Below are positions 1 through 64,000 of a DNA stretch of 64,000 bases, piece after piece. The notes beneath the pieces are model-generated. The model worked only from the letters and a program-made list of their open reading frames with translations, had not been told where the DNA came from and made no database searches. Source of the stretch: an uncultured delta proteobacterium (GTDB taxonomy: Bacteria > Desulfobacterota > WTBG01); assembly GCA_963793865.1 (NCBI GenBank), contig CAWCBP010000001.1:416001-480000 (forward strand). The letters run 5' to 3'. Position 1 is the first letter of the stretch. Each line of letters begins with the position of its first letter. The position numbers were made by a program, and so were the translations under genes.

Positions 1-1214
1 GGGATGTAGTTGGTTGACCATCCCCGCACGTGCCCGGGCAGGCCGTCTGCCCGGCCCTCAACCAGCACGCTTAATTCCCTGCCCAGCGAGGCCGCATAAA
101 ATGCCTTTCTCTTCCCGGCGCCGATGTCTCTCAGGACGGCGCTCCGGGCCTTTATGGTCTGCTGCGGCACCTGTCCGGGAAAATCCGCGGCGGCCGTTTT
201 CTCTCTTCGCGAGTAGGGAAACACATGCGCGTAGCTGATGGGGAGCGACTCAAGCATGGCGCAGGTTGAGCGGAACTGTGCATCGGTTTCCCCGGGAAAC
301 CCGGCTATGAGATCGGTGCCCAGGCAGAGGTGGGGGATGGCTGCATGCAGCGCGTGAGCGAGCGCTCTGAAATCGGCCACCCGGTAGGGCCGGTTCATGA
401 GCTTGAGAATTCCGTCATCACCGCTTTGCAGGGGAAGGTGCAGGTGGGGGCAGATGGTCCGGGATGCGGCGAGGAAGGCAATAAGATCCGTGCTTACATC
501 CATCGGCTCAAGGGAGCTCAAGCGCACGCGGGGCACCGGCTTATCGCGATCGATTGCTTTCAGCAGCGAGAGCAGGCTGCTGCGGGGAGTGAGGTCGATC
601 CCGTAGGCGCCCAGGTGAATGCCGCTTAAGACGACTTCCCTGAAGCCGGCCTCGCTCAGCGTACAGAGCCGCGTGAGCACTTCATCAGGGGGCAGGCTGC
701 GGTACCTGCCGCGCGCGAAGGGAACGATGCAGTAGCTGCAGAATGACTCGCACCCGTCCTGGATCTTCAGAAAGGCCCTGGTGTGGTCCGGGAAGGAGTG
801 CAGGGGAGGGTCCTTGAAGCAGGTCTCCCGGTTGGGGTCAGCGACGATGATCGCCGCCGGAGATGCGCTACTGAGCCGGTCGACGAAGTCGGCTATGCCG
901 TGCTTTTCAGCGTTGCCCAGCACCAGGGAGACGCCGGGCATCTGCGCCGGCACATCCGGCGAGACCTGGGCATAGCAGCCGGTGACGATGATCCGTGCCG
1001 CGGGATTGGCCTTGCGCGCCCGGCGGATGAGCTGGCGCGACTGGTAATCGGTTTTCCCGGTGACGGTGCAGGTGTTGATGATGTAAATATCCGCCTTTGA
1101 CCGGAAGGCGGTGATGCGGTACCCCCGCGCGGCAAGGGCTTCCTTCATCGCCGCCGATTCGTACTGATTGACCTTGCAGCCCAGGGTGGTTATCGCAACG
1201 GTTGTGGTCTTCAT
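1..1214 (-). CDS. mtaB: tRNA t6A37 methylthiotransferase MtaB (3' end runs off window)
   Basis: Absent from ORF track (no stop in window). Manual translation from ATG at 1214: MKTTTVAITTLGCKVNQYES...INTCTVT...VTGCYAQ (UPF0004 domain), RAFLKIQDGCESFCSYCIVP (radical SAM CxxxCxxC), HLPLQSG, GFPGET. Confidence 0.9.
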   Translation of the reverse strand, partial: MKTTTVAITTLGCKVNQYESAAMKEALAARGYRITAFRSKADIYIINTCTVTGKTDYQSRQLIRRARKANPAARIIVTGCYAQVSPDVPAQMPGVSLVLGNAEKHGIADFVDRLSSASPAAIIVADPNRETCFKDPPLHSFPDHTRAFLKIQDGCESFCSYCIVPFARGRYRSLPPDEVLTRLCTLSEAGFREVVLSGIHLGAYGIDLTPRSSLLSLLKAIDRDKPVPRVRLSSLEPMDVSTDLIAFLAASRTICPHLHLPLQSGDDGILKLMNRPYRVADFRALAHALHAAIPHLCLGTDLIAGFPGETDAQFRSTCAMLESLPISYAHVFPYSRREKTAAADFPGQVPQQTIKARSAVLRDIGAGKRKAFYAASLGRELSVLVEGRADGLPGHVRGWSTNYI

Positions 1215-1244
1215 GGTTCAATCGGGTTGAGGTTCGATACGAAT

Positions 1245-1290
1245 CGACGCGAACGTCCAACATCGAACATCCAACGTTCAACATTCAATG
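1245..1290. repeat. Heptamer array (tcaacgt/ccaacat type), half copy
   Basis: aacgtccaacatcgaacatccaacgttcaacattcaa; same family at 1484, 7788, 21049 and 24768. Confidence 0.75.
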
Positions 1291-1483
1291 CAAGACACTT
1301 TTCCTTCACTCAAGGTTAGTTGGTGCAGCCCATAAAATTTACACAATTGTTAACCCTGATTCTGCTGAAAAGCAAGTGAAAGAATGGCACCGAATTGTAA
1401 AAGTGCTTGATTAGGATTACCGGCTATGCTATGAGGCTGACCTTGTTGGAGATGAGAGTCAGGAAACAGGATCAGAAGGAAAA

Positions 1484-1590
1484 CATCGAATACAAACGTC
1501 CACCATCGAACGTCTCAACGTTCAACGTCCAATAAAAGGCCCGTTTCCTTCGTTCGACGTTGGATGTTGGAAGTTGAACGTTCAACGTTC
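1484..1590. repeat. Heptamer array followed by its reverse complement (long imperfect hairpin)
   Basis: aacgtccaccatcgaacgtc..tcaacgttcaacgtccaa then ttcgacgttggatgttggaagttgaacgttcaacgttc. Confidence 0.8.
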
Positions 1591-1647
1591 ATCTTTTTTT
1601 CATATTTACTGATGCCCGCAAGGGACAGATGCCTCACAAGGTGATTT

Positions 1648-3003
1648 ATGGCTACCGTGGCTGCTTTTAAAGGGGTGCTGTACAATCCGGAGCGGGCGGG
1701 GGAGTTGAGCAGGGTTACCGCGCCTCCCTACGATATTATTTCGCCCGCGCAGCAGGAAGGATACTACAACGACAGTCCCTACAATATTATCAGGCTGATA
1801 CTGGGAAAGCAGCATCCTGAGGATTCTGAAACGGACAACCGCTATACCCGCGCCGCCGCCTTTTTCAAAGCGTGGCAGGAGGAATCGGTGCTCAAGCGGG
1901 ATGCCGTTCCCGGCCTCTATTTTTATCACCAGGAATTTTCCGGCGGGGAAGAAGGAAGGTTGACCCGCGACGGCTTCATCGCCCTGGTCCGTCTCGAGGA
2001 GCGGGAAGAGGGGGTGATCATCCCTCACGAAAAGACCCTGGACCAGCCCAAGCAGGACCGGCTCAGGCTGATGAAGGCCTGCTCGGCAAATTTCAGCTCC
2101 ATCTTTTCCCTCTACTCCGATCCCGGCGATGATATCAACCGCATGCTCAAAGGGGCTGCTGCCGATTCCTCACCCATGGAAGCGACCGACCATGATCAAA
2201 CCCTGCATCAGCTCCGGCGGGTCTCCGACCCCGGCATTATCCGGGAGGTGGCGCGGCGGCTGAGCGGCCAGTCACTGTTTATCGCGGATGGTCACCATCG
2301 CTACGAGACGGCGCTTAACTACCGCCGCTGGCTGCGGGAAAGCAATCCCCGGCATACGGGGAGGGAATCCTACAACTATGTGATGATGTACCTGACCCCG
2401 CTCCAGGGCCGGGGCCTGCTCATACTCCCCTATCATCGTGTCATTCAGCACATAAAGTCATTTGAATTTGAAGGGTTCGAGCGCAAACTTCAACAATATT
2501 TTGATGTTGCTCGGGTGGCCATTGACGGCGACAATCCACAGGCATCATTGAACGCCTTTCTGGCCCGGCTGCGCGAAGAAGGTAAAAAACGTCCCGCCTT
2601 CGGTATGTACGGCCTGAATCAGACATGCTATCACCTGCTGACGCTCAAGGAGGGGGTGTACTCGTCCCTGAGTGATGATGAAACCGGTTCGGCGTCCCTG
2701 AAGAAGCTGGATGTCAATGTTATCGAGACCTTTATTTTCAAGCAGGCGCTGGGCATAACCAGCAAGGACCTGCAGATGGAGGGGAACATTACCTACGTGC
2801 ATCACGACACTGAATGCCTGGAACTGGTGAAAGACAAGGGGTATCAGCTGGCGTTCATCATGAATCCGACCAGGGCGGAGGAAATCCAGGACATCGCCGG
2901 CAGGGGAGAAACCATGCCCCAGAAATCCACCTTTTTCTACCCCAAGCTGTTAAGCGGACTGGTGATGAACCGGATTGTCCCGGGAGAGATGATTGAGCCT
3001 TGA
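1648..3003 (+). CDS. DUF1015 family protein
   Basis: APPYDII, IIPHEKT, LFIADGHHRYETA and MPQKSTFFYPKLLSGL are the characteristic family motifs. Confidence 0.9.
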   Translation: MATVAAFKGVLYNPERAGELSRVTAPPYDIISPAQQEGYYNDSPYNIIRLILGKQHPEDSETDNRYTRAAAFFKAWQEESVLKRDAVPGLYFYHQEFSGGEEGRLTRDGFIALVRLEEREEGVIIPHEKTLDQPKQDRLRLMKACSANFSSIFSLYSDPGDDINRMLKGAAADSSPMEATDHDQTLHQLRRVSDPGIIREVARRLSGQSLFIADGHHRYETALNYRRWLRESNPRHTGRESYNYVMMYLTPLQGRGLLILPYHRVIQHIKSFEFEGFERKLQQYFDVARVAIDGDNPQASLNAFLARLREEGKKRPAFGMYGLNQTCYHLLTLKEGVYSSLSDDETGSASLKKLDVNVIETFIFKQALGITSKDLQMEGNITYVHHDTECLELVKDKGYQLAFIMNPTRAEEIQDIAGRGETMPQKSTFFYPKLLSGLVMNRIVPGEMIEP

Positions 3004-3749
3004 TAAAGATGGAAAGCCTCGTCGGGGAAGATGAAAAGCTTGATGAGCTCTTTGACGGCCGCATCCGCATCATTCAGAAAAAAGCAGGCTACCGGTTTTC
3101 ACTGGATGCCGTTCTGCTCGCCCATTTCGCCGCTCGCATTCCCGCCGCTTCCGTCATCGACCTGGGCACGGGAAGCGGCATTGTCCCGCTCATCCTGGCC
3201 CGGAAGTCGGCGTCCGCAAAGATAACCGGAGTCGAGGTGCAGCCCGGCCTGGCCGACATGGCGCGGCGCAGCATCGAGCTTAACGGCCTGAGCGGGCGGG
3301 TTGCCATCGCGCGGGGCGACATCCGCGAGCTTGCCGCCGTCTTCCCTTCAGCATCGTTTGACCTGGTTGTGAGCAACCCTCCCTACTATCCCCTGGACAA
3401 CGGACGAATCAATCCCCACCAGGAAAAGGCCATTGCCCGCCATGAGATCAAGGCCACGGTAGAGGATGTCATCAGGGTTGCGCATTACCTGGCGGCCGAC
3501 TCCGGTTCCGTGCTGATAATCTTCCCCGCGAAGCGGCTTATCCAGCTGTTGTACGCCTTTAAGACGGCCGGCCTTAAGCCCCGATGTTTAAGGATTATTT
3601 ACAGCCGGCTTTCCGGCGAGGCCAAGCTGGTCCTGGTTGAGGGGTGCAGGGGAGGGAACCCGGAGCTGGAGATAGCCGGGCCGTTCAGCATCTACGGGGC
3701 TGACGGGGAATACTCGGCGGAGATGAAAGCGATTTATGAGGGGCTGTAA
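3000..3749 (+). CDS. tRNA1(Val) A37 N6-methyltransferase-like (TrmN6/YabB family)
   Basis: IIQKKAGYRFSLDAVLLA, DLGTGSG SAM motif, SNPPY, IARHE; start may be the ATG at 3009. Confidence 0.85.
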   Translation: MIKMESLVGEDEKLDELFDGRIRIIQKKAGYRFSLDAVLLAHFAARIPAASVIDLGTGSGIVPLILARKSASAKITGVEVQPGLADMARRSIELNGLSGRVAIARGDIRELAAVFPSASFDLVVSNPPYYPLDNGRINPHQEKAIARHEIKATVEDVIRVAHYLAADSGSVLIIFPAKRLIQLLYAFKTAGLKPRCLRIIYSRLSGEAKLVLVEGCRGGNPELEIAGPFSIYGADGEYSAEMKAIYEGL

Positions 3750-3756
3750 GCGGTGT

Positions 3757-4080
3757 TTATTCTTCCCTGGTGACTTCGCCGATGCGGAAGCGGATGTCGC
3801 TGATCACCCTTTCCCCGATCCGCTCGTTGATCCGCTCGACGATCTGCCGCTTCATGAATTCCAGCTGCTGCATCCAGGTTGAGTTGGAAACGTTCACCCA
3901 GAGAACCATGGCGCGTATCTGCCCGGGCAGGGTCTGGCGGGCTATGGCGTCCCCCACCACGCTGTCCCATTCATCCCAGATCCGGTACTGCTTTACCTTG
4001 ATACCCAGGTTGAGCGAGCTCAGCACGCGTTCCAGCACGCTGTTAACCTGTTCGGGGGCCTTCGATTTCCTCTGTTTCAT
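3757..4080 (-). CDS. DUF721/DciA family protein
   Basis: WDSVVGDAIARQT...LWVNVSNSTWMQQLEFMKRQIVERIN...ISDIRF pattern. Confidence 0.8.
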   Translation of the reverse strand: MKQRKSKAPEQVNSVLERVLSSLNLGIKVKQYRIWDEWDSVVGDAIARQTLPGQIRAMVLWVNVSNSTWMQQLEFMKRQIVERINERIGERVISDIRFRIGEVTREE

Positions 4081-4336
4081 GCGGCGATCCTTCTCCTCAT
4101 GTGTTTGCCATGTTCTATCAGAGCCGGGAGGATTTATAAAGCAAATTGTAAAAGGTGTATTGCCATGCACCCTGCATTAAGGAAAGAGCGGGCGGCTGGT
4201 GACACTAAACAGTATACCTCATATACAAAAACAATGATTGCCGGCTGTTTTAAAAATTGACTTTGTTTTCTGTTTTCTGTATTGTTGCAGTCGTCGCTCC
4301 ATGTTTTGCTTCGCACATTGACAAAATGGTACGGAT

Positions 4337-4663
4337 ATGGCTGACTGGAGAAAGCACCCCCGGCTGGAGTTCGGCATCAAGGTGATCAACAAGGAAACCA
4401 AGGCGGTTGCCGCCATGTCGGATATTTCAGTAGGAGGGTGTTTTGTCAAAGAGTCAGAGGGGTTTCCCGTCCTGCCCATCGATACCAGGATACCGCTGGC
4501 GTTTGAAATACCCGGCAAGGACGAGTACGAAGATATCTACATCGAGGTTGAGGGCAGGGTTGTGCACCACGGTAAGGAGGGAAACGGCATGGGCATCAAC
4601 TTCGTGATGGTTGAGCCTGCTGCCGCAAATATAATTAGCAACTTTGTCAAGGCCTACCTCTAG
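4337..4663 (+). CDS. Stand-alone PilZ domain protein
   Basis: RKHPR (RxxxR) and DISVGG (DxSxxG) c-di-GMP motifs, GMGINF. Confidence 0.88.
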   Translation: MADWRKHPRLEFGIKVINKETKAVAAMSDISVGGCFVKESEGFPVLPIDTRIPLAFEIPGKDEYEDIYIEVEGRVVHHGKEGNGMGINFVMVEPAAANIISNFVKAYL

Positions 4664-4817
4664 CAGGCTGGTGAAAAACACCCATCTGCTTCGTTACGTT
4701 CATCCTTCGTCATTGCAGCGTACGGGATAGTACGCCTCATTCCTCAGGATTTCACGTGCCTTGCATCTGGATGTTTTTGACCAGCCTGAGGAAAACTACT
4801 TTTTCAACAGTCTGTTT
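4661..4817. mobile_element. MITE-like non-autonomous element, copy 1
   Basis: tagcaggctggtgaaaaacacccatc...ggatgtttttgaccagcctg...tttttcaacagtctg; highly similar to 10505 and 61043; inverted ends. Confidence 0.7.
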
Positions 4818-7555
4818 ACGCTCATCTCCGACTGCATGACAGCCCCACCGCTTTCTCCCAGAAGATCTCCCGCCAGATCGCGCGCGTATCCCGGATAGCT
4901 CCCGGGATTTTTTGTCATCTCCAGAAGACAGGGTCCTGCCTCTTCCGCTTTGTCCCGCAATGATTCAAAGGCCGCAAAGCGAACCGAGTAATGATCATCG
5001 GCCAGCAGCGAGGCAAGGGTTTTGATCGCGGCGGCTTCCCTGCTGCCGCCGAGGGCGATGGCGCAAAATTTTCGCACCGCCGGCGTTTCATCCGCCGCAG
5101 CGGTGAGAAGTCTCTCCGCCGGAAGCCCGTGCTGTAACCTGCTGATGCCCCTCATGGCTGCTGTTCGTACCATCCCGTCACCGGACTGCAAACATGAGAG
5201 AAAGGTTTCGAGAGAGCCGTCATCCTTCAGATCGCCGAGCACCGAAAGGATGAATGACGCGAGACGAGGCTCACGCGCATGCTCTTTCACCGCTTCCCGC
5301 AGCACGGGTGCTGCGGACAGCCCCATCCCGGCGATGATTTCCCTGGCGGTAAAGGAAAGCTGAACATCGTTTATCCTGACGTACTCCAGCAGACGGGGCA
5401 GGATGGCCGGCCCGCGTGATGCCAGCTCCTTAACCGCCGCCTGTCGTACCTCTTCATAGTTAAGGTCAACCTCCAGTTCAGGCAGGGGCTCATAATCCTC
5501 GAACAGCGCCGTCGTGCCCGTCTCAGGAGCCTGCGGCTGAAGGCCGGAGCTGCTTATTCCCCGCCAGTCAGGCGGGTCAAGCAGGGCGGAGGCATCGATG
5601 CCGCCGCCATAGTATCCCTGCCGCCAGCGGTGATTGTTTTTCCCCGCTCCGCTGTACTCGTCCGTTCCCCCCAGATCAAGCGCCAATCCGATGCTGCCTT
5701 CCTTCTCTTCATCGCAGTACTGCCCGTTTCCCTGGCTGCAGAATGAACCGCTCCGGTAGGCATCGTCTCCCCGGCGGTCGACAAGTATTCCGGCGCCGGA
5801 TTTGCCGCCGGTTCCCTGGGCAAACCAGGTCGCGCTGTAGCGATCATCTCCGCCTGCGTCGGAGAGCAGCCCCTGGGCACGGTCGTAACCGCATCCCTGG
5901 GCTGCCCCCCACGCCTCATACACATCATTTCCCGAGCCGTCGAGCAGCGCGCCCGCGGCCCTGTGGGTTGCCGCTCCCTGGGAGTAGCGACGCGCCAGGT
6001 AGCTGTCGCTTCCCGCGCGGTCGATGAGCAGGCCCGTGCCCAGCCAGTAGCCCGCCCCCTGGGCGAAGTAGCTGCCGCTGTAATGATCATTGCCTTCACC
6101 GTTCCAGAGAATGCCCAAACCACCGGAGGCGTAATTCCTGTCCCCGAAACCGCACCCCTGCGCGAAGCTGACAAACGCGCCTTCCGGCTCCCTGGAATCG
6201 GGATAGGTGCCCCCGGAGAAAAAGGTGTCGTCTCCCCGCCAGTCGATTGCGAGGCCCAAGCCGCCGGTAAAAGCCGAGCCCTGGTTGTACAGGCTGCCGT
6301 GGCAGGAATCGTTTCCCTCCCGGTCGGATAAAATGCCGATGCCGAAGGCCGCCGCCCCCTGGGCCATGGTGTCGGCGCGATAGCGGTCATTGCCCGCCCG
6401 GTCGTCGAGAACCCCCACGCCGAAAAAACCGCACCCCTGGGAGAAGTCCGCCGCGAGATAGGTGTCATCTCCGGCGCAGTCAACCAGGAAGCTGCACCCG
6501 AAGGCGGCGCTTCCCTGGGTATATTTTTTAGTCGAGCGGTGGAGGTCATCCCCCGCCAGATCGATGATCACGCTTGCCGAAGCGTTAAACGGAGAGAGGG
6601 AAGGGGAGGAGTACACATTGTGATACTCGTCATCCCCTCCGAGATCGATGATCAGCAGGGGATTGATGGCGCTGTAGAAGCTTGGCCCCCTGCCGCCGAT
6701 GATTATGGTGCCCCAGGGTGTTTCCTCGCGGGCAATGATGTCGCCCTTGAGCTCGCCGCTTGCCGCCGGGATGCCCGTGCCGCTCATCCTTTGCAGGCGG
6801 CCGCCTGCCTCCAGGATGCGGTCAATGGCGCCGGCAAGGGAAATAACCGCGCGGTACAAGTCGGCAGTTCGCATGTTTGCCGCAAGAGCATGGGCCGTCT
6901 GCTTCGCACGGTGCTGATCGATTTTGAGCGGTGTGGGTTGCGGCGCACCTGACCTGGCGGCGCCTTCTTTGGCCGGCATCGCCTTGTCTTTCAGCAGCAT
7001 CTCGGAGAAATAATGCCTGAGAAACAGGATTTCTTGCTGTGAGAGTGTCCCAAAGGCCTGATTCATTTTCAGGCGGCAGGCAACAATGGCGGAGAGCAGC
7101 TCCATGATTGCCGGCTTTGCATCCGGCGAAATGCCCGAAAGCATGCTGCTGCAATCCATTTCCGCAATGGCCGGTTCTTCCGGGGATGCCGAGGTGAGAT
7201 CAATCTCCAGCTCGCTGACCGCCAGGGTCAGAAGCTGGGCCAGGCCGGTATGGCGATTTTCCAGCCGTCTTGAAAGGTGCCCGGCGTATGATTCAATGGT
7301 GAGGGGGTCTGCAAGGAAGCTCCGCGTTTTGTCCATGAAATACGGGTCCCTTACATGGGCCGGGGTTTCTATGGCAAGATCACTGACTGTCAGCCTCAGG
7401 TGGCTCAGCAGCATCTGCAGGGGATTTACATCCGCCCGCTGCTGCAACGGGCTGCCGACACCGGCGGCGTTGCGGTGTGAGCCGGCATGGTAGAGGCATC
7501 CCGAAAGCAGGGTGCATATAAGGAAGAGCATGGCTGCGATGCGGCTCTTATGCAT
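4796..7555 (-). CDS. Large putative lipoprotein with Gly/Asp-rich DxxGxDxY repeats and C-terminal HEAT repeats
   Basis: Lipobox-like LLSGC after a hydrophobic stretch; repeated D-x-x-G-(D/N)-D-x-Y...(A/S)QG units; HEAT-like VRTAAMRGI / VRKFCAIALG / VRFAAFESL; true start probably 7555 or later. Confidence 0.7.
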   Translation of the reverse strand: MHKSRIAAMLFLICTLLSGCLYHAGSHRNAAGVGSPLQQRADVNPLQMLLSHLRLTVSDLAIETPAHVRDPYFMDKTRSFLADPLTIESYAGHLSRRLENRHTGLAQLLTLAVSELEIDLTSASPEEPAIAEMDCSSMLSGISPDAKPAIMELLSAIVACRLKMNQAFGTLSQQEILFLRHYFSEMLLKDKAMPAKEGAARSGAPQPTPLKIDQHRAKQTAHALAANMRTADLYRAVISLAGAIDRILEAGGRLQRMSGTGIPAASGELKGDIIAREETPWGTIIIGGRGPSFYSAINPLLIIDLGGDDEYHNVYSSPSLSPFNASASVIIDLAGDDLHRSTKKYTQGSAAFGCSFLVDCAGDDTYLAADFSQGCGFFGVGVLDDRAGNDRYRADTMAQGAAAFGIGILSDREGNDSCHGSLYNQGSAFTGGLGLAIDWRGDDTFFSGGTYPDSREPEGAFVSFAQGCGFGDRNYASGGLGILWNGEGNDHYSGSYFAQGAGYWLGTGLLIDRAGSDSYLARRYSQGAATHRAAGALLDGSGNDVYEAWGAAQGCGYDRAQGLLSDAGGDDRYSATWFAQGTGGKSGAGILVDRRGDDAYRSGSFCSQGNGQYCDEEKEGSIGLALDLGGTDEYSGAGKNNHRWRQGYYGGGIDASALLDPPDWRGISSSGLQPQAPETGTTALFEDYEPLPELEVDLNYEEVRQAAVKELASRGPAILPRLLEYVRINDVQLSFTAREIIAGMGLSAAPVLREAVKEHAREPRLASFILSVLGDLKDDGSLETFLSCLQSGDGMVRTAAMRGISRLQHGLPAERLLTAAADETPAVRKFCAIALGGSREAAAIKTLASLLADDHYSVRFAAFESLRDKAEEAGPCLLEMTKNPGSYPGYARDLAGDLLGESGGAVMQSEMSVNRLLKK

Positions 7556-7693
7556 GGAAAGCGCGATCCCGTTTCTTGATGATGTTCGATTGATCAGGCG
7601 GCACGGGCAGTGCGGTTCGCGGCCGTGATTTGCCGGGACAGTTTTTATTCTTCTCATCGGCTGCGCGGGCCGGAAAGTAAAGCCTAAACACAC

Positions 7694-7721
7694 TTGACAA
7701 TACAGGGTGATGGAATATGAT
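7694..7721 (+). promoter_or_regulatory. sigma70-type promoter candidate
   Basis: TTGACA-16 nt-TATGAT upstream of the SagB-like gene. Confidence 0.5.
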
Positions 7722-7787
7722 GGGAAACGCAAACAGTTCGTGGAATGGAAGGAAGGAGACAGAAGGCAGGGGGCAGAACAAAGAAGG

Positions 7788-7882
7788 AACGTCCAACATC
7801 GAACTTCCAACGTTCAACTTCCAACGCGAAAAATTGTGCCTTCTTTCAACGTTGGATGTTGGAAGTTGGATGTTCAGCGTTC
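7788..7882. repeat. Heptamer array plus inverse (hairpin), same family as 1484
   Basis: aacgtccaacatcgaacttccaacgttcaacttccaac ... ttcaacgttggatgttggaagttggatgttcagcgttc. Confidence 0.8.
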
Positions 7883-7956
7883 GTTTTTTCAAATTAGAAT
7901 GGAACACAACAGATGCTGCAGTAGTTACCAATGATATATAAGCTGGAGCCGCTTCT

Positions 7957-8745
7957 ATGAAAGAAGGTGTCGGGGACGCGTTTCAGAAGGAAACAAAATA
8001 CCGGCGGGGAAACCTTTCGGGAGGGGGTCTGGACTGGGATGCGAAGCCCGAGACATACAAGCGATACCCCGGGGCTGAGCTGGTTGACCTGCCGCAGCCC
8101 TCATGTGACAAGCCCGGCACGGTCTGGGACGCATTGCGGATGCGCAGAAGCGTGCGGGAATTCGCTGACGGGCCAATCTCCACCGCCCAGCTCTCACAGC
8201 TGCTGTGGGCAGCCCAGGGAATTACCGCCCGGCTCCAGGGTTACGGATTGAGGACCGCCCCTTCAGCGGGGGCGCTCTATCCCCTTGAGCTTTATGTTGC
8301 GGTGCACAATGTTTCAGCGATTGATCAGGGCATGTATCACTACGCGGTGGAAACGCACCAGCTGGAGAGGCTGGAAAAGGGCGACTTCCGCCTCAAGGTG
8401 GCGCGGGCGGCCCTTGATCAGGAAATGGCCTATTCTGCAAACGCGGTCTTTGTGTGGACAGCCGTCTTTGAGCGCTCCATGTGGAAATACAAGCAGCGGG
8501 CCTACCGCTACATTTACCTCGATGCGGGACACAGCGCGCAGAATCTTGCCCTGGCAGCGGTTGCCCTCGGACTGGGAAGCTGCCAGATCGGCGCTCTCTA
8601 CGATGACGAGGCCAACGGGATGCTGGGAGTTGACGGAATCAGCGAGAGTACGATATATATGACGGCAGTAGGGAGGGTCAGGATTGAGGATGCAGGGCAT
8701 GATGCAGGGAAAAACGTCTTCCGGAGATCCTCATCACATTTTTGA
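7957..8745 (+). CDS. SagB/ThcOx family FMN-dependent dehydrogenase (nitroreductase fold)
   Basis: RRSVREF, LSQLLWAAQG, RTAPSAGALYPLELY, KYKQRAYRYIYLDAGHSAQN. Confidence 0.9.
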   Translation: MKEGVGDAFQKETKYRRGNLSGGGLDWDAKPETYKRYPGAELVDLPQPSCDKPGTVWDALRMRRSVREFADGPISTAQLSQLLWAAQGITARLQGYGLRTAPSAGALYPLELYVAVHNVSAIDQGMYHYAVETHQLERLEKGDFRLKVARAALDQEMAYSANAVFVWTAVFERSMWKYKQRAYRYIYLDAGHSAQNLALAAVALGLGSCQIGALYDDEANGMLGVDGISESTIYMTAVGRVRIEDAGHDAGKNVFRRSSSHF

Positions 8746-9030
8746 CCACGAAGCGCACAAAGAAAAAACACGAAGAACACGAAGATCCGAAATCCCAAAC
8801 AAATCCAAAATTCAAATGCCAAATGTTCCAAACGGAGGTAGTCGCAGTTGTTCAATCTGCGGAAATTTTACCATAGCAAGCTATAATAAACGCTGTATAG
8901 GCAAGACTCTCCGATTGCCCACAAAGATCGCAATTTCTACAGCTCGCGGCTGCAACTTCGAAATGACAATGCAGAGTTTTTCATTCTGGACTTGAGTCGC
9001 AGGACCAACTGTCGACCGCTTATAACTGAC

Positions 9031-9070
9031 GCCCTGTACCCTGAACCCTGTACCCTAAACCCTTCACCCT
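9031..9070. repeat. Heptamer array accctgt/accctga/accctaa
   Basis: ccctgtaccctgaaccctgtaccctaaaccctt; related units near 28820, 34668 (inverse) and 52718 (inverse). Confidence 0.7.
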
Positions 9071-9079
9071 GGAGTTTAT

Positions 9080-9626
9080 ATGTCCCGAATCCGCATACCC
9101 AAAGCCCACCCGTTTGTTAAGAGCCTCTGCGCGAAGGCCGGGGTGAAGCTGAGAAACGCGATGACCGCTGATGAGTATGAGCAGGAAGTGGCGCAATTTT
9201 TAAAAGACCACGACATACTCTACCTGGCGACCTCGCGGGATGATGCTGCCCCGCTGTACCCCGCTCGGCTATTTTACCCGCGGGCTGACCGTTTATATCC
9301 TGTCGGAGGGCGGCGGCAAGTTTGCCAACCTCGCGCGCAATGGGAAGGCTGCCTACGGCATAGCATCCCGGGTCAACGGCGGAAGGGGGCTGATGCGGGT
9401 GCGGGGACTGCAGGTGTGGGGAAGGGCGGAAGTGGTTTCAATGAGGAAAAACCGGAAGCGCTTTGAAGAGATCCTGCAATTCACCGGCATCATGGAGTCG
9501 CTGGGCAAGCGGGGGATGAAGGGGCTGCCATCCTTCCACTACCGGTTTATCGTGGTCGAGCCGGAGAAGATCCGCTACCTCAACCTCGGAAAGGGAATTA
9601 ACAATATTTCCTGGGCAAGGCGCTAA
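9080..9626 (+). CDS. Pyridoxamine 5'-phosphate oxidase-like split-barrel flavin-binding protein (frameshift near 9245)
   Basis: Joining ORFs 9080 and 9240 gives FLKDHDILYLATSRDD-PRCTPLGY...YILSEGGGKFANL...RGLQVWG; paralogue of 20436..20978. Confidence 0.75.
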
Positions 9627-9675
9627 GGCTCAGCATAGCGCATTTGTTTCTGATGTGTCTGCTGCCCGGATAGCC

Positions 9676-9727
9676 GGAAGGAGCGGCTTTCAGCCGCGAA
9701 TTGTTCGCGCCTGAAGGCGCTCCTACC
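9676..9727. repeat. REP-like palindromic doublet
   Basis: aggagcggctttcagccgcgaa ... ttcgcgcctgaaggcgctcctac; single arms at 46728 and 50243. Confidence 0.75.
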
Positions 9728-9859
9728 GAAATTTCAAATATGTTTGGCTGGTGTTTAGCGTTTTTGATTTATCACCTGCATCATGTATCATGCATCGTGC
9801 ATCCGGTTTTCATAACCCGCAACGTTATTGTGCCCCCAACCCGCTGAGGAGGAGTGTGC

Positions 9860-10507
9860 ATGGAGACGAATGAACCCGCAAACGAGCTGAATGATGCCGC
9901 GCGCCAGGTGCTGCTGGTTGAAAACACCTTTTACCAGGAGGTGACCATTACCGATGTAAACGGCGCATGCCCGTACGGGCACCGGCCGGGAGATCAGTTC
10001 AAAGTAACCGCAATGAATAGCGACGGGATATGCGGCTCGCTTCTCAAGTCCATCATGTTCCCGATAACCACCCTCCATTACGGCGGCGGAGTGCTCTGGG
10101 AAAATGACCCGGATGTTTCCAGAGGATGGTGCCCCGAAGGCGGCAGGGTTCAGGTGGAGATACGGCGGAGGAGACAAAAGGAACAGACGCTTTTAAAAAC
10201 CCCCTGCCGGTTCAAGAACATGACCGGGAAAGGGTATCACGCGCTCGACAAATATAAAGTATTTATCGAGATTCGTGATATTGCCATCAACTGCTACTGG
10301 GGGCATAAGGTTGGTGACGTGTTTGAGATTGATCCCTTCAATGTGGGAGGCGCCTGCTGCTTGCTGTACACGCAGCTCTATCCCTACATGCATGTTCTGC
10401 TCTCCGGCACGGCGCCGCCCTGGGCCTGGGATGAGCACACCATTATGGGTGAATGCCCCGATACCTACGACCGCCTTGCTTACCGCCTGTTTGTGCAGGA
10501 GCGTTAG
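9860..10507 (+). CDS. Tandem-duplicated TIGR04076-like Cys-containing protein
   Basis: Two copies of C-x2-GH-x2-GD-x-F...C...W...CP (CPYGHRPGDQF / CYWGHKVGDVF); RBS GAGGAG before ATG 9860. Confidence 0.7.
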   Translation: METNEPANELNDAARQVLLVENTFYQEVTITDVNGACPYGHRPGDQFKVTAMNSDGICGSLLKSIMFPITTLHYGGGVLWENDPDVSRGWCPEGGRVQVEIRRRRQKEQTLLKTPCRFKNMTGKGYHALDKYKVFIEIRDIAINCYWGHKVGDVFEIDPFNVGGACCLLYTQLYPYMHVLLSGTAPPWAWDEHTIMGECPDTYDRLAYRLFVQER

Positions 10508-10635
10508 CAGGCCGTTGAAAAACACCCATCTGCTTCGTTACGCTCATCCATCGTCATTGCAGCGTACCGACAACAAGTACGCCTCATTCCTCAGGATTTC
10601 GCGTGCCTTGCATCTGGATGTTTTTGAACAGCCTG
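10505..10635. mobile_element. MITE-like element, copy 2
   Basis: tagcaggccgttgaaaaacacccatc...ggatgtttttgaacagcctg. Confidence 0.7.
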
Positions 10636-10650
10636 AAAAATGGGTTTGGG

Positions 10651-11214
10651 CTATGGGGACTGTTCCCAGTCTTTTATGATGGATACTATTTCCTGAGCAT
10701 CAGAGGCTGAGGTAAGCGCCTGAGTCAGATGCCGGTTTTGCATTGCTTTGCTGGCAAGGGACAAGACCTGTACCTGTTCATGAGGCTGTTTGCGCGGCGC
10801 GATAATCAGAAAGACACATGCGATGGGCTTGTCAGTCGAGACATCAACCACCCCCTGGCGGGTCAAACCGAGCGCAACCAGGGGAGCCGCAAGACCATCG
10901 ATGCGCGCGTGGGGAAAGGCAACCCCTTCGTTGAAGAACGTAGAGCTTTCCTTTTCCCGTTGCCATACGGCAGCATAGATGATGCTGTGATCAAGCTCTT
11001 TGCAATCCCGACCCATTGTATCGACCAGCGTTCTGATAACCTCTTCCTTAAAAGCCGGTTCCTGCCAGATAACAACTCTGCCGGCGGACATGTAGTCACT
11101 CAGCGCGGGTTGCCGGGCAGCCTGCGCCTGTTGCCCCGTGCTGTCAGGGCTGCTTTCAGCCGCCACAGGCTGCCCCGGCTGATTCCCGCCTGTCCGTCTG
11201 CGTATCCGGAACAA
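10651..11214 (-). CDS. PTS EIIA type-2 (PtsN-like) domain, possibly the C-terminus of the KdpD fragment
   Basis: REKESSTFFNEGVAFPHAR (phospho-His motif), D.KPI..VFLIIAP; no clear start or RBS, overlaps the end of the kdpD-N ORF in another frame. Confidence 0.8.
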   Translation of the reverse strand: MFRIRRRTGGNQPGQPVAAESSPDSTGQQAQAARQPALSDYMSAGRVVIWQEPAFKEEVIRTLVDTMGRDCKELDHSIIYAAVWQREKESSTFFNEGVAFPHARIDGLAAPLVALGLTRQGVVDVSTDKPIACVFLIIAPRKQPHEQVQVLSLASKAMQNRHLTQALTSASDAQEIVSIIKDWEQSP

Positions 11215-12319
11215 CTATGGTTATGCCATGGGCATTCTGGATGAGCTGTTCGACGATGCTCTTCCTCCCCAGGAGCCTTCGCCACAATGACGGCGGGGAG
11301 GAAGTGCCGATGACAATGTGACCCACACGATATTCACGGGCAAAGCGAAGAATGGTGTCGGCAATGTTGTCACCTTTATAGGTAAAGACGATGGCCCCGA
11401 GCTGCTTGGCAAGGGTCAGGGTGCCCGATAAAACACGCTGTGTCTGGGCGTCGATGATGGTCGGCTCTTCGGAAGAGGTCTGAACGTACACCGCATACCA
11501 GTTCCGGTTGAGCCTGCCCGCCAATCGTGAACCGTAGCGAAGCAGCATCTCGCTATTGGGACCCTTGGAACTGAGGCAAACCATAATCTGGTCGGGGGTG
11601 GAGATGCTTTCCTCTTCCAGCGGTTCACGCCTTCGCAAATCAATCTGCGCAGCCAGCTCGCGCAAGGTCAGCTCCCGCAGCTGCTCTAAATTTGAAGGGA
11701 TAAAAAAATTGCTGAGAGCGGTTTGAATGCGCTCCCGCGGATATATTTTCCCCTCTTCCAGGCGCTTGCGCAGGTCTTCGGTGGTTACATCCACGTTGAC
11801 GATCTGGTCTGCGTCGGCAAGCACCGTGTCGGGCATGCGTTCGCGCACTTTTACATGAACAGCCTTTTCAACCGTGTCGTACAGGCTCTCCAGGTGCTGC
11901 ACGTTAACGGTGGTGATGACATGAATGCCCGCCGCCAGAATATCCTGGACGTCCTGATAGCGCTTGGGATTGCGACTGCCCGGGGCGTTGGTGTGGGCTA
12001 TTTCATCGATCAGCGCCACCTGGGGCTTGCGGGCTATGAGCGCGTCGGCATCCATCTCCTCAAGCATAATGCCGCGGTACTCCTGACGAAACCGCGGGAC
12101 GACTTCCAGCCCCTCGGTGAGTTGCGCCGTTTCGGCGCGGCCGTGGGTTTCCACCAGCCCGATTACCACGTCGATGCCCTCATCCCTGAGGCGCCGGCCC
12201 TCCAGGAGCATTTGATAGGTTTTCCCCACCCCGGCACAGTACCCGAGGTAGACCTTGAGCCTTCCGCGCTGCGTGCGGCGGATCATCCTTAAGAATGAAC
12301 TGGTTCTATCTTCTGTCAT
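11156..12319 (-). CDS. kdpD: KdpD N-terminal sensor fragment (KdpD domain plus USP), no TM or kinase domain
   Basis: GRLKVYLGYCAGVGKTYQML, ETHGR, DEIAHTN, KRYQDV, NVQHLES, LRELTLR, then a USP domain. Confidence 0.88.
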   Translation of the reverse strand: MTEDRTSSFLRMIRRTQRGRLKVYLGYCAGVGKTYQMLLEGRRLRDEGIDVVIGLVETHGRAETAQLTEGLEVVPRFRQEYRGIMLEEMDADALIARKPQVALIDEIAHTNAPGSRNPKRYQDVQDILAAGIHVITTVNVQHLESLYDTVEKAVHVKVRERMPDTVLADADQIVNVDVTTEDLRKRLEEGKIYPRERIQTALSNFFIPSNLEQLRELTLRELAAQIDLRRREPLEEESISTPDQIMVCLSSKGPNSEMLLRYGSRLAGRLNRNWYAVYVQTSSEEPTIIDAQTQRVLSGTLTLAKQLGAIVFTYKGDNIADTILRFAREYRVGHIVIGTSSPPSLWRRLLGRKSIVEQLIQNAHGITIVVPDTQTDRRESAGAACGG

Positions 12320-12326
12320 TGATAAC

Positions 12327-12908
12327 CTATCTGACATCATCCAACGAGAGATTCAAACTGAGCACATTTACCCGGGGCTCACCTAAGACCCATACATCAC
12401 GCCCTTCAGTATGAGCTTTTACGCAGTCAAGCACAATCTTTTCATTCATGCCGCGTGCCCTGGCAACGCGGGGTGCCTGTAATATGGCATTTTTGACCGT
12501 GATGTGCGGATCAAGTCCACTGCCTGATGAGGTAACGGCATCAGCAGGTACTAAGACATCAAACGCAAGCCCGTTTTCGGCGCGGTAGTCGACTACGCGT
12601 TTCTTTACCGTCTCCAGTAATTTTTTTGAAAGGGGACCTAAATTACTGCCGCCGGAATTGGCAGCATCATAGCCCCGCCCTGCAGCGGAAGGTCGGGGAT
12701 GGAAATATTTTGCATCTTCAACCGGTTGGGCGAGCATGCTTGAACCGATTACTATTCCCTTTCTGGTGACCAGGGAACCATTGGCCTCATGCGGGAAAAA
12801 TAACTGGGCCAGAATCCATACGAGCAGAGGATACAAACCGCATAAAAGTATGCTTAAAGCCAGTGTACCTATCAATGCAATTCGCAGTTCCGCAATGAGT
12901 GCTTTCAT
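12327..12908 (-). CDS. kdpC: K+-transporting ATPase subunit C
   Basis: FPHEANGSL, YFHPRPSA, SGGSNLGP, DAVTSSGSGLDPHI, RVNVLSLN. Confidence 0.96.
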   Translation of the reverse strand: MKALIAELRIALIGTLALSILLCGLYPLLVWILAQLFFPHEANGSLVTRKGIVIGSSMLAQPVEDAKYFHPRPSAAGRGYDAANSGGSNLGPLSKKLLETVKKRVVDYRAENGLAFDVLVPADAVTSSGSGLDPHITVKNAILQAPRVARARGMNEKIVLDCVKAHTEGRDVWVLGEPRVNVLSLNLSLDDVR

Positions 12909-12922
12909 TTCAGTAATCCCTG

Positions 12923-14944
12923 CTACACAAGGTGAAAAGCATTTACCAGCATATCAATAACCTTTATACCAAGAAAGGGAGTTACCAGCCCTCCCATGCC
13001 ATAGATGAGAAGATTTCGTCGCAAAAGAGCTGCCGCACCGAGTGGTCGGAAATGGACACCGCGTAAAGCCAGGGGTATCAGAGCAATGATGATGAGGGCA
13101 TTAAAAATGACAGAGCTCAGGATCGCACTATGCGGAGAATGAAGCCCCATAATGTTTAATGGCTGGGTAACCGGAAAAAGAGCAATCAGCAGTGCCGGTA
13201 TGATGGCAAAATATTTTGCCACATCATTGGCAATGCTGAAGGTCGTCAGTGCGCCGCGGGTGATGAGCATCTGTTTCCCGATCTCCACAACTTCAAGCAG
13301 CTTGGTGGGATTGGAGTCAAGATCGACCATATTGCCCGCCTCTTTGGCCGCCTGGGTGCCGGTATTCATGGCCACCCCCACGTCGGCCTGGGCAAGGGCC
13401 GGCGCATCATTGGTGCCGTCCCCCGTCATGGCCACAAGATGACCGGCGGCCTGCTCCCTGCGTATCAGAGCCAGCTTGTCCTCCGGCCTGGCTTCGGCAA
13501 TGAAATCATCAACGCCCGCTTCATGGGCAATGGCAGCAGCAGTCAGACGGTTGTCCCCGGTGATCATAACGGTTTTAATGCCCATGGCACGGAATCGGTC
13601 AAAACGATCCTTTAGTCCGCCCTTCACAATATCTTTCAGATGGATCACTCCAAGCACGCGTGCGGTATCGGCAACAACCAAGGGCGTACCCCCCGAGCGG
13701 GCAATGCCATCCACTGTTTCCCGAACCTCTTCCGGGAAATCGGTTCCGACAAATTTACAGATCACATCAGCTGCCCCTTTCCTGATCTGCCTGCCGTCAA
13801 TATCAACTCCGCTCATGCGGGTTTGGGCAGAAAAGGCAGTGAATCTGGCATTGGGCATCTCGGCGATGGTTCGCCCCCGCAATCCATATTGCTTGGCCAG
13901 GACAACGATACTCCTTCCTTCAGGGGTTTCATCAGCAAGCGAAGCCAATTGCGCCGCGTCCGCCAATTCCTGAGCCCCTACCCCGGCTGCGGGGATGAAT
14001 TCAGTTGCCTGTCGCTCGCCCAGGGTGATGGTACCTGTTTTATCAAGGAGCAGCACATCAACATCCCCTGCCGCTTCAACCGCCCTGCCGCTCATTGCCA
14101 ATACGTTCTTCTGCACCAGCCGGTCAATGCCCGCAATCCCGATGGCGCTTAAGAGGCCGCCGATGGTGGTCGGTATAAGACACACCAGCAAAGCAACCAG
14201 CACGGTGATGGAAAACGATGTTCCTGAGTATAGACCAAAAGACTTCAGGGTCATGATGACGACCAGAAAAATGATCGTCAGCGCTGAGAGCAGGATGGTA
14301 AGGGCGATTTCATTCGGGGTTTTTTGCCGTTGAGCCCCCTCGACGAGAGCTATCATCCGGTCGAAAAAGCTTTCACCGGGATTTGCAGTAACCCGCACTT
14401 TTATCTGGTCAGACAACACCCGCGTACCTCCCGTCACCGCACTGCGGTCTCCACCGGCTTCACGAATGACCGGTGCGGATTCGCCGGTTATGGCTGATTC
14501 ATCAACGGTTGCAATCCCTTTTATAATTTCTCCATCAGCCGGTATAATGTCCCCGGCGGAGATGATTACCAGATCATGCTTGCGCAGCTGTTCTGCGGGG
14601 ACGTTTTCCATGACCCCTTCAGTGACACAACGATGTGCTACAGTATGAGTGCGGGTTCTGCGCAGGGAATTAGCCTGCGCTTTTCCCCTGCCTTCGGCCA
14701 GTGCTTCGGCAAAATTGGCAAATAAAACCGTAAACCACAGCCAGAGTGCAATCTGCAGCGTGAAACTGAATGGCTCGTCCTGGGTGATGAAAAAAGCGAA
14801 GAAGGTGGTTATGGCTGCTCCTGTTTCAGTGACAAACATCACCGGATTTTTCATCAGTGAACGAGGGTTGAATTTTTTTAATGAATCAACCACGGACTGC
14901 GCAATGATGGTACGTTCAAAAAGAGTATGCTTCCTTGGAGCCAT
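12923..14944 (-). CDS. kdpB: K+-transporting ATPase subunit B
   Basis: [48 protein letters not shown]. Confidence 0.98.
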
Positions 14945-14957
14945 TGATCCGTCTCCT

Positions 14958-16694
14958 TTAATAGAGAATATCCGAGCCGGTCATGAGAAAATGCTCAACG
15001 ACCGGCCCGAGAGAAAGCACCGGGAAGAAGGTCAAGGCACCGACAATGAGCACCGTTCCGATTAAGATGACCATAAAGGTAAGCCCTGCAACAGGAAGAC
15101 TTCCTTCGCTTGCAGGGATCATTTTTTTTCGGGCCATGTTTCCTGCCAGGGCAAGTACGGGCACAATCATGAAAAACCGCCCCAAGAGCATCCCCATCCC
15201 CAGCGTTGTATTAAACCATGCAGTGTTGGCGTTAAGTCCGGCAAAAGCGCTGCCGTTGTTGCCGGCTGCTGAAGTGAAGGCATACAGTATCTCGCTCAGG
15301 CCATGCGGCCCTCTGTTATTCAGGCCGGCTAATCCCCAATGACTTGTTGCGGCCCATGCACTAAACCCGAGGATACTGAAGATCAAGACAAGCATGGCCA
15401 GAACGCTCATCTTGACATCATAGGCCTCGATCTTTTTACCGAGATACTGTGGCGTGCGTCCCACCATCAGTCCGCATAAAAAAACGGCCAGCACCACAAA
15501 TACCAGCATCCCGTAAAGACCGGCGCCCACGCCACCGAATCCGATCTCGCCTAATTGAATATTTGCTAATGGGACTAATCCCCCCAGCGGGGTAAATGAA
15601 TCATGCATCGCGTTAACTGCACCGCACGAGGCATCGGTGGTTATTGTCGCAAAGAGGGCCGAATTGAAGATTCCAAAACGTACTTCTTTGCCCTCCATAT
15701 TCCCGTTCACCGGATCCACTCCCAGGGCATGCAGCCGGGGATTACCCGCTGTTTCTGCCCACCAGCACACCATAAAAGCCGTCAAAAAAAGCAGTAACAT
15801 GGATCCCCATATAACCCAGCCATGTCTCTGGTTTCTGACCGCCCGCCCGAGGTAATAGGTCAGGCCGCTCGGAATGAGAAAGATGGAGAGCATCTGAATA
15901 AAATTGCAAAGCGGTGTCGGATTTTCATAAGGATGGGAAGCGTTGGCGTTCATGAATCCCCCGCCATTAGTCCCGATCATTTTAATTGCCACCTGCGAGG
16001 CCATGGGACCTTGTGCAATCAACTGACTGCCGGCAGTCGCTTCTTTAATGCTGTGGTCAATGTGTGTGGCATGAACATAAGGCTGAAAGTTTTGCATCAT
16101 GCCCTGTGACACAAGGAATAGAGAATATATAAGGCAGATGGGCAGCAGCAGGTACAGGGTAACCCTGATGCTATCAACCCAGAAATTGCCTATGGTTTTC
16201 ATGCTCTGGCGTGCTATGCCGCGCACCAGGGCTGCCGCAACGGCTATGCCTGCTGCCGCGGAAATAAAATTATGAAGGGCAAGTCCTGCCATCTGCGAAA
16301 AGTAGGACAGGGTTGATTCCCCCCCGTAGCTCTGCCAGTTGGTGTTGGTGGTAAAACTGACTGCCGTGTTGAATGCAAGATCGGGGCTTGCAGGAGCAAA
16401 ACTTTGGGGATTAAGCGGTAAAAAATGCTGCAGGCGAAGAATGGCATAGGTGAACAGCAGGCTGACCAGACTGAAAGCAGAAAGAGAGAATGCGTATTGC
16501 TTCCAGGTTTGTTCTTTGGTGCTGTCTATGCCGAGAACCCGGTACAATAACCTCTCCAGCGGCTGCACCAGCGGGTCAATAAAGGTTTTGCCATTTGAGT
16601 CAAGAACGCTTACCAGATAGACACCCAGTGGTTTGGTAAATGCCAGCAGGATACCAACAAACAGGAATAGCTGGAGCCATCCGTACACATCCAT
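14958..16694 (-). CDS. kdpA: K+-transporting ATPase subunit A
   Basis: [40 protein letters not shown]. Confidence 0.98.
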
Positions 16695-16709
16695 AGATAA
16701 ACTCCCGTG

Positions 16710-16793
16710 TTAAAATTTTTCCGGTCTGATGACAGTGATCAACAGATAGATGATCACCAGGAATCCTATCAGACCCGCGGTCATTGCAATCAT
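16710..16793 (-). CDS. kdpF: KdpF small subunit (27 aa)
   Basis: Manual translation MIAMTAGLIGFLVIIYLLITVIRPEKF with the YL...PEKF signature, directly upstream of kdpA; below the ORF-track size cutoff. Confidence 0.9.
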   Translation of the reverse strand: MIAMTAGLIGFLVIIYLLITVIRPEKF

Positions 16794-16796
16794 TGG

Positions 16797-16880
16797 TTAC
16801 AACCTTTCGCAGAACAGGATGTACAGGAAGCACAATCCGAAGAAAACCATGACCATAAGCACATAGAGCAGGTCACTCAT
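16797..16880 (-). CDS. Second small hydrophobic kdp peptide (27 aa)
   Basis: MSDLLYVLMVMVFFGLCFLYILFCERL; GGGAG RBS; overlaps the kinase stop and ends 3 nt before kdpF. Confidence 0.72.
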   Translation of the reverse strand: MSDLLYVLMVMVFFGLCFLYILFCERL

Positions 16881-18721
16881 TTTTGCTCCCTTCCTGCGCA
16901 ATCGCGTCAGCTCGTCTCAGGGTAAATGTGAATCTGCTTCCCTTCCCATCACTGCTTTCCACCGAGATGGTTCCGCCATGGGCTTCCACAATCTCTTTGG
17001 CGATGGCGAGCCCCAGCCCGGCTCCGGTTTCGGACGCATCGCCCGGAACGCGGAAAAACTGATCAAAAACTTTATCCAGATACTGCCGGGGGATACCCCT
17101 GCCGGTGTCGGCAATCGAAAAGCTGACCCATTCCTTGAATCCCTGTGCGGCAAGCGTCACGCTGCCGCCCGGTGCGGTATATTTGAGCGCATTGGATAGC
17201 AGGTTGGAAAAGACATGATCAATGCGTATCCGGTCGGCCCACACCTCCGGCAGATCATCCGGCACCTCGATGGTGAGACGGACGCCGTGATCCTTGCAAG
17301 CGCTCTGGAACGGTTCCACTGCCTGCAGCGCCAGTGCCATCGGTGATATGGCACGGCAGTCCATCTGCGCCCGTCCCGATTCAATCCTGCTGATATCGAG
17401 CAGATCTTCAACAATGGCGTGTAATCGGTCGCTGTCGTCCCGCGCGGCAATTAACAGCTCTGCCTGCTTGTCGGTCAGCGACCCTGCTTTTTCTTCAAGC
17501 AGCAGATGAATGGCCATGCGGATGGAGGTGAGGGGTGTCTTCAACTGGTGGGACACGGTTGCGATTAATCCCTTCTTCATGTCATCCTGCTGTTGCATCC
17601 GGGTTATGTCTTCAAAAATAAGTACGATGCCGACGGGCTGTCGCTCATTGTCCAGGATCGGTACCGCCCTGGGACGAAAAAACCGCTCCTCACCCTTTAC
17701 GAACTGCTGGATAATGGCGTACTCGTTTTTCCCCTCCAACGGCACGGCCGCTGTTGAGCGCGCTGCCGTATAATGCAGACATCCATTGAAAGGGGACATC
17801 CTGTATCTTTCTCCGGGGCTTAAGCCCGAATGTTTCCCGGGCTGTTTCGGTTGCCACCTCAATCGTTCCCTCCAAATCAATTAACGCCACAGAATCAGGG
17901 AGGCTGTTGAATGCCGTTTGCGTCGAACGCTGAACTCGTACCAGCTTTGCCTGATCGCTGCGGCGGAATTCACGAAGACCGGCGGTCATCTTGTTAAATG
18001 CCTCCGAGAGCCGCCCGATTTCATCCCGGGAGTTGCTCTGAATAAACAGTTCCAGATTGCCGCGCGTGACCTGGTCGGTGAAATCGATCAGCCTGGTAAT
18101 CGGCCGCAATATCCACCCGCCGGTAAAATAAATGAAAACAATGGCAACGGTGGCGCCGGTGAGCAAAAGGTAGTACATCCGCTGTCGCGCTGATGCCGCT
18201 TTTGCCCGCGCCCGGTCATTGGCCTCACTCATGTTCTCCTGGTTCATGTGTATGACATCGTCTGCCGACTCCCGTATCTGCTCATAAAAAGGCAGCAGCC
18301 TGGCAAAATAAACATCGCGCCCGGCGTCGAAGGTTACGCCGGCACTTCTTATCTGCCGCAGTGTTGCCCGGTACTGTTCAAACGCGCTTTTGATAAAACC
18401 GGCTTTTTCTCCTTCATCGGGGAGGGTGATGTTGTTTAATTCAATCTGCAGCGCTTTTTCGAAATCCATTTCGTTTTTTGCAATCTGCTCTTCACCCATA
18501 TCCCGATAACCGAGCATGATGAAAAGCGCCCCGGTATCCATTCGCTGCAGGGCTTCCTTCATCTGCTGGCATGCAATAACGCTCCGGTAATTTTCGCGGA
18601 GAATAACATCGATGGATTGCTCCAGGTGCGCCAGCTCTCGAATGCTTTGGATGCCGATGAGCACAATGATAAAGAGCAGACCACCAAAGCCAAGAATCAA
18701 TTTTTGACGAAGGCCGATCAT
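16873..18721 (-). CDS. Membrane sensor histidine kinase (periplasmic helical bundle, HAMP, PAS, HisKA, HATPase); frameshift near 17745
   Basis: ORFs 17690..18727 and 16873..17880 overlap; DEIGRLSEAFNKM HAMP, SHQLKTPLTSI H-box, NLLSNALKYT, GAGLGLAIA; RBS GAGGAG before ATG 18721. Confidence 0.85.
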
Positions 18722-18746
18722 ATGCACTCCTCAGTGATACGATGTA

Positions 18747-18762
18747 TTCAAAGATTGTGCCA
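18747..18762 (-). promoter_or_regulatory. sigma54 (-24/-12) promoter candidate for the kinase-kdp operon
   Basis: Minus strand TGGCAC-AATCT-TTGAA (GA instead of GC at -12); adjacent to an NtrC-type activator gene. Confidence 0.6.
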
Positions 18763-18825
18763 CGGGGGATCATTGGAAACGGCTTGAATACTATGGATTA
18801 TTTTACGGGGCATCGGGGAGGGGTT

Positions 18826-18870
18826 TTGTATTTTGCAAGGAAACGTTTCTGACAGCCTTGCAGATTGCAA
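18826..18870. promoter_or_regulatory. Tandem palindromic enhancer-binding site candidates
   Basis: ttgtattttgcaa (18826) and ttgcagattgcaa (18858), 32 bp apart, upstream of the sigma54 motif. Confidence 0.5.
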
Positions 18871-18906
18871 AGCTCACTATGAGTGGAAAGGGATTGGGGC
18901 ACGATG

Positions 18907-20262
18907 TTAGATTCCGTACTGCTTGCGACGCCGCCAGAGTGTGGCCTGGTCGATGCCGAGAATATCAGCGGCCTCCTGCAATGATTTTGCCGAAGCCAGC
19001 ACACGCCGGATGTGCTGTTCCTCAATGGTTTCCAGGTCAACCGGATCACCCAGCTGGGTAACCGCTAGTCGAGGGCGCAAGGAGTCAGGAAGATGCTCGA
19101 TGCCCACACGATCTCCCCGGCACATAATTGCAGCATGCTCAACAATGTTGCGCAGCTCCCGTATATTTCCGGGCCAGACATGGTTTCTCATGGCATTGAG
19201 CGCCTCTTCGCTGAAGCCCAGGAATTGCCGGTGATTTGCCCTGCCGAAAAATTGCAAGAGACGTTCCGCCAGCGGGATAATGTCATCCTGGCGCTCGCGC
19301 AGGGGAGGCAGTATAATTTGAATCACATTGAGCCGATAGAAAAGGTCTTCCCGAAACCGGCCATCCCGCACAGCCTTTTCCAGATCTATATTAGTTGCGG
19401 CCATAACCCGCACGTCTGCCCTGCGGGTTATGGAGTCGCCGATCCGTTCATATTCATGATCCTGGATAAAGCGCAGCAGTTTAGGCTGAAGCAGCAGCGG
19501 CAGGTCTCCTATTTCATCCAGCAGCAGCGTACCCCCTTCGCACGCGGCAATGCGTCCGGGACTATCATGGTCGGCTCCGGTAAAGGCCCCCTTGAGATGG
19601 CCGAACAATTCGCTTTCCAGCAACTCTGAGGGAATGGAAGGACAGGAAATATTGCTGAAGGGTTTCTTGGCGCGGCCGCTCCAGAGATGGATCATCCGGG
19701 CCAAAACAGTTTTGCCGGTGCCGTTTTCCCCTCTGAGCAGGATTGTGGCATCTGTGGCTGCAACCTGCTTGGCCATGCCCAGCACCCGCTGCATGGCAGC
19801 GCTTTGAGTCGAAAAATCGATTTCAGGATTCGCCCTCCCCAGGTCCTCCTTGAGAATAGCTATCTTTTGCTCCAAGGTGCATACTTCAACCACTTTTTGA
19901 ACTGCAAGTTTTACCTGGGAGGGAGTGAACGGCTTGGGTATGTAATCAGTGGCTCCCCGGCGCATGGCCTCCACCGCCGTGTCAATAGAGGCATAGGCAG
20001 TTATAATGATTATCTTAAGCCACGGCGTTATGACCTTTAACCGGGTAATCAAGTCAAGTCCGCTGGCCGTGCCCAGGCGGAGATCAACAAAAGCCGCATC
20101 AAAGCTTCTTCGCGATGCTTCCGCGACGGCATCCTGAAAATTGCTTACTGAAATAACCCGGTGTCCTTCTGCTTCAAGGCAGAACGATAACGTTTTGCGA
20201 ATATTTGCCTCGTCATCGACAACCAGGACATGTAAGGACATGGTTCCGGCCGGCTCACTCAT
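18907..20262 (-). CDS. sigma54-dependent NtrC/AlgB-like response regulator
   Basis: REC domain (VVDDE, D, KPF), GENGTGKT Walker A, ESELFGH..GAFTGA, LLDEIG, WPGNIREL, Fis-type HTH. Confidence 0.93.
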   Translation of the reverse strand: MSEPAGTMSLHVLVVDDEANIRKTLSFCLEAEGHRVISVSNFQDAVAEASRRSFDAAFVDLRLGTASGLDLITRLKVITPWLKIIIITAYASIDTAVEAMRRGATDYIPKPFTPSQVKLAVQKVVEVCTLEQKIAILKEDLGRANPEIDFSTQSAAMQRVLGMAKQVAATDATILLRGENGTGKTVLARMIHLWSGRAKKPFSNISCPSIPSELLESELFGHLKGAFTGADHDSPGRIAACEGGTLLLDEIGDLPLLLQPKLLRFIQDHEYERIGDSITRRADVRVMAATNIDLEKAVRDGRFREDLFYRLNVIQIILPPLRERQDDIIPLAERLLQFFGRANHRQFLGFSEEALNAMRNHVWPGNIRELRNIVEHAAIMCRGDRVGIEHLPDSLRPRLAVTQLGDPVDLETIEEQHIRRVLASAKSLQEAADILGIDQATLWRRRKQYGI

Positions 20263-20435
20263 CGTTCGGTCCTTCTGCTCGAATGTGCGGTTACTGTTTC
20301 AATTCACTCTGCTCGAATGATCTCTTGTGGCGATGTGACTTTTTAGCGTCAATGTTACTATCATTTTCTTCATTTGTAAAAATAAAACTCTCGTGCTATG
20401 GTCTGCATGGCAAACAGCCTACAGGGAGGTATCAC

Positions 20436-20978
20436 ATGGCGGTACATGAAATAACCGAGGAGCAGCGGGACAGAATCGTTGAAAGAATGATTAACGTGCT
20501 CGGCCTGGAACGGAAGCATCCGACGAAACAGGAGCTGGAGGAGGAGATTATCGACTACCTGGGCAAGAAGCACCCCTGCGCCCTGGGTACCTGCGGCAAG
20601 GACGGGATACCGCGCATCTCCATGGTCGACTACATGAACGATGGCCTTACCTTATACATTTTGAGCGAGGGGGGAGACAAGTTCAAAAACATCCGGGAGA
20701 ACAATCGGGTTGCCGTGGGCATCGGCACTTCAACGCACACCATGCGCTCGGTGAGGGGGGTCAACATGTGGGGGACGGCGGACATCTTCACCGATGACAC
20801 ACCGGAGTTCGCCACAGCCCTGCAGCTTTTTAAGCCCTTCCTTGATGATATCGCAAAGCTCACCGGGAAGCCGCCGCAGCTTCCTCCCGGCGTGATGAAG
20901 GTGATCCGCGTGACTCCCGCGAGGATGATCTACTTCCATTACAACAAGGGCATCGGGAACGAGCTGTGGGAGGCGTAG
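20436..20978 (+). CDS. Pyridoxamine 5'-phosphate oxidase-like split-barrel protein
   Basis: CALGTCGKDGIPRISMVDY...YILSEGGDKFKNIRENNRVAV...RGVNMWG; RBS GGAGG before ATG 20436. Confidence 0.8.
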   Translation: MAVHEITEEQRDRIVERMINVLGLERKHPTKQELEEEIIDYLGKKHPCALGTCGKDGIPRISMVDYMNDGLTLYILSEGGDKFKNIRENNRVAVGIGTSTHTMRSVRGVNMWGTADIFTDDTPEFATALQLFKPFLDDIAKLTGKPPQLPPGVMKVIRVTPARMIYFHYNKGIGNELWEA

Positions 20979-21048
20979 GGAGAGGGACGTTCAGGGAATA
21001 TGATTTCGAGATGATCTGCATGGACTTGTGGTTTATTTCAAGGAAAAG

Positions 21049-21128
21049 ATCAACATTGCACATCGCAACTTCCAACATCCAAGTCGAATGAAGAAAACAG
21101 TGTCTTTTTCGTTGGAATTTGACGTTAG
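21049..21128. repeat. Degenerate heptamer array plus inverse (1484 family)
   Basis: tcaacattgcacatcgcaacttccaacatccaa ... cgttggaatttgacgtt. Confidence 0.55.
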
Positions 21129-21214
21129 TTTCGGATTTGATTCTGGACGTGCAGATGCTTCTAATCTGTCGACTGCAAACTGAAAACTGTCAACTAAGCT
21201 AAAGGAGGCGACCC

Positions 21215-22003
21215 ATGACCGTCAACCGAAACGACGTTGTAACCTTTCTTACCGAGGTGAACAGCCGCTTTGAACAATTCTGCGCGCGGTTCAACCCGGG
21301 TGGCAGGGTTGATAAAAAGTCATGGGACACACCCATGGGCAGGCTGGACGCGGTGAGATCATCGGGGGTGGTTTTTGAAAAGGCGGCCTCAATTTTCTGC
21401 GATCTTACCATCGAGACCCCGCCGGTGCTCGCTGAAAAGATCGGCCAGAAAGGCAGCCGGGCCGAGGCGTTTGTGCTGGAGATCAATTGTTACCCGGTAA
21501 ATCCGCACATTCCCCGCGGCTACATGGAGCTGAGGGCCAATATAACCGACACCATAGTTTTCGCCGGGGGGACGGACATCTTTCCTTATTTCCCGGTGGA
21601 AGAGGACGCGGCCTTTTTTGCCGGGGGCATGAAGGAGCTTTGCCATGAGCATGGGCAGGATTACGAAAAACTGAGAAAAACCAGGGCTGATTTCTTTGTA
21701 TCAAAATTCAGAAATGAAAACGTGGGGAGCCACGCGGGGATATACGCCTTCCATCTCGAGGCGCGGGAGTTCCCCTTTTTTAAGGATATGGCGGAATATT
21801 TTTTCAGGCTCTATGGCATGCTGGTGGAGGCGGGCGGGAAAAGAAGCTTCACCGCCGAGGAGCAGCGGCGCATGCGGGAGATTCACGGGGTGTGGGTGGA
21901 ATGGGTTTTGCTCGAGGATGCGGGGACCAGGTACGGTCTGGAAAAAGGGATACCACCTGATGCCCTGCTCGGAACGATCCTCCCGCCTCAGGCGACCTTT
22001 TAA
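21215..22003 (+). CDS. Divergent coproporphyrinogen III oxidase (HemF)-fold protein
   Basis: GVVFEKA, PVNPHIP, FAGGTDIFPYF, ED..FF, VEW.L.ED.GT.YGL and ILPP align in order with HemF motifs, but the conserved His/Arg residues are replaced. Confidence 0.75.
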   Translation: MTVNRNDVVTFLTEVNSRFEQFCARFNPGGRVDKKSWDTPMGRLDAVRSSGVVFEKAASIFCDLTIETPPVLAEKIGQKGSRAEAFVLEINCYPVNPHIPRGYMELRANITDTIVFAGGTDIFPYFPVEEDAAFFAGGMKELCHEHGQDYEKLRKTRADFFVSKFRNENVGSHAGIYAFHLEAREFPFFKDMAEYFFRLYGMLVEAGGKRSFTAEEQRRMREIHGVWVEWVLLEDAGTRYGLEKGIPPDALLGTILPPQATF

Positions 22004-22020
22004 ATGGGGGAGGAGCGGCG

Positions 22021-23982
22021 ATGAAAAATGTGCGGCCTTTCAAATATTACGGCTGGCGGGGCAAAATACTGCAGGTTGACCTGACCGCTTCGAAGCTGTG
22101 GGTGGAGGATTTTCCGGAGGATCTGACCGGCGATTACACAGGGGGCGCGGGGGTAAACGCCCGGCTCTTTTACGACCTGGTGCGCGGCAATCCCGACCTG
22201 GATCCCCTGTCGCCCGACAACCCGCTCATCTTCGGGTGCGGACCGGTGGTGGGCACCTCCTTTCCCTGCGCCACGCGCTTCACCGTCACCGCCAAAAGCC
22301 CGCTCACCAGGCTGTTCGGTGATTCCAATGCCGGCGGCTATTTTGCGGTGCGGATGAAGAAGGCGGGATATGATCACATCGTTTTGCGCGGGAAGGCTGA
22401 GCGTCCCTCCGCGCTGCTGATCCAACAGGACGGGGAAGCCCGGCTTGTTGACGCATCGTCATGGTGGGGCCTTGATACCTACAGCGCTGATGAGCGGATC
22501 CTGGAGGCGTACGGTGACTGCGAAACCGCCCGCATCGGGCCCGCCGGAGAACATCTGGTGAGGTACGCCAATATTTTTTCCGGGACAAAGCGGGTGAGCG
22601 CCAATGGCCGGGCGGGCATGGGATGTGTCATGGGTTCGAAAAACCTGAAGGCCGTCATCGTGCAAGGCGACGGGACGGTTCCGGCAGCCCACCCGCGAAA
22701 GCTCAGCGCCCTGGCCAAGCGATATCAGGAGATATGGGGCAAGGGACCTTCAACCATGGTTCAGAAGGAGTTCGGGACCCTGATGCTCATTGCCCAGATC
22801 GGACTCGAGACCTCGACGCGCAATGACCAGGGACGGATTACCCCCGAGGGGCTTGACGCCTACGATCTGGAAAAATTCTTAAGCATCTACAAAAGCGGGA
22901 AATCGGCCTGCTACCGCTGTCCCGTCGGCTGCTCTCAAAAATGGAAAATACCCGAGGGACGGTTTCAGGGGGAGGAAGGCGATAAGATCGAGTTCGGCCA
23001 CTACGTAAGCCTGGGACCGCAGCTGGGCATCTTTGATTTTCCCTCCCTGCTGCACGTGGCCGACCTTTCCAACAAACTGGGCATGGACTGCACCCAGCTC
23101 GGCTGGAACCTTTCCATGGCCATGGAGTGCTTCCAACGGGGAATTATCGGCAGTGAGGAAACCGGCGGGGTGGATCTTACATGGGGTGATGTGAACGGGG
23201 TGTGTGATCTCATGCAGCAAATCGCCCGCCGGGAGGGATTCGGGCGGGTGCTGGCCGACAGCATCCCGGACATGATCGAGCAGTGGGGACCGGAATCGGA
23301 ACCCTACGGATTTCACACCAAGGGAATGACCTTTCCCTACAACCGCCATGCGGTGATGGCCATGAATCTTGCCTCGTCGGTGGCGGCGCGGGGGGCGGAC
23401 CACATGAAGGGCCACCCCTTCTCAGCCCTCACCGGCGCGCGGGACATGCTGGAGCGCATTTTCGGCAGGGACATTCCCGACGAGATGACGGACAGCAAAA
23501 GCCCGGTCGGGAAGGGCCGCGCGGTCTGGTGGCATGAGAATTACAAGATGGCCATGGATTCGCTGGGCCTGTGCTTTATCCCGATGGCGGGAACCACCAT
23601 TTATGGCGATCCCATGATCCTCTTCGAAGAGATGGGGGAAATCTACCAGGCGGTGACCGGCATGGATCCCGGAACGCTCTTTGAGTCAGCCGAGCGGGCG
23701 AACCAGGTTGAGCGCTGCTACAACACGCTGCTGGGCGTCAGCAGGAAGGATGACCGGAGAAAGGGCACGACCCGCGGCGAGGAGGATCCCATCGATCATC
23801 CCGGCATGCTCGATGAATATTATTTCTACCGGGGGTGCTCGAAGGAGGGCAGGCCCACCCGCAGCAGGCTGCGCGAGCTGGGCCTCGAGGATGTGATCGG
23901 GGACCTTGAGAAGCGCGGTTTTCTCGAGGAGCTTGATGCCCCGGCGATTACCGAGCTGGTGGCCCCGGCAGGTTCCGACTGA
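22021..23982 (+). CDS. Tungsten aldehyde:ferredoxin oxidoreductase family protein (AOR-1)
   Basis: GKILQVDLT, KSPLT..FGDSNAGG, IGPAGE, GRAGMGCVMGSKNLKAV, CYRCPVGC, RGADH, DSLGLC. Confidence 0.92.
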   Translation: MKNVRPFKYYGWRGKILQVDLTASKLWVEDFPEDLTGDYTGGAGVNARLFYDLVRGNPDLDPLSPDNPLIFGCGPVVGTSFPCATRFTVTAKSPLTRLFGDSNAGGYFAVRMKKAGYDHIVLRGKAERPSALLIQQDGEARLVDASSWWGLDTYSADERILEAYGDCETARIGPAGEHLVRYANIFSGTKRVSANGRAGMGCVMGSKNLKAVIVQGDGTVPAAHPRKLSALAKRYQEIWGKGPSTMVQKEFGTLMLIAQIGLETSTRNDQGRITPEGLDAYDLEKFLSIYKSGKSACYRCPVGCSQKWKIPEGRFQGEEGDKIEFGHYVSLGPQLGIFDFPSLLHVADLSNKLGMDCTQLGWNLSMAMECFQRGIIGSEETGGVDLTWGDVNGVCDLMQQIARREGFGRVLADSIPDMIEQWGPESEPYGFHTKGMTFPYNRHAVMAMNLASSVAARGADHMKGHPFSALTGARDMLERIFGRDIPDEMTDSKSPVGKGRAVWWHENYKMAMDSLGLCFIPMAGTTIYGDPMILFEEMGEIYQAVTGMDPGTLFESAERANQVERCYNTLLGVSRKDDRRKGTTRGEEDPIDHPGMLDEYYFYRGCSKEGRPTRSRLRELGLEDVIGDLEKRGFLEELDAPAITELVAPAGSD

Positions 23983-24006
23983 CAGGAGCGGCGGACCGCG
24001 CGCTCA

Positions 24007-24714
24007 TCAGAAGAGCAGCCCCAGGATTTTCCGGGCCTTCTCCTCGCCGAGCGCCTTGCGCAGCGGTCCCTCGCCGGGATCGTTTTCCATCATGATCCTG
24101 AGCATGTCCCGCTTTCTGCCGTTTAAGGCCTTCATGTAATCGGGATCCGCTTTTCCCGCCTCCGACCAAAACTTTATAAAGAGCTTCAAATAATCAACGG
24201 TGATATCCAGCGCCCTCGCTTCGATGTTTTCCACATCATACTTGATCTTTCCGTAGGCGTAAAAGGGAGAGAGCATTACCCGCTGCCAGAGGTAGCGCTC
24301 CGTCCCCATGCCCTCAATGTCCCTGTACTTTTTCCAGAGCTCTTCCATGGGCGCCATGTACTTATCGAGGTAGTCCATGTCACGGCCGCAGTCGGCGAGG
24401 GGGATGAGGTCCGTCCGCAGGCTTAAGTGATTGACCGCCTGGACAATCTCCGAGGTGAACAGGGGAAAGGGATACTCGTCGGCGGGAACAATGGTGGTGC
24501 CGTAGACGATGATTTTGCCGCCCATGATGTCCGCCTTGATGGTCACGATCTTGTCAAGCTTATCGGCTTCAAAACAGCGCATGGTATGCACCATCATGTC
24601 GGTTTCGATCTCGGCAAACCCGGTGATGTCATCACCGCGGTAGGATTGCATGGGCCGGGGATTGATCGGCTGCAAGGTTTCGATGATGCGCTCAAAGTAA
24701 GGAATGGCTTGCAT
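24007..24714 (-). CDS. Ferredoxin-dependent bilin reductase / red chlorophyll catabolite reductase-like protein (FDBR-1)
   Basis: P..EYPFPLFTSEIVQ...DLIPLAD....DYLDKY, RVMLSP, DYLKLF, ENDPGEGPLRKALGEEKA....LLF match the FDBR/RCCR motif order and ~240 aa length. Confidence 0.75.
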   Translation of the reverse strand: MQAIPYFERIIETLQPINPRPMQSYRGDDITGFAEIETDMMVHTMRCFEADKLDKIVTIKADIMGGKIIVYGTTIVPADEYPFPLFTSEIVQAVNHLSLRTDLIPLADCGRDMDYLDKYMAPMEELWKKYRDIEGMGTERYLWQRVMLSPFYAYGKIKYDVENIEARALDITVDYLKLFIKFWSEAGKADPDYMKALNGRKRDMLRIMMENDPGEGPLRKALGEEKARKILGLLF

Positions 24715-24767
24715 AAAGGGCTCCTTTGCGTTTTATAGCGCGTTATCTGCCGGGAGATCTGGGGTTC

Positions 24768-24918
24768 AAACGTCCAACATCGAACGTCCAACGTTCAACT
24801 TTCAATGAGAAAACACGTGCTCTTGGTTCGACGTTGGAAGTTGAATGTTCAACGTTCATCGTTTTGTTTTGTTCATTCGACGTTGGATGTTGGAAGTTGA
24901 ATGTTCAACGTTCATCGT
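24768..24918. repeat. Heptamer array with two inverse copies (1484 family)
   Basis: aacgtccaacatcgaacgtccaacgttcaac then twice ttcgacgttgga..ttgaatgttcaacgttcatcg. Confidence 0.8.
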
Positions 24919-24935
24919 TTCCGATAAAGGCCTGT

Positions 24936-26785
24936 CTATCCTTTGATAATAGTGTCCAACCCCAGCTCCTGCAGCTTCTCCCTCGAAGGCCGGCCTGTGC
25001 GGGGATCCCATCCCATTGTTCCGCAGTACTCGGAGACCATGGTTTTGGCGTCGATGGTAATTCCCTGCAGCGGTCCTGCCGCCAGCGGCGGATCACCGAT
25101 CATTCTACCGGGCATCTTCCAGTCCGCAAATGAGATGCCCTCCCGCAAATTGAAGGCCATCCGCATGTTGGCAATCCGCTCCCCGGCAGTGAGCAGATCA
25201 TCCAGGGTGCGGCTCTCGCCGGTCACGCACTCCATGAATTGCTGTATCATCGGCACCCCGTAGACCATGAGGGCAAAGTAGCAGATGCCGGTCGCGTTTA
25301 CCACATGGGTGAGGTTGCTCATGAAGCGATGCATGTCGCCCTTGCCGGTGAAGCGGTATTTTTCCACCTGGCCGAAGGGGACACCGGGAATCATGAATCC
25401 GCTCTCCGGGAAGGCCGAGCCTCCCTGCATGTGACGGGCGGGCGTCGCGTCGGCGGCATAGGCGGTGGCGTATCCCGGGGTGTTGCGAGGATCGTGCATG
25501 GGGAGTTCCTGTCCTCCCAGATGCATGGCATACCGCTCAGCCCCCTTGCCGATCTTCTCTGACGCCCTGCGCACGCCATCGGCGAGGAGCGCCCCGAAGC
25601 CTTCCCGTCGCGCTATCTTCTCGGTGAGGGCCACGATGGCCTGATGGTCCCCCCAGGTCAGCTCAATGCCGCCGGTGTCATCTTTGCCCACGATGCCGTT
25701 TTGGTAACATTCGATGGCAAAGGCGACCGAGGCCCCGGTGGAAATGGTGTCGAGACCGGCGCGGTTGCAGATATCATTAATTTTTATAATGGACTCAAGA
25801 TTGTCATTCAAACAAAGGGCGCCGAAAGCGCACAAGGTCTCGTATTCAGGCTTGTGGGTTTCACAGGCATAGGGGGACGAGTCGACGGTGACTTCTCCGC
25901 CGCAGGCGATGGGGCATCCGAAGCAGGCGTACTTCTTTTTCTGACGCGCAATCACGCTCCCGTCGCTGACAGCGGCCGCGTTGGGAAAATCCTCCCCGTC
26001 CCGCCCCAGTTTTTAACCGGCGATTCGCCGCTGGCCGCAAACATGGCGGTAACGCCGCAGGTGCCCAGGCCCGAGAAGAGTTGAAAGGTGGGGCTGTTCT
26101 TTCCGTCGGCAATGAGTTTCTGCCGCAGATTCCTGGCGGCTTCCTCCTGCGCGACCGGTATGGCGCCTGTTCCCTTTACCACCACCGCCTTCAGCCGCTT
26201 GGAGCCCATGAGCGCGCCCAGGCCGGATCGCGCCGCGGCGCGCCACTTGTCGTTGATGATACAGGAAATCAATGAGCATTTTTCTCCCGCGGGCCCGATG
26301 CCTGCAACGCGGATATCCAGCCCCAGCTCTTCTTTCATCCGGTCTTCCATCTGATTGGTGTCCAGGCCGGCATATGGCCTGGCATCCCGCAGCTCGGCCT
26401 TGCCGTCAGCGATAAAGAGATATGTCCAGGTGCCGGCCGCTCCTTCAAAAAAGACGCCGTCATATCCCGCCTTTTTCAACGCCGGTCCGAAGAATCCGCC
26501 GGAGTTGGCATCTCCCCAGGCCCCGGTGAGCGGCGATTTGCCCATCACCGTGTAGCGGGATGAGCTGATGGCCGGTGTCCCGGTCAGGGGGCCCGTCGCG
26601 AAACCCAGAATGTTTGCCGGGTCAAAAGGAGGCAGCTTCGGCTTTTGCCTCTCGTAAATGAGCCGTGCACCCAAACCATAGCCGCCAAGGAATCGGCGGT
26701 AGAGATCCGGATCCGGTTTCATGGTTTCGATTGCGCCTTTGGAAAGATCAACCCAAAGCAGCTTTCCGACAATACCACCTTTCAT
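24936..26785 (-). CDS. Tungsten aldehyde:ferredoxin oxidoreductase family protein (AOR-2); frameshift in a G-run near 25995
   Basis: N-half KSPLTGAWGDANSGG, IGPAGE, MGSKRLKAV; C-half CFGCPIACG, KPEYET, GLDTIS, HDPR; adding one G restores GGTGEDFPNAAAVSDGSVIARQ. Confidence 0.9.
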
Positions 26786-26871
26786 AGAGGACCTCCTGAT
26801 TGCGATGTGGGATCATTTCGCTCTCTTCTTGCTTGACTATATATTTTTAAGTGGTAAGTATCAAACAAAAA

Positions 26872-26950
26872 AATGTGCGATCTGCGATGTGAGGTGTGGG
26901 GTATGAGGTACAAGTGTCTGTGTCTTTATCCCGTATCACACATCGCATAC
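26872..26950. repeat. gatgtgc/gatctgc heptamer array plus inverse
   Basis: atgtgcgatctgcgatgtgaggtgtgggg ... atcccgtatcacacatcgcat; same family at 46618-46825. Confidence 0.65.
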
Positions 26951-27043
26951 CAGGCAGTGGATATCTCAGATTGCCCTGGTGTCGTGTTCCAGAAATAACC
27001 TATTATAAAAAATACCATAAACCGAACCACAGGGGACACAACC

Positions 27044-28495
27044 ATGATCTATGACGTTGTGATTGTCGGCGCGGGTTCCAATGGCTCTACGGCTGCATAC
27101 TTTCTGGCCAAGCGAGGATTCAAAACCCTGCTGATCGAGTCAGGAAGGACGCCGGGGGATAAATGCCACGGGGCGACCGAATATGCCCCGGGGGTGATCT
27201 TCCACAGTCGCAAAGAGCTGGTTGCCCTGATGCTCAGGGTGCTTAAGCAAATACCCCATCTGCATCCGGGGGACCTGGGGTCGGCCCACTCCTATTATTA
27301 TGTCAACGGCGAGAACAAGGTTGTCTTCAAATCCTGCGTGTTTGCCCCCGGCACAACCGGCAAGGAAGAGAGCTACGGGGTCAACAACCAGGATTTCGTG
27401 CGGGTGCTGACCGAAGAGGCGGTGAAGGCGGGCGCCGAACTCAAGAACGGTACCACGGTGGTTGATCTCATCCGCGAGGGAGACGGCATCGGCGGCGTGG
27501 TGACAGAAGGCGGTGAGAAGATACGGGCGCGCCTCACCTTCGCCGCGGACGGCAGGTTATCCTCGGTCGCCAAGATGGCGGACCTGCTCGACAAGTGGGA
27601 CCCCAACGTGTGCTGCTACCAGTATGGCGAAGCCTGGAAGTTCAGATCCGAAGAGGAGATGTTTGACTATGTGGAGCACGCGCGGCACATGTTTTTCGGG
27701 CCCACCCTCACTCCGCCGAAACCCTGGGGCGCCTGTACCATATCGCTGCGGCCGGGAGGCATTGCAACGGTAAATGCGCCCACCAGCTGGACGCCCTTAA
27801 GCTCCATGGTCAGCGCCGGGAAAAATTCCCGCAGCGTGTACATGCGCCGGCTGTACAGCATCATGGAGGTGCGCCGGATGCTGCGCCCGTGCGAGGGGTT
27901 CCCCGACCGGCCGATGCAGCGCCAGTCCACCTTTTTGCCGGGCCCGCCACTCAAGAAGCCATATAAGAAGGGGCTTATCATCTGCGGCGATGCCGGCGCC
28001 GTCGGCGGCATATGCGGGGCGGGTGAACGCGCCGCTCAGTATGTCATTCCCCTGCTGGAACGGAATGATCTCTCGGAGGAAGTCCTGGCGGGATTTGCCG
28101 CGGCGCGCTTCCCCTGGGGTGTGGATCGCGACCAGGGCAAGTCGGAGAAAAACCGGCCCACCAAGGAGCTTTCCGAAGTGAGCCCCACCCGCATCGTCCA
28201 TTGGAGCGCGGGCGCCGGCTATGTCGAGAAATTCAACTGCAGCATGGAGGAGATGGTGGAGAACATGCGGCTGGCCGCAGTGCCTCATGTCATGGGCACG
28301 CCGAGTCCGGAGAAGTGCGGCGAGTTCGGCTACGTGGAGATGGGGGCGTGGCTTATCGCGGTCAAGATAAACCACCTGCTTTCATTGTACGGCCCGATAC
28401 TGCAGGATCCGGCCATGTTCCCGCGAATCCTCAAGTGGGTTCAGAAAAACCAGGAGTCATTTAACCGGAACCGGGTGTTTGATCATCCGTTTTGA
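27044..28495 (+). CDS. FixC/geranylgeranyl-reductase-like FAD oxidoreductase
   Basis: YDVVIVGAGSNGSTAA Rossmann motif, E.G..PGDK, AADG, GLIICGDAG; followed by a ferredoxin as in fixCX. Confidence 0.8.
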   Translation: MIYDVVIVGAGSNGSTAAYFLAKRGFKTLLIESGRTPGDKCHGATEYAPGVIFHSRKELVALMLRVLKQIPHLHPGDLGSAHSYYYVNGENKVVFKSCVFAPGTTGKEESYGVNNQDFVRVLTEEAVKAGAELKNGTTVVDLIREGDGIGGVVTEGGEKIRARLTFAADGRLSSVAKMADLLDKWDPNVCCYQYGEAWKFRSEEEMFDYVEHARHMFFGPTLTPPKPWGACTISLRPGGIATVNAPTSWTPLSSMVSAGKNSRSVYMRRLYSIMEVRRMLRPCEGFPDRPMQRQSTFLPGPPLKKPYKKGLIICGDAGAVGGICGAGERAAQYVIPLLERNDLSEEVLAGFAAARFPWGVDRDQGKSEKNRPTKELSEVSPTRIVHWSAGAGYVEKFNCSMEEMVENMRLAAVPHVMGTPSPEKCGEFGYVEMGAWLIAVKINHLLSLYGPILQDPAMFPRILKWVQKNQESFNRNRVFDHPF

Positions 28496-28506
28496 GGAGG
28501 TTGTTT

Positions 28507-28750
28507 ATGAGCGAATGGATTTCCACGCCGGTCACCATTATTGAAATTGATGACGGAAAAATGCACGGGATGCGGCAGCTGCGTGATCATCTGCGGCGGC
28601 GAGGTGTTTGAGATGCGGGAGGGCAAGGCGGCCGTCGCCCGCAGGGAGGGGTGCCTGGAGTGCGGGAACTGCGAGGTGGTGTGCAGCGCCGATGCGCTGC
28701 GCGTCCGCGTACCCGCAGGCGGCACCGGCATCATTTACCAGTGCGGGTAG
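28507..28750 (+). CDS. 2x[4Fe-4S] ferredoxin (FixX-like); frameshift in an A-run near 28560
   Basis: RBS GAGGAGG before ATG 28507 (MSEWISTPVTIIEIDDG); removing one A joins it to KCTGCGSCVIIC...CLECGNCEVVC...GGTGIIYQCG. Confidence 0.85.
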
Positions 28751-28939
28751 TTGAGGGCAGAGCGTGATGCCGGATACATGATGCACGATCCAGGATGCAA
28801 GAAAATGCGGCCTCACTGACCCTGTACCCTTAACCCTGCCACCTGTTTTTTTAACCACGAAGCACACGAAGAAAGAGAAAAGCACGAAGGGCACGAAGAG
28901 AAATACTATCTCGAAAGAAATGCCGTGAAGGAGGAACAT

Positions 28940-29678
28940 ATGGACGGAAGGGGACTAACAAAATTCTGCTATGAAACGCTGGCGCGGGAGGTAAAGCTGG
29001 AAAAGGTGCCCGGGCTTGACGACGTGGCACAGGTAAAACTGCTCAGCGGGGAAGACGGCGGCGGTATTCAGGCGTATCGGGGAGACCGGATTGACAAGGT
29101 GACGCTGGTAGATTTGAGGTTCGGCGGCGGCATCCCGGTGCCCCATCATGACCATAAGCTCGCGATCGGCTCAGAGGTATTTCAGATACTCCCGGATCTG
29201 ACCTACAAGATGCCCATCTGGGGCATCAACTCTATCGTCATGAAGGATGGAACTTACCACTTCGATACCGATTTCACCTTCGGCTTCGACCTGGTCATGG
29301 ATTATCAGTTCGCCATGAAATACTTGGAGCCGTTCAGCGCCGTCTCTAAAAAATTTTGGAACCATAAAGATTTCAAGCGGGTCAACCTGGACGATTTCAC
29401 GACGTGGGTGAGGACCTATATTTCGCCGGCGTTTGTCATGGTCGCGCACCCGGGTTGAAAACGTTTCCACCGTGTATGAACTGTGCACCGAATTCATCAA
29501 GTGCTGGCTCGCCATGTACCGCGAGGCCGAGAAAAGGGATGAAGGATTTAAGCAGGAGCAGCTCAAACGAATAAAAGCCCAGTACGGAGGCATGCAGCAG
29601 ACCGACCGGATGGGAAAAGTTATCATGAATGCCTATGGCCAGGAAACCTTTGCCAAATTTTTTAAGGCCATGCTGTAG
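28940..29678 (+). CDS. Second FDBR/RCCR-like protein (FDBR-2); frameshift near 29445
   Basis: YRGDRIDKV, PDLTYKMPIWGIN, DLV.D...KYLEP, WVRTYISPA, W...Y, TDRMGKVIMNAYGQE; ORFs 28925 and 29433 join to about 245 aa; colinear with FDBR-1. Confidence 0.65.
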
Positions 29679-29692
29679 ATTCATAACCATAA

Positions 29693-29762
29693 GGGGGACG
29701 CCCTTAAAATTCTAAAATTCATTATTGATGCCCAGAAACTTAGAAATTTAAGGGCGTCCCCC
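29693..29762. repeat. Long inverted repeat (possible terminator or palindromic element)
   Basis: gggggacgcccttaaaattctaa ... ttagaaatttaagggcgtccccc directly after the FDBR-2 stop. Confidence 0.7.
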
Positions 29763-29887
29763 CCCCTGCGCCTCACAGCTGGTGGCGCGACGGGGAATTT
29801 TTTTCCGCTCACATTCTGCTGCCTGTATTCAAGCCTTTTGCTCTTACGCTGAAGCATGGGTTCTCCTTCCTGGAGTCATGCCATTGC

Positions 29888-29912
29888 GGACGCAACGGAG
29901 TGCGTCCCTCCA
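29888..29912. repeat. REP-like hairpin
   Basis: ggacgcaacggagtgcgtccctcca; near-identical copy at 50401. Confidence 0.6.
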
Positions 29913-30099
29913 TCCCTGATATCCCAAAAAAATCACACAAATGTAATGGTTCGTTTTGTCCACCATCACATTGCAGTTCACGCCTGCCCAAAAAAATCCT
30001 CCTGCCCCTGATCCCGCTGCGCCTCGTTCCGGTAAAATCGTTTGACAAGGCGCGGCTTGTACGTTACATATTAACAATTCTGCTTTCGGAGAAAGGTGT

Positions 30100-30309
30100 A
30101 TGAAAGGATCAATCACCATTAATCAGGAACTGTGCAAGGGCTGCCTGCTCTGCGCATCGTTCTGCCCCAGGAAATCCCTCTCGCAGTCCGGTACACTCAA
30201 TCGCAAGGGATACCTTGTGGCCGCGTTTGATGCAGAGAACGGGTGCACGGGCTGCGCGACCTGCGCCCTGGTCTGCCCGGAGATTGCCATCGAGGTCTAC
30301 CGTGAATAA
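30100..30309 (+). CDS. 2-oxoacid:ferredoxin oxidoreductase delta (ferredoxin) subunit
   Basis: CKGCLLCASFCP...NRKGY...CTGCATCALVCPEIAIEV. Confidence 0.9.
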   Translation: MKGSITINQELCKGCLLCASFCPRKSLSQSGTLNRKGYLVAAFDAENGCTGCATCALVCPEIAIEVYRE

Positions 30310-31374
30310 GCAGCTCATGAGCGGCACCAGCGCCATCGGTGAGGCGGCAATCCAGGCGGGATGCAGGTTTTACTTCGGCTACCCCATCACCCCTCAGAAT
30401 GAATTGCCCGAGTACATGGCAAAGCGGCTGGCCGAGGTGCCGGGAGGCGTGTTCATTCAGGCGGAAAGCGAAATCGGGGCCATCAACATGGTCCTGGGCG
30501 CAAGCGCGGTGGGCGGCCGGGCCATGACTTCATCCAGCAGCCCGGGGATGAGTTTGAAGCAGGAGGGAATTTCCTACCTGGCCGGCCAGGAGCTGCCCGC
30601 GGTCATCGTGAACGTGGTGCGCGGGGGGCCCGGTCTCGGGTCCATCTATTCCGCCCAGTCGGACTATTTCCAGGCAACCCGCGGCGGCGGGCACGGTGAT
30701 TACCGCACCATCGTGCTGGCCCCGGCCTCGGTGCAGGAGCTCGCGGACATGACGGCCGAAGCCTTTGATCTGGCCGATACCTACCGAACGCCGGTCATCG
30801 TGCTGGCGGACGGGGTGCTGGGGCAGATGATGGAGCCGGTCAAGATACCCGCGCCCCGCAAGGAAGGTGAGCGGGACCTGGATTATATCCTGACCGGTGC
30901 CAAGGGGAGACCATCCAAAGCCATTCATTCCTTCAGAATGGACCCGCAGGACCAGGAGGAGCACAACTGGAAGCTGATGAGAAAATACAAGCTCATCGAG
31001 CAGCGCGAGATCCGCCATGAGACCTATTTGCTGGATGATGCACAACTGGTGGTGATTGCATACGGCACGGCCGCCCGCATCGCCAAGGGGGCCATCAAGC
31101 GGATGCGAAAGGAGAACATGAAGGTGGGGATGATTCGCCCCAGGACGCTCTGGCCCTTTCCGGCGCAGATCATCAAGGATACGGCAAAGCACATCCGTGA
31201 TTTTTTTGTTTTTGAGATGAGCGCGGGTCAGATGATTGAGGATGTGAAGCTGGCGCTGGAAGGAAAAGGCACGGTTCATTTCTACGGGAGGCCGGGCGGC
31301 GTTCTGCCGGCGCCCATTGAGCTCTACCGGATAATTACCAGGCATTACCTGCAGTCGCAAAGGAAGCGCAAGAC

Positions 31375-31378
<4 letters not shown>
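30302..31378 (+). CDS. vorB: 2-oxoacid:ferredoxin oxidoreductase alpha subunit (VorB-like)
   Basis: FGYPITPQNE, QAESE, MTSSSSPGMSLKQE, RGGPGLG, QSDY, GGGHGD; GTG start at 30302. Confidence 0.85.
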
Positions 31379-32108
<730 letters not shown>

Positions 32109-32115
<7 letters not shown>

Positions 32116-32654
32116 TCAAGACCGTTTTTTCGGGATTCGGCGGACAGGGGGTTCTCTCCATGGGGAACGCGGTGGCAACGGCCGCCATGCTGGAGGGCAA
32201 GCACGTCACCTATTTTCCCTCCTACGGCGCCGAGGTGAGAGGCGGCACGGCCAACTGCACCGTTTCCGTCTCCGACGAGGAGATTGCCTCGCCCGTGGCC
32301 TCTGAGCCGGAGTTCGTGGTGGCCATGAATCAGCCCGCCTTCGTCCGCTTCCAGAATTTGCTGGTATCGGGCGGACTGGCGCTGGTGAACGCTTCCATGG
32401 TAAGCGCTGCCTCGGTGAGGGGCGACATCGAGGTGGTCGAGGTGCCGACCAGCGAGCTGGCGGAGAAGCTGGGAAACATCAAGGTGGCAAACATGATCAT
32501 GCTGGGGGCATTTATCAGGGTGAGCAGCATTGTGTCATTTCCCCGCCTGCTGAAGAACCTGCCCGACATACTGGGTGCCAAGCGCGAGCGGCTTTTGAAG
32601 ATAAACCAGCAGGCCCTCGAGCTGGGACATGCATTCGTAAAGGAGGGACAGTAA
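32109..32654 (+). CDS. 2-oxoacid:ferredoxin oxidoreductase gamma subunit
   Basis: GFGGQG, PSYGAEVRGGTANC, ANMIMLGA; ATG at 32109. Confidence 0.92.
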
Positions 32655-33082
32655 TGTCCATCAAGCAGATATCCGTGAGCCTGGACAACGTGCCCGGGGC
32701 GCTTTCCAACGTGAGCGAAATCCTGGGCGATGAAGGCGTGAATATCCGGGCCATTTCAGTCGCCGACACCGCGGATATCAGCACGGTCCGATTCGTGGTG
32801 GATGAGCCCTTCAAGGCGGTGAACATTCTCAAGACCAACGGCTACGCGGTCAAGGAAACCGATGTGCTGGCGGTCGAAACGCCTGACCACCCGGGAGGCC
32901 TCAATGCCGTTCTCAAGCCTCTCAGGGATGCCGGCATCAACGTTCATTATCTCTATCCCTACCTGGGCAGGTCCAGCGACCAGGCGGTGGTGATACTGGG
33001 TGTGGATAGGACCGACGAGGCCATCAAAGTTTTAGGTGAAAACTGGGTGCGTACACTGGGTGAGGAATTATACAATCTGTGA
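32654..33082 (+). CDS. Tandem ACT domain protein
   Basis: KQISVSLDNVPGAL..NIRAISVADT; DHPGGL..INVHYLY. Confidence 0.88.
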   Translation: MSIKQISVSLDNVPGALSNVSEILGDEGVNIRAISVADTADISTVRFVVDEPFKAVNILKTNGYAVKETDVLAVETPDHPGGLNAVLKPLRDAGINVHYLYPYLGRSSDQAVVILGVDRTDEAIKVLGENWVRTLGEELYNL

Positions 33083-33117
33083 CGGTTCCGTCGCGCATAA
33101 CCTTATGAGGTAACAGC

Positions 33118-33426
33118 ATGTCTGACGTCTTGTGTGCCCTTTGCGGGAAACGGCTTTCACCGCGGAGTTTGAAATATATTGTTCGCATTCACATTGCCAC
33201 CGAGTATGACGGCTTTCATCCGGGCTGGGATGATGAGCGCCCGGCGGGCCCCCAGGGGGTTTTCAAGGAAACCATGGATCTTGAGGCGGCCGAGCTGGAA
33301 GAGCTGGTGAACGAGGAGGTGTCCGTCTACCTCTGCATTCAGTGCAAGAAGCGGTTTACCAGGGATCTTATCGAAGGCGAGGAGGAAAAGCCAACGACCA
33401 GGGATCTCAGGATCGTGTACCACTAA
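33118..33426 (+). CDS. Hypothetical protein with two CxxC pairs (possible Zn finger)
   Basis: CALCG ... LCIQCK; RBS GAGG. Confidence 0.65.
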   Translation: MSDVLCALCGKRLSPRSLKYIVRIHIATEYDGFHPGWDDERPAGPQGVFKETMDLEAAELEELVNEEVSVYLCIQCKKRFTRDLIEGEEEKPTTRDLRIVYH

Positions 33427-33430
33427 CACC

Positions 33431-33620
33431 TGGAGTGATGGAGTAATGGAGTAATGCGGTGATGGAAAAACTAAGCGGCAGGGAGCGTATGCAGCTGGAG
33501 TGGTGGAGTAATGGAGTGATGCGGTGATGGAAAAACCACGCAGCAGGTAGTTTACGTTTTACCAATACTCCAGTACTCCATTACTCCATTGCTCCACGCC
33601 TCCAGTACTCCACCCCTCCA
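33431..33620. repeat. Octamer (ggagtaat) arrays: duplicated ~40-bp block plus inverse array
   Basis: tggagtgatggagtaatggagtaatgcggtgatggaaaaa twice, then ccaatactccagtactccattactccattgctcca. Confidence 0.8.
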
Positions 33621-33667
33621 AAAATTTACCACTCCCATCCCCAGTAACTCCTCCATCATAGCCCCAC

Positions 33668-34660
33668 TCATTCCATGACTGACGGGTAGTGGCACATGAA
33701 GGGCCGGCAGGGGCGCCGGTAGGTGCTGTTATAGAGCGACCGCGCGTATTCCCTGAATTCCTTTCTGGCGGGCCGGCTGCCGGCGAGGCGGTCCAGCAGC
33801 GTTCTGAAGAAGGTCACATCGGTTGTTTTCCGCGCAGTGGTATTTCCCCTCCCCACTATTTTAAGGCTGGTGATTTTCATCTCCTTCAATTCATAAAGTG
33901 CACAGGCAGCGCAGGGGTAGTCGTCAAGGTGCACCTTCTCCCACACGCGCTGGCGCGCAATAAGCTGCGATATGTCACCCGCGGCATCCTCGGTTGCATT
34001 CTCCCGAAGCGGAATGGGCGAAATATCATAGGGGAGCATGCAGGCGTTCCGGAAAAAGGCCGGCGTCCCTTTGCCCGACAGCCCGTGCTGGAAGGTGCAG
34101 AATCCGTCGATGTTGATGCAGCGGGAGTTGAAGACAAAAACGGTCGTCTCCAGTTCCGGGCTGTTCCGTACCAGGGTCTTCATTTCGGCAAGCGTGAGGT
34201 GGCGGGGAAGGGTGATGCGGTTCGCCCCCAGTTCACCGTAAAACCTGGCAGCCCTCCAGTTAAAGACCGTTCCCCCGGTGCTGATATGAATCCCTGCGGT
34301 GCCGGAAAGCTCACGCAGCAGGTGCAGCAGGCCGTAATCGGCGATGATGAATGCGTCAACCCCGGCGTCGCGCGCCTGAGCGATGTAGTCTTTCACCAGG
34401 GGGAGCTGCTGCTTTGTGTAATAGTGCTCATTGATGGTAAAGAACACGGGAACATCATGCCGGTGGGCACGGGCCGCCGCTTCAGCCAGTTCCGCAAAAT
34501 TTCTCATGTGCCCTTTTCCCGCCGGCCGGCGGTTGATGGAAATGACCGGGTAGGGGTCGTACCAGCTTTCCTCCAGCACGCCGCAGTAAAATTCCCCCGC
34601 CCCCGCTTCAATGAGGGGTTCAACTTCCGAGGGCGAATCAAGTGGGGAGAGTATTTTCAT
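33668..34660 (-). CDS. Peptidase U32 family Fe-S protein (UbiU/TrhP-like)
   Basis: AGAGEFYCG, GVDAFIIAD, HISTGG..FN, RITLPRHLTL.E, C-x6-C...C, LKIVGR. Confidence 0.85.
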   Translation of the reverse strand: MKILSPLDSPSEVEPLIEAGAGEFYCGVLEESWYDPYPVISINRRPAGKGHMRNFAELAEAAARAHRHDVPVFFTINEHYYTKQQLPLVKDYIAQARDAGVDAFIIADYGLLHLLRELSGTAGIHISTGGTVFNWRAARFYGELGANRITLPRHLTLAEMKTLVRNSPELETTVFVFNSRCINIDGFCTFQHGLSGKGTPAFFRNACMLPYDISPIPLRENATEDAAGDISQLIARQRVWEKVHLDDYPCAACALYELKEMKITSLKIVGRGNTTARKTTDVTFFRTLLDRLAGSRPARKEFREYARSLYNSTYRRPCRPFMCHYPSVME

Positions 34661-34667
34661 ATGCTTA

Positions 34668-34795
34668 CAGGGTTGAGGGTTTAGGGTGCAGGGGACAGGG
34701 TTCAGGGTCGAAAGCTGCCGGTTTGCAGTTGCCGGGGTGCGGGTAGGGGCAGGCCCCTGTGCCTGCCCGTCTTGCATCCTTCACCCTGACCCTTC
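34668..34795. repeat. agggtt/agggtg heptamer array and partial inverse
   Basis: agggttgagggtttagggtgcaggggacagggttcaggg ... caccctgacccttc. Confidence 0.65.
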
Positions 34796-34802
34796 TTCCC
34801 TC

Positions 34803-35602
34803 CTACATCGGTATTTCCGGTTCCACCACGATCCGGTCTATCTTCCCCTCCCGTATCAGACGGTTGAGGGGATCTCCTCGTTGCTGAAGAAGATGGTGTT
34901 GCCCTTTCTCACCAGGGGAACGGTCATCACCGGGTTCCACAGCGAAAAGGCATACTGCCGGCATTCTTTTTTGCAGGGCAGGACGCCTATTTTCATCTCC
35001 CCGGGGTCATGGATGGAGGGCATGAAGCAGAACCTCGTGGTGGTTACATAGGCAAACGGCAGGTAGAGCGAGATGTGCAGGTCGTTGCTGATGCCATCCA
35101 GGTTCAACCCCTGAAGCAGATTGTCGAATTCCACCCGGGTAACCCCGTGATTTAGCAAAAATGACCCGACTTCAGGGATTGAGAGGTTCGGGGTCATAAA
35201 GTAATCCAGGGAGGTTTCGGGTATTTGGTCCCTGACGGGCACAATGCGGGGACCACGCTTAAGTTTGTTGAGCAGACGTCCCAACACGGGTTTCAGGAGG
35301 TAACCTTTTTCCCGCAGGAGGTGGAAAATACCCCAGTCATTGAAGACAATCTCGCTTTCAGGCTGCATGTCAGAAAGTGCGGAGAGGAGTTTCTCGACCT
35401 GATGCAGACCCTTGTCCGTAACGTACGGGGTGACAAGGGTGAAGTCCGCATTATGATCCCTGGCAAACCGGACTGCCTTTCTCAATTGGGCAGGCGAGGG
35501 CAGCAGGCGCTCACAGAATTCCATGCCGAAATAGAGGCGGGTAAACTCCGGGCTCCAGTATTTCAGGTTGGCGGTGCTGGAAATGAAAAGCGCTTGTTCC
35601 AT
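34803..35602 (-). CDS. U32-related partner protein (UbiV-like); frameshift near 34870
   Basis: RLYFGMEFCERLLP, EIVFNDWG, LGRLL, RVEFDN, TTTRFC..CKKEC, KGNT; the alternative frame gives the C-terminus LIREGKIDRIVVEPEIPM ending at 34803. Confidence 0.7.
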
Positions 35603-35808
35603 GGGACATACCTTAGCAAAGAAGGACGGGAAAAGCAAATACAGCAGCGGCTGAACGGCAGCACAATTCAGTTGACATACCATCTGAAAGTAACTAGAGG
35701 TACTGTAAGCAGCAACGCACACACAAAGAAGCTTTCCGGGATGAGAGAAGATCCGCACGTTTTCTATTCACCTGCGTTTCGGACGACAACAACAAAGGAG
35801 GAGGATAT

Positions 35809-36324
35809 ATGCTGGAGCGAAGCGGCGCAGTAACCATGAAAGGCAGTCCGTTGACCTTGGTTGGCCCGGAGCTGAAGGTGGGTGATAAAGCCCCCGATTG
35901 TGTTGTTTTGAACACAGACCTTGCCCCGGTGAGCCTTTCTGCATACCGCGGGAAAGTCTGCATCATTGCATCGGTACCCTCCCTGGACACGCCTGTCTGT
36001 GACATTGAGGCCCGGCAATTCAATCAGGAGGCGGCAAACATCGGACCGGATGTGACTATTCTGACCATCAGCATGGACCTTCCTTTTGCGCAGAAGCGCT
36101 GGTGTGGCGCCGCGGGCGTGGACAAACTTATTACCCTTTCAGATCATCGCGACGCCTCGTTCGGCGCAGCTTACGGCGTGCTGATTAAAGAGCTGCGCCT
36201 GCTGGCACGAAGCGTGATCATTGTCGACAAAGAGGGCGCCATCCGCTACTTCGAGCTGGTCAGGGAACTGGCCCAGGAGCCCGACTACGAGGCGGTGCTG
36301 AAGGCCCTCAAGTCCTGTCTGTAA
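35809..36324 (+). CDS. tpx: Thiol peroxidase
   Basis: VPSLDTPVC, SMDLPFAQKRWC, LLARS, EPDY. Confidence 0.95.
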   Translation: MLERSGAVTMKGSPLTLVGPELKVGDKAPDCVVLNTDLAPVSLSAYRGKVCIIASVPSLDTPVCDIEARQFNQEAANIGPDVTILTISMDLPFAQKRWCGAAGVDKLITLSDHRDASFGAAYGVLIKELRLLARSVIIVDKEGAIRYFELVRELAQEPDYEAVLKALKSCL

Positions 36325-36456
36325 GCAGGTCCCGGGAGGACGTTCGTGCGGGAATTGCATAGTACAAAGTTTACAGTTGACGGTTCGCGGTTCCCGGCAT
36401 CCGGTTGCATCCTGTAAAAGTCCGTGCCATGAAACGAGATTGATTTCAGGGAAGAC

Positions 36457-37728
36457 ATGACCCTACTCAGAACGAACGTTGCGGGATGGCCTCAAAGAAT
36501 AAACCTGGTCATCCTTTTTTTTAGCAGCAACCTGATCTGCTACATGGACCGGATCAACATCTCGGTGACCGCGCCCATGATCATGAAGGAGCTGGGCTGG
36601 GACGAGGCCGCCCTGGGCATCATCCTCTCGTCGTTCTTCGTCGGCTACACCCTGCTGCAGATACCCGGCGGCTGGCTTGCTGATCGGTTCGGGGGCAAGC
36701 TCGTCCTTAGCTGCGGTGTGCTCTGGTGGTCGCTTTTTACCCTGATCACCCCGCTGGCGCGATCGGTCACCGGCATGGCGGTTTTCAGAGCCCTCATGGG
36801 CCTGGGGGAAGGGGTCAATTTCCCCTCCGTCCAGAGCCTGACCGCGCGCTGGGTCCCCGCCGGGGAGCGATCGCGGGTGATGGGCTTCATCCTCTCCGGC
36901 GTTTCAGTGGGCAACATTATAGCATTTCCCCTGGCAACCTGGATCATGCTTACCCTGGGATGGCGCTGGGTGTTTTATGTCTTTTCTCTTTTCGGCTTCA
37001 TCTGGTGCGCCTTCTGGCTTCGGCTGGCCTCCAACACGCCCGAGGAGCATCCAGCCATCCATCCTCAGGAGCTCGCGTATATCCAGGCAAACCGGCCCCC
37101 GGTCGGCGCCGCTGGGGGAGTGCCCTGGAAGGTGCTTCTGAGCAAGTCTCCCGTCTGGGCCCTGGTGATAAACCACTTCTGCGTGAGCTGGGGTTTTTTC
37201 ATGTTTCTCACCTGGCTTCCCACCTACCTGGTTAAGGCCCACGGATTTTCAATCAAAGAGATGGGCGTCTATTCCATGCTTCCCTATATGGCCATGGTTG
37301 CCGGCAGCAACGGAACCGGATGGCTGGCTGACTATTGCATCATGCGTACCGGATCCATCACGGCGGTTCGCAAGGCGGTTCACTCCATAAGCCTGCTCGG
37401 CGGCGCTTTTTTCCTGATTTTGCTGGCAACGGCCGAAACCAAAACCGCTGCCATCACCTTCATTACCCTGGCGCTGGGCATGCTCTCAATGACCGGCAGC
37501 TCCACCGGGCCCAACGCCATGGATATCGCGCCCCGCTACGCCGGCACCATCATGGGCATGCAGACAACGGCGGGAAATATTGCTGGCGTTGTGGTCCCCC
37601 TGGTGGTCGGTGTACTGGTATCACTGAGCGGCCGCTGGGACCTCATATTTTACCTGGCGGCGGGGGTTTTAATCCTGGGTGTTGTCATCTGGGATTTTTT
37701 TGCCACCGGCGACCAGATCATTGATTAA
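36457..37728 (+). CDS. MFS transporter, anion:cation symporter (ACS) family
   Basis: YMDRINIS, QIPGGWLADRFG, GLGEGVNFP, TWLPTYL; about 12 hydrophobic segments. Confidence 0.9.
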   Translation: MTLLRTNVAGWPQRINLVILFFSSNLICYMDRINISVTAPMIMKELGWDEAALGIILSSFFVGYTLLQIPGGWLADRFGGKLVLSCGVLWWSLFTLITPLARSVTGMAVFRALMGLGEGVNFPSVQSLTARWVPAGERSRVMGFILSGVSVGNIIAFPLATWIMLTLGWRWVFYVFSLFGFIWCAFWLRLASNTPEEHPAIHPQELAYIQANRPPVGAAGGVPWKVLLSKSPVWALVINHFCVSWGFFMFLTWLPTYLVKAHGFSIKEMGVYSMLPYMAMVAGSNGTGWLADYCIMRTGSITAVRKAVHSISLLGGAFFLILLATAETKTAAITFITLALGMLSMTGSSTGPNAMDIAPRYAGTIMGMQTTAGNIAGVVVPLVVGVLVSLSGRWDLIFYLAAGVLILGVVIWDFFATGDQIID

Positions 37729-37743
37729 TGAATGTAAATATTT

Positions 37744-37768
37744 GGATTCCTGCTTCCGCGGGAATGAC
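37744..37768. repeat. Palindromic element arm (ggattcc..gcgggaatgac type)
   Basis: ggattcctgcttccgcgggaatgac; related paired element at 52851-52923. Confidence 0.6.
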
Positions 37769-37834
37769 ATAGTGTTGATATTTTTTTTATTGGGTGTAAT
37801 CCCCGTGAGCGGTGATCCATTAGTGTATTCAAAT

Positions 37835-37862
37835 GTAGGGGCGACCGGCCGGTCGCCCCTAC
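37835..37862. repeat. Perfect 28-bp GTAG-type REP palindrome
   Basis: gtaggggcgaccggccggtcgcccctac is its own reverse complement. Confidence 0.85.
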
Positions 37863-37910
37863 GAATCAAACCATTGAATTATTTCAGTTGTGTCTTCGCA
37901 AGAATCCCTA

Positions 37911-37939
37911 TTGACAATTGTTATTTTTTAAGGTAGTTT
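37911..37939 (+). promoter_or_regulatory. sigma70-type promoter candidate for serC-like/serA/purA
   Basis: TTGACA-17 nt-TAGTTT. Confidence 0.55.
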
Positions 37940-38036
37940 CGCCGCTTGTGAATGCGTCCTGATTCATACGCGACGCGTGAAAAATCAGGTGTTTCGTTTC
38001 GGCAAAACAGTTCTTACCAGTGGAGGAGAAACCGCA

Positions 38037-39176
38037 ATGCAGAAGAAATATTTGCTTTTCGCCCCGGGCCCGTCGCCCATCCCGCCCAATGTGCTTTTGG
38101 CCATGGCCGAGCCCATCATCCACCACCGGGCGCCGGCTTATATTAAGGTGCTGGAAGAGGTCCGGGAGGGACTGAAGTATGTTTTTCAGACCAAAAATGA
38201 GGTGCTCATCTTTGCCGCCTCCGGCACGGGCGCCATGGAAGGCGCGGTGACCAATACCCTGTGTGCCGGCGACAAGGTGCTGGTGGTGCAGGGCGGAAAA
38301 TTCGGCGAGCGGTGGGCGAACATCTGCAAGGCCTACGGCGTGCACGCGAAAATCATCCACGTGGAGTGGGGGAAAGCGGTTGATCCCGAGCTGATCAAAA
38401 AGGCGCTGGAGGTGGAGCCTTCCCTGCGGGCGGTCTTGATCCAGGCCAGCGAAACCTCGACCGGCGTCATGCATCCCGTCCGCGAAATCGCCGAGATTGT
38501 GAAGAAGCATGATAACACCATCCTGATTGTCGATGCCATAACCGGCCTGGGCGTTTTTGATCTGCCCACGGACAAGTGGGGATTGGATGTACTGGTGGGC
38601 GGCTCTCAGAAGGCGATGATGCTGCCGCCGGGACTTGCCTTCGCCGCGCTCACCGACAAGGCGTGGGGGTTTGTTGAAAAGGCAACCCTGCCCCGGTTTT
38701 ATTTTGATTTCAAACGGGAACTGAAAAACATAAAGGAAAACCAGAGTGCCTGGACGCCGGCGGTTACTCTGGTGGTGGGGCTGCGCGAGGTGCTGCGCAT
38801 GATCAGGGAAGAGGGACTGGAGAACGTGTTTGCCCGCACCGACCGGATTGCCCGGGCAACCCGCGAGGCCATGAAGGCGCTGGGACTTGCGCTCTTCGCC
38901 CCGGATTCGCCCAGCAACGCGGTGACCGCGATCGTGGCCCCTCCGGGCGTTGACGGGCAGAAGGTGGTGAAGGTGCTGCGCGAGAAGCATAACATCACCA
39001 TCGCCGGCGGACAGGATCAGGCCAAGGGCAAGATTTTCAGGATCGCCCACTTCGGTTACATGGACACCTATGATATCGTCACCGCGGTTGCGGCTGTGGA
39101 GCTGACCCTGAAAGAGCTGGGGTATGATGTCAAACTGGGAAGCGGGGTCAAGGCGGCACTGGAAGTGCTGGGCTAA
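38037..39176 (+). CDS. Class V PLP aminotransferase (alanine/serine-glyoxylate type; probable phosphoserine aminotransferase role)
   Basis: PGPSP, HHR, SGTGAME, ETSTG, VDAI, GSQKAMMLPPG; directly upstream of serA. Confidence 0.88.
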   Translation: MQKKYLLFAPGPSPIPPNVLLAMAEPIIHHRAPAYIKVLEEVREGLKYVFQTKNEVLIFAASGTGAMEGAVTNTLCAGDKVLVVQGGKFGERWANICKAYGVHAKIIHVEWGKAVDPELIKKALEVEPSLRAVLIQASETSTGVMHPVREIAEIVKKHDNTILIVDAITGLGVFDLPTDKWGLDVLVGGSQKAMMLPPGLAFAALTDKAWGFVEKATLPRFYFDFKRELKNIKENQSAWTPAVTLVVGLREVLRMIREEGLENVFARTDRIARATREAMKALGLALFAPDSPSNAVTAIVAPPGVDGQKVVKVLREKHNITIAGGQDQAKGKIFRIAHFGYMDTYDIVTAVAAVELTLKELGYDVKLGSGVKAALEVLG

Positions 39177-39191
39177 GGAGGAGAACAGGGC

Positions 39192-40778
39192 ATGAAGGTT
39201 TTAATAAGCGACACCTTGTCTGACAACGGCGTGGCCATCTTCAAGAAGGCAAAGGGCATCGAGGTTGACGTCAAGACCAAGCTCTCACCGCCGGAGCTGA
39301 AGGCCATCATCGGTGAGTATGACGGGCTGGTGGTGCGAAGCGCGACCAAGGTCACCGCCGAGATTATCGAGGCTGCCGGAAAGCTGAAGGTGGTCGGCCG
39401 GGCGGGAAGCGGGCTCGACAACATCGACGTGCCGGCCGCCAGCAAGAAGGGCATCGTGGTCATGAATACGCCGGGGGGGAACACCATTACCACCGCGGAG
39501 CACGCCATATCCATGATGCTCGCGCTCTCGCGGCAGATACCCCAGGCCACCGCGTCCACCAAAGGCAGGAAGTGGGAGAAGTCCAGGTTCATGGGCTCCG
39601 AGATCTTCAACAAGACCCTGGGCATCATAGGCGTGGGGCAGATCGGGAGCGTCGTGGCCGACCGGGCCCGGGGACTCAGAATGAATGTCCTGGGCTATGA
39701 CCCCTACCTTTCACCGGGGCGGGCGGAAGAGCTGGGAGTGACGCTGGTAAGCATGGATGAACTGCTTGCGCGGTCTGATTACATCACCATCCATGTTCCC
39801 AAAAGCAATGATACCGTCAACCTCATCAACCGCGAGAGCTTTGCCAAAATGAAGGACGGTGTGTACATCATCAATTGCGCCCGCGGCGGCCTGGTCAACG
39901 AGAAGGATCTGCATGAGGCCATCAAGTCCGGCAAGGTGGCAGGGGCCGCCCTCGATGTATTTGTCAAGGAACCCCCGGAAGCCGAAAACCCGCTGCTGGA
40001 TTGCGACGAGGTGATCTGCACCCCGCACCTGGGCGCTTCCACCGAGGAGGCTCAGGAGAAGGTGGCCGTCGCCATAGCCGAGCAGATGGTCGATTATTTA
40101 TTGAACGGAACGGTCATGAACGCGGCCAACGTGCCCTCGGTGGACAAGGACCTCCTGGTGAGGATGAAGCCCTATCTCAGTCTGGCGGAGCGTCTGGGCA
40201 GCTTCCAGGGTCAGGTGCTTTCAGGCGGATTGCAGGAGGTGCTCATCGAGTACAGCGGGGAGGTGGCGGAGATGAACGTTCAGCCCATCACCGTCTCGCT
40301 TTTGAAAGGGCTCCTCTATGCCATCCTCAGGGAAGACGTGAATTATGTGAACGCGCCCTTTATTGCCAGGGAGCGGGGCATCAAGGTAAAAGAGACCGTC
40401 ACCAGCACCTCCGAGGATTTTATCAGCCTCATCACCCTGAAGGTAAAAACCAGCACCGGGGAGAGCTCGGTTGCCGGAACCATATTCGGCAAAAGCGAGC
40501 CATGGATCGTTCAGTTCAACCAGTTCCAGATCGAAGCCATGCCTGATAAGCACATGCTCCTGTTCCGCACCCAGGACCGTCCCGGCGTGATCGGCAGTAT
40601 CGGGAACAGCCTGGGGAGCCAGGGCATCAACATCTCCAGAATGCAGTTCGGCCGGGAACGGATAGAGGGACAGTCGCTGCTCCTGCTCAACACCGATGGG
40701 CCGGTGTCGGAGGAATGCATTGCGCGGATGAAAGGGCTGCCCCATGTCATTTCTGTCGCCTCGGTTGAGTTCGACTGA
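39192..40778 (+). CDS. serA: D-3-phosphoglycerate dehydrogenase
   Basis: [42 protein letters not shown] and ACT domains. Confidence 0.96.
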
Positions 40779-40794
40779 GAGGGAACGGTACACA

Positions 40795-42095
<1,301 letters not shown>

Positions 42096-42131
42096 CAAGA
42101 GAACATTGAAACAAATCAGTCGCATCTTTAG

Positions 42132-42157
42132 AAAAGCCCCTCAGGGGCTTTTTTTTT
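42132..42157 (+). terminator. Intrinsic terminator after purA
   Basis: aaaagcccc-tca-ggggctttt followed by a T-run. Confidence 0.85.
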
Positions 42158-42423
42158 GGAAAGCGGCGGGCTGCGGAATTGCGATAGAGATGGTATCGGT
42201 CAGCCCGATCATCTGCTCCCCCGGCAGTGACGGGGCATGCGCCCGGCGCTGCACGTTTTTGCGCTGACAAACCGCCGGCATGTCCCCCCGGGGTCAAAAA
42301 AGATTGCCATGCGGGAAATGTGGTGTATACTTGCATGCAAAAATTGAAGCACACGATCGCGCGAGGCATACCCGAAGGCTTTGCGCGTAATGCCGTAGTC
42401 AGGCACCTCATCAGGGGGAGGGG

Positions 42424-43188
42424 ATGAAACGCGTTGCCGTAACCTCATTGATTCTGCTGGCTGTGATGACCGTGCTCGCCTGGAGGATAGGGCGCATTTA
42501 TTTTGATCAGCCTCCGGGACAGGGGGTGCGGATAGTCATCAGCGGCGCATCGGCGTACCGCGGTTCACACGGAAACCGGGTGGAGGTATCCCTGGAAAAT
42601 CCGGAGGTGCGGGTGCGGGGCATACAGCTTGAAATATGTGACGCTGACAATTACCTTTCCTGCACGGGCTGCGAGGTCACCGACCGCATCAGCGGGTTTA
42701 CCTGCGCGAGCCACGAGAAACCCAACGGATGCTACGAGCTGCTGCTGTTTTCCTTTACCGGAATGATCGAAAAAGGGTCCGGCCCGCTGGTGAGCTTCAG
42801 CTGCGATGCCGCGGAAGCGGCGCCGGGAGGTGAATGCAGGGAACTGCTGCCCGGCCGGCTGGAGATCGCCGATGAGCAGAAGCAGCCGATGGAGGCGGCG
42901 GTTGAGAAAGGCAGCATCTGTTTTAAGGACTGCAGGGACCCGGCTGATTGTGAGGATGGGCTGTGGTGCCATGAATCCCACTCCTGTACTGACGGGGTCT
43001 GCGGGGATGCCGCCAGGTGCCCGGATGACGGGCTCTACTGCAACGGCAGGGAATATTGTGACGAAGCCGCCAAGCAATGCAGGCGTTCGCCGGAGCCCTG
43101 CGCGCACTGCTATGACGCCGGCTGCGTGTGCGATGAAGCCGGGGATGTCTGCAAGCAGACCGGGGGGGCAAAGGGTGACAGCATATGA
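42424..43188 (+). CDS. Exported Cys-rich protein (cohesin-like beta domain plus disulfide-rich repeats)
   Basis: N-terminal hydrophobic anchor; VSLEN...VRGIQ..I; EDGLWC..C..G.C and DDGLYCNGREYCDE repeats. Confidence 0.6.
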   Translation: MKRVAVTSLILLAVMTVLAWRIGRIYFDQPPGQGVRIVISGASAYRGSHGNRVEVSLENPEVRVRGIQLEICDADNYLSCTGCEVTDRISGFTCASHEKPNGCYELLLFSFTGMIEKGSGPLVSFSCDAAEAAPGGECRELLPGRLEIADEQKQPMEAAVEKGSICFKDCRDPADCEDGLWCHESHSCTDGVCGDAARCPDDGLYCNGREYCDEAAKQCRRSPEPCAHCYDAGCVCDEAGDVCKQTGGAKGDSI

Positions 43189-43194
43189 TCTGAC

Positions 43195-45258
43195 ATGGCA
43201 CCGACCATGAGCGCCGTTTCCAATAAGAAGAAAAAGCTTATAGAGCAGAATTATCAACGGCTTTCCCTTGAGGAGCTCGTTCGCCGGACCGGGCTTGCGC
43301 CGCCGGCGATAAAGGCGGTTATTGCGGGCTGCAGCGCACAGGAGAAAATAAAAGCCGCCGGTTCACTGCACGGAGCTGAAGCATCGGCGAAAATGACATG
43401 GGCCGTGACTGTTACGGCTCTGCTTGTTTTTGCGTGCACCGTGGCGGTGTATCTGCCGGCGCTGAACAATGATTTCGTCTGGGATGACGTCACCTATATT
43501 GTTGAAAATTCCTGGATCCGGACGCTTGATGCTCAATCGCCGGCAAAAATGTTTTTTTCGTTTCGAGCCGGAAACTGGCATCCCCTGACCTGGATTAGCC
43601 ATGCGGTTGACTATCATTTTTGGGGTAGCAACCCGTCTGGTCACCACGGCACCAGCATTGTCATCCATGCCTGCAACGCAGTGCTGGTTTTTTATTTGTC
43701 ACTCCTCTTGCTGGCGAGGGCAGGCGAACACGGCGTCACGGGACGCTGGATCACCGGCAGCTACCGCCGGTTTGCGGCGGGTGTAACGGCCCTTTTGTTC
43801 GGACTCCATCCGGTGCATGTTGAATCGGTGGCGTGGGTGGCGGAGCGAAAAGACCTGCTCTGCGCATTCTTTGTATTTTTGAGTTTGCTGTCATATCTTT
43901 CCTACGCCGCTTCGGCATCAAAGGTCCGTTACACCCTCGCCTTTCTCTTTTTTATGGCGGCCCTCATGTCAAAGCCCATGGCGGTCACCCTTCCGATTAT
44001 GCTGCTGCTCTGTGATTTCTATCCTTTGCGGCGCATACAGCAGCCTTTGGCGCCCGTGGCCCGGCATCTTCCCGTGCTGCTTGAAAAGATCCCGTTTCTC
44101 GCCCTCAGCTGCGTCTCGGTGGCGGTTACCATTGCCGCGCAGGGATCCGGAGGGGCGCTGAAAAGCCTGGAGCGGTTTCCCCTTCCGCTTCGTTTGTTGA
44201 ACGCCCTGCGCTCCCCGGGATTTTACCTGGAGACGATGCTGCTGCCGGAAAGACTGGTTCCCCTGTACCCGTTTCCCGGGCAGCATGAATGGCAGCAGGC
44301 CGGATTTTTGTTCAACGCGGCCGCGGTCGTTGCCATAACCGTTCTGACCCTGGTGCTGCTGCGCCGGGGAAAGCGTTTTTTATTCACCGCCTGGACATGG
44401 TACCTGGTCGGCCTGCTGCCGGTACTGGGGATTGTCCAGGTCGGTGTGCAGGCGGCGGCGGACCGATATACCTATCTGCCCAGTGTGAGTATTTTTTTGC
44501 TTGCGGGAGTCGGCGCTGCCTGGATGCTCCGGAAAAGCGCTGTGGTCGCGGGCAGGGCGGGATCATGGCTGCTGATGACGGTTTTTCTATGCGGTCTGCT
44601 CGCACTTGGTTGGGCAACGGTGAGACAGATTGGGGTCTGGCGAAATTCAGAGGTGCTCTGGGAGTATGTTACCCGTTCGTTCCCTTTTCCCCGGAGCGAT
44701 GCAATGGTACACAATAATCTCGGGGCGGCTTACTATGGAAAGGGTGCGTGGGACAAGGCCATCGAGGAGTACAAAAAAGCCATCTCGTTGCGGCCGCGTT
44801 ACGCCGACGCGCAGAGCAACCTGGGGGCTGCTTACGCCAGAAAGGGCCTGATCGATGAGGCAATAGCGGCGCACAAGGCAGCCATCGCCGTCAAGCCGGA
44901 CTCGCCGCGGGCACATCTTAACCTGGGGGTTTCCTATAGCAGGAAAGGGGAGATGGACAAGGCGATTGAGGAGTTTAAGGCGGTTGTGGCGCTCGATGCG
45001 GACTATGCAACCGCTCATACTTATCTGGCGGTTGCTTATTATAAGCAGGGCAACTACCGACTGGCAATCGAGCACTGTGACCGGGCGGCGCAATTGCAGG
45101 GGAGCGCCGATGAAGATCTGCTCAGGCTACTTGCTCCCTACCGCGCGCCGCCGGCACTATTAAAGGCCTTAAATAGTGAAACACAGGACGCACAGCTCCC
45201 CTTACGTTCAGGCGGAAAGCTTAAACTTTACCGGCCGGGCCGGCTGTGCTATGATTGA
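43195..45258 (+). CDS. TMTC-like GT-C membrane protein with C-terminal TPRs
   Basis: FVWDD, NWHPLT, HPVHVESVAWVAERKD, SKPMAV, ADRYTY, followed by NNLG TPR repeats. Confidence 0.85.
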   Translation: MAPTMSAVSNKKKKLIEQNYQRLSLEELVRRTGLAPPAIKAVIAGCSAQEKIKAAGSLHGAEASAKMTWAVTVTALLVFACTVAVYLPALNNDFVWDDVTYIVENSWIRTLDAQSPAKMFFSFRAGNWHPLTWISHAVDYHFWGSNPSGHHGTSIVIHACNAVLVFYLSLLLLARAGEHGVTGRWITGSYRRFAAGVTALLFGLHPVHVESVAWVAERKDLLCAFFVFLSLLSYLSYAASASKVRYTLAFLFFMAALMSKPMAVTLPIMLLLCDFYPLRRIQQPLAPVARHLPVLLEKIPFLALSCVSVAVTIAAQGSGGALKSLERFPLPLRLLNALRSPGFYLETMLLPERLVPLYPFPGQHEWQQAGFLFNAAAVVAITVLTLVLLRRGKRFLFTAWTWYLVGLLPVLGIVQVGVQAAADRYTYLPSVSIFLLAGVGAAWMLRKSAVVAGRAGSWLLMTVFLCGLLALGWATVRQIGVWRNSEVLWEYVTRSFPFPRSDAMVHNNLGAAYYGKGAWDKAIEEYKKAISLRPRYADAQSNLGAAYARKGLIDEAIAAHKAAIAVKPDSPRAHLNLGVSYSRKGEMDKAIEEFKAVVALDADYATAHTYLAVAYYKQGNYRLAIEHCDRAAQLQGSADEDLLRLLAPYRAPPALLKALNSETQDAQLPLRSGGKLKLYRPGRLCYD

Positions 45259-45333
45259 GTTCCGGGAGTGAGAGGAATGATGTGATTATTAGCGGCCGGC
45301 CATGCGGTGAATCAAGCTGAGGATGATTATGCT

Positions 45334-46620
45334 ATGAGAAGACGAGCGGTTATAACCGGACTGGGTTTGGTGACGCCGCTGGGATTGGATGTTCCGGCCA
45401 CCTGGGCCGGCCTGCTCAGGGGCGAATCGGGCGTCGGCTACATATCCCTGTTTGACGCCTCCACCTTTCCGGTGAGAATAGCCGGCGAGGTGAAGGGCTT
45501 CGACGAGGGTCTTGTTGCCGTTCCTGAGAAAGCCCGGCAGTTTGCCGGACGCGCCACCAAATTCTGCCTGGTCGCTGCACAGGAGGCGCTGCAGAATGCA
45601 AAGATTGCACCCGGCAGCGTCGAACCTGCCAGGATGGGCATTTCGCTTGGTGCGAGCGAGGAAACCTATACCCTGTCCCGCTTTGATGATGCCTTTGTCG
45701 CAGCGGACATCTATCACTATCTGGAAAGCAATAGCCTTTCCTACCTCAAAGGGTCCAAGCCGCTCGGGCATATCTGGCCGGTGAGGAAATGCGCCCATAT
45801 TACCTCCCAGATCGTTTCCATCGCATTCGGCGCGCTCGGGCCTTCGAGTGCCTCTTCCACCGCATGCGCTTCGAGCACCCACGCCGTGGGTAAGGCCCTG
45901 CGAATGATAGAGCACGGCGATGCCGACGTGGTTATCGCGGGCGGGACAGATTCCTGCTTAAGCGAATTCTCGGTGGCGGGATTTTACCTGCTGGGGGCGC
46001 TGTCCCAAAATAACAGCAGCCCGTCCCGCGCAAGCCGGCCGTTTGATCTGAGAAGAAACGGATTTGTCCTGGCGGAAGGCGCGGGTATACTTATTGTGGA
46101 AGAGCTGCAGCACGCGCGCAGGAGAGGGGCGCCGATCCTGGCGGAGCTGAAGGGGTTCGGGGCGACCTCAAATTCCTACCGCATTACCGATTCCCCACCG
46201 GACGGGCGGGGGCCGGATCAGGCCATGGGGACGGCGATACAGGATGCGGGATTAACACCCGGTGACATAGACCATATTAATGCCCACGGCACCTCGACCG
46301 TCATCAATGATCGCAGCGAAACCCTGGCCATAAAAAAAATTTTCGGGGAACGGGCCTACAGCATTCCTATAAGCGCCAACAAATCCATGCTGGGCCATTC
46401 CATTGCCGGCGCGGGTGCGATTGAGTTCATCATCAGCGTGCTGACCATACGGAATAATATCATTCCTCCCACCATCAATTACGAAGTGAAAGACCCTGAT
46501 TGTGACCTGGATTATGTTCCGAACGAACAAAGGCCCTGTGTCGTCAACACGGTATTGTCCAACTCCTTTGCCTTCGGCGGACAGAATGCCAGCCTGGTTG
46601 TTGCGCGATATGAGACGTGA
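45334..46620 (+). CDS. Beta-ketoacyl-ACP synthase II-like (FabF family)
   Basis: VITGLG.VTPLG, TACAS, SRPFD, EGAG, NAHGTST, KSMLGHS, SNSFAFGG (Cys-His-His triad). Confidence 0.9.
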   Translation: MRRRAVITGLGLVTPLGLDVPATWAGLLRGESGVGYISLFDASTFPVRIAGEVKGFDEGLVAVPEKARQFAGRATKFCLVAAQEALQNAKIAPGSVEPARMGISLGASEETYTLSRFDDAFVAADIYHYLESNSLSYLKGSKPLGHIWPVRKCAHITSQIVSIAFGALGPSSASSTACASSTHAVGKALRMIEHGDADVVIAGGTDSCLSEFSVAGFYLLGALSQNNSSPSRASRPFDLRRNGFVLAEGAGILIVEELQHARRRGAPILAELKGFGATSNSYRITDSPPDGRGPDQAMGTAIQDAGLTPGDIDHINAHGTSTVINDRSETLAIKKIFGERAYSIPISANKSMLGHSIAGAGAIEFIISVLTIRNNIIPPTINYEVKDPDCDLDYVPNEQRPCVVNTVLSNSFAFGGQNASLVVARYET

Positions 46621-46856
46621 GATGTGCGATCTGGGATGTGCGCTATGAGAAAAGCGATATGGGATATGCGATGTGGGATTGGGGATATGAGATAGAATTC
46701 AGAAGGCAGGAGTCAGATTAAAAACCGGTAGGAGCGGCTTTCAGCCGCGAATATGTCGCTGCTGTGGAATATGAGAGGGAGGCGTATGTGTTTTTATCAC
46801 ATATCTCATATCACACATCGCAGATCATTTGTTTCGGGTTTCGTGCTTCGGATTTC
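46618..46856. repeat. Composite intergenic repeat: gatgtgc heptamers, GTAG REP arm, inverse heptamers
   Basis: gatgtgcgatctgggatgtgcg.. ; gtaggagcggctttcagccgcga at 46728; atcacatatctcatatcacacatcgcagatc; ttcgggtttcgtgcttcggatttc. Confidence 0.7.
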
Positions 46857-46872
46857 ATAAGGAGGTGTGCTT

Positions 46873-47915
46873 ATGTTGAAAGGATGATGATTATCGGACT
46901 GGTTGTGCACATGGCCGTCCTCATGTGCGGGTTCTGTGCTGCTGATGAGCTTATGACACGGGCGCAGGTGCTGTTTAAGCCCATTCCCCGGGAAGCGCCG
47001 CCTTTAAAGGATAATGTTCTGTCCCCGGAGAAGATCGATCTCGGGAGAATGCTCTACTTTGATCCCCGGCTTTCAGCCAGCGGCTTAATCAGCTGCAACA
47101 CCTGCCATAATGTGGGACTTGCCGGTGCCGACCTCCAGGAGACGGCAGTGGGTCACGGCTGGCAGAAAGGCGGGAGAAACTCGCCCACGGTGTTCAATGC
47201 CATTTTTAATCTGGCCCAGTTCTGGGACGGCAGGGCGCAGGATTTGAAAGAGCAGGCCAAAGGGCCGCCGCAGGCCGCCATTGAAATGAACAGCACGCCG
47301 GAGCGGGTGGTGGAGACGGTGAAGAGCATGCCCGAATATGACCGGCTGTTTAAAAAGTCGTTCTCCCGGGAGAGCGACCCCGTGACCTACGATACCATCG
47401 CCAGGGCGATTGAGGCATTTGAGGCAACCCTGCTCACCCCGGATTCGCCATTTGACAGGTACCTCTCGGGTGACGCGACGGCACTGAGCGGCGAGGAGCA
47501 GAACGGCTTAAAGCTCTTCATGGATAAAGGGTGCGCCGGCTGTCACGGGGGGATCAATATGGGAGGAACCGGATATTTTCCCTTCGGGGTGGTCGAGAAG
47601 CCGAAGGCGGAGATTACCGCGGGGGATATGGGCCGGTTTAAAGTAACCGGGTCCAAAAGCGATGAGTATGTCTTCAAGTCGCCGTCCTTAAGGAACATAG
47701 CGCTTACCGCGCCTTACTTTCATTCGGGCAGGGTATGGAGCCTGCGGGGGGCGGTGGCTATCATGGGGTCGGCGCAGCTCGGCATTTCTCTGTCGGATGG
47801 TGACACGGACGCCATCGTGTTGTTTTTAAGGACCGCGACCGGGCGACAGCCGCGAATAGAGTACCCCATATTGCCGGTGAGCACGGAATCGACGCCTAAA
47901 CCGAAGCTCGACTGA
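46873..47915 (+). CDS. ccpA: Di-haem cytochrome c peroxidase
   Basis: LYFDPRLS, CNTCH, RNSPTVFN, QFWDGRA, CAGCH, FKSPSLRN, PYFHSG; RBS AGGAGG before ATG 46873 needs +1 A, otherwise start at 46884. Confidence 0.9.
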
Positions 47916-48024
47916 TGTGAACTGCCTGTTTGTCTTGCGTCATCTCACGGCACTGCCCGGGCATTAAGCCGGTTTTCAGATGCTGCCTGTTCTCCTCCCA
48001 TGGCGCTCAGCGAGGGATGACTGT

Positions 48025-48681
48025 ATGACTGATGCACGATCGTGCACAACGCTGAATCCCCAAGCCTGGCCGGTCATACGCGACCGCACGGCGTACCTTG
48101 CAAAGCTGGCGGCGGGGCTGGATGTGCTGGACATCGGGTGCACGGGAAGAAAAGGCAGCGGACGGCTGCCCGACTGCGCCAGTACCCTGCACCACGAAAT
48201 CCGGCCTTTCTGCGCCTCTCTGACGGGGCTCGACATTGATGCCGAGGGCGTTGAAGTCATGAGAAAGGCGGGCTACCATGCGGTATGCGGCGATGTTTCC
48301 TCAGCCAGCCTGAAACAGCGATTTGATGTCATCATTGCCGCGGAAGTCATTGAACACCTGCCCAATCCCGCCATGGCCCTGTGCAATCTGAAAGGGCATC
48401 TCAAAAACAGCGGTACGCTGGTTTTAACCACCTGCAATCCATTTTACTACCGCCAGCAATCACGCATCGTGCGGCACGGCGCCGTTCAGGTCAACGCGGC
48501 CCATACCTGCTGGTATGACCCTTTGACGCTGGCGCGGATGTTGCGCAGCGCGGGATTTACCGTGGTAAAAGGCGCGTGGATTACACCCGGGAAAAGATGG
48601 AACCCGATGACCTTTGCGGCACGGTGGAGAAAATACTGGAACCCCAACTTCCTGGTTGAAGCAAAGCAGGACGATCAGTGA
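48025..48681 (+). CDS. Class I SAM-dependent methyltransferase
   Basis: VLDIGC, GLDID, FDVIIAAEVIEHL. Confidence 0.85.
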   Translation: MTDARSCTTLNPQAWPVIRDRTAYLAKLAAGLDVLDIGCTGRKGSGRLPDCASTLHHEIRPFCASLTGLDIDAEGVEVMRKAGYHAVCGDVSSASLKQRFDVIIAAEVIEHLPNPAMALCNLKGHLKNSGTLVLTTCNPFYYRQQSRIVRHGAVQVNAAHTCWYDPLTLARMLRSAGFTVVKGAWITPGKRWNPMTFAARWRKYWNPNFLVEAKQDDQ

Positions 48682-48707
48682 CACGCGGAAATAAAAAAGA
48701 GGAAAAA

Positions 48708-48752
48708 GAGATTGCTTTATCGTCCCGCTCTGACGGGACTCCTCGCAACGAT
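48708..48752. repeat. Palindromic element (gagattgc..ctcctcgcaa type)
   Basis: gagattgctttatcgtcccgctctgacgggactcctcgcaacgat; internal gtcccg/cgggac stem. Confidence 0.5.
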
Positions 48753-48845
48753 GCGCTTATTTTTTTTCGCATGCGGTTATTTCCGGGCATACAACGAGAA
48801 AACCTTTTATGGGGGGATGCGATATGGCGATGCATAGAGGATCAA

Positions 48846-50208
48846 ATGATGCAGGACGACAGGGGCCGGTCCGGTTCGGGCGGTACGAGAAGGGATTTTA
48901 TTAAAATGTTCGGAGCTGCCGCGGCAGGAAGCGTGGCCGGCCTCCTGCTGCCGAGAGCGGCGGGGGCAGAGGATTCAACAGCAATCATTGAAGAACCTCC
49001 TTTTGCAGGATCCCGGTGATGAGCTGTTTTGGGCGCGGGTGCGCAGGCAATTTGTGATCAAGCCCGGGTTGACCTACATGAATACCGGCACCGAAGGCTC
49101 CATACCCCGCTTTGTACTGTATCGCATGCAGAACTATTTCCGTGAGTTTGCCGAGAACCCCTGGGATGCCATTATAGGAAGCAAGGTTTTCGGTCCGGAC
49201 ATGAAGGATACGCGCATCAGGATGGCCGGTTTTGTGGGTGCAGACGAAGGTGAAATCCTGCTTACCCACAACACCACCGAAGGCATGTCGTTCACTGCCA
49301 ATGGCCTGGAGTTGCAGGAAGGAGATGAGGTGCTGACAACCCTGCATGAGCACTCTGCGGGACTGGTCTGCTGGGAGATTCTCCGGGAGCGGCGAAAGGT
49401 GACCCTGACCCAGATTGAACTTCCCACCCCGGCGGCGGACAAGGATGAAATCGTCGATGCCTTCGCCCGGGCAATTACGCCACGCACCCGGGTGATGAGC
49501 TTCTGCCATGTCAACTATACCACCGGGCTGCGCATGCCGGTGAAGGAATTGTGCCAGCTGGCCCGGGATAACGGCATCATCTCGGTGGTTGACGGGGCTC
49601 ATGCCATAGGTATGCTCAATCTGAATCTGCACGACCTGGGATGTGACTTTTATGCCACCTCTCCCCATAAGTGGCTCAATGCCCCTCCCGGAACAGGCGT
49701 GCTGTATATACGGAATGGCATGCTCGAGCAGCTCTGGCCCACGGTCACCGAAGTCTCGCCGCATGCCACCAGCATCAGCGTGCTGCAGGGCAGAGGCCAG
49801 CAGTGCACACCGGCATTCGCCTGTCTCAATGACCTCGCTGACTTTCAGGAGTACACGATCGGTAAGGATCGTATCCAGAGCCGTATACTGGCATTAAGCT
49901 CCTATTTAAAGGAACAAATTAAGGAGGCTTGGAATGCCGATAGCCTTTTTTCACCCACCGATGAAACGCTCTCATCGGGGATCGTATCCTTTAATCCCTT
50001 TGAGGATCATTTTGATATTGCAAAAGCTAAAATTTACATCCAGTTAAAGGAGAAATACAAGATCGTTATACGGCGGGTTGATTTTAAAAACCGGCTTGCC
50101 GACAGCAAGAAAACCCAGGCGATGCGGGTTTCAACGCATATCTTTAACAGCTACCGGGATATAGATAAACTGATCAGCTCGCTGCAGGTACTCATGGCCG
50201 AGATGTAG
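48846..50208 (+). CDS. Tat-exported class V PLP enzyme (isopenicillin-N-epimerase/PvdN-like); frameshift near 49005
   Basis: TRRDFIK twin-arginine signal plus AGA cleavage site in ORF 48678; mature part YMNTG, NTTEG, DGAH, SPHKWL, RVSTH in ORF 48988. Confidence 0.8.
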
Positions 50209-50242
50209 GATAACCGGCAGAGGCACATTTATGTGCGAATTA

Positions 50243-50425
50243 TTCGCGGCTGAAGCCGCTCCTAACGGTTATAGGGAAGTGCGTGATGGAGGGCCATGCT
50301 CTGTCATGGCCGCATAAATATAGGAAGCGACGGAGCTCGTCCCTCCATCAAATTTGGTAAACAGTCATGGGGGTAGCCGCAAGCTTTAGCTTGCGATTTT
50401 GGACGCAACGGAGTGCGTGCCTCCA
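50243..50425. repeat. Cluster of several REP-like hairpins between convergent genes
   Basis: ttcgcggctgaagccgctcct; ggagggccatgctctgtcatggcc..gacggagctcgtccctcca; gtagccgcaagctttagcttgcg; ggacgcaacggagtgcgtgcctcca. Confidence 0.7.
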
Positions 50426-50435
50426 AGGCAGGTTG

Positions 50436-51212
50436 CTACGGACGCTGCAGTAATTCCAAGAGCTGTGTATGAACGTGTCCGTTTGAAAACAGGTAATCGC
50501 CCCGCTCAGGCTTCCAGGGATTGCCGCTGAAGTCGCTTACCTTTCCGCCGGCCTCCTCGACCAGGAGAACGCCGGCGGCCACGTCCCAGGGCTCGATGGC
50601 GGTGGTGAAATACGCCTCCCCCCGGCCTGAGGCCACCCACGCCGTTTCCAGTCCGGCTGAACCGAGCTTGCGGATGTCGGTGACATGGGGATAAACGCTG
50701 TGCAGGAGACTCCCCGTCCTTTCCCGGTCTTTGGATCCCCCTTCGCAATAGATGATATAGTTTCGATTGAGATCCCCGATGGTTGAAACCTCAAGCTTCA
50801 CGCCGTTGAGATAAGCTCCCTTGTTCCTTTCCGCCAGGTAAAGCTCGTTGAGGGCGGGGGCATGTATAACTCCCAGGGTGAGTTTACCCCGGTGCATGAG
50901 CGCAATGCAGACCGAAAAAAAAGGATTGTGATTGGAGAAATTGCCGGTCCCGTCCAGCGAATCAACGATCCAGAGCCATTCATCACCGGCTTGATGATAG
51001 CCGCTTTCCTCAGTCAAAAGGCTGTGCCGGGGATAGGCTTTGCTGATTTCTGCAGTAATGAGACCATCGACCAGTTTATCGTAGCTGCTGGCCGCCTCTT
51101 TTGCGGTATTCCTCAAAAAAATAGAAGCGTGATCACGACGAAAACCTTCCAGCAGGATATCCCCCGCCTTCCGCGCCACCTGCACCGTAAAGTCCCGCAA
51201 CCCTTCAGCCAT
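50436..51212 (-). CDS. Inositol monophosphatase family protein (SuhB-like)
   Basis: LTEES, WIVDSLDGTGNF, RKLGSA, PWDVAAG. Confidence 0.9.
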   Translation of the reverse strand: MAEGLRDFTVQVARKAGDILLEGFRRDHASIFLRNTAKEAASSYDKLVDGLITAEISKAYPRHSLLTEESGYHQAGDEWLWIVDSLDGTGNFSNHNPFFSVCIALMHRGKLTLGVIHAPALNELYLAERNKGAYLNGVKLEVSTIGDLNRNYIIYCEGGSKDRERTGSLLHSVYPHVTDIRKLGSAGLETAWVASGRGEAYFTTAIEPWDVAAGVLLVEEAGGKVSDFSGNPWKPERGDYLFSNGHVHTQLLELLQRP

Positions 51213-51430
51213 GTATCGCTCCCTATTGGTCATCATGTGTACGCCATCGCCATTTATTAACCTGTTCATCTTAGCACACTCGATTCAGAGGGGGAAGTCT
51301 CCCGGGGTCTTTTTTTAATTAAGCAATTACGAGCTGCGTGCCGATACGAATAAAAGATTTATTTATATTAGATGGACCGGTTATCGCACGTAGCATTCCC
51401 TTGTTGTCTAAGCCGTAAGGAAACGTTCTT

Positions 51431-52621
51431 ATGGATCTGATCAGCATCATTGAGGATCAGCAGAAGCAGGCCCTGCCTGATGAGCCCGGATCGTTGTTTG
51501 ACAGGATTCGCCGCCTGGAGGAATCCAACAGCGCCCTCATTGCCATCCAGAACAAGCTGGAGCGGTTAAGCCAGTTTCATGCAGAGATGGTGCTGTCCTA
51601 TGACATTTATGACATCCTGGAGAAGGGGCTGGCCAAGTTTCAGGAGCTGGTCAGGACCAAGGTATGCTCCGTCTTCCTGGTGCACGAACACGGCTACCAG
51701 TTTGTCAATAAATCCATACCCGCGGAACTCGCGCCGGCCGCTCAAAAGGAGGTGGAGGCGCAGATACAATCAGGGACATTCGGCAGGATCATGAGCAGCG
51801 GCATGCCGGCCTGTGTGCCTGCCGATAACTTCAGAGGTGAGAAAAACCAGCCTCTCAGCGTTTTAATGGCCCCGCTGATCCACCGGGGGAAAACCATCGG
51901 CGTGGTGGTGATTGTCTTTGAGGAGGACCGGGATTTTATACGGCAGCAAACCCTGAAGCTCCTCTATATTCTGGCGGGTTTTTTTTCCATGGCCATACAA
52001 AACGCACACCTGTTCGGCGATCTGAAAAGCAGCTACTTTGATACCATCAGGGGCGTGGCCAATTCGGTTGAAGCGCGGGATCCCTATACCAAGGGTCACT
52101 CGCGCAGGGTGGCGCGCATCGCCAGGTCAATGGCGGAATCGCTTAACTGGACAAAGGAGGCGCTTGAGTTTATCGACTGGGGCGGCATGCTCCACGATGT
52201 GGGGAAAATAGGCATCCACGATAAAATACTCAATAAGAAAGCACGGCTTGAAGATAACGAGTTTGAAACCATGAAAATGCATCCGGTCATAGGAGCCCAG
52301 ATAGTGGAGGGGATCGGCTTTTTGAAACCCGTGGTTCCCTACATTTTAGAGCACCACGAGCGGTATAACGGGAACGGTTATCCCCGCGGCCTTGTGGGTG
52401 ATCAGATTTCGATTGAAGGACGACTGCTGGCGGTGGCCGACGTGTTTGATGCCATGACCACCGAAAGGCCCTATCAGAAGGCATTTGAACCTGAAGTGGC
52501 TTTCAATAAAATTGTGGCCAATAAAAAAATTCTTTTTGATCCTCTCATCGTCCAGGCATTTGAACATGTCTGGCAAACGGGAAAAATTCAGGAGATTCTT
52601 GATGCCTTCAAAAAGGCCTGA
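51431..52621 (+). CDS. GAF plus HD-GYP c-di-GMP phosphodiesterase
   Basis: RDPYTKGHS, LHDVGKIG, HHERYNGNGYP, ADVFDAMT..RPY. Confidence 0.92.
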   Translation: MDLISIIEDQQKQALPDEPGSLFDRIRRLEESNSALIAIQNKLERLSQFHAEMVLSYDIYDILEKGLAKFQELVRTKVCSVFLVHEHGYQFVNKSIPAELAPAAQKEVEAQIQSGTFGRIMSSGMPACVPADNFRGEKNQPLSVLMAPLIHRGKTIGVVVIVFEEDRDFIRQQTLKLLYILAGFFSMAIQNAHLFGDLKSSYFDTIRGVANSVEARDPYTKGHSRRVARIARSMAESLNWTKEALEFIDWGGMLHDVGKIGIHDKILNKKARLEDNEFETMKMHPVIGAQIVEGIGFLKPVVPYILEHHERYNGNGYPRGLVGDQISIEGRLLAVADVFDAMTTERPYQKAFEPEVAFNKIVANKKILFDPLIVQAFEHVWQTGKIQEILDAFKKA

Positions 52622-52850
52622 AGCCGGTTGCCGGTAATTCCTTCCCATTCCTTCTGCTCCATCCCCATCCAAAACTTTTCTCTTTTCTCCCGCCGGGTAA
52701 TCGAGTATACAAATACAAGGGTACAGGGTTTAGGGTAAGGAGGAGTTGACAGTTGCCAGTTCACAGTTTGCAGGGTAAAGCTGCGTTGCAATTGTGCTGA
52801 CCTCCTTCTCATTTCTTCGTATCACCCAAGTGATTTACATTGACATAAAG

Positions 52851-52923
52851 GTCATTCTGTGGCTTGACCACAGCATCCAGATGCAATTTTTCATTGGATC
52901 CTGCGATCAAGTCGCAGGATGAC
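52851..52923. repeat. Paired palindromic element
   Basis: gtcattctgtggcttgaccacagcatcca ... tggatcctgcgatcaagtcgcaggatgac. Confidence 0.7.
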
Positions 52924-53087
52924 TTAAAAGGCATTTTGAGACAGTAGTATTAAGATAATCCTCTCATCATTTCTCATTTGGAACATTTGATATTTGAATT
53001 TTGGGTTTGTTTCGGATTTCGTGCTTCGGATTTGATTCACAATCCAGTATCCAGCATCATGTTTTTATAATCCCAGGGAATCATCGC

Positions 53088-54413
53088 ATGAACTGCGCAA
53101 CGTCCCCCACGAAGCTCCTGCTTCTTGCCTTTGACGGCCTTTCATTTCCCCTGCTCAAACGGCTGGTTGATGCCGGTGACCTGCCGTGCTTCAAGGCGCT
53201 GATGGACAGGGGATCCTGGGGGCTGTTCGAACCGTTTGTCCCCTCCAACTCCGCCGTCATATGGACAAGCGTCATGACCGGCATGCATCCCCGCAAGCAC
53301 GGAATCGACAGCTTCATCTATTACACGGCAGGGAAAAGGGTCTTCAGGAAATCCTCGGTAAAAAAGCTGCTGAAGCTCGGCTTCCGGCCGCTCTTCAACC
53401 TGCTGAAGCGCAAGGGATACGTGCGCGATCATCCATTCACGCTGAGCATGGTCGGGGAAAAAATGCTCTGGGAGCTTTTTGCAGAGGGCGGCCGCACGGC
53501 AGGAGTCATCAACTGGTGGCACAGCTGGCCCGCTCCCGCGCTTCCCGGCTTTATTGTATCAGACCGGGTGCATTACTGGAGATCGCGTGAAAGAAGCCAT
53601 GCGCCGGGTGAATTAGCGGATGCATGCCTCATGTATCCTCCCCGGCTGGCTGACGAAATCATGAGCAGGCTGGTCAATCCTTATGAGATACCCGATGAGG
53701 CCTATCAGCAGATCATGAAGATTGATGCGGCAACCGTCGGGAGCATGAAAGATGCCCACTATGAGCGCCATCAGCTCATGAGCGAATTCAAGTATCTCTA
53801 CGCCATGGATGAATCGGTGAAGAGCATGGCGCTCTATTGCATCGATCGTCTGTCCCAGCCGGATTTGCTGGCCCTGTATTTCAGGGGAATCGACATTATT
53901 TCTCACTGCGCTTTGAAATATGCCCCCCACAACAGGGATGACTCGGTCAGCGATGAAGATGCGTCCCGGTTTGGCGACACGGTCAATGCCTATTACCGTC
54001 ACACCGATGCGCTGCTCGGGGAAATTGTGCGCGCCGTATCCAGGGATACGGCCGTTTTGGTTGTGTCCGATCACGGATTTGATAAAGAGCCTGACGGACG
54101 CTTCGGTCACAGGAAAACAGCGCCGCCCGGGACATTCATTGCCGCGGGAAAACCATTTGCGCGGGGCGCCCTCCCGCGGCAGGTGAAACTCTATGATGTT
54201 GCGCCCACCCTGCTGTACCTGTCCGGCCTGCCCTGCTCACGGGATATGGAAGGCAGGGTGATTACCGAGTGTATCGACCGGGAATTTCAGCGCGACCATC
54301 CGGTCTGTTACATCGATAGCTATGGTCCACCCGTCCGGCATCACGCCCCGATTGTTTCTGAGAGTGAAGAGCTCATCAAGGAGCGCCTCCGAGCCCTCGG
54401 CTACATAGATTAA
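53088..54413 (+). CDS. Alkaline phosphatase superfamily (nucleotide pyrophosphatase/phosphodiesterase-like) protein
   Basis: FDG, WTSVMTG..P.KHGI, DIISH, VSDHGF, DVAPTLL, RLRALGYI. Confidence 0.85.
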   Translation: MNCATSPTKLLLLAFDGLSFPLLKRLVDAGDLPCFKALMDRGSWGLFEPFVPSNSAVIWTSVMTGMHPRKHGIDSFIYYTAGKRVFRKSSVKKLLKLGFRPLFNLLKRKGYVRDHPFTLSMVGEKMLWELFAEGGRTAGVINWWHSWPAPALPGFIVSDRVHYWRSRERSHAPGELADACLMYPPRLADEIMSRLVNPYEIPDEAYQQIMKIDAATVGSMKDAHYERHQLMSEFKYLYAMDESVKSMALYCIDRLSQPDLLALYFRGIDIISHCALKYAPHNRDDSVSDEDASRFGDTVNAYYRHTDALLGEIVRAVSRDTAVLVVSDHGFDKEPDGRFGHRKTAPPGTFIAAGKPFARGALPRQVKLYDVAPTLLYLSGLPCSRDMEGRVITECIDREFQRDHPVCYIDSYGPPVRHHAPIVSESEELIKERLRALGYID

Positions 54414-54458
54414 CTCCCCGCAACATCACCTAACCAATAGAAATACTTTAAAATTATC

Positions 54459-54510
54459 TTGACACTTCTATATGTGGTGGTGTATTTAATTACTAATGCC
54501 ATATATTGAT
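54459..54510 (+). promoter_or_regulatory. sigma70 promoter overlapped by tandem NrdR-box-like sites
   Basis: TTGACA at 54459; cttCTATATgTgGTG (54465) and atgCcATATATTGat (54496), 31 bp apart. Confidence 0.6.
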
Positions 54511-54598
54511 TGATGCAGGCAGAGGTTCGACTCAGAGCGGCCGGTTGCATCAATGCCTGAATGGCGCGCCACTCGGGAAGGGAAGGGGGTGAAAAGTA

Positions 54599-54667
54599 AT
54601 GGCAACAAAGAAAAAGGCAGCAAAAAAGAAGGCAACCAAGACAGCTTGTTGTTCAAAGAAGAAGTAA
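54599..54667 (+). CDS. 22-aa Lys/Ala-rich basic peptide
   Basis: MATKKKAAKKKATKTACCSKKK; strong RBS gaagggggtga; own promoter and downstream hairpin; below the ORF-track cutoff. Confidence 0.7.
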   Translation: MATKKKAAKKKATKTACCSKKK

Positions 54668-54696
54668 GCTTGTGATCAATCGAATTTGTTGTACGA

Positions 54697-54742
54697 GGTC
54701 TCCCAAAGAATGAAGCCAGTTTTTTGGGAGATCGCCTTTTTA
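54697..54742 (+). terminator. Stem-loop, probable terminator of the small-peptide transcript
   Basis: ggtctcccaaagaa ... ttttttgggagatc followed by a T-run. Confidence 0.55.
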
Positions 54743-54852
54743 ATGAGTAACCTGCTATAAACTATGCAGATTTTTGTTGACAAATAAACTATTTGCAATA
54801 GATTAGCCGTAATTCGTTTAGCTCAACTCTCTTTTGTTGCGGGAAACAGCTT

Positions 54853-55512
54853 ATGGATGCACTTGCTGCCATTAATGATCGTTCAAGCATTCGGTGCTTT
54901 ACCGACCAGCCTGTGGGGCGGGAGACCATTGAGCAGTTGCTGGATTGCGCGCGCAAGGCGCCGTCCGCCTCCAACCAGCAACCCTGGAATTTTGTGGTGG
55001 TGAGCGGGCACAGCAGGGACACGTTGGCCGGGGCCCTGCTTGCGGCACAGAAAAACCGGGGCAAACATTATGATCCATCCCGGAGCAGGTCCCTGCCTGA
55101 TGCCTACGTGGAGAGAAGCAGGAAGCTCATCAAGAGCTTACGGTCACATCTCGAGGCGATCAGCCTGCAGGCTGTGCCGTTCCTGGAGGAGGGGAGCTGC
55201 TCGTTTTACGGGGCGCCTGTTCTCATCCTGGTGACCATGGACAAGGCGCATATACCGTCTCAATTGATAGATATCGGATGCGCGGTGCAAAATCTCTGCC
55301 TTGCCGCACACGCCCGGGGACTGGGTACCTGCATTATTGCACTCATACTCATGTTCGGAGATGTGATACGGGAACAGCTTTCCCTGGGGGAAGAGGTGGA
55401 GGCGGTGGTCGGCATCGCCCTCGGGTACCCGGATCGCGGGTCAGCGATCAACCGGTTCCGGGCCCCGAAAGAAGAGCTGAGTTCCGTGACGCGGTGGATA
55501 GGCTTCGATTAG
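54853..55512 (+). CDS. Nitroreductase family protein
   Basis: RSSIRCF, APSASNQQPW, FYGAP, QNLCLAAHARGLGTC, LGYPD. Confidence 0.92.
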   Translation: MDALAAINDRSSIRCFTDQPVGRETIEQLLDCARKAPSASNQQPWNFVVVSGHSRDTLAGALLAAQKNRGKHYDPSRSRSLPDAYVERSRKLIKSLRSHLEAISLQAVPFLEEGSCSFYGAPVLILVTMDKAHIPSQLIDIGCAVQNLCLAAHARGLGTCIIALILMFGDVIREQLSLGEEVEAVVGIALGYPDRGSAINRFRAPKEELSSVTRWIGFD

Positions 55513-55643
55513 GGGATGCCCGCGCCCGGATTGGGGCTTGCAGCATCGTGCAACCGCATGCCATGCCGCGGGTAATGCAATATCGCCGGAGAAGCTGCCG
55601 GCTTGATAAACAAAGGGATCTAACCTGATGAGAGGAGGAGGTA

Positions 55644-55922
55644 ATGCTTAAATCAGATCTGATTGAAAAAGTTGCCAGGGAAATGAACATGAACAATGAC
55701 ATTGCCCAGCTGGTGATCAACAACGTATTCGATGCCATGACAGAGGCGCTCAGCAGGGGGGAGAGCATTGAGATACGAGGCTTCGGCAGCTTCAGCGTGA
55801 GGACGTATGCTTCCCGGGAGGGCAGAAACCCCAAATCAGGGGCGAAAGTCGCTGTCCCGCCCCGAAAGAAACCTTTCTTCAAGGTGGGCAAAGAGTTGAA
55901 GAACAGGGTTAATACTTTGTAA
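55644..55922 (+). CDS. Integration host factor beta / HU family protein
   Basis: KSDLI, IEIRGFGSF, GRNPKSG, PFFKVGKELK. Confidence 0.92.
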   Translation: MLKSDLIEKVAREMNMNNDIAQLVINNVFDAMTEALSRGESIEIRGFGSFSVRTYASREGRNPKSGAKVAVPPRKKPFFKVGKELKNRVNTL

Positions 55923-56058
55923 CTTCCCGCCGAAACACATTTTGTGTTACAGTAATGGGAGGGGTACCATGAACCTTTTTATTATCCTCCATGCCTTCCG
56001 GACATTGTAACTTTCCTGCATCCGCTCCTTACAATACATCCGGACAAAGCTATCTTTT

Positions 56059-56994
56059 ATGCAGAGTGAAGACATGACCGGGCAGGCCGGCGGTCTGCCA
56101 TCCGGCTTTGATGCTGCGGCACGGGATGAAGGTAAGCACGGGACAAAGCCCCGCACAAAACCCTCCATTGCTGTCAACGTGGTTCTGTTTATCTGTACGG
56201 TCGGGACGACCGTTCTGGCCGGCGCGCTCCAGCAGGGAGTCAATCCCTTGGAGGACCCGTCGCAGCTGATCAAGGGGCTGCCGTTTTCGGCTGCGCTGTT
56301 GTTCATCCTGCTGGCCCATGAAATGGGGCATTTCCTCACCTCAAAATATTACCGCATTGATGCCAGCCTTCCCTATTTTATACCGGCGCCCACGTTCATA
56401 GGGACCTTCGGCGCGTTCATCAAGATGCGCTCCCCGATGCTGAATAAGCGTGTTCTGCTTGATGTCGGGGCCAATGGTCCGCTGGCCGGGCTGCTGGTGA
56501 CCATTCCGGTTCTGGCGGTCGGCCTGAAGCTCTCTGAAGTGAAAGCGCTCACAACCCCTCTGGAGGGGGGCATGGCGCTGGGATCATCTCTCATCCTTTA
56601 TTTCATGACCACGGTTATTCTGGGCCCCCTGCCCGATACGCACCAGGTGATTCTCCATCCCCTGGGCTTTGCGGGCTGGATCGGATTGCTGGTCACATCC
56701 ATGAATCTCATACCGGTGGGGCAGCTCGACGGCGGGCACATTGCCTACGCGGTCTTCGGCAGGAAAACGAGGCACATATCAACGGCAGTCCTCATCTGTC
56801 TGCTCGGCCTTGGCATCTGGGCGTCGCAGATGTGGCTGATGTGGGCTCTCATCCTTTTTGTCCTGCTGGGCATACGGCATCCCGCGCCGCTTGATTATGA
56901 TGAGCCGCTGGACCGCAGGCGCAGAATGCTGGGCCTGGGCATGCTGGTGATTTTTGTGCTGACCTTTGTGCCGGTGCCGTTCGGAAATCTGTAA
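56059..56994 (+). CDS. Site-2 protease (peptidase M50)
   Basis: HEMGH (HExxH), GTFGAFI, GPLAG, NLIPVGQLDGGH. Confidence 0.92.
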   Translation: MQSEDMTGQAGGLPSGFDAAARDEGKHGTKPRTKPSIAVNVVLFICTVGTTVLAGALQQGVNPLEDPSQLIKGLPFSAALLFILLAHEMGHFLTSKYYRIDASLPYFIPAPTFIGTFGAFIKMRSPMLNKRVLLDVGANGPLAGLLVTIPVLAVGLKLSEVKALTTPLEGGMALGSSLILYFMTTVILGPLPDTHQVILHPLGFAGWIGLLVTSMNLIPVGQLDGGHIAYAVFGRKTRHISTAVLICLLGLGIWASQMWLMWALILFVLLGIRHPAPLDYDEPLDRRRRMLGLGMLVIFVLTFVPVPFGNL

Positions 56995-57000
56995 GGCTTG

Positions 57001-58485
57001 ATGCATATGGGCAACAACCGGGGAAAGACAACCGGCATCATCATCAGGACCGTCATCATGCTGCTGTGGCTGGGCATGATGGGAATACTGGTGCAAAGAA
57101 CCTGCTTTGACGGGGGGAGCAGCCATGCCCGGGCGGGCGGCACCGCAAGCCAGCTGCGGCCGCGGGAAGAGTGGATGGGTATTTACTGGGGCGGGGAAAA
57201 GGTCGGCTATTCCGTTTCAAAGATAAAAAAGTCGCGCGACGGATATCAGATGGATGAGCAGGCGGTCATGGATCTCACGGTCATGGGGACCTCCCAAAGG
57301 ATAGACACCGAGCTGACCTCCCGGGTGGATAATGCCTTTACCCTGCGGTCATTTGACTTCCGGATGATGTCGAACCTTTTCAGCTTTAAGGCGGCGGGGA
57401 CTGTGGAGGGCAACCGGCTGCAGCTGGAGCTGGAGTCGGGGGCAAGCACGAAGCGCACTGCCATCGAGCTGGAAGAGGCGCCCTGCCTTGCCGGCACGAT
57501 CAAGCCGCTTATGCTTTCCGAGGGACTGGAGGTGGGGAAAAGGCTGCGCTACAGCATTTTTGATCCCGCCACCATGGCCAGCGCCCCGGTGGAGATCGTG
57601 GTTGAGGGGAAGGAGGACCTGGAAATTCGCGGAAGGACCATTGCGTGCTACCGTCTCGGGAGCACATTTAAAGGCATCACGCTGCGCTCCTGGATAGATG
57701 AGGAGGGCAATACCATGCGCGAAGAGAGTCCGATGGGCCTGATGCTGATCCGGGAAAGCAAGGTTGACGCCCTGACCGCCAACTGGCGCGGCACAAAAAA
57801 GGATTTTCTGACGGCCAGCGCCATCCCGGTGGAAAGGCCCATCACCGCCGACTATCCGGCCTATCTCAAGGTGCGCCTGCTGAACTGCGACCTGCAGGGA
57901 TTTGACCTTTCCTCACAACGGCAGGCGCTGCGCGCCGATACGCTGGAAATTACACGGGAGGATCTTTCGGACCTGCCTCCCTGCATCATCCCCGTCGGCG
58001 GAAAGGAAATGCAGGAATATCTCAGCCCCACCCCTTTTATTCAGAGTGCCGACCCCGCACTTCGCGCGCAGGCCGGTGAAATTATCGGTGATGAGCGCGA
58101 CGCCCTCAAGGCGGCTGCGCTCCTTCATGGCTGGGTATACCGCACGATTGAAAAGAGGCCGGCCCTGAGCATTCCCAGCGCGCTGGATGTGTTGCGATTG
58201 AAGGTGGGCGACTGTAATGAACATGCCACGCTCTTCGTTGCCCTTTGTCGCGCCGCGGGCATACCCTGCAAGCTCTGCGCGGGAATCGTGTATAATCAGG
58301 GCAGCTTCTATTACCATGCCTGGTCCGAGTTTTACGCGGGGCGCTGGGTGAGCGCGGACCCGACCCTGGACCAGCTTCCGGCGGACGCGACCCACATCCG
58401 GCTGATTGAAGGGGGGCTGGACCGGCAGCTTGAAATCATCCGGCTGATCGGAGCGCTGAGGGTGGAGGTGGTGGAATACCGATGA
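57001..58485 (+). CDS. Exported transglutaminase-like protein
   Basis: N-terminal TM; GDCNEHA, YHAW and ADPT give a Cys-His-Asp triad. Confidence 0.88.
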   Translation: MHMGNNRGKTTGIIIRTVIMLLWLGMMGILVQRTCFDGGSSHARAGGTASQLRPREEWMGIYWGGEKVGYSVSKIKKSRDGYQMDEQAVMDLTVMGTSQRIDTELTSRVDNAFTLRSFDFRMMSNLFSFKAAGTVEGNRLQLELESGASTKRTAIELEEAPCLAGTIKPLMLSEGLEVGKRLRYSIFDPATMASAPVEIVVEGKEDLEIRGRTIACYRLGSTFKGITLRSWIDEEGNTMREESPMGLMLIRESKVDALTANWRGTKKDFLTASAIPVERPITADYPAYLKVRLLNCDLQGFDLSSQRQALRADTLEITREDLSDLPPCIIPVGGKEMQEYLSPTPFIQSADPALRAQAGEIIGDERDALKAAALLHGWVYRTIEKRPALSIPSALDVLRLKVGDCNEHATLFVALCRAAGIPCKLCAGIVYNQGSFYYHAWSEFYAGRWVSADPTLDQLPADATHIRLIEGGLDRQLEIIRLIGALRVEVVEYR

Positions 58486-59312
58486 TGCAGCTGCGCGAGC
58501 TTTCAAAGCGGTTCGGCAATCTCATGGCTGTCGACGGCGTTTCCCTGGAAGTGAAACGGGGGGAGATTTTCGGTTTCCTGGGCCCGAACGGGGCGGGGAA
58601 GACCACCACCATCAAAATGCTGGCGGGCCTGATCAAGCCCAGCAGCGGGCGGGTGATCATTGACGGGTGGGACCTGGAGGAGCGCCCGCGGGAGGCGAAA
58701 AAGGCGGTGGGGTTCATTCCCGACCGGCCGTTTCTCTATGAAAAGCTGACCGCACATGAATTCCTCCGTTTTCTTGCAGGGCTTTACGGCTGTCCCGCGG
58801 ATGGAACCGATGAGCGCATGACATCGCTTTTGCGGCTGTTCGGCATTGAGGAGTGGAAGGACGAGCTGATTGAAAGTTTTTCTCACGGCATGAAGCAGCG
58901 GCTGGTGATGGTATCCGCGTTTTTGCATCAGCCCAAGATAATCATTGTGGATGAGCCCATGGTGGGGCTGGATCCGGCCGGCGCCCGGCTGGTAAAAGAG
59001 GTGTTCCGAAGCTTTGCCTCACGCGGAGGGGCGGTCTTCATGTCCACCCATACCCTGGAAGTGGCGGAGGAGGTCTGTGACCGCATTGCCATCATTCACG
59101 GGGGCCGGATTGTGGCGTCGGGTACGATCGATGAGCTCAGGCAAAAGGCGGGCAGCGAGGGGGTTAAGCTGGAAACCCTCTTTTTCAAGCTTACCGGGGG
59201 AGAGCAAGAGCGCCGCCTGGCGGAGTCGATGCAGTTCAATGACGGGTTGTTGAAAAAGTGTTTTCTTCAGGCTCTTCAAAAGCCCCTCCCCCTTGAGCCA
59301 CAAATCAGATGA
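58482..59312 (+). CDS. ABC transporter ATP-binding protein
   Basis: GPNGAGKTT, FSHGMKQR, IIVDEP, STH; C-terminus reads into a short inverted-repeat element. Confidence 0.93.
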   Translation: MMQLRELSKRFGNLMAVDGVSLEVKRGEIFGFLGPNGAGKTTTIKMLAGLIKPSSGRVIIDGWDLEERPREAKKAVGFIPDRPFLYEKLTAHEFLRFLAGLYGCPADGTDERMTSLLRLFGIEEWKDELIESFSHGMKQRLVMVSAFLHQPKIIIVDEPMVGLDPAGARLVKEVFRSFASRGGAVFMSTHTLEVAEEVCDRIAIIHGGRIVASGTIDELRQKAGSEGVKLETLFFKLTGGEQERRLAESMQFNDGLLKKCFLQALQKPLPLEPQIR

Positions 59313-59333
59313 GTGTTTTTCAACAACCTGCTA
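59245..59333. mobile_element. Short MITE-like element with the same end type as 4661/10505/61043
   Basis: Perfect 13-bp IR ggttgttgaaaaa (59245) / tttttcaacaacc (59316), then tgctaa. Confidence 0.6.
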
Positions 59334-59347
59334 AGGAGATCACGGGC

Positions 59348-61045
59348 ATGGGTGAGACCGTGCTGCTGCTGGCGGCAAAAGTACGTTCATACAGGAACAG
59401 CTCAAGGGATGCGGGTAGCAGTAAGCTGGTTCGCCTGATGGTCTTTTCTGCCGCTGCGCTGCTCTTCTGGGCCGGGACCTTTTACATATTTTACCGCGTG
59501 CTGGGCTACTTTGCCGGCATCGAGGTCATCGGGACCCTGCTCGCCGCCAAGCTGCTTTCCATGGTCTTTCTCACCTGCTTCTCGCTGCTGCTCTTCAGCA
59601 ATACCATCACCGCGCTTTCCACCTATTTTTTGTCGGACGACCTGCAGCTGCTCAACGCGGTGCCTGTTTCCGCCACCGGCCTCTATGCCGGCCGGTTTCT
59701 TGAAACCGTGATCAGCAGCTCCTGGACGGTGCTTTTCTTCAGCTCGCCCGTCTTCCTCGCCTACGGCCTGGTGTACCATGCCTCGTTTGCTTATTATCTT
59801 GCCCTGGCAGGGGTGATCATCCCCTTTGTTCTCATCCCTGCCGCGGCAGCAACCGTGCTCATCCTGCTTCTGGTCTCCCTCGTTCCCGCGCGCCGCCTCA
59901 AGGAAATCATCGTGCTTACCTTCATCCTGATTGTGGTGGGGGTGTTTCTCTTCATCCGCTTCCTTCAGCCCGAGCGGCTGGTGGACCCGGAGAGCTTTTA
60001 CCTGGTGATGGATTATATCAGCAATTTACGAACACCCGCCTCTCCCTTTTTTCCCAGCCAGTGGGCTGCAGACGCCCTGGCCCCCTTTCTTTTCGATTCC
60101 GCGCGGTGGTCGCAGTTCCCGGTCATGCTGCTCTGGAGCACCGGTCTGGCCTTCGCGGTCATGGGCGAATGGGTCTTCAAGCGGCGCTACGTTGACGCCT
60201 GGTCAAAGGCCCAGGAGGCCAGAAGCGCCCGCTGGTCCCGGTCAACACCGCTCAACCGCTCTCTTGATTGGCTGCTGAAGCCCCTATCCCCGGCGGTCCG
60301 CGTCATCATTCTGAAGGATCTGAAGCTTTTTCTGCGGGACACCAACCAGTGGACGCAGCTCTTCCTGATCGGGGCGCTGATCGTTATCTACGTGTATAAT
60401 TTCAGCGTCCTTCCCATGGAGCGGTCGCCGCTTCCCACATTCTATCTGCAGAACGTCATTGCCTTTCTTAATCTGGGGCTGGCGGCCTTTGTGATTGCCG
60501 CCATAGCCGGGCGGTTTACCTTCCCCGGCGTGAGCATCGAGGGGAAGGCCTTCTGGATTCTCAAGTCATCGCCCCTGGAGCTGCGCACGGTGCTCTGGAG
60601 CAAGTTCTGGGTCAATTTCCTCTTCCTGCTGGTTCCGGCGGAACTGTTGATCATCACCACCAACCTGCTGATGAACGCGGCCCCTTTCATGCAGTGGCTC
60701 TCGGTGCTGAGCATTGCGGGAATGACCTTCGGCATTACCAGCCTGGGCATGGGGTGCGGCGCCCGCTTCCCCCGCTTCAACGCGGAAAACGTATCGCAGG
60801 TGGCCACGGGCTTTGGCGGCATGTTTTACATGATCGTGGCGGTGCTGTTTATCGGGCTGATGGTGGTGCTGGAGGCGCGCCCGGTCTATCTCTTTTTCAT
60901 GGCGCAATTCAGGGGCCTGCCCCTGACCGGGTGGGAGCTGGCCGAGATTGCCGGGCTGCTCGCGGCCGCCGTGCTGCTGAATGCGCTTGTGGCCATTCTC
61001 CCCATGCGCCTGGGGCTTAAGCAACTCGCAAGCCTGGAAGTGTAG
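59348..61045 (+). CDS. Putative ABC exporter permease
   Basis: Multiple TM segments; YFLSDDL..L...P, KDLKLFLRD, SIEGKAFWILKSSP, LWSKF; adjacent ATPase. Confidence 0.85.
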   Translation: MGETVLLLAAKVRSYRNSSRDAGSSKLVRLMVFSAAALLFWAGTFYIFYRVLGYFAGIEVIGTLLAAKLLSMVFLTCFSLLLFSNTITALSTYFLSDDLQLLNAVPVSATGLYAGRFLETVISSSWTVLFFSSPVFLAYGLVYHASFAYYLALAGVIIPFVLIPAAAATVLILLLVSLVPARRLKEIIVLTFILIVVGVFLFIRFLQPERLVDPESFYLVMDYISNLRTPASPFFPSQWAADALAPFLFDSARWSQFPVMLLWSTGLAFAVMGEWVFKRRYVDAWSKAQEARSARWSRSTPLNRSLDWLLKPLSPAVRVIILKDLKLFLRDTNQWTQLFLIGALIVIYVYNFSVLPMERSPLPTFYLQNVIAFLNLGLAAFVIAAIAGRFTFPGVSIEGKAFWILKSSPLELRTVLWSKFWVNFLFLLVPAELLIITTNLLMNAAPFMQWLSVLSIAGMTFGITSLGMGCGARFPRFNAENVSQVATGFGGMFYMIVAVLFIGLMVVLEARPVYLFFMAQFRGLPLTGWELAEIAGLLAAAVLLNALVAILPMRLGLKQLASLEV

Positions 61046-61201
61046 CAGGCTGTTGAAAAACACCCATCCCCTGCGTTACACGCTCCTCCTTCGTCACTGC
61101 AGCGTACTTGTATGTACGCCTCATTCCTCAGGATTTCGCGTGCCTTGCATCTGGATGTTTTTGATCAGCCTGCTGAAAATACTTTTTCAATAACCTGCTA
61201 G
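61043..61201. mobile_element. MITE-like element, copy 3 (most complete ends)
   Basis: tagcaggctgttgaaaaa ... tttttgatcagcctgct ... tttttcaataacctgcta. Confidence 0.72.
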
Positions 61202-61380
61202 GCGGCGGAGACAGCCGTTGTTTAGGCGGCAGGATCGGAACTTTCCGGTTGGCTTTGCTGCGCCACTGTTTACAATCAAGAAACTATGTGTTACACAGAT
61301 AGCGGATGCCCCATGAGGAAAAGAGTGCACAAAGCCTGTTGAGCCGCATGAGGGCATATGATTGAAAGGAGGTCAGCCGC

Positions 61381-61980
61381 ATGAAAGGTTCCGTGATCAG
61401 AAGTAATTGCAGGTTGTTCCTGATACTTTTTTTAAGCACACTTTTTACGGGGGCTACGGTTATGGCGGAGGAAGCAAAACAGCGCATACTGCTTGATTTT
61501 GAACAATCGGGTGACGCCGCCAACTGGTCCGTCATCAACGATGTGGTCATGGGTGGGGTTTCAAACAGCAGCTTTACCGTGCAGAAGCCGGGAACCGCTG
61601 TTTTCTCCGGTGCGGTCTCATTGGAAAACAATGGCGGCTTTGCCTCGGCAAATATGAAACCGGCACAATTCGATGTGAGCGGGTTTGACGGCATCAGATT
61701 CCGGGTTAAAGGTGATGGGAAAAACTATAAGATTACCCTGAAAAATGACGGCGCCTTCAATGGCTTTTCCTACCGGTTTGAATTCGGCACTAAAAACGGC
61801 GAATGGCTCACCATTGATGCCCCCTTTTCAGCATTCGTTCCCAAATTCATGGGGCAAACCACCAGCGCACCGCCGGTGGACAGGGCAAAGATAAAAACCT
61901 TCGGCTTTTTAATAGCGGACAAGCAGGATGGGCCGTTCCGCCTTGAGATTGACTGGATTGGCGCCTATAAGAAGGGGTAA
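61381..61980 (+). CDS. CIA30 family protein with signal peptide
   Basis: WSVINDVVMGGVS, VSLENNGGFAS, RVKGDGK.Y, KQDGPFRLEIDWI. Confidence 0.9.
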   Translation: MKGSVIRSNCRLFLILFLSTLFTGATVMAEEAKQRILLDFEQSGDAANWSVINDVVMGGVSNSSFTVQKPGTAVFSGAVSLENNGGFASANMKPAQFDVSGFDGIRFRVKGDGKNYKITLKNDGAFNGFSYRFEFGTKNGEWLTIDAPFSAFVPKFMGQTTSAPPVDRAKIKTFGFLIADKQDGPFRLEIDWIGAYKKG

Positions 61981-62007
61981 TCAGTGCACGTGCACGGGGA
62001 GGTATGA

Positions 62008-62340
62008 TTGATGAAAAAGGGTGGAATAGTCGTGATGGCAATGGTTATGGTTTTCTGCTGTGCAGCTGTTACCCGCGGGCAAAATCCCGCGGCCGTGTCC
62101 GAAGGCGAAGTCCTCTTCAAGCAGTACTGCCAGGCGTGCCATCCCGGCGGGAAGAACGTGATGAATCCGGCAAAGACACTGTACGCGCAGGATCTGAAAA
62201 AAAATAAGATAGAAACCCCGGAAGCGATTGTAAAAATGATCCGCAAGGCGCCGCCGGGGATGACCGCCTTCGATGAAAAGGTTATATCGGATAAGGATGC
62301 GGACGCAATCGCCCTCTATATCCTGCAGACCTTTAAATAG
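62008..62340 (+). CDS. Monohaem class I cytochrome c (c6-like)
   Basis: Signal peptide, CQACH, GGKNVMNPAKTL, PGMTAF distal Met. Confidence 0.88.
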   Translation: MMKKGGIVVMAMVMVFCCAAVTRGQNPAAVSEGEVLFKQYCQACHPGGKNVMNPAKTLYAQDLKKNKIETPEAIVKMIRKAPPGMTAFDEKVISDKDADAIALYILQTFK

Positions 62341-62348
62341 CTGCAGTG

Positions 62349-62648
62349 TCATTGAGGCGGGGCGTAACCTTCCACGATCACCGCGCGGGAAGTGGCCGCC
62401 TCTTCCCTTAACGGGGCAATCTTACGGTACTCCGGCGAGGCAAAGCAGTCCCTTGCCTGCTGAACCGTTTCGAACCGGATTATCACCAGCCGTTTCGGAA
62501 GCCACTCTCCCGAGAGACGGGTTACCCTGCCTCCCCGCACCAGATACCTTCCCCCTGCCTTTTCAATAATTGACGTGGCCTGCGCGACATACCGGGCATA
62601 CAGCTCCTGATTGTGGACGTCGATGTCAAGTATGAGATAGGCGGACAT
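62349..62648 (-). CDS. DUF1330 family protein
   Basis: GGRYLVRGG, F.....A....SPEY.....R. Confidence 0.88.
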   Translation of the reverse strand: MSAYLILDIDVHNQELYARYVAQATSIIEKAGGRYLVRGGRVTRLSGEWLPKRLVIIRFETVQQARDCFASPEYRKIAPLREEAATSRAVIVEGYAPPQ

Positions 62649-62746
62649 GGAGCGCTCCTCGTGACTTTTTTGGATAATCCGTGAAGCCGCTTGGGCGGGC
62701 AGGGATTCCTCAGATCTGCCCCGCGTTCAACAGTTGGGCGGAAACA

Positions 62747-63976
62747 TCACGACGCTTCAGCCGGTCGGGCAACTCTTCCCAGAAAGAGGATGCTTCCCGA
62801 AGGTTTGTGCCGGATCAGAAAGATAAAGGGGTGATCAGCCCGGAAGAGGGGCGGGGAGACGGGTGCGGCGGTAAGGCGCATGGCCACCCCCGTTGCCGCG
62901 GCCGCCTCGGTTCCCTCCTCGTTGACATCCACGAAGGCCTTGTGCACCACGGCGCTGATAAAGAGATCCTTGCCGCCGGTCATGCCGGAAAAGTCAGCCG
63001 CCCCGCTGAATGCCTCCGGCATTCCCATGGCACCCAGCGTCTGGGCAAGCTCAAACCGGGAGGTCATGGTAAATTTCGGCAGGCACACCCGGACCTCGCG
63101 TTTCCTGATGTCGTTGAGCACGGCCGTGAGTGCATCATCCGTCAGGCCGTTTTCAAGTTCCCTCAGGCCGTCAATCTTCCGGGGCAGGAGAACGATCATG
63201 GAGAGACTGTCGCCGGCGTAAGGCAGCTCGAGGGCCTGAAGCATTTCATCCTCCATGTATCCAAAATCGTCCTGCCCGTTCATCATGGGCACCATGGTCT
63301 CCGTGCCCGGTGCTGTCCGGAACGGTTCGTCCTTCGTCCGATCCTTTATGAATCGGCTTGACCAGTTGCCTTTAAAGTATATGGCGTTGGTGAGGACCAA
63401 GCGCGTTAAGGAATCCAGCACGCCGGGCTTGATCAATTCCTGTATTTTGTTTTTGGTTTTATCCTCCACCCAGGCGTTGATCTGAAGGCGGGCCTTTTCA
63501 GCATCATTTTTAAAGCCGACCCGGTTCAATGACGCCTCGTAATACCGGCCGGTCAGGTCGGTAAAATTTTTCAGCAATGAAAAACCGCTCTCTACCCACA
63601 GCGCATTGGCGATGCTCAGTTCGATCTGCCCTTTTTCCTGCTCCTGCTTCAGCTGCGACTGAAGTGAGGAAAAGGAGGGGTGCAGCATCTGCCCGTCCGG
63701 CATGAAGTGCAGTGTATCGGCCATCTGTTTTTCAGTCGTGCCCCGGGCGCCGGCGCAGGTCATGGCCAGCGCGGCGGAGATGCTGTAGGGGGAGAAAAAA
63801 AGATTTCCCTCCGCTGTCCGCAGCCGGTTGTAGAGGTCAAGCGCAAACCGCGTGTTTCCCGCGACAACGGCTGCGGTATCGGCCGGGCTCACTGTCTCAA
63901 CGGGTTTGCCGGGGAATGATGCCGCCGCGGCAGCAAAGAGTGCGAATGGCAGCAACAAAAGGTAATGCAGTTTCAT
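62747..63976 (-). CDS. Secreted serpin
   Basis: NLFFSPYSIS, INAWVEDKT, LTNAIYFKGNW, EEGTEAAAAT hinge, FRADHPFIFLI, LFLGRV. Confidence 0.95.
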   Translation of the reverse strand: MKLHYLLLLPFALFAAAAASFPGKPVETVSPADTAAVVAGNTRFALDLYNRLRTAEGNLFFSPYSISAALAMTCAGARGTTEKQMADTLHFMPDGQMLHPSFSSLQSQLKQEQEKGQIELSIANALWVESGFSLLKNFTDLTGRYYEASLNRVGFKNDAEKARLQINAWVEDKTKNKIQELIKPGVLDSLTRLVLTNAIYFKGNWSSRFIKDRTKDEPFRTAPGTETMVPMMNGQDDFGYMEDEMLQALELPYAGDSLSMIVLLPRKIDGLRELENGLTDDALTAVLNDIRKREVRVCLPKFTMTSRFELAQTLGAMGMPEAFSGAADFSGMTGGKDLFISAVVHKAFVDVNEEGTEAAAATGVAMRLTAAPVSPPLFRADHPFIFLIRHKPSGSILFLGRVARPAEAS

Positions 63977-64000
63977 GGGCTTTCTCCTCAGGCAGGCTTG

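Follow-up and report, generated by a model that had tools for sequence, protein, structure and literature searches.

A remodelled, conserved HemF-fold subfamily in bacteria that seem unable to make coproporphyrinogen III, often encoded near tungsten-family oxidoreductase genes

PMC13564367 describes coproporphyrinogen oxidase (CPO) of the HemF type only as an aerobic enzyme. According to the main text of PMC10151467, all known enzymes of the fold that CPOX shares with the bilin reductases (FDBRs) and red chlorophyll catabolite reductase (RCCR) are ultimately oxygen-dependent, any sequence similarity between CPOX and FDBRs falls short of statistical significance, and the enzymes of the fold arose after oxygenic photosynthesis. 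FDBRs are reported to protonate their substrate with an Asp on the central sheet (PMC6755814). Among the aldehyde ferredoxin oxidoreductases (AORs), Glu313 of the Pyrococcus furiosus enzyme is described as conserved in known aldehyde-oxidising members (PMC12096430, PMC13328260). Here we describe a HemF-like protein, the query, and its orthologues (together, the query subfamily), which differ from these systems in their pocket, their hosts and their neighbourhood.

The query is encoded in a stretch of 64,000 nucleotides from an uncultured delta proteobacterium, referred to throughout as the window. The gene order runs PNPOx-like, query, AOR-1 (forward), FDBR-like, AOR-2 (reverse), then a geranylgeranyl-reductase-like flavoprotein and a second FDBR-like gene (forward), as follows:

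20436..20978, + strand: PNPOx-like split-barrel protein upstream of the query, its start placed from homologues
21202..21208, + strand: Shine-Dalgarno-like AAGGAGG, 6 nt 5' of the query ATG
21215..22003, + strand: the query, a HemF-fold protein of a non-canonical conserved subfamily (intact open reading frame, 262 residues)
22021..23982, + strand: AOR-1, tungsten/molybdenum oxidoreductase family, 653 residues, 17 nt downstream of the query stop
24007..24714, - strand: FDBR-like protein, convergent with AOR-1 (Pfam Fe_bilin_red, 61.6 bits)
24936..26785, - strand: AOR-2, interrupted by the loss of one base near 25995 as compared with three relatives, a probable assembly error
27044..28495, + strand: geranylgeranyl-reductase-like FAD oxidoreductase
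28925..29678, + strand: second FDBR-like gene, interrupted by one extra base near 29446 as compared with locus L002, a probable assembly error

Several further AOR genes of the same genome are also short or split, and together with the indels at 25995 and 29446 this suggests assembly errors. An apparent fusion of the HemF-like and AOR genes in locus L002 was rejected, as single-base gaps near window positions 21925 and 22041 explain it. No ferredoxin gene was seen beside the query in the window, no cofactor motif was found at the locus, and a promoter and terminator scan gave results at chance level. For expression there were low-depth contigs of relatives and, in one metatranscriptome, two short pieces on the query reading frame, which we do not count as evidence of transcription. 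From its translations we take the reverse-strand stretch at window positions 11156-20262 to be a potassium pump cluster of the kdpFABC type that also includes a piece of a KdpD-like sensor, a histidine kinase and a response regulator of the sigma-54 type.

The original prediction, which was made from the sequence alone, that 21215-22003 encodes a HemF homologue was borne out, as the reading frame is intact and scores 101 bits against the Pfam family Coprogen_oxidas (PF01218; cut-off 31.8). The sequences of nine solved CPOs match it with E values of 6e-16 to 2e-4, and its score against the NCBIfam HemF equivalog PRK05330 is 106.7 bits, below the cut-off of 297. The same prediction foresaw that automated pipelines would mis-annotate the gene as hemF, and the named public records of homologues do indeed read "coproporphyrinogen III oxidase". 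An AlphaFold2 model of the query (pLDDT 94) has the HemF alpha/beta fold, with the Leishmania CPO 3ejo as its closest structure (Z 32.1, rmsd 2.2, 253 aligned residues), followed by yeast CPO and then the bilin reductases and RCCR (Z 12.7-20.6), with unrelated folds from Z 6.2; Foldseek gave the same picture. Comparison with PebA (2x9o; Z 20.2, rmsd 2.9, 215 aligned residues) also places the model in the alpha/beta/alpha sandwich fold of the FDBRs. Pfam gave no match to PF05996 (Fe_bilin_red) in the query at E 0.1, and an ESM Atlas search returned PF01218 clusters only.

A homologue search returned 100 proteins with 44-95% identity to the query, the full-length ones mostly 259-265 residues long; records of related sequences are labelled as uncultured Thermodesulfobacteriota or delta proteobacteria, with a few from Ca. 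Schekmanbacteria and under other labels. The query-subfamily profile finds a single copy in each of 20 of the 42 genomes of the host's class, and five pairwise comparisons gave dN/dS values of approximately 0.05-0.13 for the query gene. That the query is a decaying hemF pseudogene is suggested by the loss of several canonical residues and by one relative (L023) having the gene in two frames, but the likelihood of this is negligible and we rule it out on conservation, given the number and identity range of the homologues, the dN/dS values and the invariance of the replacement residues; the substitutions are kept in 68 distinct orthologous sequences, which does not support decay. A literature search that covered few subscription journals, and main texts without supplements, listed no paper on the query subfamily or its link to AORs, and none joining a bilin reductase with an aldehyde ferredoxin oxidoreductase; the supplementary trees of PMC10151467 and PMC13446030 may include related sequences.

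To describe the pocket we use human CPOX numbering, fixed on chain 2aex (offset 108). The 68 distinct query-subfamily sequences were set against 76 canonical HemF sequences, drawn from the top 150 phmmer matches by filtering on RGRY-like and DRGT-like motifs, and because of this filter the C-terminal conservation of the canonical set is partly by construction; positions 244, 258, 260, 262, 282 and 332 lie outside it. The principal positions are:

21479..21481, + strand: Glu89, replacing CPOX Ser244 (Glu in 68/68); aligns with PcyA His88 via the next proline
21521..21535, + strand: the strand Tyr103-x-Glu105-x-Arg107, replacing CPOX His258-x-Asn260-x-Arg262 (each 68/68)
21575..21577, + strand: Asp121, the retained CPOX Asp282 (68/68)
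21917..21919, + strand: Asp235, the retained CPOX Asp400 (65/65 sequences reaching the position); aligns with the Asp of the FDBR-like "DP" motif

R262 is retained as R107 (68/68), G402 as G237 (65/65) and G406 as G241 (invariant in 62 rows). R332 has become Val in 65 and Leu in three of the 68 sequences, R389 His (59) or Gln (6), Y399 Glu234 (65/65), R401 Glu, Ser, Asp or Ala, and R413 Pro247. All four motif changes reported in the original prediction (including FRNENVG, IHGVWVEWVL and DAGT) are present at the aligned places. Its description of the protein as stripped of its conserved residues was right for S244, H258, N260, R332, R389 and R401 and wrong for R262, D282, D400, G402 and G406, which are kept, and the first three of the lost residues have given way to the invariant Glu89, Tyr103 and Glu105. 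A preprint on human CPOX (10.64898/2026.07.02.735896) lists S244, H258, N260, D282, R332, D400, G402 and G406 as substitution-intolerant, and R328, R389 and R401 as tolerant. By that measure four of the eight intolerant residues (S244, H258, N260 and R332) are changed in the query subfamily, and the arginine losses that had been stressed, R389 and R401, are real but weigh less than supposed. Judged from the alignment, the pocket is remodelled from basic to acidic, and is rebuilt rather than stripped or decayed. An invariant or near-invariant Glu at position 260 or 262 is found in four anaerobe subfamilies (68/68, 16/19, 14/14 and 11/11), where canonical HemF has Asn at 260 (73/76) and Arg at 262 (74/76).

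The alignment of the query with PcyA is below 15% identity and its register is uncertain by two residues: counting from two conserved prolines (MAFFT), Glu89 matches PcyA His88 and Glu105 matches PcyA Asp105, and in hhalign the register of the second strand is two residues off, with PcyA Asp105 on Arg107, where three other subfamilies have Glu. PMC10151467 counts His88 and Asp105 among the three residues that it calls critical to catalysis by PcyA. The query alignment suggests that the CPO and FDBR sites lie on the same sheet face; PMC13446030, however, describes them as lying on opposite faces, which would void the analogy of Glu89 and Glu105 with the PcyA residues.

The host genome (3.85 Mb, 98.6% complete) has no match to HemE (TIGR01464), to a heme-copper oxidase or to a type II reaction centre, and neither ferrochelatase nor HemN over cut-off; heme oxygenase was found in none of the 42 class genomes, the host's own included. 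It does contain an AhbC/D-type radical SAM gene, in two pieces that score 279 and 90 bits against a cut-off of 500. Judged by this gene content, the host seems unable to make coproporphyrinogen III, the substrate of HemF, and would have no use for a CPO. It nevertheless carries five PF01218 matches (seven HemF-like genes after iteration, one of them split) and 14 PF05996 matches (approximately 17 FDBR-like genes after iteration), which amounts to roughly 24 copies of the HemF/FDBR fold, together with 29 AFOR_N (AOR) matches.

Our class survey covered 42 genomes that are related by descent, many of them incomplete, and found HemF-like genes in 30, FDBR-like genes in all 30 of these and in 32 genomes in all (6-22 matches each), and PCP_red domains (2-11 copies) in 32/32 FDBR-positive genomes. 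HemE was over cut-off in 0/30 HemF-like-positive genomes vs. 7/12 of the others, with HemE-like matches under cut-off in three of the positive genomes, and the median AOR count was 19 vs. 6. As these genomes are kin, the co-occurrence of HemF-like, FDBR-like and AOR genes represents few independent events. Two of the 20 carriers of the query subfamily have a sub-cut-off HemE-like match, at 252 bits over the full length in G033 and at 121 bits, partial, in G039. In a sample of 401 genomes of the phylum, PF01218 matches occurred in 11, all in the class of the query. The replacement of intolerant residues and the distribution of HemE support the original prediction of a repurposed subfamily, and we consider it very probable that the query is not a coproporphyrinogen oxidase.

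Elsewhere in the host genome (G000), a 4Fe-4S dicluster ferredoxin domain is fused to an FDBR-like domain in a protein of 333 residues (G000:C1:67141-68142, L117:17142-18143, - strand). Two tandem HemF-like paralogues that retain the equivalent of His258 (G000:C8:197417-198959, L110:12418-13960) belong to a subfamily in which Glu mostly takes the Arg262 position and whose profile is the most strongly linked to FDBR-like proteins. At G000:C6:140763-142441 (L113:16788-18442) the gene directly after an FDBR-like one is HemF-like, highly divergent and missed by Pfam and NCBIfam at the thresholds used. Nitrogenase-like pairs with PCP_red tails lie at G000:C14:239995-242960 and C6:10123-12780, and the second subunit of the C14 pair has its best scores, under cut-off, to the DPOR proteins BchB and BchZ. 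On the same contig, at G000:C14:217415-220155 (L123:7416-10156), an FDBR-like gene 79% identical to that of the window is followed by an OYE-family flavoenzyme with about equal scores to bilirubin reductase, BaiCD and mycofactocin reductase, all under cut-off. A B12 radical SAM protein of the host scores best, below cut-off, to BchE. FDBR-like genes adjoin the DPOR-like pair, the BchE-like radical SAM protein and the OYE-family reductase, all of which fall below curated cut-offs. HemF-like paralogues adjoin FDBR-like genes, flavoproteins and amidohydrolases, and their neighbours also include a nitroreductase, an isochorismatase, FAD_binding_4 flavoproteins and a corrinoid methyltransferase set.

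The relation to FDBRs was examined with hhalign, using a profile built from 36 FDBR-like sequences found in the lineage. Taken together, the 118 HemF-like sequences from anaerobes scored 95.6% (95-97% for this wider family across comparisons), two anaerobe HemF-like subfamilies alone 94-95% and three balanced draws of 28 anaerobe sequences 96%. Canonical HemF in draws of equal size gave 2-35%, and the controls (10 column-shuffled and one reversed) did not exceed 0.33%. The query subfamily alone reached 0.5-1.6%, i.e., no significant similarity to FDBR-like profiles. A sequence bridge between HemF and FDBRs thus exists within the anaerobe family, and not through the query gene. The link between HemF and FDBRs that the original prediction proposed holds for that wider family but fails for the query subfamily, which lies among the closest to canonical HemF in the tree. 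Structural intermediacy was considered as well and rejected: the model of a C8 paralogue has Z 30.0 to CPO and 19.8 to PebA, values like those of the query, with no shift toward FDBRs.

A quick tree separates the canonical HemFs, as a single clade with SH-aLRT 100, from at least six lineages of anaerobe HemF-like proteins; the query subfamily and P0102-P0104 lie nearest to that clade. With FDBR-like rows as outgroup, quick trees built without the long-branch C6 subfamily and without three of the FDBR-like rows group canonical HemF with the query subfamily and P0102-P0104 at a support of 92-96. We did not accept the nesting of canonical HemF in the anaerobe family that these trees give, as a single clade of the anaerobe proteins is not rejected by an AU test (LG+G4, p 0.18), and for this reason an anaerobic origin of HemF is allowed by the sequences, not shown. 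P0102, P0103 and P0104 are short HemF-like proteins (252-266 residues, with RGxW-V-E/Q-FNL-x-ED motifs) intermediate between the query subfamily and canonical HemF, and two of them come from Ca. Schekmanbacteria; P0150, of another HemF-like subfamily, is named from Dehalococcoidia.

Within 5 kb of the orthologue there is an AOR at 10/17 genome loci (8/14 of those with at least 6 kb of flank) and at 15/46 metagenome loci (7/18), with L001-L026 omitted as duplicates of genome loci and matches below 200 residues dropped; the background is 253 of the 3632 predicted genes of the host genome (7%). Three AOR types directly adjoin orthologues. The AOR-1 type lies downstream of them, as does a type with 29-31% identity, and a type with 35-37% identity lies upstream. 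Many orthologues sit amid housekeeping genes, and at L001 and L030 orthologues 83-84% identical to the query have no AOR-1 alongside. The constant link to one AOR orthologue that would mark a dedicated AOR subunit was not seen, the AORs being frequent, optional and of at least three types. The AOR link is therefore a statistical neighbourhood association and not an obligatory one, and the coupling to an AOR claimed in the original prediction is found at this locus (same strand, 17 nt apart) and at about half of the orthologous loci, with the other half lacking an AOR within 5 kb. In one sub-lineage (L007, L009, L051, L053, L055 and L080) an MFS-type transporter and a 151-residue protein without an NCBIfam match are conserved downstream of the orthologue in place of the AOR.

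AOR-1 retains the four Fe-S cysteines and the equivalents of Thr243, Tyr427 and His448. It has Gly326 at the place of Glu313 (Gly in 8/8 orthologue rows), and E-F-G-H where the aldehyde-oxidising AORs have E-Y-E; the upstream type adjoining orthologues in L011, L043, L045 and L048 has E-L-A at that site. Over all AORs adjoining orthologues, the Glu313 column holds Gly in eight rows, Ala in four, and Glu in the L023 row, which is poorly aligned and whose motif is not EYE. AOR-1 may be other than a simple source of electrons, since it is without the Glu313 found in aldehyde-oxidising AORs. The main text of the 2026 WOR classification contains none of the terms "bilin", "coproporphyrinogen" or "tetrapyrrole".

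Because the active site is rebuilt and the anaerobic hosts seem to be without the HemF substrate, the query probably acts on heme- or chlorophyll-type molecules without oxygen. The explanation we put forward, tentatively, is an oxygen-independent, ferredoxin-fed and cofactor-free tetrapyrrole reductase of the HemF/bilin-reductase fold. Asp235 (CPOX D400) and Arg107 (R262) would still hold the pyrrole NH groups and one carboxylate, and the loss of R332, R389, R401 and R413 would suit a substrate with fewer free propionates than coproporphyrinogen, a candidate being an environmental heme or chlorophyll derivative. The new Glu89 and Glu105, with Tyr103 and His224, may protonate the substrate, and electrons would come from ferredoxin, reducible by the neighbouring tungsten-family oxidoreductases, so that the query would be one step of an anaerobic pigment-processing network. 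Both the substrate and the direction of electron flow are guesses. In favour of a reductase we count the fold, the invariant Glu at 260/262, the joint expansion of HemF-like, FDBR-like and AOR genes without HemE or heme oxygenase, the AOR neighbourhood, and the ferredoxin-FDBR-like fusion, DPOR-like pair and BchE-like protein of the host genome. Against it stand the lack of significant profile similarity between the query subfamily and FDBR-like proteins (0.5-1.6%), a model much closer to CPO than to any FDBR, the roughly half of the loci without an AOR within 5 kb, the lack of a ferredoxin gene alongside, and the sub-cut-off scores of the tetrapyrrole-type neighbours.

Much of this evidence can be read in other ways. 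The Glu, Tyr and His of the pocket would fit acid-base chemistry equally well, and the query could be a tetrapyrrole isomerase, hydratase or non-oxidative decarboxylase, or a carrier to the adjacent atypical AOR, with no electron transfer. This would suit the lack of a cofactor motif and of a ferredoxin partner at the locus, as well as the adjoining AOR types, which (the L023 row aside) have no Glu in the Glu313 column and may take unusual substrates. We regard it as doubtful, as the characterised members of the fold in PMC10151467, PMC13446030 and PMC10548856 are all described as redox enzymes, and the ferredoxin-FDBR-like fusion points to electron transfer, at least on the FDBR-like side. 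It is also feasible, if slightly more doubtful, that the fold was recruited for a planar substrate other than a tetrapyrrole, such as an aromatic or N-heterocyclic compound of sediment organic matter, with the paralogue expansion reflecting many such substrates: a single pigment class would hardly seem to call for some 24 paralogues of one fold and 29 AOR genes, most propionate-contacting arginines are lost, and the neighbours listed above range from amidohydrolases to a corrinoid methyltransferase set. However, the D400 and R262 equivalents are invariant in the query subfamily, DPOR-like and BchE-like genes lie beside FDBR-like genes in the host genome, and every FDBR-positive genome also carries PCP_red domains.

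Another reading, that the query still decarboxylates porphyrinogen propionates oxidatively, using O2 or some other acceptor and perhaps acting on a different porphyrinogen, strikes us as improbable, since S244, H258, N260 and R332, all intolerant according to the CPOX preprint, are replaced, and neither ferrochelatase nor HemN reaches cut-off in the host genome, which has no HemE match or heme-copper oxidase and carries an AhbC/D-type radical SAM gene, albeit in two pieces. It would be in keeping with the place of the query among the nearest relatives of canonical HemF, with the retention of R262, D282, D400, G402 and G406, with its single copy in 20/42 genomes, and with the sub-cut-off HemE-like matches in G033 and G039; the cyanobacterial HemF2 is a precedent for a shifted substrate (PMC10548856).

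If the query turns over a tetrapyrrole without oxygen, it would offer a first enzymatic way into what becomes of pigments in anoxic sediments, and a naturally occurring variant for probing how CPO works without a cofactor. In contrast to the account in the main text of PMC10151467, approximately 24 copies of the fold occur in a bacterium without a match to heme oxygenase, heme-copper oxidase or HemE, and at the profile level HemF is joined to FDBR-like proteins through sister subfamilies. A broader proposal, which we consider unlikely as it stands, is that this class of sediment anaerobes lives partly by oxygen-free breakdown of heme- and chlorophyll-type pigments via HemF- and FDBR-fold reductases fed by tungsten enzymes, the query among them, and that oxygen-dependent HemF arose from such an anaerobic family; if true, the fold need not postdate oxygen, contrary to PMC10151467. 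Through the query, anaerobic pigment turnover and the history of the fold both become open to test. At a minimum, our results correct a recurring mis-annotation that would imply oxygen-dependent heme synthesis in these genomes, and multi-copy, remodelled HemF proteins in organisms without HemE should surprise specialists.

Of the known systems, HemF/CgdC/CPOX (PF01218; 3ejo, 8t7w, 2aex and 1tkl) is the closest in fold (Z 32.1, TM 0.85, 22-25% identity in structural alignments) and in profile (probability 99.9%), and shares R262, D282, D400, G402 and G406. The query differs from it in S244E, H258Y, N260E, R332V, R389H, R401E/S/D and R413P, is approximately 40 residues shorter, has a host without HemE and falls in a clade apart from all canonical sequences sampled. 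With the FDBRs (PcyA, PebA, PebB, HY2 and pre-PcyA; PF05996) and red chlorophyll catabolite reductase, the query shares the sandwich fold (Z 13-20) and, as far as the alignment can place them, an acid on the central strand near PcyA Asp105 and the Asp of the "DP" motif, and FDBR-like genes accompany HemF-like genes in every HemF-like-positive genome (30/30). It is unlike them in its 8-13% identity and in having neither a Pfam match nor a profile match to FDBR-like proteins, and its class has no heme oxygenase to supply biliverdin (0/42). The FDBR/RCCR-like sequences of Ca. Schekmanbacteria are, like the query, uncharacterised fold members in non-phototrophs; the main text of PMC10151467 places them only as an outgroup, with no mention of HemF-like paralogues or an AOR link, and we find that Schekmanbacteria also carry the query subfamily and the related P0102 and P0104. 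HemF2 of tolyporphin biosynthesis, set against the query here by its description in PMC10548856, is still an oxidative decarboxylase and belongs to a cyanobacterial biosynthetic cluster, and yet it resembles the query in being a HemF paralogue with an altered pocket, its tetrapyrrole substrate having shifted to protoporphyrinogen IX.
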